A stretch of 64,000 nucleotides of DNA, taken from positions 8,432,001 through 8,496,000 of the forward strand of contig NC_043015.1 in assembly GCF_006345805.1 (NCBI RefSeq), in the 5' to 3' direction. The position numbers and the translations under genes are program-made. The first letter of the stretch is position 1. Every line of letters begins with the position of its first letter. Origin of the DNA: Octopus sinensis (lineage: Eukaryota). Below are positions 1 to 64,000 of the stretch, one piece after another. The notes under the pieces were generated by a model, which saw only the letters and a program-made list of their open reading frames with translations, was not told the origin of the DNA and ran no database searches.

Positions 1-1291
1 ACAATCAAAAGAATTCTAATTAGTTCACTGATTCCATCTTGACAAATAAAAGGTTTGCGGCTGGTCCAGTCCTAGATGAACAAGTATATTGATGTGCAAA
101 AAAGAGTTTATAACAAAACCAATTGCATGACAGAAGAGAGACAGAAAAACAATGGATTTTATGGGGTGAAATGTTAAGAATGAACTAAAATATGATATCA
201 ATTACAGTCAGTTAAAGAAAACAAATAATGAAGTGGAGAAAAGGGCATAATGAGACGACGAGTGGAGTAGAAACTACGTTGAAGTACATATGTGTGTGCG
301 CGGGTACATGCATCCCTACGTGTGTGTTCGTGCGTTCGTGTGTGTGTGTGTGTATATGTGCGTGTTTGTGAATTTGTAATTTCCACTTGGAAAATGAATA
401 CAAAATTGAACGTAGTAAATTGTATATATCATCGTTGATCGCTATGTGTTTTCATATATTATAGTGCGAAGCAAAGTTACATGCTCTTGATAAGTGTATA
501 TCATTTATGTATGCATTGTTATTAGAAAGTTTAATTAGAATCAAAAATATGTTGAAAGAATGTAAACATAATGCCAATATGTAAATATAGATTTCAGCGC
601 TTTGTAACATTGGTGATGATAGTAATTTTAACACAAAAACGGACATCAAAGCATACAATCACATAAAATCATACTTTTATGATTTAATACTGATATTCTG
701 AATTAGGATTTTCATCATTTCTTTATCAAATTTAAGTGTAATGCTTATAATGAACAAAAGCTTCCGTTACTACGTAACACGAACTAAAGACAAAAAATTT
801 CTTCGTAAACATTTGATAATTAAGCTTTAAATGCAGCGTAAACAAATATAGAGGAGGAGGATGTGAATGGATTCTAATTATACCATTGTTTTTCCGTAAT
901 TAACGCAAATATAATAACACAATTATTAATCCTTGGAGAAGTATAAGAACATTGTCCACATGAATTATGAATAATTTCTGGCACATTAAGTTCACAAACA
1001 TTTCTAAAATGGAGCATATAGACACGAAGCCACAAAACTGTTAATTAAGGGTAAGTCGTTTCAGCGTGAATATCAGTAAAATAATTCTATATGACTTCAA
1101 ATTTATACATTCTGTTCTTTTTAATTAATTTACTTGTCATTACACAGCAGCCATGAAGGAAAATCGCCTGGAGAAATTTTAGTCGAACTAATCATCCGTT
1201 GCAATTATTTTCAAACTTGTTATTTATTCTATCGGTCACATAAGCCGTATCTCTTACAGGGACGTAAATACATTATATGCTGTCGATCCGT

Positions 1292-1336
<45 letters not shown>

Positions 1337-1404
1337 CTAAAAATCGTAAGGCAACAAAAGAATGAAAGAGACCTCGATATTATGTAAATACAGGAATGTA
1401 TCTG

Positions 1405-1517
1405 TAAATATAATATGTGACAATTATTCGGTAGCCATGATAAAACTCCGACTTTCAACCTCGGCATCCGAAACGCGGAGGTTTTATCATGGCTACCGAA
1501 TAATTGTCACATATTAC

Positions 1518-1522
<5 letters not shown>
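1405..1522. repeat. Fold-back hairpin, ~46-bp arms, 25-nt spacer
   Basis: taaatataatatgtgacaattattcggtagccatgataaaactccg (1405-1450) is the near-perfect reverse complement of 1476-1522; right end abuts (TA)n. Confidence 0.85.
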
Positions 1523-1552
<30 letters not shown>

Positions 1553-1828
1553 ACAGTCACTATGTTTTTACTCAGACTTTCCTCTACATGATGTGGCAGT
1601 CACTTTGCCTCTTACTCGGATTTTCAGAAATTTTGCATGTCTGTATCCGAAAATTTCTTCATACAACTTGATCAAATATCCAATATGAACTATATGTAGA
1701 CATGCATAAATTCTATAGGTTTAAAACCTTTCATTAGATCTCCATGAATCGAACTTTCTTCAATGCAGTTAATCCTACAACCTCTTTTATATCTACCCCT
1801 TTTGATGTTTGGGAATTCTCTGATATTT

Positions 1829-1916
1829 TTTCGGCTGACGAGTACGAGCCATCTGTATTCACTGCATTTTTTGTAGCTTATTAAAGATGTCCTCGTACGA
1901 AACGATCGTACCGAGA
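1829..1916 (+). ncRNA. Type I hammerhead ribozyme (intact core)
   Basis: Stem I tttcgg/ccgaga; CUGACGA 1835-1841; stem II GUACGAG/CUCGUAC (extended by caucu/agaug); GAAA 1899-1902; stem III AC-GAUC-GU; cleavage triplet GUA, cut after 1910. Confidence 0.85.
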
Positions 1917-2063
1917 TTTTAATCCATTCTTGTTGCTTTTTTCCTATTTATAATCACCCCACTTGTCGTATGGCTAACACCATATTGATATCCGGTGCAT
2001 CCTAGTTAAGGACCATATTCATGTGAATTCTTTAGAATTCACTAGAATCTCAATTACTTAACC

Positions 2064-2107
<44 letters not shown>

Positions 2108-2111
<4 letters not shown>

Positions 2112-2353
2112 CTCAGGAACTATTAGCCCTGACACCGTGTATTAGCCGGTGCTTTCAAAGCGATGAATAGCTTTGAGGAAACAATGGTGCGCTTTGTTTT
2201 CTGACTTTATAATCATCTCATATGAATGACTTTTATTACTACCTCAGTCCATCTAAATGTATATATTTGTCGTTACCATTCATAAAAAGCCTTCTTCATA
2301 TTTTACCCTTACATTTCAACGTGCATTTTAGATTTTATTTTGTAACGTATTTC

Positions 2354-2409
<56 letters not shown>

Positions 2410-2660
2410 GTTCTCAGGAACTATTAGCCCTGACACCGTGTATTAGCCGGTGCTTTCAAAGCGATGAATAGCTTTGAGGAAACAATGGTGCGCTTTGTTT
2501 TCTGACTTTATAATCATCTCATATGAATGACTTTTATTACTACCTCAGTCCATCTAAATGTATATATTTGTCGTTACCATTCATAAAAAGCCTTCTTCAT
2601 ATTTTACCCTTACATTTCAACGTGCATTTTAGATTTTATTTTTGTAACGTATTTCAACTA
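2108..2660. repeat. Direct tandem duplication of ~250 bp unique sequence separated by (TA)n
   Basis: gttctcaggaactattagccc...gtaacgtatttcaac occurs at ~2109-2357 and ~2410-2658, almost identical, each followed by (TA)n. Confidence 0.9.
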
Positions 2661-2665
2661 TATAT

Positions 2666-2707
<42 letters not shown>

Positions 2708-2717
2708 CATGTATGTA

Positions 2718-2880
2718 TGATGGCCTTTTCAGTTTCCATGTAGTATTTACACTCAGAAGGCATTGGTCTGTCCGTGGCTATAGTAGAAGATACTTGCCCA
2801 AGTTAACAGACACTGGAACTGAACCTACAACTATGTGGTTTGGAATATTACTTCTTACCAGACAACTACGCCTACGCTAA
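2718..2880 (-). mobile_element. Old copy of SINE family A (5' half)
   Basis: Diverged match to tttcagtttcc...ggctatagtagaaga.acttgcccaag...atgtggtt of the copies at 4.7, 10.8 and 51.5 kb. Confidence 0.65.
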
Positions 2881-3587
2881 GTAATCGTTAATGGTATGTT
2901 CTGTTCATTTCATATATAATTTTCATCACAATTTAAATACGATTTCGCATTTAAATTTAAATGTAAAGAAACACACACTCACACACACAACCACACACGC
3001 ACACACACTCACACTCACACTCACACTCACACGCACACTCAGTCATACATCCCCATATACAGTTCCTATATCATTTATTATTTACTTGTTTCAGTCATTG
3101 GATTGCGACCATGCTGGGGCATCGCCTAAGATAATAATCTTTTCTTAGTCTAAGAGATCGATCCTAGTACATTTTCGCGCAAATGTTGATAATTTCGACT
3201 TCGTGTATATATACATACACGCCCAAACATATAGATACATATACGTTTATACGTGTATTTTCGCTAGGTGTTTGGTGCAATATTTTATATGATATTTACG
3301 AAGTATTATGGCTTCTTAACTCCATGGGCCATAAGTTTCATTGATCTTCTGTCTAGACTAGCCGGTGCTTGCCACATTATGCCTACATCATCCATCACTT
3401 TAAAAATGCCTTTTAAAATAAACTGTTACTTCATGCAAAATATACATTTCGTACTTATTCACTCAACAACACTTCGGTTACATTTAGCACTGACATAATG
3501 ATTTTAATACTTTAGTATAGTCTCTGGTCACCTTTTCCACATTCGTACCAGATTCATTTTCTTTTTAGTGTTATGTGGTTGTTCATG

Positions 3588-3738
3588 CTCAAAAGTTTCT
3601 TCTTCTTCTTCTTCTTCTTCTTCTTCTTCTTCTTCTCCTCCTCCTCCTTTTTGTTCTTCTCCTTTACTACTACTACTACTAATACTACTACTACTGCTGG
3701 TGCTGGTGCTGGTGCTGGTGCCTCTTCTTTTTCCTCTA

Positions 3739-3773
<35 letters not shown>

Positions 3774-3990
3774 ACTGCCGCTGCTGCTTCTTCTTTTTCT
3801 TATCTTTTCTGTATTCTTTTATTTATTTATTTCTAATCACCCTCCGCTTCTTCATTTTTTCAGTAATCCTTCAGATACTCCCTCCTACGTTTCCATTCCC
3901 CTTTCCCCTCCTCCTCCACCTCCTTCTCTCCTCCTCCTCCTCCTCCTCATTCTCTCCCCATCCTCCTCCTCCTCCTCCTCTTCGTTCTTC
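3588..3990. repeat. Compound trinucleotide microsatellite (CTT/CTA/CTG/CCT)
   Basis: Visible runs; explains the poly-S/L/P ORFs. Confidence 0.95.
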
Positions 3991-4747
3991 TTTTGCACAT
4001 CGTCATCAATTCTTTTTTATTTTCACTTATTTTACTGTACATCAACCTGCCTTCTTTATGTTATTCCATTGCAGAACCTAAATTTTTTTCATTAATATTG
4101 CTTTTTTACTTTTGAGAAATACAGAATACAGCACTCTACATCGCCAAATGTTAAATGAATACACAGATTACATGCATGTTTTTATTATTATGGAACTTTG
4201 AAAGAGAAACTATATTTCATGTACGTAAAATATGATAATTTTTCCAACTTCTACTTTAAAACCAACCTACCAGTTGAAACTGTAGATGATAGTATTAAAG
4301 TATTCACTTTGGTTAAAATAACTCATTAATCAAAATTTACTACTTAATGATATTTTCCCGTGCTTATTTGATTAGAAATGTTTAATAATTAAAAGTATAA
4401 GGCTGTGAATTGGCTTAATTTTTAGTACATCGAACTACCTATTCTGCCTGTTTATGTTGTAAGTTCAAATTTATTACTCGGTTTGGTATAAAGCGTAATC
4501 AAGCACCGCTGAAATTGGTGATTTTGTGCCAGTAATTACAGCCACTATTGTGACATTGTAAATCGGACGACCAAGCGATGTCTTGCATTTGCTAACGTAT
4601 GATCTTTATTTGCTCACGAGTAAATACCGCCAGAAAATTTTACTTTATTTACACGCATGAATTCTATCTAAGGGTAAACATCCACCAAAAGGTACACGAT
4701 GATATCAATGCCAGACAATAGCTGAATATCATAGGTAACAAGTGATA

Positions 4748-5114
4748 TACTCTTTTCTCTTTCACTTGTTTCAGTCATTTGACTGCGGCCATGCTGGAGC
4801 ACCGCCTTTAATCGAGCAACTCGACCCCGGGACTTATTCTTTGTAAGCCCAGTACTTTTTCTAACACACCAGCATCAGTTGTCAAGCAATGCTAGGGGTA
4901 CAAACACTTACACACAAACATACACGCACATACATATACATACATATATACGACGGGCTTCTTTCAGTTTCCGTCTACCAAATCCACTCACAAGGCATTG
5001 GTCGGCCCGAGGCTATAGCAGAAGACACTTGCCTAAGATGCCACGCAGTGAGACTGAACCCGGAACCATGTGGTTGGTAAGTAAGCTACTTACCACACAG
5101 CCACTCCTGCGCCT
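4748..5114 (-). mobile_element. tRNA-derived SINE family A, internal deletion
   Basis: Minus strand starts aggcgcaggagtggctgtgtggtaag (A-box-like) ... ggttcagtc (B-box-like); internal (TA/CA)n; matches copies at 10.8, 14.9 and 51.5 kb. Confidence 0.9.
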
Positions 5115-5623
5115 ATATAAATATACGGATTATTAAATAACTGTGAATTTTATAGAATGTATTCTGATGTAAAGTGTGTAGTCCAGAAGCACAAAAAATG
5201 TTGCGTTTTGAAGTAAAGCTTTACGTATATATACCGGCTCTCTATATTCTGAGTTCGAATCTTACCTACCACGAGGAGGGGCAGAAAAACAATTAGTGCA
5301 TTCATACCAAGTCTAGTCATTGTAGCCAAAGTTCCTGTAATCTAAGTAACGTCTGTATAGGAGGGTACGACCCCTCTCGGGTGGCATGTAAATTAGTAAT
5401 GGAGGTTCACATTCAAAGGAATGGTTGAGCACACATTGTGTTTAAGCATGTGTGTGTGACCCTGTCTCAGTGCGTTTTGAGTGTGAGCGTGGATGATTTT
5501 TGTGCGTTGGTGCGCATATATATACTTAGATCTATATAATTCTATATAAATGCGTATGGCTATATGTATACATATGATCATGTATATTTTTGTATATATT
5601 ATGTATAAATGTACGCATATATC

Positions 5624-5855
5624 TATTTCTTTACTACCCACAAGGGGCTAAACACAGAGGGGACAAACAAGGATAGACAAGCGGATTAAGTCGTTTAGAT
5701 CGATCCCAGTGCGTAACTGGTACTTAATTTATCGACCCCGAAAGGATGAAAGGCAAAGTCGACCTCAGCGGAATTTGAACTCAGAACATAACGGCAGACG
5801 AAATACGGCTACGCATTTCGCCCGGCGTGCTAAGGTTTCCGCCAGCTCACCGCCT
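5624..5855 (-). mobile_element. SINE family C, full length
   Basis: Minus strand aggcggtgagctggcggaaaccttagcacgccgggcg...ctgagttcaaattcc...gtcgactttgcctttcatcctttcggggtcgat; same family at 17.1 and 34.5 kb. Confidence 0.88.
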
Positions 5856-5908
5856 TTATATGTACGCATATATCTGTTTATCTATCTATTTATATACATG
5901 TATGTCTG

Positions 5909-5963
<55 letters not shown>

Positions 5964-7688
5964 GTTGGTATGTCTGACTGCATCTAATCTACTTAACAAA
6001 AGATTTTCTACAATTGACAATATAGTACATATGAACAAAGTCAAAGTTATATGCTACTGAAAAATACCGAACGCATTCTTTACAACCTAACACATAATTG
6101 AACAAAATTGTATATAAATACTTCAAATTAGGATATGTTTCAGACATAATATAACAATACTCGGATTTTGCAGATGTATTTTAAAATTATCCATAACATA
6201 ATGCAGTCGTCCTGTTTCTTGGATTATTAAATTGATTAAATATCGTTTCTGTATAAGTTATACGGACTTTCCAAACTAAACAGGCCATTGTATACAATAT
6301 TATATTGAACACTGTTTGTTCTGCCCTCCTCTAGTCTCTCTCACCGTTTCTCTCTCTCTCTCTCCTTTTCTCTCCTCCAGATGGACAACGTTAAATTATA
6401 TTTTTAGGCGTGCATATGGAAATGTATTATATATAGGTTTGTGAATGAGTGTGTATGTATGTGTGAATGTGAATGAGGAGGGACTGCAAGCAAGTGGAGG
6501 ACACTACTGTTGTCTTGATTATATCCTCTTAAGTAGGTGTTCAAGAAAACGAATCTGATATAATAAATACCAGCTACACATAAATCTGATATAGATTTCT
6601 TCGACTAATCGTTGGTGGAACAACATATCGGCAATATGGGGGCGGGGGGCAAGAGGTAAAATCATAAAAGTTTAGTAACACATAGATACATATTGCAAAT
6701 ATATATATATGTGTGTGTGTGCGTGTGTGTGTGTGTGTGTGTATTTCGTCTTTGGATGTGGTTTGCAAATGATATGACAAATAACAAAGTTACGGTTAAG
6801 AGATTTCAAGTATTCCGTTTTCTACAAATTAGAGATTACATTTAGTAAAGAAAAACAAGTGGGATCGTTACGGACGGAAGGTAGGATTCCATATATTTTC
6901 TTGTATTATCTAGAATATAATGTTTTTTATCATACAAAAATAATAAGACAGTATGCATAAAGTATCAGAGACATTATCCAAATGGTGGAAGCAAGTAATA
7001 TTTCGCTAAGAAGGACGTAAATGAAGACATAAAGTGCAAGCCTATCCCGGTGTTCACAAGAATTTTGTGAAAGGTTGTTTTATATCGAAGTGTCCAGCTG
7101 AGAACTGTATTTGGTCGTCAGTGACTGTATCATATCGTCAGTATATAGTTATTTTTGGTTTCATATTTGACAGTGGTTTTGTTATGAAAGTCCAAGAATG
7201 TAATATTGAAATAGAAAGCCTATGACAATTCAGCTGATGTTATCCACCCAGCCTTGGGCTTAACTGCTGATTTTGTTGTTCATGAATTTCACGAGTGTAA
7301 GATGTCGACAGAAGATAAAACAGCTTCTTGTTTAATCTCGTTAATGGTTTTGTTGGCTCATAAGCAGTGTCAGAGACAAAGACTATGTAACTCTAAGAAC
7401 GTAAAACTGGAATAGCAGCAAGAAAGCCAAAGTTATGTTACGAGTGTTACCCAATAAGTTTTTTGTGTACGTAGCTTAATTTTTCTCACTGATTTGTCAT
7501 TTGTATGAGTTTGAAAAATTCCTAATTTACATGTAAAATGGAATTTGCGATGATCTTCTTAAAATTATATTTTCCTGTTTATTATTGTGTGCTTATAGTG
7601 AATTGAGTTTATCACAAAATTCTTTAGACTTCAAAGCTTGTATTTCATATTATGTTTTTTATCTTTCAGATCTTATTTGTTTTCAAGG

Positions 7689-8160
7689 ATGAGTGCAAGA
7701 CAGTGCAAAACTAGTCCAAACAGATTCTGTTACATCTTGCTAAAGAAAGCGCAGTATTACACGCCATATCAAGAAATTATACAAGGTGTACTTCATTTGT
7801 TACTTAGGAGAACAGGATAAGTCATGGGCTCCGCATGTGATATCTGTTGCCTTACATGTGTGAAGACATTGAGTGCCTGGTATGCAGGAAACAATGTTCA
7901 CATAAAGTTTGGTGTGCCCATGATTTGGCGTGAGCAGAAAAATCACTCTAATGATTGCTATTTCTGTCACCATGATTTACAGGCTGTACTTCAGCAAAGA
8001 AAAAAAAAACTTATTGTTTGCCCAAATTTACAATCAGCAATGCGCCCAGAAGAGTACCCAGAAAAATTACCTGTGCCTAAACCTTCAGATCAAGAAATGC
8101 AGAGATCCAACAGTGCTGATGAACATTCCAGTGGTGAATATGTGGAGCGCAATGATACGG
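7689..8160 (+). mobile_element. Chapaev3-type (CMC) DNA transposase remnant, N-terminal Cys/His region
   Basis: Frameshifted MSARQCKTSPNRFCYI...YLGEQDKSWAPHV...CCLTC...FGVPMIWREQKNHSNDCYFC; family assignment from recalled motif pattern, not a search. Confidence 0.7.
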
Positions 8161-9219
8161 AAAACGTGAAAAAACTGAAAATAAGAAGGAAAAGGATTAC
8201 TATCGTCAGGGGTATGTATAGTGGTCGTAACATCCCTTGGAAGAGCAACGTCGAACGGTTTTGCTGCCTACAACAATGCTTTCCAATTTAATAGGCGTAA
8301 ATGTGTAGTGGTGTTATACAAGGCGCCGACACACTGACATGACTATCTCAATCATAATATATACAAACATTCCCGCACCCATACAAATACATGTATACAC
8401 ATATGCAGATAGACTTATGTACATACACACACACAAATAACATAAAAATACTGAGAGCTGTATAAAACAATGTATATGCCTAATCACGCATACAGATGCA
8501 GCCGAATGAAAAACAACACCCACCGGAACTACCTTGCGCAAGACGACGACTTCAGATAGAAGCAAAACAAAAAAGGAGACACGGATACACAAGATTACAT
8601 AAACTCACAAATACACACAAAAGACACACATATACACATACATCTCACTGAATAAAAAAAATAGCGATAGGTAAGTAAATGAAAAAAATATATATAAAGG
8701 GCACTGACATAAATATTGTAAAAATCCCACATGAACACACACAAAACTCACATACAAAATACTTACAGACACATGCACATGCGCGCACGCACATTCACAC
8801 GCGCAGGCACGTGCTCGCACACACTCACACACACTCACATACACTCTCAGATCCAGATCAAAAGGCATGCACAGATAAAGATACACATCATAGACAGACA
8901 GAATGCACTGAACAGACCAGGAGACAAGTGGGATGGGAGAGACACTGCAGAGGTCAGAGATGTGTGACAAAAGGTTTCCAGAGATTGGATATATGATGAA
9001 ACAAGAATAATAAAAAAAAAACGGGTGAAGAACGAATATATACTGGGCGTGTATTTACTTGGCAAGAAAAAATTACCCTCACAAAATAACATCTGCTTCA
9101 AGACACGATGCCACATCAGGAATATTGCAAAGCAAGTCCATAAATATATAAAAACATTTATTCGTATTTCCGCTAATCATACAAGCGCGTGTTTCTTTGA
9201 GCATGTGTATATATATATG

Positions 9220-9321
<102 letters not shown>

Positions 9322-9339
9322 GTAAATATATATATATAT

Positions 9340-9543
9340 ATAATAAGAGGAATCGATTTGATTTGAAAGCCCACTCGATTGGGAGACAGCGCTAATCCGA
9401 ATGATATGATCTGAATGATAGATATATATGTAAAAATGTAATATATAAATAATATCTATAAATATGACCATCCGATCTGATTACCTCATTTTTTCTAATA
9501 TATATTTATATAATATATTATAGTGTTATATATATATATATAT

Positions 9544-9585
<42 letters not shown>

Positions 9586-9790
9586 TATATATGTAAACTA
9601 TATATATATATATATATATAGAGGAATCGATTTGATTGAAAAGCCCACTCGATGGGAGACAGCGCTAATCCGAATGATATGATCTGAATGATATGATATA
9701 TATGTAAAAATGTAATATATAAATAATATCTATAAATATGAACCATCCGATCTGATTACCTCATTTTTTCTAATATATAATTTATATATT
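9340..9790. repeat. Imperfect direct duplication of ~170 bp within (TA)n
   Basis: gaggaatcgatttg...ttacctcattttttctaata at ~9347-9500 and ~9621-9775, differing mainly by single-base indels. Confidence 0.85.
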
Positions 9791-9835
9791 ATATCTATAT
9801 ATGTAATATATAGATATATATATATATATATATAA

Positions 9836-10209
9836 TAATGCAGTATCGCCGGCGTTGCTAGGTTTGTAAGGGAATAACGATAAAGCATTTTAGAGAGTTA
9901 TAGCAAAAGATAAGCAAAAAAATGGAAAAAAATGATGGGAAATTCTTTGAGAGTAAAAAAAAGGTGAGTTTGCGTCCCAAGACAGTTTGCAGTTTGTGTT
10001 TCTGATTCCGACCCCCATGTCGATTTTATTTATCGATTTTTTCAGAACTGGGGAACTTTTCAAAATTTCGCTGTCGTTATTTTGATTTATGACATATATG
10101 TGTGTGTCAAGTTTCATCAGAATCGGTTGAAGCCGTGGTCATGGTGAGGTACGAGAAAACAGACACACAGAAACCACACATACAAACTGCCGTTTATATA
10201 TAGAGAGAT
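9836..10209 (+). mobile_element. Helentron/DINE-1/Lep1-like non-autonomous element
   Basis: 5' gcagtatcgccggcgttgc; 3' aagtttcatcagaatcggttgaagccgtggtc...(CAGA/CACA)n...tttatatatagagagat; related copy at 17.8-18.2 kb. Confidence 0.55.
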
Positions 10210-10275
10210 ATATATTATATATATAATACTATATTCATATATTTATAAACATATATATTAACATATGTATAAATG

Positions 10276-10321
<46 letters not shown>

Positions 10322-10790
10322 CACACATATATTGGCAAGAAATGTTTTTTCAGAAGAGAGGGCTTTCGTCAATAGATACATATTTGTATTCGTGTGTGAG
10401 TGCGCGCGCGTGTGCGTATGTGCATGATTTAATAAGCACTCGGCTTCAAGATAGTAAGTGCTGGAGTCTATTTGTTGGACTAACCCATTGAACGCAGTAC
10501 CCCATCATGGTCTCACTGAGATAAATGAAATAGTAAAACTGATAAAATATATACATCTATGATACAGACACAAATACCGCGAAGATTATCCATTCAGTAC
10601 GAGCGACAAACCAATACACCAGCTTGATGCCTTTTGAAAGTTTTCGTCCTACCTGTAAATTGTGAACTATATATACATACATACACAAATATATACATGC
10701 ATAAGCACATTAATAGCTGCATACATAACTATAAGTATACATATATATGTATATATATATGGATGCATATATATATATATATATATATAT

Positions 10791-11137
10791 TCTTTTACTT
10801 GTTTGAGTCATTTGACTGCGGCTATGCTGGAGCACCGCCTTTAGTCGAGCAATTCGACTCCGAGACTTATTCTTTGTAAGCCCAGTACTTATTCTACCGC
10901 TAAGTGACGGGGACGTAAACACACCAGCATCGGTTGTCAAGCAATGCTAGGGAGGACAAACACAGACACACAAACATATACACACATACGACGGACTTCT
11001 TTCAGTTTCCGTCTACCAAATCCACTCACAAGGCATTGGTCGGCCCGAGGCTATACTAGAAGACACTACAGTGGGACTGAACCCGGAACCATGTGGTTGG
11101 TAAGCAAGTTACTTACCACACAGCCACTCTTGCGCCT
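10791..11137 (-). mobile_element. SINE family A
   Basis: Near full-length match to family A. Confidence 0.9.
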
Positions 11138-11156
11138 ATATATATATACCTATACC

Positions 11157-11242
<86 letters not shown>

Positions 11243-11245
11243 TAC

Positions 11246-11326
<81 letters not shown>

Positions 11327-11339
11327 ATATATATAGGTA

Positions 11340-12071
11340 TAAATTGAATCGAGGTCTGCAGCGATGTGGGAGCATGTGTTGATCACACTACTAGCAGATC
11401 TTAACTTTTCAAATCTCTGCGCATGATTTTCACTCTCGATAAATTCATCCCCTTTTTGTGTTCCCAACACTCGGCATCCTAATTTAGGGGCCCTTAATTG
11501 TATTACTACATGAATAATATATTTCTATATGAATAATATTTTGTCTTATGACTAATTCGTCTTTTGTGCTGGGCACCTGGTAGTAAATAATATTACTACA
11601 CCTCTTGTTTATATTCGCATATGACTTGATGGATTTATTCGTAAAATTCTTCCCGGCATGCTCTGTACTGCCCTGTAAGTTTTGCGTCTGCGCAGAGATT
11701 TGAAAAGTTAAGATCTGCTAGTAGTGTGATCAACACATGCTCCCACATCGCTGCAGACCTCGATTCAATTTAGGCGACTCGCTGATGAAGCCAGCCTTAG
11801 CAAACATATATTGTGTTTTGCTAGAAAGAAGCAGAAACTGATCGGTTCGAGTTGTTACAGTTATCGGTAAACGTTTTTGATTTTCACTCTCGATAAATTC
11901 ATCCCCTTTTTGTGTTCCCAACACTCGGCATCCTAATTTAGGGGCCCTTAATTGTATTACTACATGAATAATATTTTTCTATATGAATAATATTTTGTCT
12001 TATGACTAATTCGTCTTTTGTGCTGGGCACCCGGTAGTAAATAATATTACTACCCCTCTTGTTTATATTCG
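11340..12071 (+). mobile_element. HHR-containing insertion: 84-bp inverted piece + 1.4 units of a 454-bp repeat, flanked by (TA)n
   Basis: 11340-11423 is the reverse complement of 11689-11772; 11424-~11620 is repeated at 11878-12071; HHR at 11773-11856. Confidence 0.8.
11773..11856 (+). ncRNA. Type I hammerhead ribozyme, one stem II mismatch
   Basis: Stem I ggcgactcg/cgagttgtt; CUGAUGA 11782-11788; stem II base A.A mismatch then GC/GC and an inner hairpin; GAAA 11834-11837; ACU-GAUC-GGU; triplet GUU. Confidence 0.7.
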
Positions 12072-12115
12072 TATATATATAGGTATAGGTATATATATAT
12101 ATATATATTCATATA

Positions 12116-12158
<43 letters not shown>

Positions 12159-12202
12159 TAGGTATAGGTATATATATATATATATTTATATACATATATA
12201 TA

Positions 12203-12258
<56 letters not shown>

Positions 12259-12900
12259 AGACAAGAATCCTGCTACCTACCTAGAACCCAGAAAAGTAAA
12301 AGAGTGAGACAGAGACAGAATGAAATAAAGAAAAATGTCCCTTTCATTTTAAAACTGTGGAAATATTTTTTGATAATTATTTCATTTCATTTTGCCACAA
12401 TATAATTGTTTTTCGTGCGTTACTCTATGTTGGAAGAGTCTCAAATACTGAACCTGGTACTAAATATACAACGAAATATTCTTGAACTCAAGAACTCGCA
12501 TAAAGAAACTTGCAAACCACATCCAAAGACGAAATACACACATACACACACACTCACACACACATGTTTATATATTTGCAATATGTATCTATGTGTAGTT
12601 GTTATTAAGATTGGTCTCTTGCCCTAGGTTGAAACCTATTTTACAATGCGGTAGAGAATTGTTTTCTAATAATGACAAAAAGGGTATTCAGTGACACTTC
12701 TGTAGAAGCTATACCTAATTCAAGAAAAAGAAAGCCGCCAGAAATGGATTTCCCATGTCAATTTGCATATAAAAATGGCCACAGGTCTCTTGTACTTTTT
12801 TGAGTGATGCATAGGGTAATCTAATAATTTACTTATATTATAGTTTAACATAATATACTATGAATGTAATATAGTATAACGTAAGAAAATATTCAAGAGG

Positions 12901-12992
12901 CCAAAAGCTCCGACTACTTGTTTCGACTGATATGCATTACTTGAATTATAAACAATTCATATTCATTTATATAGGTCACTTCAGAGCTTTGG
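12901..12992 (-). ncRNA. Decayed type I hammerhead-like motif
   Basis: Minus strand ccaaagct-CUGAAGU-GAC...GUC-GAAAC-aagua-GUC-ggagcuuuugg; last core base and stem I register are altered. Confidence 0.5.
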
Positions 12993-13269
12993 CTTAATAG
13001 ACAGACGAACTTTCGTGTGAAATGACTGCCAGATTTGGACAGGAAAGTTTTGCAACCCGGCCGTCTTTTGCACGGAATTTCCTGTCTTTTGAATCAAAAC
13101 TCTGAAGACAGTTATATAATTGGATATTTATTGTTTATAATTGACATAATGTATATAATTTGAAGAAAGTCCCTGCTTTTGGGTGCTTTTTAGTAATTAT
13201 TTAATATTATCTTATGTTATGTATATTCATAATATATTATCTGAAATTATAATATATATATATACATAC

Positions 13270-13354
<85 letters not shown>

Positions 13355-14853
13355 TATATAATATATATATATATATATACATATATACAGAGAGAGAGAG
13401 AGACAGAGAGAGAAACGTATACATATTTATATATATATTAATAAATACGTATATATATATAATCATGCATACAAACACAAATACACGCATACACACAAGC
13501 ACACAAGGTTGTTTAATAGTCTAAAAATGGTGTTTTATTTACGTAAGAAACTGCTGGAAATTCGCTGATTTGGGGTTATGTTGCGTCTCTAGGAGATCTG
13601 TTTTTTACTTATATATGACGCCGTCTAATATCTGATGGCAATCATGAACGATCTGAAAAACAACGTAGGTGTTGTGACTAATCAATTGGAAAATATACGT
13701 ATGAGAAAAATGTAATCTTTGCGTATTTTTGAAACTATATATATATATATATAACATTTCTAAAGAAGTAAGTCGCTATAGGTAAAAGCAGCAACATTCT
13801 AAAGCTTTCATGGTATGCTGTATATATTTTATGGAACAAAATACTCTTTCTTAAGAATCAAAAAGGGATTTCACTCCACGTTATAATTTTATAGTAAGCC
13901 TTATAGTCATGATTCAATTTGTTCTGTGCGCAACATTTTATTGTAAAAGCACAAAACTAAGAAAATATGATGTATAATATCAGGACTTGTGGAAATTCCA
14001 CCGAACGAAAAATATTAAATAGCTATCTAAGAAATAGAGGATGATTTCTATGATTTTTTTCACTTCCAGTTAAAATAATATGCTATATCATTTCAAACGT
14101 TCCCTCTGCTAAGCACTTTATAATTCTTTCTCTCTCTATACCTCATCAACAATCTTTCTAACCATGTTATTTCCTTTTCCTTCCCACCCTACAGTATGTC
14201 GTTAACACTTCTCTCTCCCACTTTTTCTCTCACCGACTTTCTTTCTCATTTTTCGCCCTTCCCTGCAACAAACCACATGATGCATTTGCGCTTAGTATAC
14301 TCCTCTCATCTTTCTTCTCTATTCGCATTTCTCTCCCACACATGTCTCACTCACTTTTACTCCACCTCTTACTCATTCCCTGCCGCCTCTCTAACAAAAT
14401 GTAACGGGCGAATGAACATGCAGCTTAGTATGTAGATGCCAGAATTCCCTTCCCCCAGAAAATTCTCCTGAACCAAACATACACACAAAAATTACCATTA
14501 ATATGTCAATGAATATAAAGAAGTGGGGTTAATGGGTTAAAATGGGTTCTTCTCACATGATTTCTTTGTATTCGTCTTGACTGTAGTCGTCCCACTTTCT
14601 CGTGCAATGCAATTTGGCACTAAGATCTAAGATTTTACGACATGATAGATAGGGAGTATATGAATATTTAAATATAATACTTAACGAGTATATAAATATT
14701 TGAATATTTTACACAAATGACAAATAATATACTATAAACTTAGGTTGACCTTTTCACAAGGAGCAAAGATGCTTTGGCAATATCTCATAAGTGTATGTAT
14801 GCAAGGTATATGTACACACACACACATACATATATATATGCATACAGACACAT

Positions 14854-14911
<58 letters not shown>

Positions 14912-15136
14912 ATACTCTTTACTTTTTACTTGTTTCAGCCATTTGACTATTCCCATGCTGGAGCACCGCCTTTAGTCGAGCAAATCGACCCCAGGACTTA
15001 TTCATTGTACGACTAATGCTTATTCTATCGGTTTCTTTTGTCGAACCGCTATGTTACGGAGACGTAAACACACCGGCATCGGTTGTCAAAAGATGTTGAG
15101 GGACAAACACAGACACACAAACACACACACACACAC

Positions 15137-15168
<32 letters not shown>

Positions 15169-15228
15169 CATGACGGGCTTCTTTCAGTTTCCGTCTACCA
15201 AATCCACCCACAGGGCTTTCGTCGGCCC
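14912..15228 (-). mobile_element. SINE family A lacking its tRNA head
   Basis: Family A match stops at gtcggccc, joined directly to the Chapaev3 remnant. Confidence 0.85.
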
Positions 15229-16640
15229 ATATCACACATATTGGATGGAAAAAGTCAAGATGAGAGTGAAGAAAATGAATTTTTAGAGACATTCTTGCCC
15301 TAAGTTGCTTATAAGCTTTCCAAAAAAAAAAAATATTCACAATTACAATGTAAATGATTGTCTATTTCCAAAAAATCTTTTACAAGTGACACACACTTTT
15401 TCCCAAGCAGTTTCTTTGTTGGGATTAATTTTTGTTGAAAGTCCCATCATAAATTAATGTGCGAATGTTTGGCCCATTAAAAACACCAGCATTGATTTTG
15501 CTTCCCTCTTGCTAGACACAAATTTTACACTGAGATATTTGAATGCTTCACCGTTTTCATGCATGACCTTAACAAAATCTTAAACAAGTCAAGTTTAACG
15601 TGTCAAGGCGGAAGATGAATGTTCTGAGGGACAACTAAAGGGATATATTTAACGTTGTATCTCTCCATATTGAAATCACTTCTGTTTGGGCACGCTTTTC
15701 ATCACAGTGATCCTTGTCATCTCTGCTGTCCCAAAGGCTAAACAAAAACACCAATACTTTGCATGCTCAATTTGCAGCCGGAGAATCAACCCAGTAGCTT
15801 TCAAATCCACGCATATATTTCACTTGTGCTCGAGATATTTAATCAAGTGCAAAATTTTATCCATTGATTCATAAGTTTCCTAAAATTCTACAGCATGTTC
15901 TGGTGTTATTGAAGGTTTTTGATTGCTATCACGTATCAAAACAAATTTGAAGGCTTTCTCTGCTGGAATCTATGAAGAGCCTCATCTCGTCAGGATTATG
16001 GCCGTACCAAATATGACGAAGGTGTCCTTAAACATAATAACAAATACAAATACCGTATTTCTCTGTAAAAAATTAATTCCCTTCTGTATGCTGTTTCGAA
16101 AATGCGAGCATTTTACACCATCATCCTAAAGATTCCATTGTTTCAACCTGGAGCTCAGTAGCCCTTTTAAATCCGAGTATCTAACTAAATAATTTAACAC
16201 AAGTTGACTTAATAAGTGAGGAACGGTTTTTGAAGATCCTGGTTCATCAAGGTGATCTGCTTTATCACTAGATTCGCCTTTAATTGGAGTAGATGCAGTA
16301 ATTTCTTCATGAGAACTATCTTTGTCAAACGATGAGAACTTTACTATAATTACGCGGATAACAAAGTAAAATATTTTCTTATCTTGTGTGGCAATTTAAC
16401 ATGTAGTCTACATTTCCCGCTATCAGCACTTCGTTTTGTTTCAGTGACTAGTAAATGAATGAAAATCTAAAACACATAGCCTAGTACTTTGTCAATATTA
16501 TCAATCGTTGGAAAATATGATACTGTGAATAACTAAAAATAAATACACGTGTTGCCTGAAAACTGATATCAGATTCGGATTCAGTACCCTAAAATTATGC
16601 GAAATAAGCGGAAGACAAAACTTTTGTTTTGCCTATTCTA
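15220..16640 (-). mobile_element. Chapaev3-type transposase remnant (linker + catalytic region) with probable 5' subterminal sequence
   Basis: Minus-strand decayed translation: PHLLSQ...LLSSRLKQWNL, MRLFIDSS, ICVDLK, LWDSRD, PLVVPQNIHLPP.HVKL, MSLKIHFLHSHLDFF; ttttagggtactgaatccgaatctgatatcagtttt near 16560-16600. Confidence 0.75.
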
Positions 16641-16969
16641 ATTGATTCTACAATCCTAAATTATAACGACATTAATATTAGAAATACAGAAAAAAAGTGT
16701 CTGTGCCTAGCTATTGAATTAGAGAGACTATCGAAGCTGCGGGTAAAATGTATCGCAGAAGTTATAGGTGCATTATGAATTATGACTAAAGATCTGAAAA
16801 GGTGAATACATGAAATAGGTATAAAATCCAGTTCAGTGTAAAGAAACGCTGTTATTCGGGACAGCTATGATAATTAGATGTGTTCTTCGAATCTAAGATT
16901 ACTTGTTGTAAGCCGACGTTAGGATTTTTCTTTTCCAATTGTTTAATATATGAAAATAACAACAAGAAC

Positions 16970-17180
16970 AACAATAATAGTGATGATGCTGATGATGATG
17001 ATGATGATAATAATGATACTACTACTACTACTACTACTAATAATAATAATAATAATGATAATAAATTTATAGACTCCGAAAGGATGACAGACAAAGTCGA
17101 CCTCGGCGGAATTTGAACTCAGAACGTAACGGTAGACGAAATAACACTCAGCAATTCGCCCGGCGTGCTAACAATTCTGC
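16970..17180 (-). mobile_element. SINE family C 5' part with AAT/GAT microsatellite tail
   Basis: ccgaaaggatga...aaagtcgacctcggcggaatttgaactcagaacgtaac matches 5.7 kb copy. Confidence 0.8.
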
Positions 17181-17782
17181 CTTACATACAGAGATTCTTG
17201 TCAACTTGTTATTGACTAATCCATAAGTGAAACTCCGGGCCGTTTAAAATCCTGTACCTGAGATTTAGAAAATGAATAAAAATACAATAATTCTCTTTTA
17301 TTATAATTTATGTTAGACTTATTGTTTACAGTGATCCAAAAACAGCCAAAATTAATGAATACATATTGTGTTTACGGTCTGAAAGAATTTGGGTTTCATT
17401 GAGAACCATAAGAACCGCTGTTAAGGCGTTGATATTTTTAAAGTAAGCACTTCTATTCAATGATAATATTTTCTAAAATATTTATACATTAATGCATTAT
17501 ACATATGTGGCTTCATTGCAGATAATTAAATATTCAAGTTAAACAATAAGAGAGAAATCCGTAATGGAATTGCTCATTTTCGTAAATATTCTATTCATAA
17601 AATACCCATTACAAGCAAATATTAAACAAATATTCCAAAGTCAATACTTATTCCCACTAATAATATTAGTGATAATATTACTAGCTTTTATAAACTGCTT
17701 TGTCTAAATATTGTTTACACGCTAGTATATACTTTCATAAAAGCATGGACAATATAGGTGTTCAGAAATATTGGTTTCAGTC

Positions 17783-18224
17783 ATCTCTCTATATATAAAC
17801 AGCAGTTTGTCTGTCTGTGTGTCTGTGTGTCTGTTAGGTTGTACCCTCACCCTGACCACGGCTTTCAACCGATTCAGATGAAACTTGACACACACATAGC
17901 CCAATGTCATAATTCAAAACTAACGCAGCGAAAATTTTGAAAAGTTCCCCCAGTTCTGAAAAAATCAATAAATTTGACATGGGGTCGAGAATCTAAGCTT
18001 TTTATATGCAACACATTTTCTGTCTAGGGGACACAACTCGACCATTTTATCGCCCAAAGGGACAGCTAGGAACATCGTATACACAGAAGTATTCGAGTGA
18101 AGAGAAGACATTGCAACCTACACATGCGCATTCGTTCCCTAGAGGGAAAGGACTAGATTGGGATTAGTCGTTGCCTACTAGGGGCTCTTACATATCCGCG
18201 CAACGCCGGGCTATGCTGCTAGTA
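17783..18224 (-). mobile_element. Helentron/DINE-1/Lep1-like non-autonomous element
   Basis: Minus strand starts tactagcagcatagcccggcgttgcgcgg; 3' end matches the 9.8-10.2 kb copy. Confidence 0.55.
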
Positions 18225-20136
18225 ATATTATAAATAACAATATTAAATTATTATGATCATCATGAAAGAGTTAATGGCTTGCAAAAATACAGAGGTGTGT
18301 CTTGTGAAAATAATAGACATATATTTGAAGGACCCAATGCAATTACTTGTAATTAAAATAGCAATTAAGCTTTGAATGCACAAATATGCCACTGTTTCTT
18401 ACGCTTATATCTTAATTTATTTCAAGGTTCCTCATCTTTAATTTAAAAACGTTCATAGCTTATTACCGAATAATTAGCAAATTACATAAACAATATATAC
18501 TATAATGTGCTATATATCATAATTTGTTTATGGAGTTCACACTCCATCTTCTTTTGAAATCCACTAAATGTATCTCAAAATGCATGAATATTCAGAACAA
18601 CTAATAATGGAGTATGTATTACAGTAAGCATGTTCATGTACGAGTATGTGTATGTGTAATTGGGAGGGTGTGCGTGTATTTGTGCGTGTTTGTGTGCGAG
18701 TAAGTATGCATGTATGTATATATAAACATCATCAACATCATCATCTTTTAATGTTCATCTTCGATGATGGTATGGCGCACGTTTGTGAGAGAAAGGTCAG
18801 CGCCAAGCAACAAAGACCGATTTAGTTTGGTTCTTACAGGGTTCCCATCCTAAACCAAACCAATTTACAGTGTGAATTATGTGCTACTTATGTAGGTCTG
18901 TTTCTATACGTAATACATACTTATTCACATTGAACTATATATTTATATATACGTGTTATTTTGTGCGTCGGTGTATGTTGTTACTGTTGACGGTGGTATG
19001 TGTATGTTTGTATTTGTATATGTGTGTAACAAATTAGAAATAAAATGCCATGAAATAGTAGTAAAGATAGTATGATAGTAACATATATGTGACCTGCGCA
19101 ACATCGTGCTTACTATATAATGAGGCTGGATAACATTGATCATATTAATTTATGAGCAAATAATACATATCTAAATTTATATACTTTTATAAATAACGAG
19201 CACAATATTTCAGAATCTTTGTTTTAGAAGCTCTCATACAAATTAATCCCAGTGTGGTTCTTATGGTTAACGCACTGAAGAGCAAATTTGGGGATTGTTC
19301 TATTGTTAAATTGTTATATTTGGATCCATATATTCCCTGATGTTGCATGTATCCTTTGCCAGAAATGCAAGAGCTAAATCTGAACTAGAATCAGGCGGTT
19401 AATTTGGAAGTGATTGTATGAGGAGAACTATGAAGGCGCATAGATTTATCTTAAATTTCAGCTGTGCATTTGCTAGCAAAATTTTGTTCATTTTTTCGAC
19501 ACGAATGAAAGTATATGTTGGGCTTCCTCTGAGATTAGGAATTAAATAACGTTGATATGTTTTCTAAATTGGATTTCACATTTAACAATGAATATGAAAT
19601 TCTGAAGAATTGTAATAATAAAATGTGATTTGAAACAATTGTAATATGATTACGCATGATAGAGGGCAACAAGTTATATAATATATTCCTCTAAACATTT
19701 GGAGATATGAGAAAATACATGCAGTTGCATACCGACTCAATTCACTCGAATTCCTTACCCTTCAGTACTGAGTTGTTCGTAGAAATTAATACATGTATTT
19801 CAGAAGGAAGTAATTTACTTTTAAACATATCGCCTACCACATCAAACTTAAAATTTCAACTTACTATTTGACAACTCTTTAATAACACAAGTGGATTTAT
19901 GTCATATTATCACAATGATACGCTATACTATTATCATTGCATAAGCTTAAGCAAATTCATATGTGATCTTTACGATATAAACGGTGTAACTATTTGGTTA
20001 AAACTCAAGAAAGACGGCATATCAAAATGGACGTTGATAAAGTAATGGAGAAATTATATTGCGCAAACACATACTCACACATACACACAGATATATATTC
20101 ACAAACACACACATACACACACACATACACACACAT

Positions 20137-20226
<90 letters not shown>

Positions 20227-20519
20227 GTACACACACATTTAAATATGTCTTCTGTGTATTTTCTGCCACATCCATTTTCTCTGTGTTCTTATATATCTGT
20301 GTATAAATAGCATAAGTAAATGGTCTTTCTATAGGCATTCAGATGTCTTTCGATGACAGATTGTGACTCCATGTATATACCTATATAATCACAAAATTAA
20401 TATAAGAGCTTACAACGCAACTTTATTTTCACGAATTACTTCTGCATATTCCACTAGTGAAGCATATCTTATGCTTTAATTGCAAATGTTGTATTTGTTG
20501 AGTCCTAGTGAATCATAGT

Positions 20520-20560
20520 TACAGGTGAGTATATATTATAGGAAGTAGAATTCTTTAGAT

Positions 20561-20607
<47 letters not shown>

Positions 20608-20668
20608 TATATATATATATATATATATACCTATCTAAAGAATTCTACTTCCTATAATATATACTCAC

Positions 20669-20673
<5 letters not shown>
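20520..20673. repeat. Palindrome: 44-bp unique arms around a (TA)n centre
   Basis: tacaggtgag...tttagatagg (20520-20563) is the exact reverse complement of 20630-20673. Confidence 0.9.
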
Positions 20674-20727
<54 letters not shown>

Positions 20728-20747
20728 ATATATATATATGTCTCTCT

Positions 20748-21650
20748 CTATCCGCTCAGTCGAAGTCGACTATCGGTCATTCGTTGGATCAGTGTCTTCC
20801 AGTCATTTCTATCCTGGGCCGCTTCTCTCAGATTGGTTATGTCCATTCCGGTATCACTCTTGATGGTGTCAAGCCAGTGGGTTCTTGGTCGGCATCTTAC
20901 TCTCTTGCCACTGACCATTCCGAGCATGATGTCCTTCTCCAGGGATTTTCTCCGCATAATATGACCGAAATATGCCAATCTATGCTTGGTGATCCTAGCT
21001 CCTAGCGACATTTTCGGCCTTATCTGCTTAAGAACTTCTCCATTGTGAGCCTCACTGTCCATAGAATCCGTAAAAGCCTTCTCCAACACCAAAGCTAGAA
21101 TGCATTAATTCTGTTCTGGTCAGTTTTCTTTAGTCTCCAGGTCTCGCATACATATGTTGCTATTGGGAAGACACTTGCATTCACCAATTTGGTAGCGAGT
21201 CTGATGTCTCTACTCTTCCAGACCCTGCTCATGCTGACCATTGTCTCTCTGCCTAGTACTATCCGCCGTTTTATTTCTGGAGTGCTTTCACCATATCTTT
21301 TTTTTTGTGGAGCCAAGGAAGATGAAATCATCAACCACTTCGATGTCTTCATTAACGATCTCGATGCTGATGTTTGTTGTGGCTGATGTTGACATGATTG
21401 TCGTTTTCTTAACATTGAGGTACAGCCCGAATTTCTCACTCTCTTTCTTGACCAGCAGGACAAGATCCTCCAGATCCTTACCATTCTCCGCCAGCAGGTT
21501 TGAATCATCTGCATAGCGAAGGTTATTAATATTTCGTCCTCCAATCCTCACTCCAATGCAACTTTGCCGTGTGCCTTTTCCAATCTCAAACCAATCACTG
21601 TCGCCATATGGTATCCGTACAGTAGCCTCTTGGTTTTGATAGAGTGATCT
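20748..21650 (-). mobile_element. RTE-clade (BovB-like) LINE 3' fragment, decayed RT
   Basis: YQNQEATVR...[22 protein letters not shown], and C-terminal [18 protein letters not shown]...WLD...DRNDWK; internal deletion and frameshifts. Confidence 0.92.
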
Positions 21651-21689
21651 AATATATATATATGTATATATATATGTATATATACATAT

Positions 21690-21734
<45 letters not shown>

Positions 21735-22603
21735 ATATATATATATGTATATATGTATGTATGTATGTATGTATGTGTGTGTATAAATATAGATATAGAT
21801 AGAAGGAGAGAAAGGGAGATACAAAGAGAGAGAAGGGGCAGAAAAAACTTCAGGTTTTCTTGTAACGTGTACAGAAAGATTTTTTAATAGACGCGCAGAA
21901 AGAAATTCTGCCTTTCCTTGGCCTAAAACGAAGGGATTCATAATGCGCATTTCACGAAAGCGCACTCCCAGTTGTAACCGGTTCCTAAAGCTTGTCCACT
22001 TCACCAAGCCTGTTAAATAAACGCAGTTGTTTATGAAGCCGACGTCACAACAGTACTCCTACAAAAGGTACTTGTTTCTAAATTTACATCGATGTATGTG
22101 AAGGCAAATTTAAAAGACGTTATGCAGGCAATCACTCTTCTTTATAACTTATTAATAACAAAAATGTACGGGTACTATGTTAGTTAGGAATGAATGAGTT
22201 CTGAACGTGAAATGCTCCGCACATGTAATGAAGTGGAGAATAGTAGAGATATATACGCCATAGATATATTTATCAAAGAAAGACAAGTAATGCATTGAAA
22301 AGAAGTTGGATATAAAGCACAAAGATAAAAATAGTATGTAATGGAAATAGATTTCAAGAAATTCATAAATACACAAAGGTAATTAAATAAAAGTACGAAT
22401 ACAAAAGGTATTTTTAAATATTTAAAATTATCAAAAATTATTAAAAACATATTTCTGCCCAAGAAATTAATATATAAGGCAGTTCAATAGTAAAAATAAA
22501 ATACAACGGAGAATACTGTTTTATTTAGAGAAATCGCTCTAAAGAATCAAAGAGCGATGAAGCTTTAAAACAAAAATGATGTAGAAGTGCGCGAAAAAAT
22601 TCC

Positions 22604-22656
<53 letters not shown>

Positions 22657-22804
22657 CGTATATTTGCCATCTCAATATGGCAACCCTTAAGGGTGGATGC
22701 TACTGTAGCTTTTAGCCCCAGGAGGACACACTCCTCCAGCTGGCCATAGACACACTTTCTGTGTCCTGTCAGTATTTGCAAAGGGAAGTCATCCTTCCCG
22801 CCTT

Positions 22805-22874
22805 CAACTTATGATACACACGGACTCGAGTTTCGAGGTATTGACCTCTCGTCAGCGTGTGACAATCATAGTTG
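22805..22874 (-). ncRNA. Type I hammerhead ribozyme, array copy 1
   Basis: caacuaugau-ugu-CACACG-CUGACGA-GAGGU-caau-ACCUC-GAAA-C-ucga-GUC/CGUGUG-u-aucauaaguug; cut between 22823 and 22822. Confidence 0.95.
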
Positions 22875-23156
22875 TCGGCGAGAATTAGATTTCCTTCACA
22901 AATACTTATACTTTTTCCAGCGTCCACTGTCGCTGATATTGAAAAAGTGTAATCAAACAATGATAAATATCAAAGTGAGTTATATACAGTAGCGGTAACA
23001 CATCGTGACGTATATTTGCCATCTCAATATGGCTACCCCTAAGGGTGGATGCTACTGTAGTTTTTAGCCCCAGGAGGACACACTCCTCCAGCTGGCCATA
23101 GACACACTTTCTGTGTCCTGTCAGTATTTGCAAAGGGAAGTCATCCTTCCCGCCTT

Positions 23157-23226
23157 CAACTTATGATACACACGGACTCGAGTTTCGAGGTATTGACCTC
23201 TCGTCAGCGTGTGACATTCATAGTTG
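23157..23226 (-). ncRNA. Type I hammerhead ribozyme, array copy 2
   Basis: Core identical to copy 1; one substitution in distal stem I; cut between 23175 and 23174. Confidence 0.93.
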
Positions 23227-23507
23227 TCGGCGAGAATTAGATTTCCTTCACAAATATTATACTTTTTCCAGCGTCCACTGTCGCTGATATTGAAAAAGTG
23301 AAATCAAACAATGATAAATATCAAAGTGAGTTATATACAGTAGCGGTAACACATCGTGACGTATATTTGCCATCTCAATATGGCTAACCCTAAGGGTGGA
23401 TGCTACTGTAGTTTTTAGCCCCAGGAGGACACACTCCTCCAGCTGGCCATAGACACACTTTCTGTGTCTTGTCAGTATTTGCAAAGGGAAGTCATCCTTC
23501 CCGCCTT

Positions 23508-23577
23508 CAACTTATGATACACACGGACTCGAGTTTCGAGGTATTGACCTCTCGTCAGCGTGTGACAATCATAGTTG
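23508..23577 (-). ncRNA. Type I hammerhead ribozyme, array copy 3
   Basis: Identical to copy 1; cut between 23526 and 23525. Confidence 0.95.
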
Positions 23578-23799
23578 TCGGCGAGAATTAGATTTCCTTC
23601 ACAAATACTTATACTTTTTCCAGCGTCCACTGTCGCTGATATTGAAAAAGTGAAATCAAACAATGATAAATATCAAAGTGAGTTATATACAGTAGCGGTA
23701 ACACATCGTGACGTATATTTGCCATCTCAATATGGCAACCCCTAAGGGTGGATGCTACTGTATATATATATATATATATACTAAACTTTAAATAGGCTA

Positions 23800-24330
23800 T
23801 GCATATGAAATTGTCCAGCAGCTCATACGTTACCAAGAAGCAAGCCTGCAAAATCGTAGGAGCTTGATTCGACGGTTAATATATCTCGCTCCTGGAACAT
23901 AATCAACTTCCCGCTTTGAAAACTGGACACTTTATAAAGTTTCTCTATGTTCCGTGCCCGTGTGGCGTACATTTTCTCCAATGTGAAACACTAAATTTGT
24001 GGTGCGGTGCATGCTGCTTCCATGAATTTCTATATGATTTTGGCCCGGCTCGTTGTTCATCTTTTTACTGGATACTTGAAATACTACCTATGCAAATATA
24101 GCCTCGTTCTGAAGCAATTCAATGAAACCTGTGCATAATTTGTACATACTGCTGTTAATCATTGTAATCCTAGCTTTATACCCAATACCCTTAATTATAC
24201 AGTTTCCATCTAAAAGACATCTGCTCGTGTCTTTACAGTTACATTTTAGTTCAGGGTTCCTGTCACCGTTAGTTTTGTTAAGAACGGCTGTATTATGTAA
24301 GTTTAGAGAAGAGGCGAAATAGTTGGAAAA
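23800..24330 (-). mobile_element. Penelope-like element, decayed GIY-YIG endonuclease region
   Basis: HNTAVLN...KCNCKDTSRCLLDGNCIIKGIGYKARIT...CTG resembles the CNC..CPL.G.C..VVYKA..YIG pattern of PLE endonucleases. Confidence 0.7.
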
Positions 24331-26071
24331 TGAAGAGCTGACTTTTAGCGTTATTTTATTGAGCATTCTATGATATAAATATTATTCGATTAAGAAACTT
24401 CCTTAACTAAAAATATTATCCGTTATATCTGAATTTATTAGATTTTTCCTTATTAGTTATTCACTTTCACTTATGTCGACATTTTCGAAGATACGAAATG
24501 ATTTTCTTCTTTCTTCTTTGATACCATATATATATTTCCGTACCTTTTGTTTTTTCTTATTTTCGTGCGCCTAACTTATATATCTATTATCTGTTTTCCT
24601 CTCTCTTTACAAAGTGTGATTCTATTGAATTCTTATTTTTGTAAAATTTTTCTCACCGATATATACTTCGTTTTATCAAATTTGTATTTCTTTGTGACTG
24701 TTATCTGTTGGACAGTGAAAGTCGGCATTTATTCGCTTATTATGGCTTTATTTTTACTTTCTCGTTTAATAGAATCGTTTAAACTTTAAGGCGAATAAAT
24801 TGGAAGCCATATAGGTACGTTGATATAAATTACATCATCTAATATTTTCTAATAAAAAAATATTAAGGAAACGAATACACATAAATATCAGTATATACAC
24901 AAATATTAACAGGTATATAAAAGCAGAAATGCATATATATTCACACAAACTCCAATTTATATATACTCATATTATTCTAAGTGTACTTTTGAGTATATTT
25001 TGATATAAATGGAGAAATAGAGTGAAAATCTTCTATATAGATAACATTATCATACGTAATAAATATCTTTAGGAAAAAATGGGTTCAAATATATTATTTT
25101 ATATTTACTTACTCTATGAATAGCAATATATTTCTGCGGTAATCATACTATGTTTACAAAACCAATTTATCTAATTTTGGTTAATTCAATTAAGAAACTT
25201 AAATTTTGTGTTACATTTTTAACACCGTAATTATTCTCCTCCCTCGCTATAATACACAGATTGTCAGCTTATTCCACTCATAATCAATATTAATTTTCGA
25301 CATACGGCGAGTTAGTAACACTGTTCAATTCCTCATAGTCTCACTTCAAGTTTTATGAGTGAAAGAGAATATTTGATTTCAGAATATTTAACAAGTCATT
25401 TTCTAAATTATTCTTTAGACTTGATCAGTGTATATTGTTTTAAAATATACATTATATGTTGATTCGAGTGGTTTTAAAATTTAATAGAATTTACCATTTG
25501 AGTTTCATTTTCGAATCCAGCGGATTATAATTTTTATGTTATCTTTATAAAGCCGACTCATATGCGGAAAAATTGCGGCTTCGATCTTCTCTGTAGCTCA
25601 ATAACTGGAATTTATTGTTTGTTAAAATTTAGACAGATTCCTTGCAGCAGATTTTACATTTAAGAAAAAAACACATGAAATGTCCATTAAATTTAACACG
25701 CATTTTACTGTACTTATTTTCGAAATACCCCCTCTATACGACGATATGGCATGAAATCTTTCCTCCGAAGTACACGAGGTTTCACTCGAACCCAATATCC
25801 TCACCGTGTACCAACGATTCACATCAGAATTTCAGTAGTGAGAAAACATTTTCTGGAAAGTCTTTGTATTATTGAGCAATGCCCTTCACTCAACATCTTA
25901 TTATGAGTATGATGAAGAGGCCTACATTCACATATAGTCATATTATCTGAAAATCGATATTCTCTGTTCCGAATATCGGTAATATTAAGAAAAGCCGATT
26001 CTAGAATTATATTTCAATAGACCAGCGTTAAGTGAATATATACATATATATACATATGCATACGCACACAC

Positions 26072-26127
<56 letters not shown>

Positions 26128-27261
26128 TATATATATGTATGGATGGATGTGTATGTGAGTGTGTGTGTGTGTACGGGTGAGTGTGAGCAAGTATGTGCAT
26201 AACTGAATGTTAATAAACTTGACAGAGCACTTCTATACTTTAGTATTTTTTCACGTTTGGCCTTAGTATGTTTCATTAATTTTATGCTCAGATTCTATAA
26301 CTCATTTCTGTTATAGCACCTATTATTGGTAATTTTGTAATTGTTATTATACAAATTGCTTTGTTTGCAATTTATATTTCTAATCTAAAATACGTTATAC
26401 TTTTCAAGTATAAGTTTACAATATATCACACAAAAACAAAACCCAAATTTTCATCCTGATAGAGCGATTCCCTGTATCACAACATTTATCATTCTCGTAT
26501 GTTTTTTGAAAAGAGAGAATTGTTTGTTCAAGAAAAGTATGAGCTATCCAACATGATTGGGGAACTCATCAAAATTATTAAGATGACTCACTTTTGAATA
26601 TATGAAGCTTGTATATCGAGATAATTTAAAGAGCCTGATGTAAATGCGTGACGTGTTCTACTTAAAAAATATTTAATTTTGATTTTGGAATCAATAATGA
26701 ACTTTTGCAAATTCTAATCTGCATATATAAGAAGATAAAACTTAGTATAAAATATATGTTTAGATTAATTGGTATGGCGGATGATGTATGTATGTATGTG
26801 TGTAAGTGTGTGAGTGTGTGTGTCTGTCTGTCTGTGTTTGTGTATGTGTGTGTTTGTGTATGCGTGCGACATACAATTTGCTAAATATTGTATTATATCT
26901 CCATATGAATTTAAAAATATCATGACCTCTGTTGCTGCCTGGTACCTTATAATTGAAACATCTATAAATGTTATTAGAAAACTAAATCAATGTGTATACT
27001 TATATTGTTTGGAAATATATTTTAATCAAAAATATTAGAAATATTATCGTAAAATAATGACGTCATATCTTATTAATATGCATTCGATAGAATTATACAG
27101 ATTGAGAATCGTAGAAAGTTTACCGTATACACCCTGATGTTCAATTACTTTTTAAATCTCATCATTGTCTTCCATTCCATCTTCATTCTATTTTTTAACC
27201 CTGTCAATGCTTCTATTTCGGCTGCTTCTTCTGCTGGTGCTAATATTAATTCTAATACTAT

Positions 27262-27368
<107 letters not shown>

Positions 27369-28390
27369 TTATATATATATATATGTATGTATGTGTGTGT
27401 GTCTGTGTACTGAGACGCACACATTAAATTATACACACGCCCACAAACACACGCACACACCCAAAAGCACATATACACACACGCACACACACATATCATA
27501 TTAATCATATTATTCTATTTGGCCGTCCATTTATCTTCATTCGCCAACATCGATTCATGTTATTTACATATATATAAATATCATATATTACTAACCACAT
27601 ACTCAAACGCATGTAAAAGTAAGGTTACACACAAAAAGAAGTAGAACATTCTTTCTATATATCTCTCTCATTGTCTTTTCTATCATTCACTCTTATTTAC
27701 TTCACTCGGAAGCGAATCCAATCAGACGAGAAGATTCCATTAGAATATTTGAATACTATATGTATTTAGAATATACATTGTTTTCATGATTGAGACAGAT
27801 TAGGTCAGAGGTTTCAAATGAAACCTCAAACAAGCCACAAAACATTCATCAATCAAACATCTCTGAAGAGTTTTCGTATCTGCCCTGTCCATGTTGGTTT
27901 GTTGGTGCGTTGGGGGCGATCGAAAAGTTTTCTAGTTAATTCCCAGTAGAATACAAAGATTGATTTCAAAGGAAAAATTTGAATAATTTAAAGACGAAAA
28001 AATTGGCAATCAATTTAAGATTGATTTGCATTTAATTTGAATTATTTAAAGAAATATTTTCGTGGAGTAATATGATAGGCATTTGTGATTATAATTGTGA
28101 CCCCCATATCTATTTTATTGCTAGATGTTTCTTCTAAACAAATGATAGGAAATGAAGGGTGTTAAAAAAACAGGAATTAAAGAAATCGCAGATAAAACGA
28201 AAAATGCGGGTATAAATGAGAAAGCGCTGATACATGATATAGTTGTTTCAAAGCACTATGAATATTCCTCATACATACATATTTATACACGCGCACACAT
28301 GCGCATGTATGTATATAGACACGTATGTACATGCTTATACATACATTTATCCATATATAGGCATTCATATATTTATTTTATTTATTTGAG

Positions 28391-28423
<33 letters not shown>

Positions 28424-29465
28424 ATATGTATGTATATATACATATTTGAGTGTATGCGTGCACATATATAATTATATCCACGTATGCTTTGGGAAAAGGC
28501 TTGAGAACACGTTTCCTATTTTAAATTGTTAGAATGTATTTGAGAAACAGATTTCTGATTCAAAATACAACTGAATATTTTGAATCTCTCAAAATAGGTA
28601 GAAATAATGCATGTTTTCAAATATTGGGAATGAAATACTCTTTAGTTATTAAGCAAGAAGTTTCGACCCATCACAAGAAGAATATTTCTATAATTAATAT
28701 TGTTATAACAACTATAATGAACAGTGTCATCTACAGCGAATAATTTTATGCCATACTTTTATGCAAAGAATACTGTAACAAAAGTTGTTTGATATATTTC
28801 AGAGAACATCGACATAAAATTATTTAGTATACACGTGAGATACTCTGGGAATGCTAACGAAAGTTGTTATGTCCATACATACTTCTATGGTGGAAACATT
28901 CTTTAGGCAGCCCAGTTGACCTACGTTTGCTCCTGGTGCAAGCTATATCGGTGGTAATCACGTGACAATCTGTGTCACGTGTATAATCAGTTTGATAATG
29001 TAAACTGTTTTAGAGAGGAAGCAACGGCCATTGTATTCATCATAACCCCATTATAAATTATATCAATAAAAATAGATGCTTTCATAAATTAAAAGAAACA
29101 ACAGTTAGTTTTGGTAAACCACCTGTCTCGGAATATTTCGTTAAACATGTGAAGATTTAGACTACTTTCTCCCAGGCAGATCATATCAACAATGATAATT
29201 TTTCATGTGAATGATTAGGGACAATTTAGACTGCCGGCTATTAGAATTTTATATAAGTGACTTAATATTTCTGAAAGAAATAGCCTATTATCTTTGTGCA
29301 GTTAATTTATATTTTAGAAGCAGCATAAGCTAATTTCGGTAGCAGATTAATATTTCAGGATATTTCAAGAAAAATTAAGGAGGAAGTAATACTAGTATAC
29401 CATCAGTGAAAGTGAAATCATCCACACAATGACAAGACTTGCTAGAAATATTAAGCAAATACTAA

Positions 29466-29550
29466 ATACTGGCATGTGGTTTAGAGCGTGGGCTACTAAC
29501 CCCAAGATACCGAGTTCGATTCCAAGCAGTGACCTGAATAATGATAATAA
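29466..29550 (+). mobile_element. Short tRNA-derived SINE with (AAT)n-like tail
   Basis: tggtttagagcg (A-box-like), gagttcgattcc (B-box), aataatgataataat tail. Confidence 0.55.
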
Positions 29551-30044
29551 TTTTAAGGTTTTAAACGGCCTACAACTGACATCATAGCGACTCAATAAGC
29601 CCACTCCAATAATAAAGGTAATAAGAAAAAAATGAAGGGTAATTGTTACATGTTTAAAAGCATTCGAGTATGCATTTTTCTCACGAAACTTTCAATTAAA
29701 ACTTGGTATTAGGATAGTGGACTGCAGGACAGAATATTTATAGTACTTCTAGTTCTAAGAATTTTTCGAGATCGAGGATATCAATGCATTATACAATTCA
29801 TTTTTGCACTTAATGGATATAATGACATATGGAATGTACATATGCCATTAATGCAAAATGAAGATTCAGTACAAGATAAAGCAGTAAATGGTGAGTGGAA
29901 CCTGAAGCGTGAGGCAACAATAAAAAAATATTAAATCTATAACACCTTATCGGTATACAACCTAATGTTGGACTCAATGATGAAGTAATTATATTCACGC
30001 TGAACTCACACATATATAAAAGAATTATGTATATATATTTTCCT

Positions 30045-30077
<33 letters not shown>

Positions 30078-32439
30078 TATATATATGCCGCTTAAGTATT
30101 GCGAGACCATCAACGAGATAACAGAACTTAATACATGTAGGTTACACAACGAAATATTGGCTGAGTATAGAGCGAGTAATAAGAGAAGTGACAAATAATA
30201 AATGATTATTTCACATAATCATTTATTCCTCTGTCATCTCTCATTCTTATACAAACTTACACACACACACACACACACACTCATTCACACATATGTATCT
30301 ATGTCTCCATGTACGTACCTCTGTATATATCAACGTATATGTTTCAAATAATTCTACGTTAAGGATTTGAACAAAACTTTTTTGACGTAAAGCTAATGCA
30401 GTTTTATTTATTCCATTCATCTGAAAATATAGCATTTTGACGTACGGCACTCTCATCAGATCATTTCAACAACGTGATACTATATAATGCTCATCACTAT
30501 CTCTTTCAAACTCTGAAATATCACCGCTTCATTTCAGAATCAATAAATAAGCCAGTTCAGGAAAGTACTTCAGGCAATTTTATGGAAGTGTAGTGCAAGC
30601 CTATGGAAATTTATTGCAGAATCCTTAACTTCGGTTGAAATTATTTTTGATTTTTTCCTCCCTCTTAATATCATAATAATGATGGCAATATCAGAAGGAG
30701 GTTATTGATTTCTTCTAGCTCATATTATTTTAGCCAAATGATTACATCGTTTAGGGGAAATATTAACCTCGTGAACCTTTAAATATTTGTTGTCTTAATC
30801 AAAGTTTATCAAATTTGAATTCAGAAACGCCAGGTTGCATTTAGTTTGTTGCACGGCTGGCGTTAACAAGCCGGGCGGTAGGCGGAATCGACATAAAAGG
30901 CACATATTTCAGTATTTTAGGGAATCAATCAACACCTAAAAATTAGTTTTGATCACATAACGCCCGAAAATATAAGGTTGTGTATTACATTATCAAACAG
31001 ACGCAATCGACCGAAAGGATAATTTCCTATATTTTTCCATAATGTCAAAAGGATCAAATAAAATGAGGTGAAATTTACGAATACCAAACAGTAAGGGCAT
31101 CAAATTGCTTAAATTTGTTTCACTGCCTTAATTAAAATTTTTTTTGAAATTTATTATTTTTTTCAACTGTTACTGGATATCTTCACCCGAAAAACATGAT
31201 CAAATATTTTCAATCTTCTCCAAAGTTAATATTTGATAGAATTTGCATGTGTTTGTTGCGCGATTGCTTTTGAATTTTGTTTTCGTTTCAAAGTTAATTG
31301 CACTTGTTGTCTTGAATAAATTTTTAATTTCTTTACACTCTTCTTTTAGTGCAAGTTGTGGGAAATAATACAGGCTAAAATATTTTATGATTTGCTGAAT
31401 ATGGGTTTCCCATTAAATAATGAAGGGCATAAATGTGGCTGTGTTTTTTTAATGATGTGGAATTGTAAACGTCTTGTTTGCAATGTCTAAGGCACCTTAA
31501 ATGTAAATTAGATGAAGGGAATGGCAATTGTCTTCCTTTGGTGCTGACACGTTGCGTTCGTGGTTAAGGTATCTGTCTTTTCAATTTACTAGTAAACCTA
31601 GGTGCAATCATGCTCAAAAATATAGGAATAAATTACTAGTGCTAAGCTGAAGTGTAAGCTATAATGCCACAACTTATTAGATTTTGAAAAACATAATTAT
31701 GTGAAAATTCGCCACAGTCCAATATGAATAAAAAATATATGAATGAATACACACATACACTCTCTCTCTCACACATACACACAAGTACGCTGCCTCCCCA
31801 TATGTATATCATAACCGTCATTTCAGGTAAGCATGATCGGATATCGTATTTTAAATGAATATTCTAGTTACCCTTCGACTTAGGAAATATGTGACACGAC
31901 GAACTGCTAATTAAGGCGTGTATGTGTGCGAGAGAGATATCATACAGAGGGAGAGAGAGAGCGAGAGAGAGAGAGTGCGTGTGTGTTTATGCAACAGAAG
32001 GGGAAAGAACAGCTTCTGAGTTTGTTGTTGAGAAATCATTATCTAAGGGTGAATTGAGCCTACATTAATTCCATACAATTCTTTTATAAAAAATTCCGTT
32101 AATCGAGGATAGTAATATACTACTGAACATACTAAGTACCATAATCAAGCCCACGTATGTTCTTCCCGCGTGCAAAAGGATGAATTTGTGGATTTAATCT
32201 TGTTAGTGAAAGCGCCAGGATAATTTAATATCAATGTCCTATTTGTAGCATTTTTCTATGGCTTAAACGTCACTCTCTGGGGATAACTTTGAAATCCAGC
32301 AACCGTTTTATATACACATGCCTAGCTAACTTGGAATACTACTTAAATGAGAGAGAGAGAAAGAGGTTGTTACTCAAATGATAGAATCAATTCTAAGCTT
32401 ATTTTTAATATACGCTTCTATATTTAAAAGATGAGGTAT

Positions 32440-32594
32440 TATGTACATTTTTTATATTCGACGGATATATTTCCTCATCTTGTTTGCTGTTAACACAACG
32501 TTTCGGCTGATATACCCTCTATCCTTCTTCAGAAGGAGATTTCTACTTGTGGACATTTCGAGTCTGGGTTCTCATTCTTAAGGTATTTTCGATG

Positions 32595-32659
<65 letters not shown>

Positions 32660-33620
32660 GTTATTATCATCATCATCATCATCATCATCATTATTATTGT
32701 TCAGGTCAGCGCTTAGAATAGAACAGGGAATCTTGGGGCCATATGCCCGTGAACAATCATGGAGTGAATTTTAGTGCATATAAATCTAATATTTTTCAAT
32801 CCTTCCGTCACACTGGTTCCCATATGCTGTTCATATCTACACTCGATCTGCTTAGGAGGTGTTCTCTGTCTATTATTTCAACTTCATTCCACAGAGTTGG
32901 GTAGTCTCAATCTTTTCCATATATGATCAGCTATACCATATTTATCAATATCTCCTCGTGTCGCAGCTTTGCAATTTTCCTCTACCCTTATTTTGAGTGG
33001 GTGGCATGTTTCGCCTTTGTATAACATGCTGCATGTGATGGAGTAAACGCGGTCTTTGGTCATATCCTCATCTATTGGTTGTTTTACTCAAATGAAATTG
33101 TGAATTGTTGTATTACGCTTTAATACGGTCCTGATGTTATATGTGCTGCATATCTTTTGTATCTTTTCAGGGAGGCCTTTCACATAGGATATACAGACTG
33201 TGGCCAAATCCTCTTTCTTCTCCTTCATAATTGCAGTGGATAGTATACTTTGGGAGTAGTTGTTGCTTAACATATCGATATTAATCTTGATAATTTCTTC
33301 GTGGTGTGTATCACGATCGCTACATATATTGTTTGCACGATGTTTTAGGCTCTGAGCAATCCCTCACTTTACACTGTATGGATGGTGGAAATTGAAATTG
33401 AGATATCTTCCAATAAAGGTCCGTTTGAGGTATACAGATGTTTTGAATCCATACTTGGCGCGTGTTGTTAATACGTCCAGTAATGCCACCTGATATTCTT
33501 TTCCCTTTTCCATTGTGAACTGTACTGATGGCCTTATTGAGTTCACATGATATAACAGTACTTGGATATCTTCTTGGTGGGGTCAGAGTATAAAGGTGCC
33601 ATCAACATATCGTGAGAGGA
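32440..33620 (-). mobile_element. Penelope-like element 3' half (RT thumb, GIY-YIG, 3' end)
   Basis: RYVDGTF...NSIRPSVQFTMEK...LLDVL...TSVY.K.T..GRYLNFN.HHP; YVKGLPEKI; VYSITC..YKGET; (TTA/TCA)n insertion at 32.6-32.7 kb. Confidence 0.88.
32495..32532 (-). ncRNA. Decayed minimal hammerhead-like motif at PLE 3' end
   Basis: CUGAAGA-aggauagaggguauaucagcc-GAAAC-GUU; stem II partly mispaired, stem I partner not retained. Confidence 0.5.
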
Positions 33621-33679
33621 TCCATCACAACCGTTGGTAAAAATAGCAACTAAATAATAAAATCAAAAAGAAGTTATCT

Positions 33680-34870
33680 TCATTACTTAGGAAAATATAC
33701 AGAGATGATGATAGAAAGAGAAGGGAACAAGATTTGGAAAAGTCGTACATGAAAGAATTTGAAATGGTGAGGACACGCCAGATTAAGAAGTTTATGAAAC
33801 TCAAAGGTCAGAGAATGAAGACTGAAATCCGTCTCACACATTTGAAAGCAATAATAAATTTTTAGTAGCCGACATCTAGAAAGCTCTGAATAAGCAATAC
33901 TGAACAAAGGTCTCACAGTTCTTGATCAAGAACAAGGATCACTTTTCACCTATGAAGTACAGACAACTGACACAACACCACAGTAAACTACCACACCTGT
34001 ACGGTTCCCCTAAGATTCACAAGAATGTTATTCCATTAAGACCTATAGTGAGCTGTACAGGTTTAGCATGTCATCCAGTGAGGCGCTCACTTGTGGACAT
34101 AGTCAGTCCACTAGCAGGAAAGTCAACATCGTACGTGAAGAATTCCTCCCACTTCACAGAAATGATCAAGGATACCCCATTGAATCCAAGCAGATGATGA
34201 GTCTAGATGTGATAAGCCCGTTCACCACTGGTGAAGCACTATCGGTGATACAAGAAAAACTAGTGACAGACACCCACCCAATAGAAAGCACTAGTATACC
34301 AATAAGGAACTTGATGGAAATGTTGACCGTCTGTATAAAAAAACTACCAAATTCAGTATAGACACTGATATATATCGACAAGAGTAGGGTTTAGCTCTGG
34401 GATCAGCATTATCACCGGTAATAGCTAATATATACAAGGAATACTTTGGGAGTGTGGCATTAGGATCAACACTACTAAAACCAACGCTATGGCTACGGTA
34501 TGTTGATGGCAGAAACGTTAGCACGCCGGGCGATATGCGTAGCCGTATTTCGTATGCCGTTACGTTCTGAGTTCAAATTCTGCCGAGGTCGACTTTGCCT
34601 TTCATCCTTTCGGGGTCGATTAAATAAGTACTAGTTACACATTGGAGTCGATATAATCGACTTAATTCGTTTGTCTGTCCTTCTTTGTCCTCTCTGTGCT
34701 TAGCCCTTTGTGGGTACTGAAGAAATAGATATGTTGATGACACATTTATGCTCTCGCCCCACCAGTAAGATGTCCAAGTGCTGTTAGATAATGTAAACTC
34801 AATAAAGCCATCCATACAGTTCAAAATAGAAAAAAAAACCCACAATAAGCTAACATTCTTGGACGTATCA
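33680..34870 (+). mobile_element. Penelope-like element 5' half (N-terminus and RT core), inverted relative to the 3' half
   Basis: INF.SSRHL...LNKGL; LYGSPKIHK..IPLRPIVS; LDVISPFT; GLALGSALSPVIANIY; WLRYVDDTF; TFLDV. Confidence 0.88.
34509..34729 (+). mobile_element. SINE family C inserted in PLE RT, 10-bp TSD
   Basis: tatgttgatg at 34499-34508 and 34730-34739. Confidence 0.92.
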
Positions 34871-35891
34871 GCTGGTATTCCTGGGACGAGTCCAGTAATA
34901 TCAGAAACTGAGGTAAGTTAAGTGCAACAGCCTCGATGCTCAAATGGTGCTTTCTTTATCGATGAAGAAGGGTGGAACCCGATGTCGACGTCGCAGGTAT
35001 TTGAACTATGAACAGAAAGACGGACACAAATTCCATTACGTTAACCGACTGACCTTATGGTACCTTTATAGATTATTAAGAGATAAATCACAGAAATATA
35101 GTTTAATAAAAACTTGCTAAAAGTTTTCACGATCATTAAAAGAGACCTAGAATGAAATCCTCTGCAGCTTTATAAATAGCAATATCATTTGACTAAATAC
35201 ATTTTACGAATGTAAAATCATTTTGATATAGTCATTTAAAAATATTCGACACTCAAAATATTCATAAATCATGATACATTCTCTTAAATATCTGTATATT
35301 CACATTCACATATATTTGTGTGCATTTGTATTTATACTTAGGTATGTATGCATTAATTCTCTATATAAAGATCGTTAACCATGAGAAAAATATTCACTGA
35401 TGTCAGGCGATTTCAGATCTGGTTCTTATATCTTACATAGTGCTGTCCATTATGTTACAGTATCTTCCAGATTATGAATGAATAAATAATGGGTCCTTAT
35501 TTTTGAAGAAGAACAATTCATAAAAAATTATGCATAAAACATTCTGTTATAAATTCTATTAATTATGCATGTATCCGGCATACGCATGGTTCATGCAAAT
35601 ATGACATTATACTTCAACTGTATTTACTAGAAATAGATATCTGTAAGTCACATTTCCATGAAGGAGTAGTGGCATCCGCTGCATGACTATTTCTTTCTCT
35701 CTCTCTCCCTCTCTTTATATCCCTCTCAGGAAAAAGAGATGGAAGATATATTTAGATCATTGCATTCATTCTGAAGAAGTAAAAGCATTTCGGTGTTTAT
35801 CTATGTTTCTCTGTCTGTCTCTTAGTCTGTCCATCTGTCTCTCTCTCTGTCCTACACACTCACTCGTCCACACTCTCTTTCACACACTCTT

Positions 35892-35941
<50 letters not shown>

Positions 35942-35984
35942 GCATATATGTGTGCGTGTGCGTGTGCGTCAAATAGAGAGTAAA

Positions 35985-36260
35985 CAAGGTGCGTGGTTTA
36001 GTGTAAGCGTTATTTGACGCATGAACATACGGTCGTGAGTTCAATTTGCGGCGCATTTTGTACTTGAGGAAGACATTTTATTTCGCATTGGTCCAGTTCA
36101 TTCAGCTGGTGGAAAAGGGTGGGTAGTATTTCAATCGTCCAACCTTCCTATATCTTCTATCATGCTAAATCTCCCTGAGAACTACATTATATGCACGCAG
36201 GTTTGTGGACTACTCACACGCGCGTCAATTTCACGAGCAGCCTGTTACATTCTATTCGAC
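35985..36260 (+). mobile_element. Old tRNA-derived SINE with 3' part related to family B
   Basis: gtggtttagtg...gagttcaattt head; ctgagaactac...aatttcacgagcag resembles family B. Confidence 0.5.
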
Positions 36261-38514
36261 AGATTGCAAGTTATAGACAAACACATACACACACATAGAG
36301 ACAATTATATATATATATATATATGCATAAGGAATATTTAAGCTTCAGTTGAATTAGGTTTTTTAATTAAGGCACCATGTTAGTCCGGTATTATCTGCAC
36401 AGCTCAAAGCTGTATAAAAAGCCAATAAGTAACAAGGTTGTCAAGGTATTAGTGCATTACGGCCGTTTTAGGCTTCTCCATTTAATCACACAGTGCAAGC
36501 ATTACATTCAGATTAATGTAATGTTTGTATCGTTCGATTTAGTGGAGACCCCTGAGACGGCCGTAATGCACTATTATTTTGACATCATTGTTGCATATTT
36601 GTTTCTTATTTGCTTGACATCGTTGCTTTTTCCTGATTTTATGTCAAAATTTGAAACATATATTAACGTACAGTTTAGCAGTGCAGTAACCGTATAAATG
36701 AAAACTTATATTTCTAGTGAAATGCATAAATTTATCAAAGATGTACTGCGTTCCCACTAAAAAGGTCAGGTAATAGTAGAAAGGATGATATCTACGAAAG
36801 GACATCTAAATATAACTTATGTGCACAGAAATATTCTTGTAATATTTAATGTAAAAAATATTAACCTTAGTTTCTCTATATCTGTGACTCTAAGATATAT
36901 TTTTCTACAGTCTATATATCTCGAAATTGTATGTATGTGTATAAATTCAGTAACTTTCTCACTAGCTTGAAATTAGTTTTTGAACCTCATATTTTTTTAG
37001 ATCAACCTTCCTTCCATCCAATCTTGAACTAATAAAGTGAACTGCACTTTTTTTGCAGGTTTTATAGAATATTAATTATTACTGAGAAAGACGCCCTGCA
37101 ATGTCAAGTTTGATTTTAAAGTTTAAAGACTGTCATAACATAACGATTAGTATTGACAGTTGTAGTGGAAAATTGTCAACTTTGAATGGTTGAATAACGA
37201 GTATCCCATGATCTTCACATAAATCAGTCTGGCATGGAATGATTGAATCTACATCTCTGTATTTACTTTTAGTGAGCTTTTTTACGCTCTTCGGGTTTTA
37301 CCTTATAGATCCTATAAAAAACCTAAATTATGTAATATCCACACAACATATATATACCATACACAGAAAAGTGTATTTTGAAACCGTTTCTAGGATATTC
37401 TGTCTTATATCATCTTCCTTTATCTCATGCTGAATATTGCTTCCCTTTTAACGCAATCATGATGCTTCAGTTTATTCACAATTCTACATTCATTTGATAT
37501 TAATTTTTATAATCATAAATCGAATTTCGCATTCATCTTATGAGTTCAACTGTAGTGTATAATGGTGTGAGTAGCTGTTTTCAATACAGGAGGATTATGG
37601 TTGAAAATATTTAGATTATAAATGAAGCTAATGATTTGTGTTAACAAGAGTGGAAATCATTTTTCATAACATTGAAAAAAATTTCGAATACAAAACTGAG
37701 AGAATGCTGTTATACAAATTGATTTTTAATCTTAGAAATATTCTTAATTCTTAATGAAAATATTTCGAAAATTTTAAGCAGATTTTTGCCAAAAGAATAA
37801 ATGGATTTATTGTGTTAATTTCATCATGATTATTCATGATTTATTTTTTAAATTCAAAGTCCTATGAGCAGAATACTTAAAAATAAATATAATTTCAACG
37901 TAGCAGCAAAAAAATTATCGAAAAAACGTTTTACTTTTTTAACTTAAATAGCTAGAATCACTGGTTTTCAATATGTGCTTTAGTTACCGAGATTAATATA
38001 TTCATTATGCTCATTATATTTTATTTCAATTTAAAATTGGTTGATATTTTTTCCCGGACGACTAATACAAATTAACATAGAAAATCTCAGCTTTTACATA
38101 GGAGAATAATCTCTGTTTTCAACACGAAATAATTTTATTTAATTCGTTATTGTATCTACGAATTATATTAATGTTCACAGCTAAAAGTTTTTTGTTAATA
38201 ATATTATTTCGTCTATAAGAAAGATAATTTTAATGTTACTCACTTCTGTCAAATTCATTGCATTTGTTAAAGACATATTTTTCTAATTAATTATGTATTT
38301 ATACATTCAATCACTCGCGTGTAAAATTATATATTTGTTGTATGTAATGAATTTATAAATTTTAACGCCTCACATTATTTTGTGTTTAACGTATTTTATT
38401 GTAAATCACCAGTAGTGTAATCGGAATTTTTATAAGATAGAGAAAAAACTTATCATCTGCTTATCAAAGCAGTATTAATAATGTACCAAATATATTATTC
38501 GTATTCTGTTCACA

Positions 38515-38660
38515 GTCGCAGCTGAGTGGTAAGAAATTTACTTCACAACTACTTTGCTATTTTGATCTGGTCCCAGTACCACTGCGTAGTAAGTGTATCT
38601 TCTTAATGCCCTGAGTTGGCAAGTATTTTGTGAGTTGATTGACATCACGGGAACAAAGAG
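38515..38660 (+). mobile_element. Old copy of SINE family A (5' part)
   Basis: gctgagtggtaag...ccactgcgt...aagtgt.tctt...ttgtgagt diverged match. Confidence 0.5.
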
Positions 38661-38662
38661 AG

Positions 38663-38803
<141 letters not shown>

Positions 38804-38812
38804 GAGAAAGAA

Positions 38813-39100
38813 TGGTCGAGGAGTTAGGGCAGCGGACTCGCGGTCGTAGGATCGCGGTTTCGATTCCCAGACCGGACGTTGTGAGTGCTTATTGAGTGGA
38901 AACACCTAAAGCTCCACGAGGCTCCAACAGACGGGGGGGGGGGGTAATCCTTGCTGTACTCTTTCGCCACAAATATCTCTCACTCTTTCTTATGTTGGCC
39001 TGCTCGCTTAGCCAGCGGGGTGGCGTCATTTGAAGGCTAAACCAATGCGAAGTGCATTGTGATCAGCGATGTGTAGCAACATCTGATGGCCTGGTCGGTA
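38813..39100 (+). mobile_element. SINE with family B head and a different 3' tail
   Basis: Matches 41978-42150 up to ctcactctt, then unrelated ttggcctgctcgcttagccagcgggg...ctggtcggt. Confidence 0.8.
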
Positions 39101-40899
39101 TATTTAGAGCAATGTGAGTTCCTTGATTAGGCTCAGGGATCATGATATACTCGGCTGGGTACAGTTAATCGTATACATAACCTGAATATCTTTCTGTTCG
39201 TACTGCGGTGCCCGTATATGTATACCCCCTTTTTTGTTGTGAACGCATTTTATTTTTCGATCCGGTGTCTTACCATATAATTGCTTGTTTCACTCGAAGC
39301 GAATATGTATGGTTCTCTGCGCGTGAGTATTCGGAAATTTCACATTAGTAACTGATCATACTTGCACGTTAATATCATTTCCCTAACTTTCGTAAATCTT
39401 GTTTTAGTAAATGCTTCAATAAATCAACTGTATACATTGATTTTAAGCATATCATTTTATTGAACTTGCGAAAATGGTGATCGCGATTCAATGAAAACTG
39501 CACTTTGAAAAATACTTGTTGTGTTTTCAGTTGTTGAGGTATATCTCTAGTACCAAACGGAATTGTACGTGCATATCGTTCAGAGGAATCGACATGCTGT
39601 TCTGTTCTCGCAACAACGGCACATTTCGCTTTGTAGTAAGAAGCTAACTTTGGTGCATCATATATTTGCCTGTTTTCGCTGGGATTTCGATGGAAAATTC
39701 CGAGATGTAAGAGATTGTTTTTTGCGTTTTCAAAGCATATTTTGTTAATTAAAACAAAGTTGATGCTTGTATCAATTTCAGTTTTGCATTCTTTTTATAC
39801 GATTTCCAATTTTATTTTAGCAATGCATCATTTGTTGAGTACGTATAGATGCAATCTTCAATCAAAGGTAAACCAGCCGTGCTTTACAATTCATAATTTA
39901 GAAGCGAAAACTATACCGTGTATGTTCCATGTGAATCACATTGTGTTCGCACATGTCAATGCAGCATTACATTATATTAATAATAAACTACATTAATAAT
40001 GGCATTGATATCACAAAAGAGAAATTCATAAATCCCGATTTCAATATGTCGTAGACGATGTAATTACATAATAAGTATAAGGTAATTTTCCGAAAAGGCA
40101 TTTAAGCCACTATAGTGGAAGCAAACTTAATATAACATTGATGGAAATCTTGTGATTCCTTATCCGCCTTTATCATATGTGAACATATTACTTAAGAAAG
40201 TAGACAATACCGTTGTATGCTTCATTCAGGCAGAGATCAATTTATTACGATCTCTTATGTCTGTGAGCAATTAAACTTTCTAAGAAGATATATTATCTAT
40301 GCTCAGGAAATATATTTCCAATTAACTATTATTTACAATTTGAAATTAATTTCAAATCGATGTTTGAAACGAGGTGTCCATTAATTTCGAATAAAGTTTG
40401 TCATAAATGGATACTACAAATATATGAGCTCATGTTGGTAGTGTAGGGCATGCATATTCCGTGATATATTATTGAATATTAAACTAATACATAGATTTTT
40501 CTATCATTCTCGTAAACAATATTGCCGTAGTTTGGCATGAAAGAGTACAAAATTAATTTGAAAGTGTTTTAGAGCATATTCTTCGTAAGTTAAAGAAATA
40601 AATATCATGATTCATACAAGCTATATAATTCCTGTTGGAAATTGCATATATACTTTTTTCTCTCTGTATCTCTTCCATTATATATAACATCATTGTACAC
40701 ACAAGCATTGGTGTATACACACCTACACCCACATGCACACCTCCTCACACACACATGGGAACACCCTTTTAGTCGAACATCAAAAAGAAAAAAAAATTAA
40801 AAAGGGATTAGCAATACAGATGAAAAAATTTTGAAAGCTATCTGTAGATAAATATATGAAGCTAACAAAAATGTTTGGAGATTAATGCTGGAATCCAGG

Positions 40900-41110
40900 T
40901 AACTCGAATCCAAAGACTCAGCAGTCATATTTGTAAAACCGTGGTCCATATACCAAGATAAATCGGTATGTTGCAACATAATGATATAGGAAAATACACA
41001 CAGACAGTGGATGATATACATTTACTGAGGACTAACAATTGAATGGGATAAACATTTGGAGGGATTCGGTTCCATAGATCAATCACTGAAATTGACCTGC
41101 GGAACTAAAT
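40900..41110 (-). mobile_element. Possible CR1/L2 LINE 3' end remnant
   Basis: SVIDLWNRIPPNV resembles the V..WN.LP terminal motif of CR1/L2 ORF2. Confidence 0.4.
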
Positions 41111-41474
41111 TCCACAAAATAGTTAACCGATATAACTTTAGCCCCCAATAAATGTATATAATTATATATTTATAGCTGTGTTATGTTAAGCTATATTACG
41201 TAATGTATGTATGTAGGTATAATATCTCCGTTTAACTATCAAATTCTGCTCACAGTTTATTTCTACAAACGTGGAAACCAGATTCTGGAACGATGCAAAC
41301 CGTTACCAAACTGGCAGGGGTGTAATTGCCATGCAATATTTCCGACTACAACATTTTACCTTTGACTTCAATGTGCTTTCATATGCTCTCCTGCAATCAG
41401 TAATTTTACGTAAATTTATAAACATATATATATTATCCTTACATACTGACGACGATTAAGACAGGATTTTGATG

Positions 41475-41679
41475 TACGAGAGCTGCTGAAAAGTTCCTGG
41501 CTATATGGATTTCGCGAAAGAACAGGTTGGTGGTCCAATCTTCCGAGTTCTTTTACAAGACTTAGGAACACCGAAGGACCTCTGAAACAAATATATGAAT
41601 CTTAGAAGAGAATATGTTGAATAAAATCATGATTAACTGTTCATCCTGTATTTTCAGGTACTTTTCAGCACCACCTCGT
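41475..41679. mobile_element. Mariner-type MITE
   Basis: Imperfect TIRs tacgagagctgctgaaaagttcctg / caggtacttttcagcaccacctcgt; internal gaatatgttgaataaa. Confidence 0.7.
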
Positions 41680-41977
41680 TTTCCCTAATTTTGGATATAT
41701 AAAAATAAAATGTTTGAATAGCTTGCTTATACATCTTATGTTACTCAGGCTCAACCTATTTAATACGTATGGTCACTATAAAGTAATGTTTTAAAAATAG
41801 GCCCTTCATAGGTCAGGGTGGAAGAACATAGGAAATGCGGATATATGGGCTCGGCACTTAACCACCAATAAGATTTGGGCCGTTTTCATATAAATATATA
41901 TCAATAATGGTTTTGTGTATGAGATTTGGACATGCTTTGGCCGCATATATATATAAGCTATGAGATATAACCTACGT

Positions 41978-42360
41978 GGAGGCGCAATGGCCCAGTGGTT
42001 AGGGCAGCGGACTCGCGGTCATAGGATCGCGGTTTCGATTCCGAGACCGGGCGTTGTGAGTGTTTATTGAGCGAAAACACCTAAAGCTCCACGAGGCTCC
42101 GGCAGGGGATGGTGGTGATCCCTGCTGTACTCTTTCACCACAACATTCCCTCACTCTTACTTCCTGTTTCTGTTGTATCTGTATTTCAAAAGGCCGGCCT
42201 TGTCACTCTCTGTGTCACGCTGAATATCCCCGAGAACTACGTTAAGGGTACACGTGTCTGTGGAGTGCTCAGCCACTTACACGTTAATTTCACGAGCAGG
42301 CTGATCCGTTGATTCGGATCAACCGGAACCCTTATCGTCGTAACCGACGAAGTGCTTCCA
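41978..42360 (+). mobile_element. tRNA-derived SINE family B, full length
   Basis: ggaggcgcaatggcccagtggttagggcagcgg...ggtttcgattcc head; high identity to 60136-60518. Confidence 0.92.
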
Positions 42361-42640
42361 CATGAGAGGTAATGGTGTCAAGAAGACACAAAAGTGTCAC
42401 GTAATGCTGAGTAAGTGCTATTGACATATTTATAAAAAAATTAAGCATATTTATAAAAAAATTAACAGAATGCAATAATAATGCAAACCTGTGAAATATT
42501 TCGGAACATTTATAAATAAAAGATCTTGCAGCTGAAGATACAATATCCTTGCATATGTCACGTCTATTTTCATTCCTCCACTTCACTCTCTATTTCATAT
42601 CCTGTATAGAATAACTATTGCTTAACCATTTTCTCACGCC

Positions 42641-42689
42641 GTCTCCGATGAAGGGTTATATATAAAATATCCCGGAAACTGCTATAAGA
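42641..42689 (+). ncRNA. Decayed hammerhead-like motif (PLE end relic)
   Basis: gucu-CCGAUGA-aggg...uauccc-g-GAAAC-ugcu-AUA-agac; U4 and stem III altered. Confidence 0.5.
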
Positions 42690-42752
42690 CCCATTTATAT
42701 ATGTCCTGAAATCTGTCACAGACTTGTTAGTTTTTTCTCATTCTGTTAATTT

Positions 42753-42860
<108 letters not shown>

Positions 42861-43289
42861 TGTATGTATGTATGTATATATGCTTATGTATGTATGTTTG
42901 CGTGTCTGTCTGTATGCAGACGTAGCGGGTTTTTCTACATGGAATAAAAGTACAAAATGAAGGTCACGTTCACAATGTAATAATGAAGTAAACACTGTTG
43001 TTATATTTATAGTTTGAAAAGTAACTATCGAGACATAAAGCAATGCAAGTCAATTTCCGAATGGTTATCTAAAAGCTTTTATACTCAGTATAGCTATAAA
43101 ATCACCGTGTCTGTTGATATTATCCTCTTCTAAATGTGGTGTCATAATACAAAAATACAGTGATGAGTCAGTGCGCGCGCACATACAAAAACACAGACAC
43201 ACACGAAAAAAAAATTATATATTCACGTTATTCGTTCTTATAGCTGCAAATTTCGGTATGAGGACAGCAATCTCGGGTGAGAGCTAAAT

Positions 43290-43445
43290 CGATAAAATTG
43301 ACCCAAATTCTCAACTAAAACTTGCATCATCTTCCTCGAAAAAGTTGAATGCAAAGTGGCTCAACGTGAAACTTAAATTCAGAACGTAAAGACAGACGAA
43401 ATACAGATACGCATTTTACCTGCAGCTGCAAAGATTCTGCCAGCT
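43290..43445 (-). mobile_element. Old SINE family C copy
   Basis: aaacttaaattcagaacgtaaagacagacgaaatac...gcatttt...aagattctgccagct; similar decayed copies near 34.93-35.05 kb and 55.55-55.70 kb. Confidence 0.55.
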
Positions 43446-43857
43446 GTTTGTATTCACACGAAAGGTGGGGGAAAATGATAGATAAAAGAATATCAGGTGA
43501 CATATAGAGAGATAGAAAGAATTAGTGTGAACATTATATTTTCGATGTGTATAAAACAATCCTTATTCAAATTTTCACTCAACAACTATAATGAAAATAT
43601 TCCACATGACCTAATAGAATTAAGTATGAAGACATATGGTTATATATACCTTTTTGTAAAGATATATATGAAGACATATAGTTATAGAGAATAATAATTC
43701 GGAACTTTTCAAACTGACGTAATGTGATTTAACCCCGGTCGAGTCTTCTCTGCTTGCACTCACGGACATTTAAGTGCAAGAAATGTAAGCAACGGAATAC
43801 ACAGACACTTAGTGCGCGCGCACAAAATTTCGTGGTGTCATATATTCATATACCCAG

Positions 43858-43904
<47 letters not shown>

Positions 43905-44107
43905 TATACACATATGCACGTACGTATTTATATGTATGTATATATTAATATATATGTGCGAGTGTGTTATGTGCGCGTGGGCGAGTGTTGTTTTTATCCA
44001 TCATGCAGGCTCTCGCCTTTTTTCTCTCTATTTGTCTGTTTCTCTTCCCCTGATGTATGTATGCATGCATGTATGTATGTATGTATGTATGTATGTATGT
44101 ATGTATG

Positions 44108-44161
<54 letters not shown>

Positions 44162-47100
44162 CATATAATAGATGTGTATATATATATAAAGAGAGAAAGA
44201 GAGAAAGAGAGAGAAATACATGCATATATGTGTATACATATATAAACATGCACAGATGCATATATAGACAATTTCGGAGACAAAGAGCTTGTTAGATACA
44301 TAGGTAAACATTAGATACATACGCCTTTCATTTTAGTGTATGAGAATTTCGATTGCATACTCTGTTACGCAATCTATGAAAGCTATACTGAATGTAATAT
44401 CTCTTCCTTATATATTTATTGTGTTTAAAGAAATATTAAACGTAGCAACACTTTCACAGAGGAGATATATGACTTTTTACTTCTTTACATGGAAGCTATG
44501 ATGCATGAATATGTTTAATATATTCTAAATTTAACACGTGTGAAATATAAAGATTGTACGTTGCTGATCGAATTGCCAGTATATGCGGTAGTGTCTTTAT
44601 GGTAGCATACTCCTGGTTCTTAGAATGTCAGCAGATTAGTAAACATAATTCTAGATTCAGTATGCACAATGGTATTAGCTGTAGCGTCATAAGTGATATA
44701 TATACTTGCGTAAACAGCTCTAAAAGAGGTTTAGTGTACAACTCTGTAACCAACATTCATATCCTCGTTACGTTTGCCAATATTACCAATAGTTATTTAT
44801 GATTATGTTTCCTTGTATTTAAAGTATGATGCATCCACATAAATCCCTGTCCACATTTTGGCTCGAACACTTGTTCATCATTCTAAACAACTGCTGCTAA
44901 AAACGAGTAAGAAGCGCGTTATTACCACTGTATCCATTGCTTCACAATCTTTGCTTAAAATGCTGATTTTCATATAACAATGAAAGCCGCTGTATTGTTA
45001 TTAAAATATTTATGAGTACATTAAATACGCTGATGTGATATTCATTTCAATCCTTCCTCATATGTAGCTCAGTGAACAATTCCATATAAGGTAAATATTA
45101 CATATTTTCATATATAATTGGTATCTCAAATATCGTGAGTCGGAGAAGAGTTTCTGAAAAATACGGAACAGAAGAGCTAATTGTATAATAATTTTATGTT
45201 ACATTTTAGCATAACATTATCACGAAAAGGTAATATTAATAATCCATTATTATAAGATCGTCATATCAAAAGTATTTTGTGACAACTGATAAATACATAA
45301 GCAGCAATATCTGCAACATTTCGCGTCGGGTTTCTTTAGAAATAAATACTTATTTATTATCTGATAATATATTACACATATATAATGCGTATAAGACTTG
45401 TACAATATGTACAAGATAATAATACATTTTTCAAATATCAGATTTATCATATAAAATATAATATTAAATTCAACAAAGATTTTTCACAAGAATATTATCA
45501 ACGTCTTATTTCAACTTCCAAAAATATAATGCAAATAAAAAACGTTTGACACCTACATTCCTCAGATTAGGTGCATGTATATTGTCACACCTTCTAGTAA
45601 AAACATTAATAAAATATTCTTCTTATTAAACTAAACATAGTTTTAAAAGGTCGAAATGGACAATTGAAACTCAGATACAGAATAAAAACTCAAGAAATAA
45701 ATGAGGTGCTTCGAAAATAAAAGATCTTTCCATAAATGGGAGAGAAAACAACAAATTGACAACGTTGAGAATTAGCTTTCCGATAATCTCTCCCAATTCT
45801 TGCTAATTGCAATGACTGATATTTTTTTACATTGAATTTTGCGCGTATACATTCATCTAAATTCATCTACTGATTATTCCTCTACGAATTTATTCTAATG
45901 CTGCAGAAAATTGCGAAGACTAATAGGCTCGAACGTATTTTCTTGTAAATATTCTTCGGAATATTCCCTATATTGATTTAGATCGTAAATCGCCGGAATG
46001 AAATAGACGAAAATTAGATGCAGTGCATTGGCACATCGGTTAAGAAAAAAATATTTCCTTAATTTCTTCTTTGGCTTTTTTAATACTGCTATCCATAATG
46101 GCCTGAAATGCGGGACAATGCACAGGCAACAATAAAATAAAAAAGATACCATGTTATTATAATGTTCTTAAGAAACCATGTATTCGGAATAAATACAGTG
46201 ATATATCAGTTGTATATTTTGTGCTATCCATGCATATTTAGAATAAATAGTATTTAATAGCCTCACGTTATACATAAATTTATATATGTGGATATGTATA
46301 TGAACATGTTTACAGATATGCAGTCACAAAACACATATATATCGATACATGCCTATATGCATGCATATGTGTATTCGTATGTATACACAGTAAAATTGCC
46401 AAATAATTTACAAATCATTTTCCGTTTTAGTAAATGGTGTGGAATACAGAGGTGAAGGAAAATGTCATTTCTAAAATTGTGTGGCAATTGGAAAAAAATG
46501 ATAAAGATTTATATATGTGCGTATATGCACACATATAAATACTTACATAAATGCAGTCATACATATAGGTATAGTCCCCATACACGCATTTAATCACACA
46601 CATGCACACAAAATCATATACCCACGCATACGCATACATATAAACAGATAGATCGATAGATGAGGAGAAAGAAGGAAGGAAGAAGCCACTACATTTGAAT
46701 AATTACAACACATCTCACTTTAAGAAAGGAATATATTTCTTATCTTACTTAAATGAATATTTCATTATAAGGAAATGCTATATACGGAAGCAAATGAGCA
46801 AGATATTTATTGAATTCTTATGGTCATACAAATGCGGTTATATAAGAAATAGTATTTCAAGAGTATATTCTGTATATCAACGTTTGCTAAAAGCAAATAT
46901 GGAGATTGCTGGATATTGTATTTATATTCCTCGGTTACACTTATAAACTATTTTTTGAACGGTTTAATGAAAAGAAACGTCGTCTAGAAATAGTGTGCAG
47001 AGAACGTTAATCAACCTGAAGCGATAGAATACGAAAACGTTAAAATTGTATAAGTTAAATTTTATATAAACTAGTATTAGATTTTCATTTGAGAGTAATG

Positions 47101-47773
47101 AATTTCTACGCCGTTAAGTGAGGTCTGCAAAGGATTTGGAGGAAACATCCTCGCAGGATACCTCATATTCACGTTGTCGATTTGGTAACCAAGGTACAGG
47201 AAAGCTTGAACTATTAAAACTAGAGAAAAATATGGATTGCATAGCATTCATGCAAAACCCCAAGGCAGTTGTGGTCCTAGGCAATGTAATCAGGTGGATG
47301 TTTATAACACATAATGAAAAGCATGCGTATAGACAGTTTTTCTCAATGATATTTTTAGTAATCGCACTTGTGGTCGCATTGAGGCAAAATCGTTCAGCTA
47401 TCCTCATAAGAATAATAACACGTCTCAAATTCGACTCAGTGTTAATTACCACATGGTTTTCATCATAAAAGGTGTCGTATTTCTTTTACAGTGTTAATTT
47501 TATGAATATTGAAATCTGAACTGAGTTCCAAACGTTTGCCTTCCGGCGTGTTTCTTTCCATATATTCTCTCTAGTTCATAGTTAGGAGTTGCCAATACAG
47601 TAACTCCTATTGGCAATAAACTTAAACAAAGCTGGAAATACATTTTTGTGATCAGCGAACTTGGAATAGGGTGTTCTGTTGTTTACTTTAAAATATGCTT
47701 TGCCTTGAAAACAATAATATTTTTAAGCATTATTAAATCTCAGAATGAGATGTAAACAGTAATCGCTCGATAA

Positions 47774-47974
47774 TGTAAAGTATGGAAGCCATCTTAATAT
47801 GGCTAACCACAAAAGGCGGGTGTTACTGTAGCTCTATAGCCCCAGGAGATCATCGTCTCCAACTGGCTTTAGGCTAAAGCCAGCTGGAGACGATGATCTC
47901 CTGGGGCTATAGAGCTACAGTAACACCCCTCCCCTTTGTGGTTAGCCATATTAAGATGGCTTCTATACTTTACA
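47774..47974. repeat. ~200-bp near-perfect hairpin (about 98-bp arms, 3-nt loop)
   Basis: tgtaaagtatggaagccatcttaatatggc...ctggcttta-ggc-taaagccagctgg...gatggcttctatactttaca. Confidence 0.92.
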
Positions 47975-48760
47975 ATAATATTTAAATTGTCTTGAAAGCA
48001 TGAATGTCACAAAGACTGTCATATAACAGCATATATTGTGAATGCACATTTGGAGAACAAAGAACAAACTGCAGATTTCAACACAAATATTTGAGTGACA
48101 AACATTATTATGTATGTAGGTGCCTGTTTTGTGAAGAGAATAAATTCCTTTAATACTACAAACATATGAATCATTTTCATGACCCAAAGTGTGTGGACGT
48201 CTGGACGAAACATTACAATGTCAGTAAATAAATTGCGATGCCCGTTGTCATAGTTTGTTTTACAGTTTTAGCTCACGCGTAATCAGTAAAATAACATACG
48301 TACAAGCCCGAAAGTTGATCGACCAGTAAAGACAATATAACGGCAAGTTACTTTCTTCCATACCATGGACAAACATCAATGTCCGACTTTTACTGCTCAG
48401 CCAAATGTATTTCTACTAATATTGAAAGTTAGGAAACAATTTTATGTAATTCCATTAGTTCACCTTGGGGGGAAAATCAATAATATTAAGTTATTAGATT
48501 AGTTTACCTCTCTTACCACATTGAAGGGGAGGCATGGATACATGTGCAATAAGCAATAAGTAGACAGTTATTTTGAAAAGTATTTGGCGACATATTGCTG
48601 GACTTTTTACTAAGCAAATTACGTTTGATCATCGACCAATTGCAAGGTTTGAACTTTGGAATAAGCTTTGAGGCTAAACTGAAAACAGGCCCGGTGGAAA
48701 TTGTTGACTATTGACTACAGATCTAATTACTCTCAATTATTATATAGATAGAGGCATGCC

Positions 48761-48829
<69 letters not shown>

Positions 48830-48833
<4 letters not shown>

Positions 48834-49707
48834 ACAATCAAGGAACGGCCATAATAGGCCATTCACCCACTAGAAATAACAGCCAAAGCTTCAACCGCAA
48901 ATAAAAATCAATTCCGTAAACCAGGAGAAAATTTAAAAAACATTTACCCTGTAAAAAACATTTACCCTGTTTTTTAAATTTTTTAAAATTTTCTCCTGGT
49001 TTTTTAAATTTTTTAAAATTTTCTCCTGGTTTACGGAATTGATTTTTATTTGCGGTTGAAGCTTTGGCTGTTATTTCTAGTGGGTGAATGGCCTATTATG
49101 GCCCTTCCTTGATTGTTGATGTTGAATTTAAAAATGGTCTATGACTATTTAATTTTTTCCCACTAGGCCGCTGGTGGCAAAAAAATTCTACAAATTTTTT
49201 TTGCCACCCTATATTGATTAATTATGAATTTTCTGGTTAATTCCGTAATGGAATCGACGGCTTATATTTATTTGCTGCCGATAAATTTGGCGCGAGTGCG
49301 AGGATTTGAAATTTTTAGGTCAGATATTGCCTTGGCAGGGTCGGAAATGCCTCGTGAAAATATCTGTTCCGACTTGGCTATTTCTTACTGAAGAATCTGA
49401 GGGCCTATGGAAGATTGGTTTGATTTAATTTAATCAGGTTAGTTTACCATTAAACAGCAGATGAAACGGTGCATCGTATAAGAAATTACAGGGTAAATGT
49501 TTTTTAAAATTTTCTCCTGTTTACGGAATTGATTTTTATTTGCGGTTGAAGCTTTGGCTGTTATTTCTAGTGGGTGAATGGCCTATTATGGCCGTTCCTT
49601 GATTGTTGATGTTGAACTTAAAAATGGTCTATGACTATTTAATTTTTTCCCACTAGGCCGCTGGTGGCAAAAAAATTCTACAAAATTTTTTTGCCACCCT
49701 ATATTGA

Positions 49708-49712
<5 letters not shown>
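48830..49712 (+). mobile_element. HHR-containing insertion: ~124-bp inverted piece, scrambled junction, 1.4 units of a 490-bp repeat, flanked by (TA)n
   Basis: 48830-48954 is the reverse complement of 49486-49610; ~49010-49222 is repeated at ~49502-49712. Confidence 0.82.
49380..49486 (+). ncRNA. Type I hammerhead ribozyme (intact core, long loop II)
   Basis: Stem I AUUUCUUA/UAAGAAAU; CUGAAGA 49388-49394; stem II AUCUG/CAGAU; GAAA 49463-49466; ACGG-UGCA-UCGU; triplet GUA, cut after 49478. Confidence 0.88.
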
Positions 49713-49746
<34 letters not shown>

Positions 49747-49747
49747 G

Positions 49748-49804
<57 letters not shown>

Positions 49805-49959
49805 CTTTAATATTTTTGCGGAAGGGAGTCCAAGTCTTTGCCACGTACAACAGAGTTTGACGATGATTTTATTACTATTTTTTTTAGATATTTCAAGTTC
49901 TAACTAAATAGAGATGTAATGTATTTTCGAAAGTCTCTGAACAAGTATTTTACTTACGT

Positions 49960-50085
49960 GTTTGGACTTCTTTAATCCACCTTAGCATTGTTTGTCACAT
50001 TAGATCCTAAAGAGGTGAAAGAGCTGACTTCTATTAGATCGTTTCCCTCTACAACCACTCTAGGCATATTCTTTGCAATTTGCCG
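49960..50085 (-). mobile_element. Small LINE RT fragment (RTE-like)
   Basis: VVEGNDLIEVSSFTSLGSNVTNN resembles the E.V..F.YLGS motif. Confidence 0.45.
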
Positions 50086-50432
50086 CAAATAACAAGAAAA
50101 AAAAGCACATGGTATTTAAAAATAAATTGCAAATTATCTGGGTAATAAAACTAATTTGTCTGTGAAACATTTTGAGGAGAGAAAGGAAAATGTTATATTC
50201 TTAATAATGGAAGATATATCTATCCTCAAAAATATAATTTGCGAAAGTACTTTTCTGGAACCCCCCAGGTCTCCTAGATACGTGTGCAAATATATATATC
50301 TTCTTTAGCCAGTGACGGAAGCCATTTAAATTGACATCTTACTATATAATGTAATGTTCCATGAGGATTTCATTTTGACAAAATTCCGTTCCTCTGTCTA
50401 CCGTCTTTCTCTTTGTATGTATACACACACAC

Positions 50433-50488
<56 letters not shown>

Positions 50489-50525
50489 GTGTGTGTGTGT
50501 ATGTATTTATATAACACAGACTCAC

Positions 50526-50572
50526 CCGTCCAAGGCGACGTATGAGACTTCACCTTTGGCCGAAGACGACAT
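50526..50572 (-). CDS. Candidate first coding exon MSSSAKGEVSYVALD(G)
   Basis: ATG at 50572 in a CpG-richer unique stretch, ending at a consensus donor GG|GTGAGT; no partner exon identified. Confidence 0.3.
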
Positions 50573-51490
50573 GCGCAATTGGTTTGTTTATTGTAAACAA
50601 AAGAACTTGCCGCACATTAGCTCACTATCTTCGTCAAATAACGGATGCCTTATCAGGTTCACAGTGTACCACGCGTCCAGGTGCCGTGGTGATCGCAGAG
50701 CAACATCAAGTGAAGAAGTACTTTGCTCGAAAACAGAGTACATCGTCGTGTCTAGGAACTGAAATCATGATCCAGAGATCGTGATTGCATCACACTAACC
50801 ATTAAGTCAAAAACAGATATTTGCTTAGAATTTTATTAACTCTATAATTGAACATAAAGAGATACGTGATTACAATTTTATTAATTTTCTGAAATATAAA
50901 CAATTTACATTGATGTTGTTCGTCAGTACTATACACCCAGTAAATATTTACATTATACTTTCTCACATAATGAACATGATTTGCTCATCTTAATAGCTTA
51001 TTTATGTTTCGGCCATGGCTTAAGCGTACATCGTCCTCATTGTGTCTGTGTTTAAACTTTCTGATCCGTGAGTTAATTATATTCATGGTTTATTTATCAT
51101 TGAACACGTTGTTTTTGTATCGACTTAATTATGTCAGTTTTAACTCGCTTAAATGAACGTCTCTTTAAATTGCTTTGAGTAAACCTCCATTTAACAAAAT
51201 GATATTAAAATTTAGAATATATTGCTAGTATTGAAGGTAATTTAAATAATTTTTCGTAACAGAAATTCGCAAATTAAATCAAGGAAACTGCAAATATATC
51301 CTAAGGTATGGAACCTCACGGATCAGAAAAATAGACCCGTTGAGCACGATATTTGATTAAGTCGTGATGTGCAAAGTATGTTCTTTTCAATAATGATCAC
51401 TTCGTAATATATGAGTAAACATTTACTCGTTATATAGTATTGACGAGCAACATCAAAGATACATTGCATATATTCTCTCTCTCTCTCTCT

Positions 51491-51892
51491 TACTCTTTTA
51501 CTTGTTTCAGTCATTTGACTGTGACCATGCTGAAGCAGCGCCTTTAGTCGAGCAAATCGACCCCAGGGCTTATTTTTCTAAGCCTAGTACTTATTCTATC
51601 GGTCTCTTTTGCAGAACCGCTAATTTACGGGGACCTAAACGCACTAGCATCGATTGATAAGCGATGTTGGGGGACACGAGCACAGACACACAAATATATA
51701 CACACATACATATATATACATACATATATATGACGGGCTTCTTTCAATTTTCGTCTACCAAATACACTCGCAAAGCTTTGGTGGGCCAAGGCAATACTAG
51801 AAGACACTTGCCCAAGGTGCCATACAGTGGGACTGAACCCGAAACCATGTGGTTGGTAACCAAGGTACTTGCCACACAGCCACTCCTGCGCT
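51491..51892 (-). mobile_element. SINE family A, full length
   Basis: Full match to family A. Confidence 0.9.
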
Positions 51893-51974
51893 TATATTGA
51901 AGAAAATTAATAAAACTATAAGTAAGTACTACTTATGTTCAATTATATAGTTAATAACATTCTAAGCAACGTTC

Positions 51975-52200
51975 GGTCTATTGCTCAGTGGTTAGATCGT
52001 TGCACTCACAATCGTTGGATCGTGACTTCAGTTCCCAGAACAGGTACTGTGTTCTGTTCTTGACCAAAACACTGCATCTCACGTTACTCTGTGTTCACTT
52101 CCACAGCAGAAGCGTGGTATACCGCGCACCTGTTCAGACAACGTGGATTTGACGGGGAAAGGGAGCTAAAATGTGGGACACGCACGTATGGAAACTTTAA
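51975..52200 (+). mobile_element. Old tRNA-derived SINE
   Basis: gctcagtggttagatcg...cttcagttccc head followed by ttcttgaccaaaacactgcatctcac. Confidence 0.45.
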
Positions 52201-52626
52201 TATTGATTCTTTTAATACCCACGAAGAATTTTCAGCGATAAATTTACTTTCTAATATACAGAGAACAAAATTAAAAGTCCACATCAAAATTTTAAAAGTT
52301 CCATGTTGTTAAATGTGGAAGAGGGTTGGCGTGCAAAAAGTAAATTAGTATTCCTTATCAAAATATCTAGAGAAGATGCATATTTCAGGTTTATATCTAC
52401 TTGTAAGATACATTACCAAACTTGTATAAACATGAGTACGGCTTCATACGCTTTACGCTATGTTGGGATTCTGTTTTCAATCAAAATCTGAGATATATTA
52501 CATACTGAAGTATATTCTTGAATAATCAAGTTTGGTCTTAATAAATAACACTCAAATCGGTTTGCAAATATAGGCAAATGATAGTTAAAGTTCCACGAAA
52601 TGGATGTCGCCATGAATACAACACAA

Positions 52627-52696
<70 letters not shown>

Positions 52697-54769
52697 ATAT
52701 ATATATATGCATATACATATATATATGCATATATATGAATATATATATATACATATATGTATACTGATATATATATATATATATTATATATTATATATAT
52801 ATATATATATATACATGCATACATACATGCATATATACATACATACATACATACATACATACATACATACGGATATATACACGCGCGTTTATATGTTTAT
52901 ATGAGCATTTACTTACACTATCAGAAATCTACACAGTGTTGCTTATGGACGTCACGAATTGAAATTCGAGATCTCTGCATGCATTTAAGGTTCCCAGTAG
53001 TAATTACGTTTAACAACTGGAGAAGTAGGGTTTCTTTTGAGTGCTCTTAACGTTAACGTGGTATTCCAACTATGCTTTTTAGAACATCTTTCTTATGAGA
53101 ATCTAAGGTGTGTATGCGCTTATTGCTACGTTATTTAATCATACAGTTAAATATATAGCCTGTTTTCAACACTCCAGTAATCCTCTCTAGCTTTCCAGCA
53201 GAGAATTAGTGTGCAATCCCGGTATTTCTCACAACTTCAGGTTTTGTATTGAAGCAAGTACTTTAATATAGAAGCATATGACGCTTTGACAGAAATATCA
53301 TTCCTGCAATAGTCAGAATAACAGAATGTGGTGAAATATACCCAGGTATTGGCATGTACAATTATTGAACATAAACACATTTTGCCTTCTTGTATAACAC
53401 AAATATCTTGCTCCTTAGAAACCGAGTAATCTCCAAATTTGGTTTGTACCATTTTCCAAAATATTTTGCATTAGCAAACGGTTTTATGGGTACGAAATGC
53501 CTCAACATTTCACGTTTGTGTCTTTTAAGTATTATAATAATGCATTTTTTCTCTTTATCCATGTATTATGGACCAGATGCATCAATGAATCAATTTCTTC
53601 CCTTAACCGCATCCTCAAGATGAAGATTCATCTTTTCATTTTGGTATCATGAAAAATTAAAATCTCTGGTGATTATGACCATTCCAATTTGGCTAAGGAA
53701 TATTAGGTCCGTTTACGAATTGAACATATTGAACGTATGTAGGACTATGAAAACCGTCCCTTTGTATGGCATTTAAATTGTGCCGCTCTGCAGACCAACA
53801 TATGTAGATATACATATTCTGTGAATCAATCAATGGAAATCTTATACAATATAAATTAAATACTAAGCGATAGAAACAGCACCCTCCCCAAGAAAAACAT
53901 CAATACCAACTCGCAAAATCGTTCACTAATTGTATAAAATAGATTATAGGTGTATGGAAAGAGTGACGTGTCTCGCACAACCGTTTATATACATCTGTAA
54001 AAGCGGAAATGCGTTTCCAAGCCATAATTCCTTTATGAACTACATATAATGAAAAAAGCTGAGTTCTATTGTACAAAGTATCACCGACAATATTTTTTCC
54101 CGCCTGTTCCTTCTTATTAAATACATGGTTGTTATTTTTTTCATTTCTGTCAGCGGTCATTTTTTTGCCTATTTATATGCGCAGTTATTCAATTTCATAT
54201 ATTGTATGCGTCAGTGATTGCGTTTCTGTATTTTTGTGCTACAGTATTAATTATCTATAAGTACGACTTGCGTCTTCCAGGGAAAATGAAGTTACTGACA
54301 ATAATATAAAGTGACATGAATGCAGGCATATATTTATTAGAAATCATATCAGTCAGGAAACTGATTTAATTTAAATAATGTTACATATGCAATATCTCCA
54401 TGACTATTTTAACAAATAATACCTAGTTACAAAACTGTAATCATGCTTGACATTTCACAAATATTCCTTTGTTACTTAGGACGAGGTAACATAAATTATT
54501 TTTTGAATCTTCTTTGGATTCGAATACGAAAAGTTTTAACATCTTTCACTGTAGTTAACAAACCTTTAAAAAGAAATGTGTGTGTGTGTGTGTGAATGAG
54601 TGTGTAAATGTGTTTTTGTACAATGCAGTGTGTTATGATAATTTTTACCCCGTTCCAATTTAAGTCACTGAGATATAAAACATGTAGTTGAGTTGAAATC
54701 TACCAACGAGCATATTTGCTTCATGGCGAATTAATCTACGTCCATGAACACCCACATACACACGCATAC

Positions 54770-54815
<46 letters not shown>

Positions 54816-54822
54816 ATATATA

Positions 54823-54875
<53 letters not shown>

Positions 54876-54985
54876 CTCACACAGCAACATTAACGCACAC
54901 ATTCATAAACACGCACCCGAACACACACAAGCATCATCACGCCCACATTCACCCGCACACAATACAGAGCGATGGAGACATGTCT

Positions 54986-55027
<42 letters not shown>

Positions 55028-55719
55028 CATTTTGCCCCAGGTACAACTATGCTTTCATTCATAACATTAGAATATTAGTTGCGAATAGAGGTGTTTGCCA
55101 AGTCTTGAATTCCGTCTTACTTCGTTCCTTATTATTATGTTAGTATTGTAGAACGTGTATTACAATTGAAGTTGTTACATCATGTGTACTGGAGATTCCT
55201 AAAAATACCCATGCATTCACACAACAAGTGTCATGTATACTGTATCACAAACAAAATTTATGGGTAGAATTGTAATAAATTGGATATCATCACGTATATT
55301 TCTGAAAGCGTATTTTCGTTTATCTTGATGTATCAAACATTCTCTGCTCAATACTTTTCATATGTTACATGCAGATGCAAATATAGCAGCTAGATAGGCA
55401 ATTATTTTAGAGAATAATTTAACCTATTTAACACATATCCTTATTGTATACGTTAAAAAAGTGTTTTCTTTCAATTTTGGATAAACAAATAGCTTTGGAA
55501 ATGCCCCCAAAAGTTCCTTTCTTCTAAAATCAGAGCACCTACAATCTTGATCGATAGGGCGATTACATCGACATGCCCATTCCATCGACATCAGTGGCTC
55601 ACTATTGTTTATTTAATTTATCCCGAAATGATGAAGATAGATCTCGACGAAATTTTCACTCAGAAGATAAACATGGATGAAATGCCGCTAAGCTTTAGTC
55701 CGGCCTTTTAACGATCCTA

Positions 55720-56450
55720 GTAGCTCATCGCCTTATCAATGTCCTGTCTATAGTAACTCTGTAACAGCATCAGGTTGGTCATAGTACTGTGTATGAGAAT
55801 GACGAACTCGTTATTTTGAGAGTGATTAAGGATATTCCCAAAGATCTTTTTTTATCGAAACGTTCGAATTTTGGCTATCACAGCCAAGTGTTTTGATGAT
55901 ACTTTGCTCTATATGTAGGCATTTCGTTGGCCATCTTTTTCTCAAAATGCCATCCACAATATTCCAAGGTATTTACGTTTGTGCTAGCGTTCACGGGCAA
56001 AGCATAAATCAATATCTATGCTGGAAATTATGCAAGCGCTCATGATATATGTTTGAACACCAGAAAAATGTCTCGAAAGTACATAAGGATGACATCGCAA
56101 GATTGAACGCATCAAAGCGTCAACTACAAATATTTTTGCCTAAGCCAAAATTTAAAAACTTTGTAGGTCTTGAGTTTAACTAATCATGCCAACCGTTTGT
56201 ATTTAAGCAGTCCCCTAATAAATTGATTTGAACTGCGACCAATTCAATATTTATGATTTTTGGAATAAATTCTTTAGGAGTAAGTACGAGTTGTTAATAG
56301 AAATCTAAAGCTGGAATAGGGTTTTGTACATTTCGAAGACGGATGTACATTTTAGGCTGAGTTAAGTAAATTTGATGCATATAATGCATATAACATGAAG
56401 CAACAGGCTTAGCTTTCATGCAGTATCTGCATCGAATGTCATGGAATGTG
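55720..56450 (-). mobile_element. Possible heavily decayed Gypsy pol fragment (RNase H to integrase start)
   Basis: Frameshifted KPVA, RW...KTYK...GKNI.VVDALMR (cf. GK.N.VADALSR), IVDGIL. Confidence 0.35.
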
Positions 56451-59116
56451 CCCGGGTATTGGCCTCCCGGAACGAATGTTCATTTGACGGATGAACCTGA
56501 ATACATTTGATTGTTTTTGCGCGAAAATCTTCTTTCGGAGAAACCGAAGAATCTCCGAATCGAAATATAATTTCTAAAGATAGAAATCACGTCCCAGTTC
56601 TTGCAATGTAAACTAGAATAAATCACGTATCGACAAAGAAGTGAGAGATTGTTTCTCATATATTCCTTGAGTTAAAAATGATAATGACAAAAGTATTTTG
56701 TTTGTTTTGTAGTTGTGCAACATTTGCTTTTTTATCCCCAAACTAGAGAACATTGAAAGAAACAATGTAACATCTTTGGTTGCGTTGAACATTGTAAATG
56801 ATTTTTTAATCGATAATATTTCGGTAGTTCCTGAATCGAAAATGTTAACAAACTGTAATATATATTTATCGACAATTTCCTTCTGTACAACCTTAATTTA
56901 GCCTACACTTGAAGATATATTGTAGTTCGTTAAGCCTGAGCACACATCAGAAGCAATGCACTATATCATAATTGCAATGAATAAAGAGAAAACAAATAAA
57001 ATAAAGGATTCACAACGGTCATTAATTCTGATTTGAAGAAAAATTATCTGAAATACACTTTAGAAAATAACTGGCGAAAATATAGTCGAATTACATAATC
57101 TAAGACATAAAAAGGATATCTTTGATTTTAGAATTTCTAATAAAAAGAATCAAGTTTGAAAACGGCTCCTTGAAGATTAAAGCACACGACATATTAACTC
57201 AATATAAACATTATTAGTAAGATTAGAATTAAAATATTCCCCTCAAAAAAACGATTCTGCTCATTGTCCAAATATATATAAGAACTGTCTACTGTATATA
57301 TGTGTGTCTGTGTGTGTGTAAGATGGCACGTCATGTTGATATACAGAGGCGTTTCATCATTAGGATAAATACTATTCTCCTTTGGGTTTTCCAGGATTTG
57401 AGAGGTCCAATCTACAGTAAAGAATATTATCGTTTCCTAATATTACCTTTCCATTTCCAATTTCCAAATGTTTCAACATTTCAGAGCTAAGAGAGTTGTT
57501 TATTCACCTGTTTTACTTATATATTATGCATGCTAGAGTGTGTCTATATATATGCATTTCCTCTGTGATTTAAACATTTTTATATATATATCATTGCATT
57601 TCTTCTATATCCGTTTCCATTACTTTTCGCTAATAAAAATTTACTTTAGTAACTAGGTAGATAACATGAGTCACAATTAATTTTCTACTTACCTAAATGT
57701 TACAATATTTAAGTTGCACTGTAAATTATCATTACGTATAACAATGGAGATTCTTCCTATATATTTTGATTATTATAACTTTGTGCTATTAATTTCCTTT
57801 CCTTATATGACTTATTCCATATCTGTTAATGCCGAGATTATCAACGCGTTTTATTCATAATTATTTCATCACCAACTATTTCAACTTTCCCCCGAAGGCG
57901 AATGTAGCATTATGCTATTCCATTGTGATTAATTGATCTGAATTTTCCCTAAAGCGTGTAGACTACACTTTCTAATGTGCGGTGGAATAAATTGGAAATA
58001 CATATAAAAATACAGGAGGACTTTGCTAATTGACAATCATATGTTTCACTGAATTTTAAAATATATTTAGCTACTTAATGCTCCATTAATCATATATTTT
58101 TACATGAACATACCTGAAATAATAGCTTAGTTCTAAAATTTCATTAGAATAGAGTGTATTTAATATGATTTCGCAGATAGGAAAGTAACTCTATTTACGG
58201 AACAGGGATTGATGTAGAGTAATACATATTTAATTGCACACACCTTAAAATTAAACTGTAATTACATCCTGGGAACATCTTTGTAAAATTATATAGGCAT
58301 GCAGATACATAATAATTAGATTTCTGAAGAGTTTTTTAGGTACAAAATGCTCAATAAAACAAGAACCAATATAGTGCAAGACATGTGACTTCCAGTAATA
58401 CTTATTGTAGATATATAGTCGCATAATTAGCTCATCTAGTATACCCTGACTAAAGAACATATCATTCTTTAAATGTTAAGTGTAAATGTTTTCAACTAGA
58501 ATTGAAAGCTATTCCTTTAATCATGTTCGCAGTAACGCCTACAAATAAATTCCTTTACTACAGCTGCCAGATGGTGGATACTTTAAACATTTGCTTATTG
58601 TCCAGTAACATACATGTATCGTGGACGACTAAGACCAAGTTTTAAATTTATTTCTTTCTTGCGCCTCCACTACCTTCTATCTTTACTTTCCTCCTTGTAG
58701 AAGGCGTGCTTTAAGTCTCGTAACACTGATTTCATGCTTTGCACTACATAATATGTTGTGAGAGCACGTTTATTGCAATGCTTTTTCCAAACACTTCTAT
58801 TAGCCTTTAAGCTAAATATTATCTTACGCAGACGATTTGCATTTTTTCCTCCATCACACCCTAATTCTAGCCATAATATTTTCGCCGTCCACATCTATTC
58901 TCTTCGGATTACAGTGAGTCTGAATATTTAGCGAATGGAAATTTTATATCTTTTAGGTTTACGTCAGAACTGAGTGATTACGATTTTCATGTTAATCATG
59001 TGGTATACATATTCTGTTTTGGTTTTGGTTAATACCGTTTATTTGTAGTTGCTGTGTCGACTCTTCAATTCTTGAGGGCAATTGCGCATTTCAATCTCGC
59101 TGTTTGACGTAATGGT

Positions 59117-59244
59117 GTGGCGATGATGATGATGATGATGATGATGATGACGATGATGATGATGATGATGATGATGATTATTAGGACGTCGATGATGATG
59201 ATGGCGATGACGACGACGACGATGATGATGATCATGACGATGAA

Positions 59245-59289
<45 letters not shown>

Positions 59290-59510
59290 AAAGATGATGA
59301 TCGTAATGATGATGACAACGTTGACATCGATGATAACGACGTCGACAATAACGACGAGACGTCAACGACAATGATGCTGATGATTCTGACGATGAAGATG
59401 CTAAAGGGGATATCGGTGATGATGATGAAAATGATGACCATGATGAAGATGAAGATGAAGATTATCACTATAATGATGACGAAAACGACGATGACGACGA
59501 CGACGGCAGT
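59117..59510. repeat. Degenerate (GAT/GAC)n microsatellite
   Basis: Visible; explains poly-M/H/S ORFs. Confidence 0.95.
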
Positions 59511-60135
59511 ACGTGGTCCATCATTTTGGGAGTGAGAAACACAAATCCTTTAATCTTGGTTTGGAAATTGCTGGTATTTTCTCATTGGAAAACATTCGGA
59601 GATATGGAAATATATTCTTGCATTTGAATAGCAAGTAGGAAATCTTTAGCTATTGGTGTTGTTGCAGCATTCGAAATGGTATAATTGTTATTTTCGTTGT
59701 TAATGGAAATGTTGTTAATGCTGGAAGACACCATATTATTGCCAATGTACTTCTTTATTTTTTGTTCTTCTTTCTATCAAAGAATTAATTTTTTGTCGAC
59801 GTTCCTGCTCGTCAGTACTTGTCGTTTCTGTAGCCTCTACCTGTGGTGCGTTTTTGTGGTTGTCTTTTCACTTAAGATTGAGAATTATCAATATTATGGT
59901 TCCAAACATTTTTACCCTCCTCTTCCATATATTTATGCTATGAATTAACATTTCAACGGATATATTTCAGAATAAATAACAAACTGATTGAGAATGAATG
60001 TGGAACTGACCAATTGCGCAGGATTCTGTCATATTTATTTTCAGCACGGAATAAAATTTGTGCGACGTAAAACAATACAACTAAAATTTTGAGAAAGTAC
60101 AAGGTGTATCAAAGCTGGTCTGAGTAATTGAAATT

Positions 60136-60518
60136 TGGAAGCACTCCGTCGGTTACGACGACGAGGGTTCCGGTTGATCCGATCAACGGAACAGCCTGCT
60201 CGTGAAATTAACGTGTAAGTGGCTGAGCACTCCACAGACACGTGTACACTTAACGTAGTTCTCGGGGATATTCAGCGTGACACAGAGAGTGACAAGACCG
60301 GCCCTTTGAAATACAGGCACAACAGAAACAGGAAGTAAGAGTGAGAGAAAGTTTTGGTGAAAGAGTACAGCAGGGATCACCACCATCCCTGCCGGAGCCT
60401 CGTGGAGCTTTTATGTGTTTTCGCTCAATAAACACTCACAACGCCCGGTCTGGGAATCGAAACCGCGATCCTATGACCGCGAGTCCACTGCCCTAACCAC
60501 TGGGCCATTGCGCCTCCA
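60136..60518 (-). mobile_element. SINE family B, full length, 12-bp TSD
   Basis: Reverse complement of the 42-kb copy; agtaattgaaat at 60123-60134 and 60520-60531. Confidence 0.93.
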
Positions 60519-61783
60519 CAGTAATTGAAATACTACAATAATATAAAAAAAACCTTGCTGCTAATTACCATGCTTTATAACTTAGGTGCAAAGAGGCGAC
60601 CAACTTTAAGCGGAGGAGAATCGTTGAAAAAAAGACCCAAATAGTTAACTGTTACATTATTTTTATTGAATCCGTAGTGATGAATGGAAATTTGCATGTT
60701 TGGAAATTCCGTGTGATTTCCAAATAAACCTAACTCAAACTTGCATTTATTTTTTTGTTCCCGGATCGTTAACATGAAAAAGCAAATTTTATCTCTGCAG
60801 GAAAATTCAAAAAAAAAAAATTGAAAATAAAGATTTGGAGAAGAATAGATCACAATAAAACAGAAGACTTTTGAGTTATAAGATATTACTATAAAACTAA
60901 ATATAGAAGCAGCGAAAAATATCGTATATAAAGATAACATTGAAAACCTGAATCATCCGGATATGCTTAATGTAGACCTAATACGCATTATATGTACTAT
61001 TTGTTTGGATTAGTATCATAGCACGCTTTACTGTAATAGATACAATCCTATATTCACAATATAATCGGGAAGAACATGATGGAAAATGCAGCATTAGCAA
61101 AATGAATCAAAACAATATAATAGAAATCCGATCAATCAAGATGAACATTAGAAAAGAGATGAAGATACAAAATCCATTGGAAAAAGGGATTTATAGAGTA
61201 TTCAGAAGATTGTGTTTAAAGCAATCACGATGCACAGTGTTATTATATTTGTTGTCCTCTCAGAATGCCAGCCCTCATCAATAATCCCAGTTTTATATTT
61301 TATTACAGGTTTCAATGAGATTTGTACCAATCTCGAAGGGCATGTACGAGAGAATGCATCTGGGACAATTGCAAAAGCACAATTCACCATAATATATTCA
61401 ACTCACACGCGCATCCTTAGCGAAATGGTATACATATGATGAAGGAGACATTTATAAGTCTGAAACTCTCCAAAGTTGGGCGAATATGTGTGTGTTTGTG
61501 TATATATATGTATATGTATACAACCACACACATACACACATACACACACACGCACATACACACACATACACATACACACACACACACTTTGTAGTTTGAT
61601 CGCAGGTGATCTACTTATAGCTTATGGCTGACCACATAGTGGTTTTTAAGCCCTTTAAATATACACATGTATTAGAATTTTCGCTGATTCTTCAGATTTT
61701 TGTATGCTAGGCTACTGGTTTTAAATTGATGTTAATTAAATTAATATTCAATGTATCTCCCTCATTATTTAAATGTATATATA

Positions 61784-61846
<63 letters not shown>

Positions 61847-61968
61847 TATGGGGCAGTGCAGGGTTTGTTTTTTCACAGCCATCCATTCATTGGTCTCTTG
61901 TTTTGTATATGCAACCTGTAATGGACTCGAATAATTGACGTTACGTTTTTGCACAGATCATTCGCCAA

Positions 61969-62048
<80 letters not shown>

Positions 62049-62149
62049 GGATATGTGTGTGCGTGTGTGTGTGTACAAATCAAAAGTGTCTTTACCCACA
62101 CTTACACCACATGAAAGTAAGCAAACCTGCATAATTTTTGCCACTACAT

Positions 62150-63620
62150 GTGTAGAAAGAGAGGCAGCAACATTTGATTGCATCAATATCAATGAGGAAG
62201 TAAATCCGACAATATATTTTGTAGATGCAAATCAACCGCTATCCTGGTTATATTCCCACCAAAACCATCGCTTTCTGCAACTAGTAAGCTCCCTGTCAGG
62301 TAGAAGCTGCCTGACACAGCTCTTAAAGCAGCTTCTCAACAACTCAAATATAGACGTGATATATTTAGAATTTTTAAAATCCCTTGATAAAGTCAACCAT
62401 CGTATGACATATCATAAACTGAGTAATCTTGGCATCGTCGGAAAATTGGCTTTAACATAGAAGTGAAATAGTGGTGTCCAACGGATCCACCTCCAAAGTA
62501 AAACAACTGATGAGCGGTGATCCAGATGTCACTGTCTTGGTGCTACAGCTATTCATAGTGGCCTTCTGAGACGCACTTAACCACACTTGATAGCTATGTA
62601 GATGTCACAAAATGTTTTCAGAGGATAGATAACCTTAGAGACGTTGTGCCTCTGAAGCAGTATTCAGAAGCAATTTGCAGATGGGCTGGGGAAAGTGACT
62701 TAGAGTTTAATGCTGGACAATTCCAAGCCCTACGCTACCAACACACGAAAATCAATACAAAGCAGAGAGGATATACTGGCAATCCCTGAACCAAAACCAG
62801 TGCGTGTCTTGTGTACAGACATGAGGAATGATGCATCTTTCCAGGAGAATAATAAGTTGGCAATAAAATGCAGGCGGTTGGCCAGATCGATCCTTCAAAC
62901 TTTCAGAACGGGTGAACAGGAAATGATAGTCCGCTGGGGAACATACGTCATTAGCCGTTTAGATTACTACTCCCAACTATGGTCATCACACTGTATAAAA
63001 TTCACTGTGGACTTCGAAGCAATCCGGCGAATCTACACAAAAAAGATCGAATCAATGCGACAAGTGATTCCTTGTTGAACGAAACAGGACTGATGTGTCA
63101 TTCATTACATTGCGAAACAAGAATTAAATTCGTTTTGCCAAACGCGAATTCTCAAGAATTTACCTGAAAGTGAATTCTTCTGCAAGCTCAAGATTTCTGT
63201 CATTTGTTTAACAAACACAGCAAGGGTAGTTGCATGATGGATGTTTAGATTTACTGTAAGCACGTATGTAACCTAAATTCTTTATACGATCAGTTTCGTG
63301 ATATGTAAACTATGCTACATGGAGTGACTGAAAAAGTTAATTAGTTACTCTCTAGACTGAAATATATCTCGAACTCATAGAAGTTCTAAGAAAGTTTGGC
63401 ATTGTCAGTTACACAATGGTCAAGATACCAGAGCAAATACTACAACGCGTTGGGCTTCTTGGGCCCACAGGTCTTCAATATCTCCTCACAAAACCTGAGA
63501 TACGTAAATTTTCTTTTGATAATGGTAGCCTTTTGTATCTGCTTCAGGAAGTTGTCAAAGTACTCTCCATTGATGATGTAGCCCTTTTGAAGATAGTCCA
63601 AATCTACAATATTTTGGCTT
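62150..63620 (+). mobile_element. CR1-clade LINE RT remnant
   Basis: GRSCLTQLL, DVIYLEFLKSLDKVNH, SYVD.TK, SRLDYYSQLWS, GPQVFN; unrelated sequence interrupts ~63075-63395. Confidence 0.85.
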
Positions 63621-64000
63621 CTCAAAAGTTGATGCCATTCGGTTCCATGCAGATGAACCTACTTTCGCCATTTGAGGGCGGGTCAAGACAGGAGTTTTCA
63701 CAGCATGGGTTGTGTCTTTGGCTCAAAGTGTTCAAAACACCATTCATCGTGGGTTAGGAAATGTTCGAGAAAACCAGCGGAATCTTCCTCAAACTATATC
63801 AGAATTCGCCGTAATGTAATCAGCATAGTGCGCATCTGATCACGTGTCAGAAGACATGGCACCCACCGAAGAGAAACCCTCTTGCTCTCTGGTTCATTGT
63901 GCTGAATATTCTCAATCCTCTAACGGGATATGCTGAAAGTATTGGCTATTTGATTTATAGTCAGTCGCCTATCATTCATCACCATGTGGTGAACACGTTC

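What the first reader, a model, noticed from the sequence alone, without database searches (positions are those of the whole stretch)
22653..23760. Tandem 352-bp array with three intact extended hammerhead ribozymes: retrozyme-like circRNA source
Seen: each unit has, on the minus strand, a textbook type I HHR: CUGACGA, perfect 5-bp stem II with CAAU loop, GAAA, 8-bp palindrome ACUCGAGU as stem III, GUC site, and a stem I of 6 bp + UGU/U internal loop + 10 bp. The rest of the unit has several hairpins (gccat/atggc, ggagga/tcctcc, gggaag/cttccc). Units differ by a few bases, so they are unlikely to be a pure assembly echo. Established: stem I bulge to loop II contacts activate natural type I HHRs, and metazoan non-LTR retrozymes are tandem HHR repeats that yield small circular RNAs. 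Inference: a read-through transcript would release 351- and 352-nt monomers able to circularise and be retrotransposed in trans. I cannot check whether this family is already described in octopus.
Basis: partly seen in the sequence, partly recalled or inferred. Interest (0 to 1): 0.92.

Follow-up and report, generated by a model that had tools for sequence, protein, structure and literature searches.

The report
Octopus hammerhead-ribozyme tandem repeat (retrozyme)
This is a short tandem repeat in an octopus-like genome in which every 352-bp unit carries an apparently intact self-cleaving hammerhead ribozyme; it is a typical, previously undescribed cephalopod member of the known animal "retrozyme" class of small non-coding retrotransposons, so it is real but not a new kind of thing.

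Summary
Window 22653-23762 is a 352-bp tandem repeat of 3.15 units, about 98.6% identical. On the minus strand it carries three identical type I hammerhead ribozymes (HHRs). They score 32.2 bits against Rfam Hammerhead_1, E 1.2e-5, just under the gathering score of 34.

Two details need correcting. Helix III (ACUCGAGU) can form only 2 bp plus a UCGA loop within one motif; it is 8 bp only in a double hammerhead. Distal stem I is 6 bp, a bulged A, then 4 bp.

The best reading is a metazoan non-LTR retrozyme (Cervera & de la Peña 2020). New support comes from 308 kb of sampled Octopus vulgaris genome plus this window:
- Six related loci were found.
- Five independent 3' junctions fall within 4 nt (unit positions 54-57), while the 5' ends vary. 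That is a retrotransposition footprint.
- Three loci sit inside (TA)n tracts.
- Five base pairs show compensatory changes.
- One O. vulgaris copy lies head-to-head with a 5'-truncated Penelope-like element (reverse-transcriptase motif plus GIY-YIG endonuclease).

The reverse transcriptase next to the array is an RTE-type LINE, not a Penelope-like element. Self-cleavage, expression and circularisation remain untested. Verdict: new member of a known kind, modest interest.

The parts
22653..23762 (-). Tandem array: 3 full units (23411-23762, 23059-23410, 22708-23058) plus a 55-nt partial unit (22653-22707). RNA sense is the minus strand.
   Evidence: TRF; BLAST; alignment A1.
23520..23564 (-). 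Hammerhead ribozyme 1 (45-nt core; extended stem I reaches about 23507-23577). Predicted cleavage 3' of C at 23526.
   Evidence: Rfam RF00163, 32.2 bits, E 1.2e-5; descriptor scan.
23169..23213 (-). Hammerhead ribozyme 2, predicted cleavage 3' of C at 23175. A U-to-A change in distal stem I enlarges the internal loop.
22817..22861 (-). Hammerhead ribozyme 3 (extended form 22804-22874), predicted cleavage 3' of C at 22823.
23175..23525 (-). Predicted 351-nt monomer RNA released by cuts at HHR1 and HHR2.
   Evidence: Coordinates derived.
22823..23174 (-). Predicted 352-nt monomer RNA released by cuts at HHR2 and HHR3. Minimum free energy -129.7 kcal/mol linear (z -8.9) and -124.6 circular; 65% of bases paired; GC 43%.
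22666..22681 (-). Conserved hairpin GCCAU-AUUGAG-AUGGC (unit positions 27-42), 13 nt upstream of the recurrent 3' terminus at unit position 55. Its stem is invariant in all 10 aligned relatives.
22605..22652 (.). (TA)24 tract abutting the 3' end of the array (RNA sense).
   Evidence: TRF; sequence.
23763..23780 (.). (TA)9 tract abutting the 5' end of the array. Together with 22605-22652 it implies insertion into a single (TA)n microsatellite, with no separate target-site duplication discernible.
   Evidence: Sequence.
47709..47976 (.). Foldback made of two inverted 5'-truncated copies of a related family (about 80% identical to unit positions ~312-352 plus 1-55). The short arm 47879-47976 (+) ends at unit position 56. 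The long arm 47709-47874 (-) reads on to about position 115. There is no HHR.
32884..34361 (.). Decayed Penelope-like element remnants about 9 kb from the array. 33136-33624 (-) matches the O. vulgaris PLE fragment. 32884-33063 (-) and 33922-34361 (+) look PLE-like by eye only.
   Evidence: tblastn E 1e-9, 25% identity over 167 aa; ORFs; Pfam negative; no HHR found by Rfam.
20748..21650 (-). 5'-truncated, frameshifted RTE/BovB-type LINE reverse-transcriptase fragment. It is not part of the element and is listed because it is the nearest reverse transcriptase.
   Evidence: Pfam RVT_1; homologues from Bos, Anolis, Apostichopus 'endonuclease-reverse transcriptase' and Octopus vulgaris.

Best explanation
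The array is a non-autonomous, non-LTR retrozyme of an octopus-like cephalopod.

**Shown from sequence.**
- There are three head-to-tail 352-bp units. On one strand each encodes a type I hammerhead ribozyme with a complete catalytic core, a 5-bp stem II, a long interrupted stem I and a minimal palindromic helix III.
- The unit is non-coding and strongly self-complementary.
- The array and its relatives have a recurrent 3' end (unit positions 54-57) and variable 5' ends.
- They tend to lie inside (TA)n tracts.
- Several stems keep pairing through compensatory changes.

**Inferred by analogy with characterised animal retrozymes.**
1. A read-through minus-strand transcript is cut after GUC in each unit. 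Neighbouring motifs probably pair their ACUCGAGU segments into an 8-bp shared helix III (a double hammerhead) to help this.
2. [quoted passage not shown]
3. A host RtcB-type ligase circularises them.
4. A reverse transcriptase supplied in trans copies the circle or a multimer. It starts near the conserved GCCAU...AUGGC hairpin, about 171 nt downstream of the cleavage site, from a nick in a (TA)n tract. The most likely source is a Penelope-like element with a GIY-YIG endonuclease.
5. Going round more than once yields tandem copies (here 3.15 units). Stopping early yields 5'-truncated solo copies.
For: **Anatomy.**
- Array structure.
- HHRs: Rfam 32.2 bits, E 1.2e-5, three times. The descriptor gives 3 hits against 0.025 expected.
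- Monomer fold: z -8.9, GC 43%.
- Double hammerhead: two 71-nt HHR segments are predicted to cofold at -53.1 kcal/mol, against 2 x -24.2 as monomers.
- No coding capacity: the array ORFs have no homologues and are absent from the protein collection.

**Relatives.**
- They lie at L009:4465-4688, L006:7097-7580, L006:34868-35010, L002 and window 47709-47976. That is six loci in 372 kb.
- Five independent 3' junctions fall at unit positions 54-57 of 352, while 5' ends fall at about positions 1, 186-199, 227, 312 and 344.
- Three of the six loci, including this array, are bracketed directly by (TA)n. Such tracts cover only 1.6-5% of the sequence.
- Named structure on alignment A3: 97.7% of cells are paired, against 31-48% when partners are slid. 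Five pairs show double compensatory changes, against 0-1 in the slid controls (RNAalifold).

**Penelope-like element (PLE) link.**
- L009:3267-4424 (-) encodes a YLDD reverse-transcriptase motif followed by a C-terminal GIY-YIG domain (Pfam 26.3 bits, cut-off 22.6).
- That fragment is 5'-truncated at the same (AT)19.5 tract that abuts the 5'-truncated retrozyme copy, and its 3' end abuts another (TA)n tract.
- PLE-like fragments occur at five places in the 372 kb, including window 33136-33624.

**Literature.**
- PMC7229834 defines the class, including 350-390-bp mussel repeats that yield abundant circRNAs. It proposes target-primed copying of circRNA by PLEs.
- PMC8557442 reports (TA)n insertion bias, 5' truncation and inverted 5'-truncated copies for PLEs, and PLEs in Octopus species.
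- bioRxiv 10.64898/2026.07.22.740005 links vertebrate retrozymes to PLE pseudo-LTRs.
Against: - No expression, cleavage or circularisation data can be obtained here.
- The HHR scores just below Rfam's gathering threshold (32.2 against 34).
- The canonical single-motif fold (-18.3 kcal/mol) is less stable than a competing fold (-24.2), and helix III is only 2 bp within one motif. Activity is therefore not guaranteed.
- Only about four independent lineages underlie the covariation count.
- The only other copy with an HHR-like core (L009) has A10.1-U11.1 in place of G-C and gets no Rfam match at E <= 0.1.
- The O. vulgaris sample (308 kb around RTE-derived gene models) is small and not random, so copy number and target preference are rough.
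- Some relatives (the L006 and window foldback long arms, and L006:34.9k) read through position 55 to about position 115-125, so there may be two alternative 3' ends.
- The PLE as mobiliser rests on co-occurrence and shared insertion habits, not on a shared 3' sequence; none was seen.
Confidence: 0.75

Rival explanations
1. The array is an ordinary pseudo-LTR or partial-tandem remnant of a Penelope-like element (PLE), not an independent non-autonomous element.
For: PLEs carry HHRs in their pseudo-LTRs and insert as partial tandems and inverted truncated copies (PMC8557442). One O. vulgaris copy lies head-to-head with a PLE fragment. A PLE-like remnant lies in the same window at 32.9-34.4 kb.
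Against: There are three complete 352-bp units with no PLE coding sequence between or beside them. The only YxDD-bearing ORF of note in the window is the RTE LINE. The nearest PLE-like remnant is about 9 kb away. The 3' region of the L009 PLE fragment shows no similarity to the unit and no HHR. This HHR is the canonical long-stem type, whereas the literature describes minimal variants in PLEs (PMC7229834).
Confidence: 0.08
2. It is a small DNA-level tandem duplication (micro-satellite DNA) carrying a fossil hammerhead, with no current RNA processing, circles or mobility.
For: There are only 3.15 units. The 98.6% identity between units could come from recent unequal exchange. No expression data exist. 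The single-motif HHR fold is not the predicted minimum.
Against: The HHR core is identical and complete in all three units, while about 10 substitutions lie elsewhere. The array ends at the same unit position as four independent relatives. Relatives are 5'-truncated, dispersed and (TA)n-flanked. Stems covary. Characterised members of the class are highly expressed (PMC7229834).
Confidence: 0.1
3. It is a retrozyme-like element mobilised by an RTE-type LINE rather than by a Penelope-like element.
For: An RTE fragment lies 650 bp away and is itself next to TA tracts. RTE copies are abundant in the sampled octopus sequence.
Against: The homologous RTE copy in L001 is not followed by (TA)n at the same point. 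No 3' sequence is shared between the RTE and the unit. The inverted head-to-head truncated pairs and the (TA)n bias are described PLE habits (PMC8557442). A PLE fragment shows the same direct (TA)n abutment.
Confidence: 0.05
4. It is an assembly artefact, that is, a collapsed or echoed repeat.
For: Repeats flanked by microsatellites are hard to assemble.
Against: Units differ at about 10 positions and by one indel. Related copies exist in an independent chromosome-level assembly.
Confidence: 0.02

Closest known systems
Metazoan non-LTR retrozymes (Cervera & de la Peña 2020, PMC7229834), especially the Mytilus galloprovincialis 350-390-bp repeats
   Same: A type I HHR in every unit of a short tandem repeat. 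Unit size of 352 bp. GC below 45%. No LTR, primer-binding site, polypurine tract or ORF. A highly self-paired monomer. Helix III of 2 bp capped by a tetraloop, as described for invertebrate HHRs. Co-occurrence with PLEs.
   Different: The host clade is different: no cephalopod retrozyme appears in the searchable literature. No sequence from the mussel or any other described retrozyme was compared with this unit. Here a recurrent 3' junction and a (TA)n target can be read off. RNA data are lacking.
Newt and axolotl satellite 2 / HHR_Amex repeats (330-350 bp)
   Same: Similar unit length, a type I HHR, a palindromic helix III loop, and a predicted advantage of double-hammerhead (dimeric) cleavage (PMC7229834).
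   Different: [quoted passage not shown] This array has 3.15 units and a 2-bp helix III.
Hammerheads in Penelope-like element pseudo-LTRs (Cervera & de la Peña 2014; PMC8557442)
   Same: Type I topology, tandem and inverted truncated arrangements, (TA)n insertion bias, and physical neighbourhood in octopus (L009).
   Different: No reverse transcriptase or GIY-YIG ORF is attached to the array. Stems I and II are canonical and long, not the minimal variant.
Schistosoma Sm-alpha SINE-like HHR repeats and cave-cricket pDo500 satellite (from my own knowledge and the PMC7229834 introduction)
   Same: Short non-coding repeats with a type I HHR that has a weak helix III and a stem I internal loop.
   Different: No tRNA-like region or Pol III boxes were recognised here. 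I did not test this beyond the window-wide Rfam search.
Plant LTR retrozymes (PMC4918200)
   Same: Non-autonomous, HHR-processed, with a circRNA intermediate in the proposed life cycle.
   Different: The plant elements have type III HHRs inside LTRs, a primer-binding site and polypurine tract, 4-bp target-site duplications and mobilisation by Gypsy elements. None of these is present here.
Viroid-like and HDV-like circular RNA replicons
   Same: Small, self-paired RNAs with an HHR.
   Different: This one is encoded in DNA as a repeat and has an HHR in one polarity only. No match was found in the viral or metagenome contig collections.

Membership tests
Metazoan non-LTR retrozyme | Type I hammerhead with a complete catalytic core in each repeat unit | tested here: met
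   Rfam RF00163, three matches at 32.2 bits, E 1.2e-5 (1.8 bits below gathering). The strict descriptor gives 3 hits against 0.025 expected.
Metazoan non-LTR retrozyme | Head-to-tail tandem repeats with a unit of about 150-450 bp | tested here: met
   Period 352, 3.2 copies, 98% matches.
Metazoan non-LTR retrozyme | Low GC (below 45-50%); no LTR, primer-binding site or polypurine tract; no coding capacity | tested here: met
   GC 43%. ORFs are at most 80 aa, have no homologues and are not in the protein collection. No terminal repeats other than the units themselves.
Metazoan non-LTR retrozyme | Monomer RNA highly self-paired | tested here: met
   -129.7 kcal/mol, z -8.9 against 100 shuffles. 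Circular fold -124.6 kcal/mol with 65% of bases paired.
Metazoan non-LTR retrozyme | Dispersed copies with signs of retrotransposition | tested here: met
   Six related loci in 372 kb. The 3' junctions fall at unit positions 54-57 in five independent cases, with variable 5' ends. Three loci lie inside (TA)n tracts. A target-site duplication cannot be read because the target is a microsatellite.
Metazoan non-LTR retrozyme | Self-cleavage at the predicted site | not testable with these tools
   Needs in vitro transcription. Folding shows only that a double-hammerhead dimer is favoured.
Metazoan non-LTR retrozyme | Expression as linear and circular RNAs of unit length | not testable with these tools
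   No transcriptome data are reachable. Fishing with array ORFs as pseudo-proteins found nothing.
Metazoan non-LTR retrozyme | Co-existence with autonomous Penelope-like elements in the genome | tested here: met
   An ORF fragment with a reverse-transcriptase YLDD motif plus a GIY-YIG domain lies at L009:3267-4424. PLE-like fragments occur at five places, including window 33136-33624. Octopus PLEs are also reported in PMC8557442. No intact PLE was seen.
Penelope-like element pseudo-LTR | Repeat is contiguous with a PLE ORF (reverse transcriptase plus GIY-YIG) | tested here: not met
   No such ORF lies within about 9 kb of the array. The adjacent reverse transcriptase is RTE-type.
Classical satellite DNA with HHR (newt satellite 2 type) | Long arrays of tens to thousands of units | tested here: not met
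   There are 3.15 units here, and the relatives are solo or paired fragments.
Plant LTR retrozyme | Type III HHRs within LTRs, a primer-binding site and polypurine tract, and 4-bp target-site duplications | tested here: not met
   The topology is type I and there are no LTRs.
Viroid-like / HDV-like circRNA replicon | Ribozymes in both polarities and/or no DNA copy | tested here: not met
   The HHR is on the minus strand only, and the element is a genomic DNA repeat.

The most novel reading that the evidence does not exclude
The recurrent 3' junction lies about 171 nt downstream of the ribozyme cut and 13 nt past an invariant hairpin. Taken with an insertion longer than one unit and the (TA)n targets, it may be the genomic footprint of target-primed rolling-circle reverse transcription. 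On this reading, copying starts at a defined internal site of a circular RNA and is carried out by a (TA)n-nicking Penelope-like element. That site would be the first cis-acting start site defined for animal retrozyme mobilisation, and it would give a direct handle on the poorly understood PLE integration mechanism.
Probability: 0.3. Interest if true: 0.6.

Novelty: new member of a known kind. Interest (0 to 1): 0.3.

Why it matters
It adds cephalopods to the animals that carry canonical type I hammerhead retrozymes. The only prior trace I found is a count of 235 Hammerhead_1 loci in the giant squid genome, which was not interpreted. It points to a probably abundant and unannotated family: about one related fragment per 60 kb in the small sample. 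Such a family would be a source of small circular RNAs in octopus tissues.

The more useful by-product is mechanistic. The fixed 3' junction, the variable 5' ends, the inverted truncated pairs, the (TA)n targets and the head-to-head neighbour PLE fragment are the habits described for Penelope-like elements. They therefore support the current proposal that PLEs mobilise animal retrozymes, and they give a testable start site for reverse transcription.

It does not change the picture of what these elements are.

Tried and rejected
- **Rfam at gathering thresholds on the whole window:** no hit. The HHRs appear only in the E-value search.
- **Fishing for other copies with array ORFs as pseudo-proteins:** no candidates for the 63-aa HHR-spanning ORF or the 75-aa ORF. 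None of ten window ORFs is in the 15-billion-protein collection.
- **Exact and degenerate HHR-core scans of viral and metagenome contigs:** 0 hits in four scans. The bacterial/archaeal genome collection was not scanned because it is irrelevant to an animal repeat.
- **Rfam on the O. vulgaris L009 copy:** no Hammerhead match at E <= 0.1. I therefore do not call that copy an intact ribozyme.
- **A second HHR-like motif family (L006:38241-38307, L008:22156-22235):** it passes my descriptor and shows compensatory changes by eye, but it has no Rfam support. It is left as a side note.
- **Pfam on the window's PLE-like fragments:** negative. They rest on tblastn to the L009 PLE fragment only.
- **Rfam around the window PLE remnant:** no hammerhead.
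- **(TA)n as the tail of the neighbouring RTE LINE:** rejected, because the homologous RTE copy in L001 continues into unique sequence at that point.
- **A full Pfam scan of all 305 window ORFs:** prepared but not run, as too costly for the question. It was replaced by a YxDD-motif scan and a tblastn with the PLE fragment.
- **The sigma-70 promoter/terminator scanner:** not used, because it does not apply to an animal genome.
- **L002 copies:** they lie inside a 3.8-kb near-perfect palindrome, so I counted them as one instance.
Full report
**1. The observation**

The minus strand of window 22300-24100 and Tandem Repeats Finder (22653-23762, period 352, 3.2 copies, 98% matches) confirm the array. 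A BLAST of unit 2 against the window gives 98.6% identity to the other two full units and a 55-nt partial fourth unit. In the alignment of the units, about ten positions differ, one of them an indel. None lies in the 45-nt hammerhead core. One U-to-A change lies in distal stem I of unit 2.

The array sits between (TA)24 (22605-22652) and (TA)9-10 (up to 23780). The window as a whole is 33% GC. Perfect (TA)n tracts of at least 6 repeats make up 3.9% of it.

**2. The ribozymes**

- At gathering thresholds Rfam reports nothing in the window.
- In the E-value search of 22300-24100, three identical full-length matches to Hammerhead_1 (RF00163) appear on the minus strand at 23520-23564, 23169-23213 and 22817-22861. 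Each scores 32.2 bits against a gathering score of 34, with E 1.2e-5.
- A strict descriptor of my own finds exactly these three sites in the window. It finds 0.025 per dinucleotide-preserving shuffle.
- The sequence is CACACG-CUGACGA-GAGGU-CAAU-ACCUC-GAAA-CUCGAGUC|CGUGUG.

Two details need correcting:

- The 8-nt palindrome ACUCGAGU cannot be a hairpin stem. Alone it does not fold. Within one motif it gives only A15.1-U16.1 and C15.2-G16.2 closed by UCGA. As a self-duplex it is worth -10.7 kcal/mol.
- Distal stem I is 6 bp, a bulged A, then 4 bp.

Two 71-nt HHR segments are predicted to cofold as a strand-swapped double hammerhead with an 8-bp shared helix III. That dimer is -53.1 kcal/mol, against 2 x -24.2 for the monomers. 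The canonical single-motif fold is -18.3 kcal/mol and is not the minimum.

The literature describes a 2-bp helix III capped by a tetraloop as the usual invertebrate form. It also reports dimer-dependent cleavage for amphibian repeats (PMC7229834). The Rfam consensus itself writes helix III as a loop-less palindrome.

**3. The rest of the unit**

- The cut-to-cut 352-nt RNA folds at -129.7 kcal/mol, z -8.9. As a circle it folds at -124.6 kcal/mol with 65% of bases paired, and its GC is 43%.
- The complementary strand also folds well (z -7.0) but has no hammerhead.
- ORFs in the array are at most 80 aa. They have no homologues and are absent from the protein collection.

**4. Surroundings**

The nearest reverse transcriptase lies 650 bp downstream on the same strand (20748-21650). 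It is a frameshifted, 5'-truncated LINE.

- Pfam gives RVT_1.
- Its homologues come from Bos, Anolis, an Apostichopus 'endonuclease-reverse transcriptase' and, at 66-72% identity, Octopus vulgaris.
- I therefore read it as RTE/BovB-type, and I read the source organism as an octopus or close relative.

It is not a Penelope-like element (PLE). The only other ORF in the window carrying that loose motif is a 49-residue stretch with no reverse-transcriptase character.

**5. Relatives elsewhere**

Public-collection scans with the HHR core found nothing. Using RTE-derived O. vulgaris gene models as handles, I fetched nine stretches of the O. vulgaris assembly GCA_951406725.2, 307.6 kb in all. I searched them together with the window by blastn and by nhmmer with a profile of alignment A3. 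Including the array, six related loci appear in 372 kb.

| Locus | What it is |
|---|---|
| L009:4465-4688 (+) | Solo 5'-truncated copy, 87% identical to unit positions 198-352 plus 1-48. It retains CUGAUGA...GAAA...GUA but has A10.1-U11.1, and Rfam does not match it at E <= 0.1. |
| L006:7097-7580 | Inverted pair of truncated copies, about 80% identical, with a dead core (CCGACGA). |
| Window 47709-47976 | The same foldback family with its centre deleted. |
| L002 | A 60-nt 3'-terminal fragment, duplicated within a 3.8-kb palindrome. |
| L006:34868-35010 (-) | A more diverged truncated copy. |

**6. Footprints of retrotransposition**

Lined up on the conserved hairpin GCCAU-N6-AUGGC (unit positions 27-42), homology to the unit stops at the following points (compare the read-through rows there):

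| Junction | Unit position |
|---|---|
| The array (...AAAUAUACGUCAC\|(TA)24) | 55 |
| L009 (...AAAUAUGCAACAC\|(TA)8) | 55 |
| Short arm of the window foldback | 56 |
| Short arm of the L006 foldback | 54 |
| L002 | 57 |

- The 5' ends lie at about positions 1 (after 3.15 units), 186-199, 227, 312 and 344.
- Five independent junctions within 4 nt of a 352-nt unit, combined with scattered 5' ends, is the pattern left by target-primed reverse transcription of the hammerhead-sense RNA.
- The terminus is 171 nt downstream of the cleavage site (position 236). The template was therefore not simply the linear cleaved monomer read from its 3' end. A circle or a multimer primed internally fits better, and so does the more-than-one-unit length of the array.
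- Some copies (the long arms of both foldbacks, and L006:34.9k) continue to about positions 115-125, so there may be a second end.
- Three of the six loci (the array, L009 and L006:34.9k) abut (TA)n on both sides. Such tracts cover 1.6-5% of the sampled DNA, which argues for a target preference.

**7. Conservation of structure**

On alignment A3 (10 rows, about four independent lineages) I named a structure made of HHR stems I-III plus five hairpins.

- It is 97.7% paired, against 31-48% when the 3' partners are slid.
- It has five pairs with changes on both sides: stem II 10.1/11.1 G-C to A-U, two pairs of GGGAAG/CUUCCC, one pair of GGACACA/UGUGUCU and one pair of GGAGGA/UCCUCC.
- The slid controls give 0-1 such pairs. 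RNAalifold independently recovers three of them.
- The sample is small, but the direction is clear: the RNA structure is maintained.

**8. Link to Penelope-like elements**

[quoted passage not shown] - This fragment is 5'-truncated exactly at the (AT)19.5 tract (4426-4464) whose other side is the 5'-truncated retrozyme copy. Its 3' end abuts another (TA)n tract at 2573-2592.
- tblastn with this fragment finds four more PLE-like pieces: L009:6495-7259, L009:19053-19784, L008:3678-4675 and window 33136-33624 (E 1e-9).
- The window piece has GIY-YIG-like and PLE N-terminal-like ORFs beside it by eye. Pfam does not confirm these, and no hammerhead is found there.
- PLEs are reported to insert preferentially into (TA)n, to be 5'-truncated, to form partial tandems and adjacent inverted truncated copies, and to occur in Octopus species (PMC8557442).
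- PLEs were proposed as the mobilisers of animal retrozymes (PMC7229834). A 2026 preprint links vertebrate retrozymes to PLE pseudo-LTRs (10.64898/2026.07.22.740005).
- The octopus data fit that proposal, but they rest on co-occurrence and shared habits. No shared 3' sequence was seen.
- The RTE alternative is weakened because the homologous RTE copy in L001 is not followed by (TA)n.

**9. What is known already**

- The class was defined in 2020: type I HHRs in 150-450-bp tandem repeats, low GC, no LTR features, and abundant linear and circular RNAs. It includes 350-390-bp mussel repeats (PMC7229834).
- I found no paper on octopus or cephalopod retrozymes.
- The giant squid genome paper lists 235 Hammerhead_1 loci without comment (PMC6962438).

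**10. Verdict**

- The interpretation as a retrozyme-like source of about 350-nt RNAs is supported at the sequence level, and is strengthened by the retrotransposition footprints.
- Cleavage, expression and circularisation are inferred, not shown.
I score it 0.3.
- The most interesting residue is the defined 3' start site and the (TA)n/PLE association, which a genome-wide census could settle quickly.

Noticed in passing
window 2065-2706: A second tandem structure: 2.1 copies of a 301-bp period, each a 248-bp unit (GTTCTCAGGAACTATTAGCC...) followed by a (TA)22-27 tract. It has no hammerhead, no Rfam match and no similarity in the O. vulgaris sample. It may be another (TA)n-associated element duplicated together with its microsatellite.
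   Followed up: partly
window 20540-20760: A long interrupted (TA)n tract bracketed by a perfect 24-nt inverted repeat (AGGAAGTAGAATTCTTTAGATAGG ... CCTATCTAAAGAATTCTACTTCCT), directly at the 3' end of the RTE fragment. It could be a hairpin-forming or MITE-like structure.
   Followed up: no
window 20748-21650 and 21652-21801: The RTE-type LINE fragment has three frameshifts or breaks and is cut off at its 5' side by an (ATAT)n/(TA)n tract. Its O. vulgaris homologue (L001:16446-17433) is 90-93% identical at the DNA level.
   Followed up: partly
window 32884-34361: Decayed Penelope-like remnants in a head-to-head arrangement: a reverse-transcriptase C-terminal part and a GIY-YIG-like ORF on the minus strand, and an N-terminal-like ORF (PKIHK...PLRPIVS) on the plus strand. 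Support is tblastn E 1e-9 only; Pfam is negative.
   Followed up: partly
window ~62000-63800 (+): Six-frame ORFs with LINE reverse-transcriptase-like motifs (for example ...DVIYLEFLKSLDKVNH...) appeared in the ORF dump. Pfam found nothing at E <= 0.01 for three of these ORFs.
   Followed up: no
L006:38241-38307 (+) and L008:22156-22235 (-): A second, unrelated hammerhead-like motif family in O. vulgaris. It has CUGA[U/A]GA, a stem II carrying a 30-nt insert (CGCCUAGCAAAU...AUUUGCUAAAAAA), GAAAC, GUA/GUC and a 6-bp stem I. By eye, several pair changes between the two copies are compensatory. L008 also holds an inverted 272-nt copy at 22608-22879. There is no Rfam support.
   Followed up: partly
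L002:1137-4926: A 3.8-kb near-perfect palindrome centred at 3090/3091 (arms 96-100% complementary) in the O. vulgaris assembly. It is either a real inverted duplication or an assembly artefact. It contains the two L002 copies of the 3' module.
   Followed up: no
window 5654-5739 and 34612-34697; many places in L003-L007: An 86-nt sequence repeated at 87-97% identity across the window and the O. vulgaris loci, sometimes in tandem (L003:23930-24561). It is probably a SINE or satellite unit.
   Followed up: no
whole window: Very high density of (TA)n microsatellites: 89 perfect tracts of at least 6 repeats, 3.9% of the window. Several transposable-element fragments end at such tracts.
   Followed up: partly
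window 22653-23762, unit positions ~20-27: The short segment CCCUUAGGGGUWGCC just upstream of the conserved hairpin differs in all four copies within the array (GGGGTTGCC, GGGTTAGCC, GGGGTAGCC, AGGGTTGCC). It is a local hotspot of variation in an otherwise 98.6% identical array.
   Followed up: no
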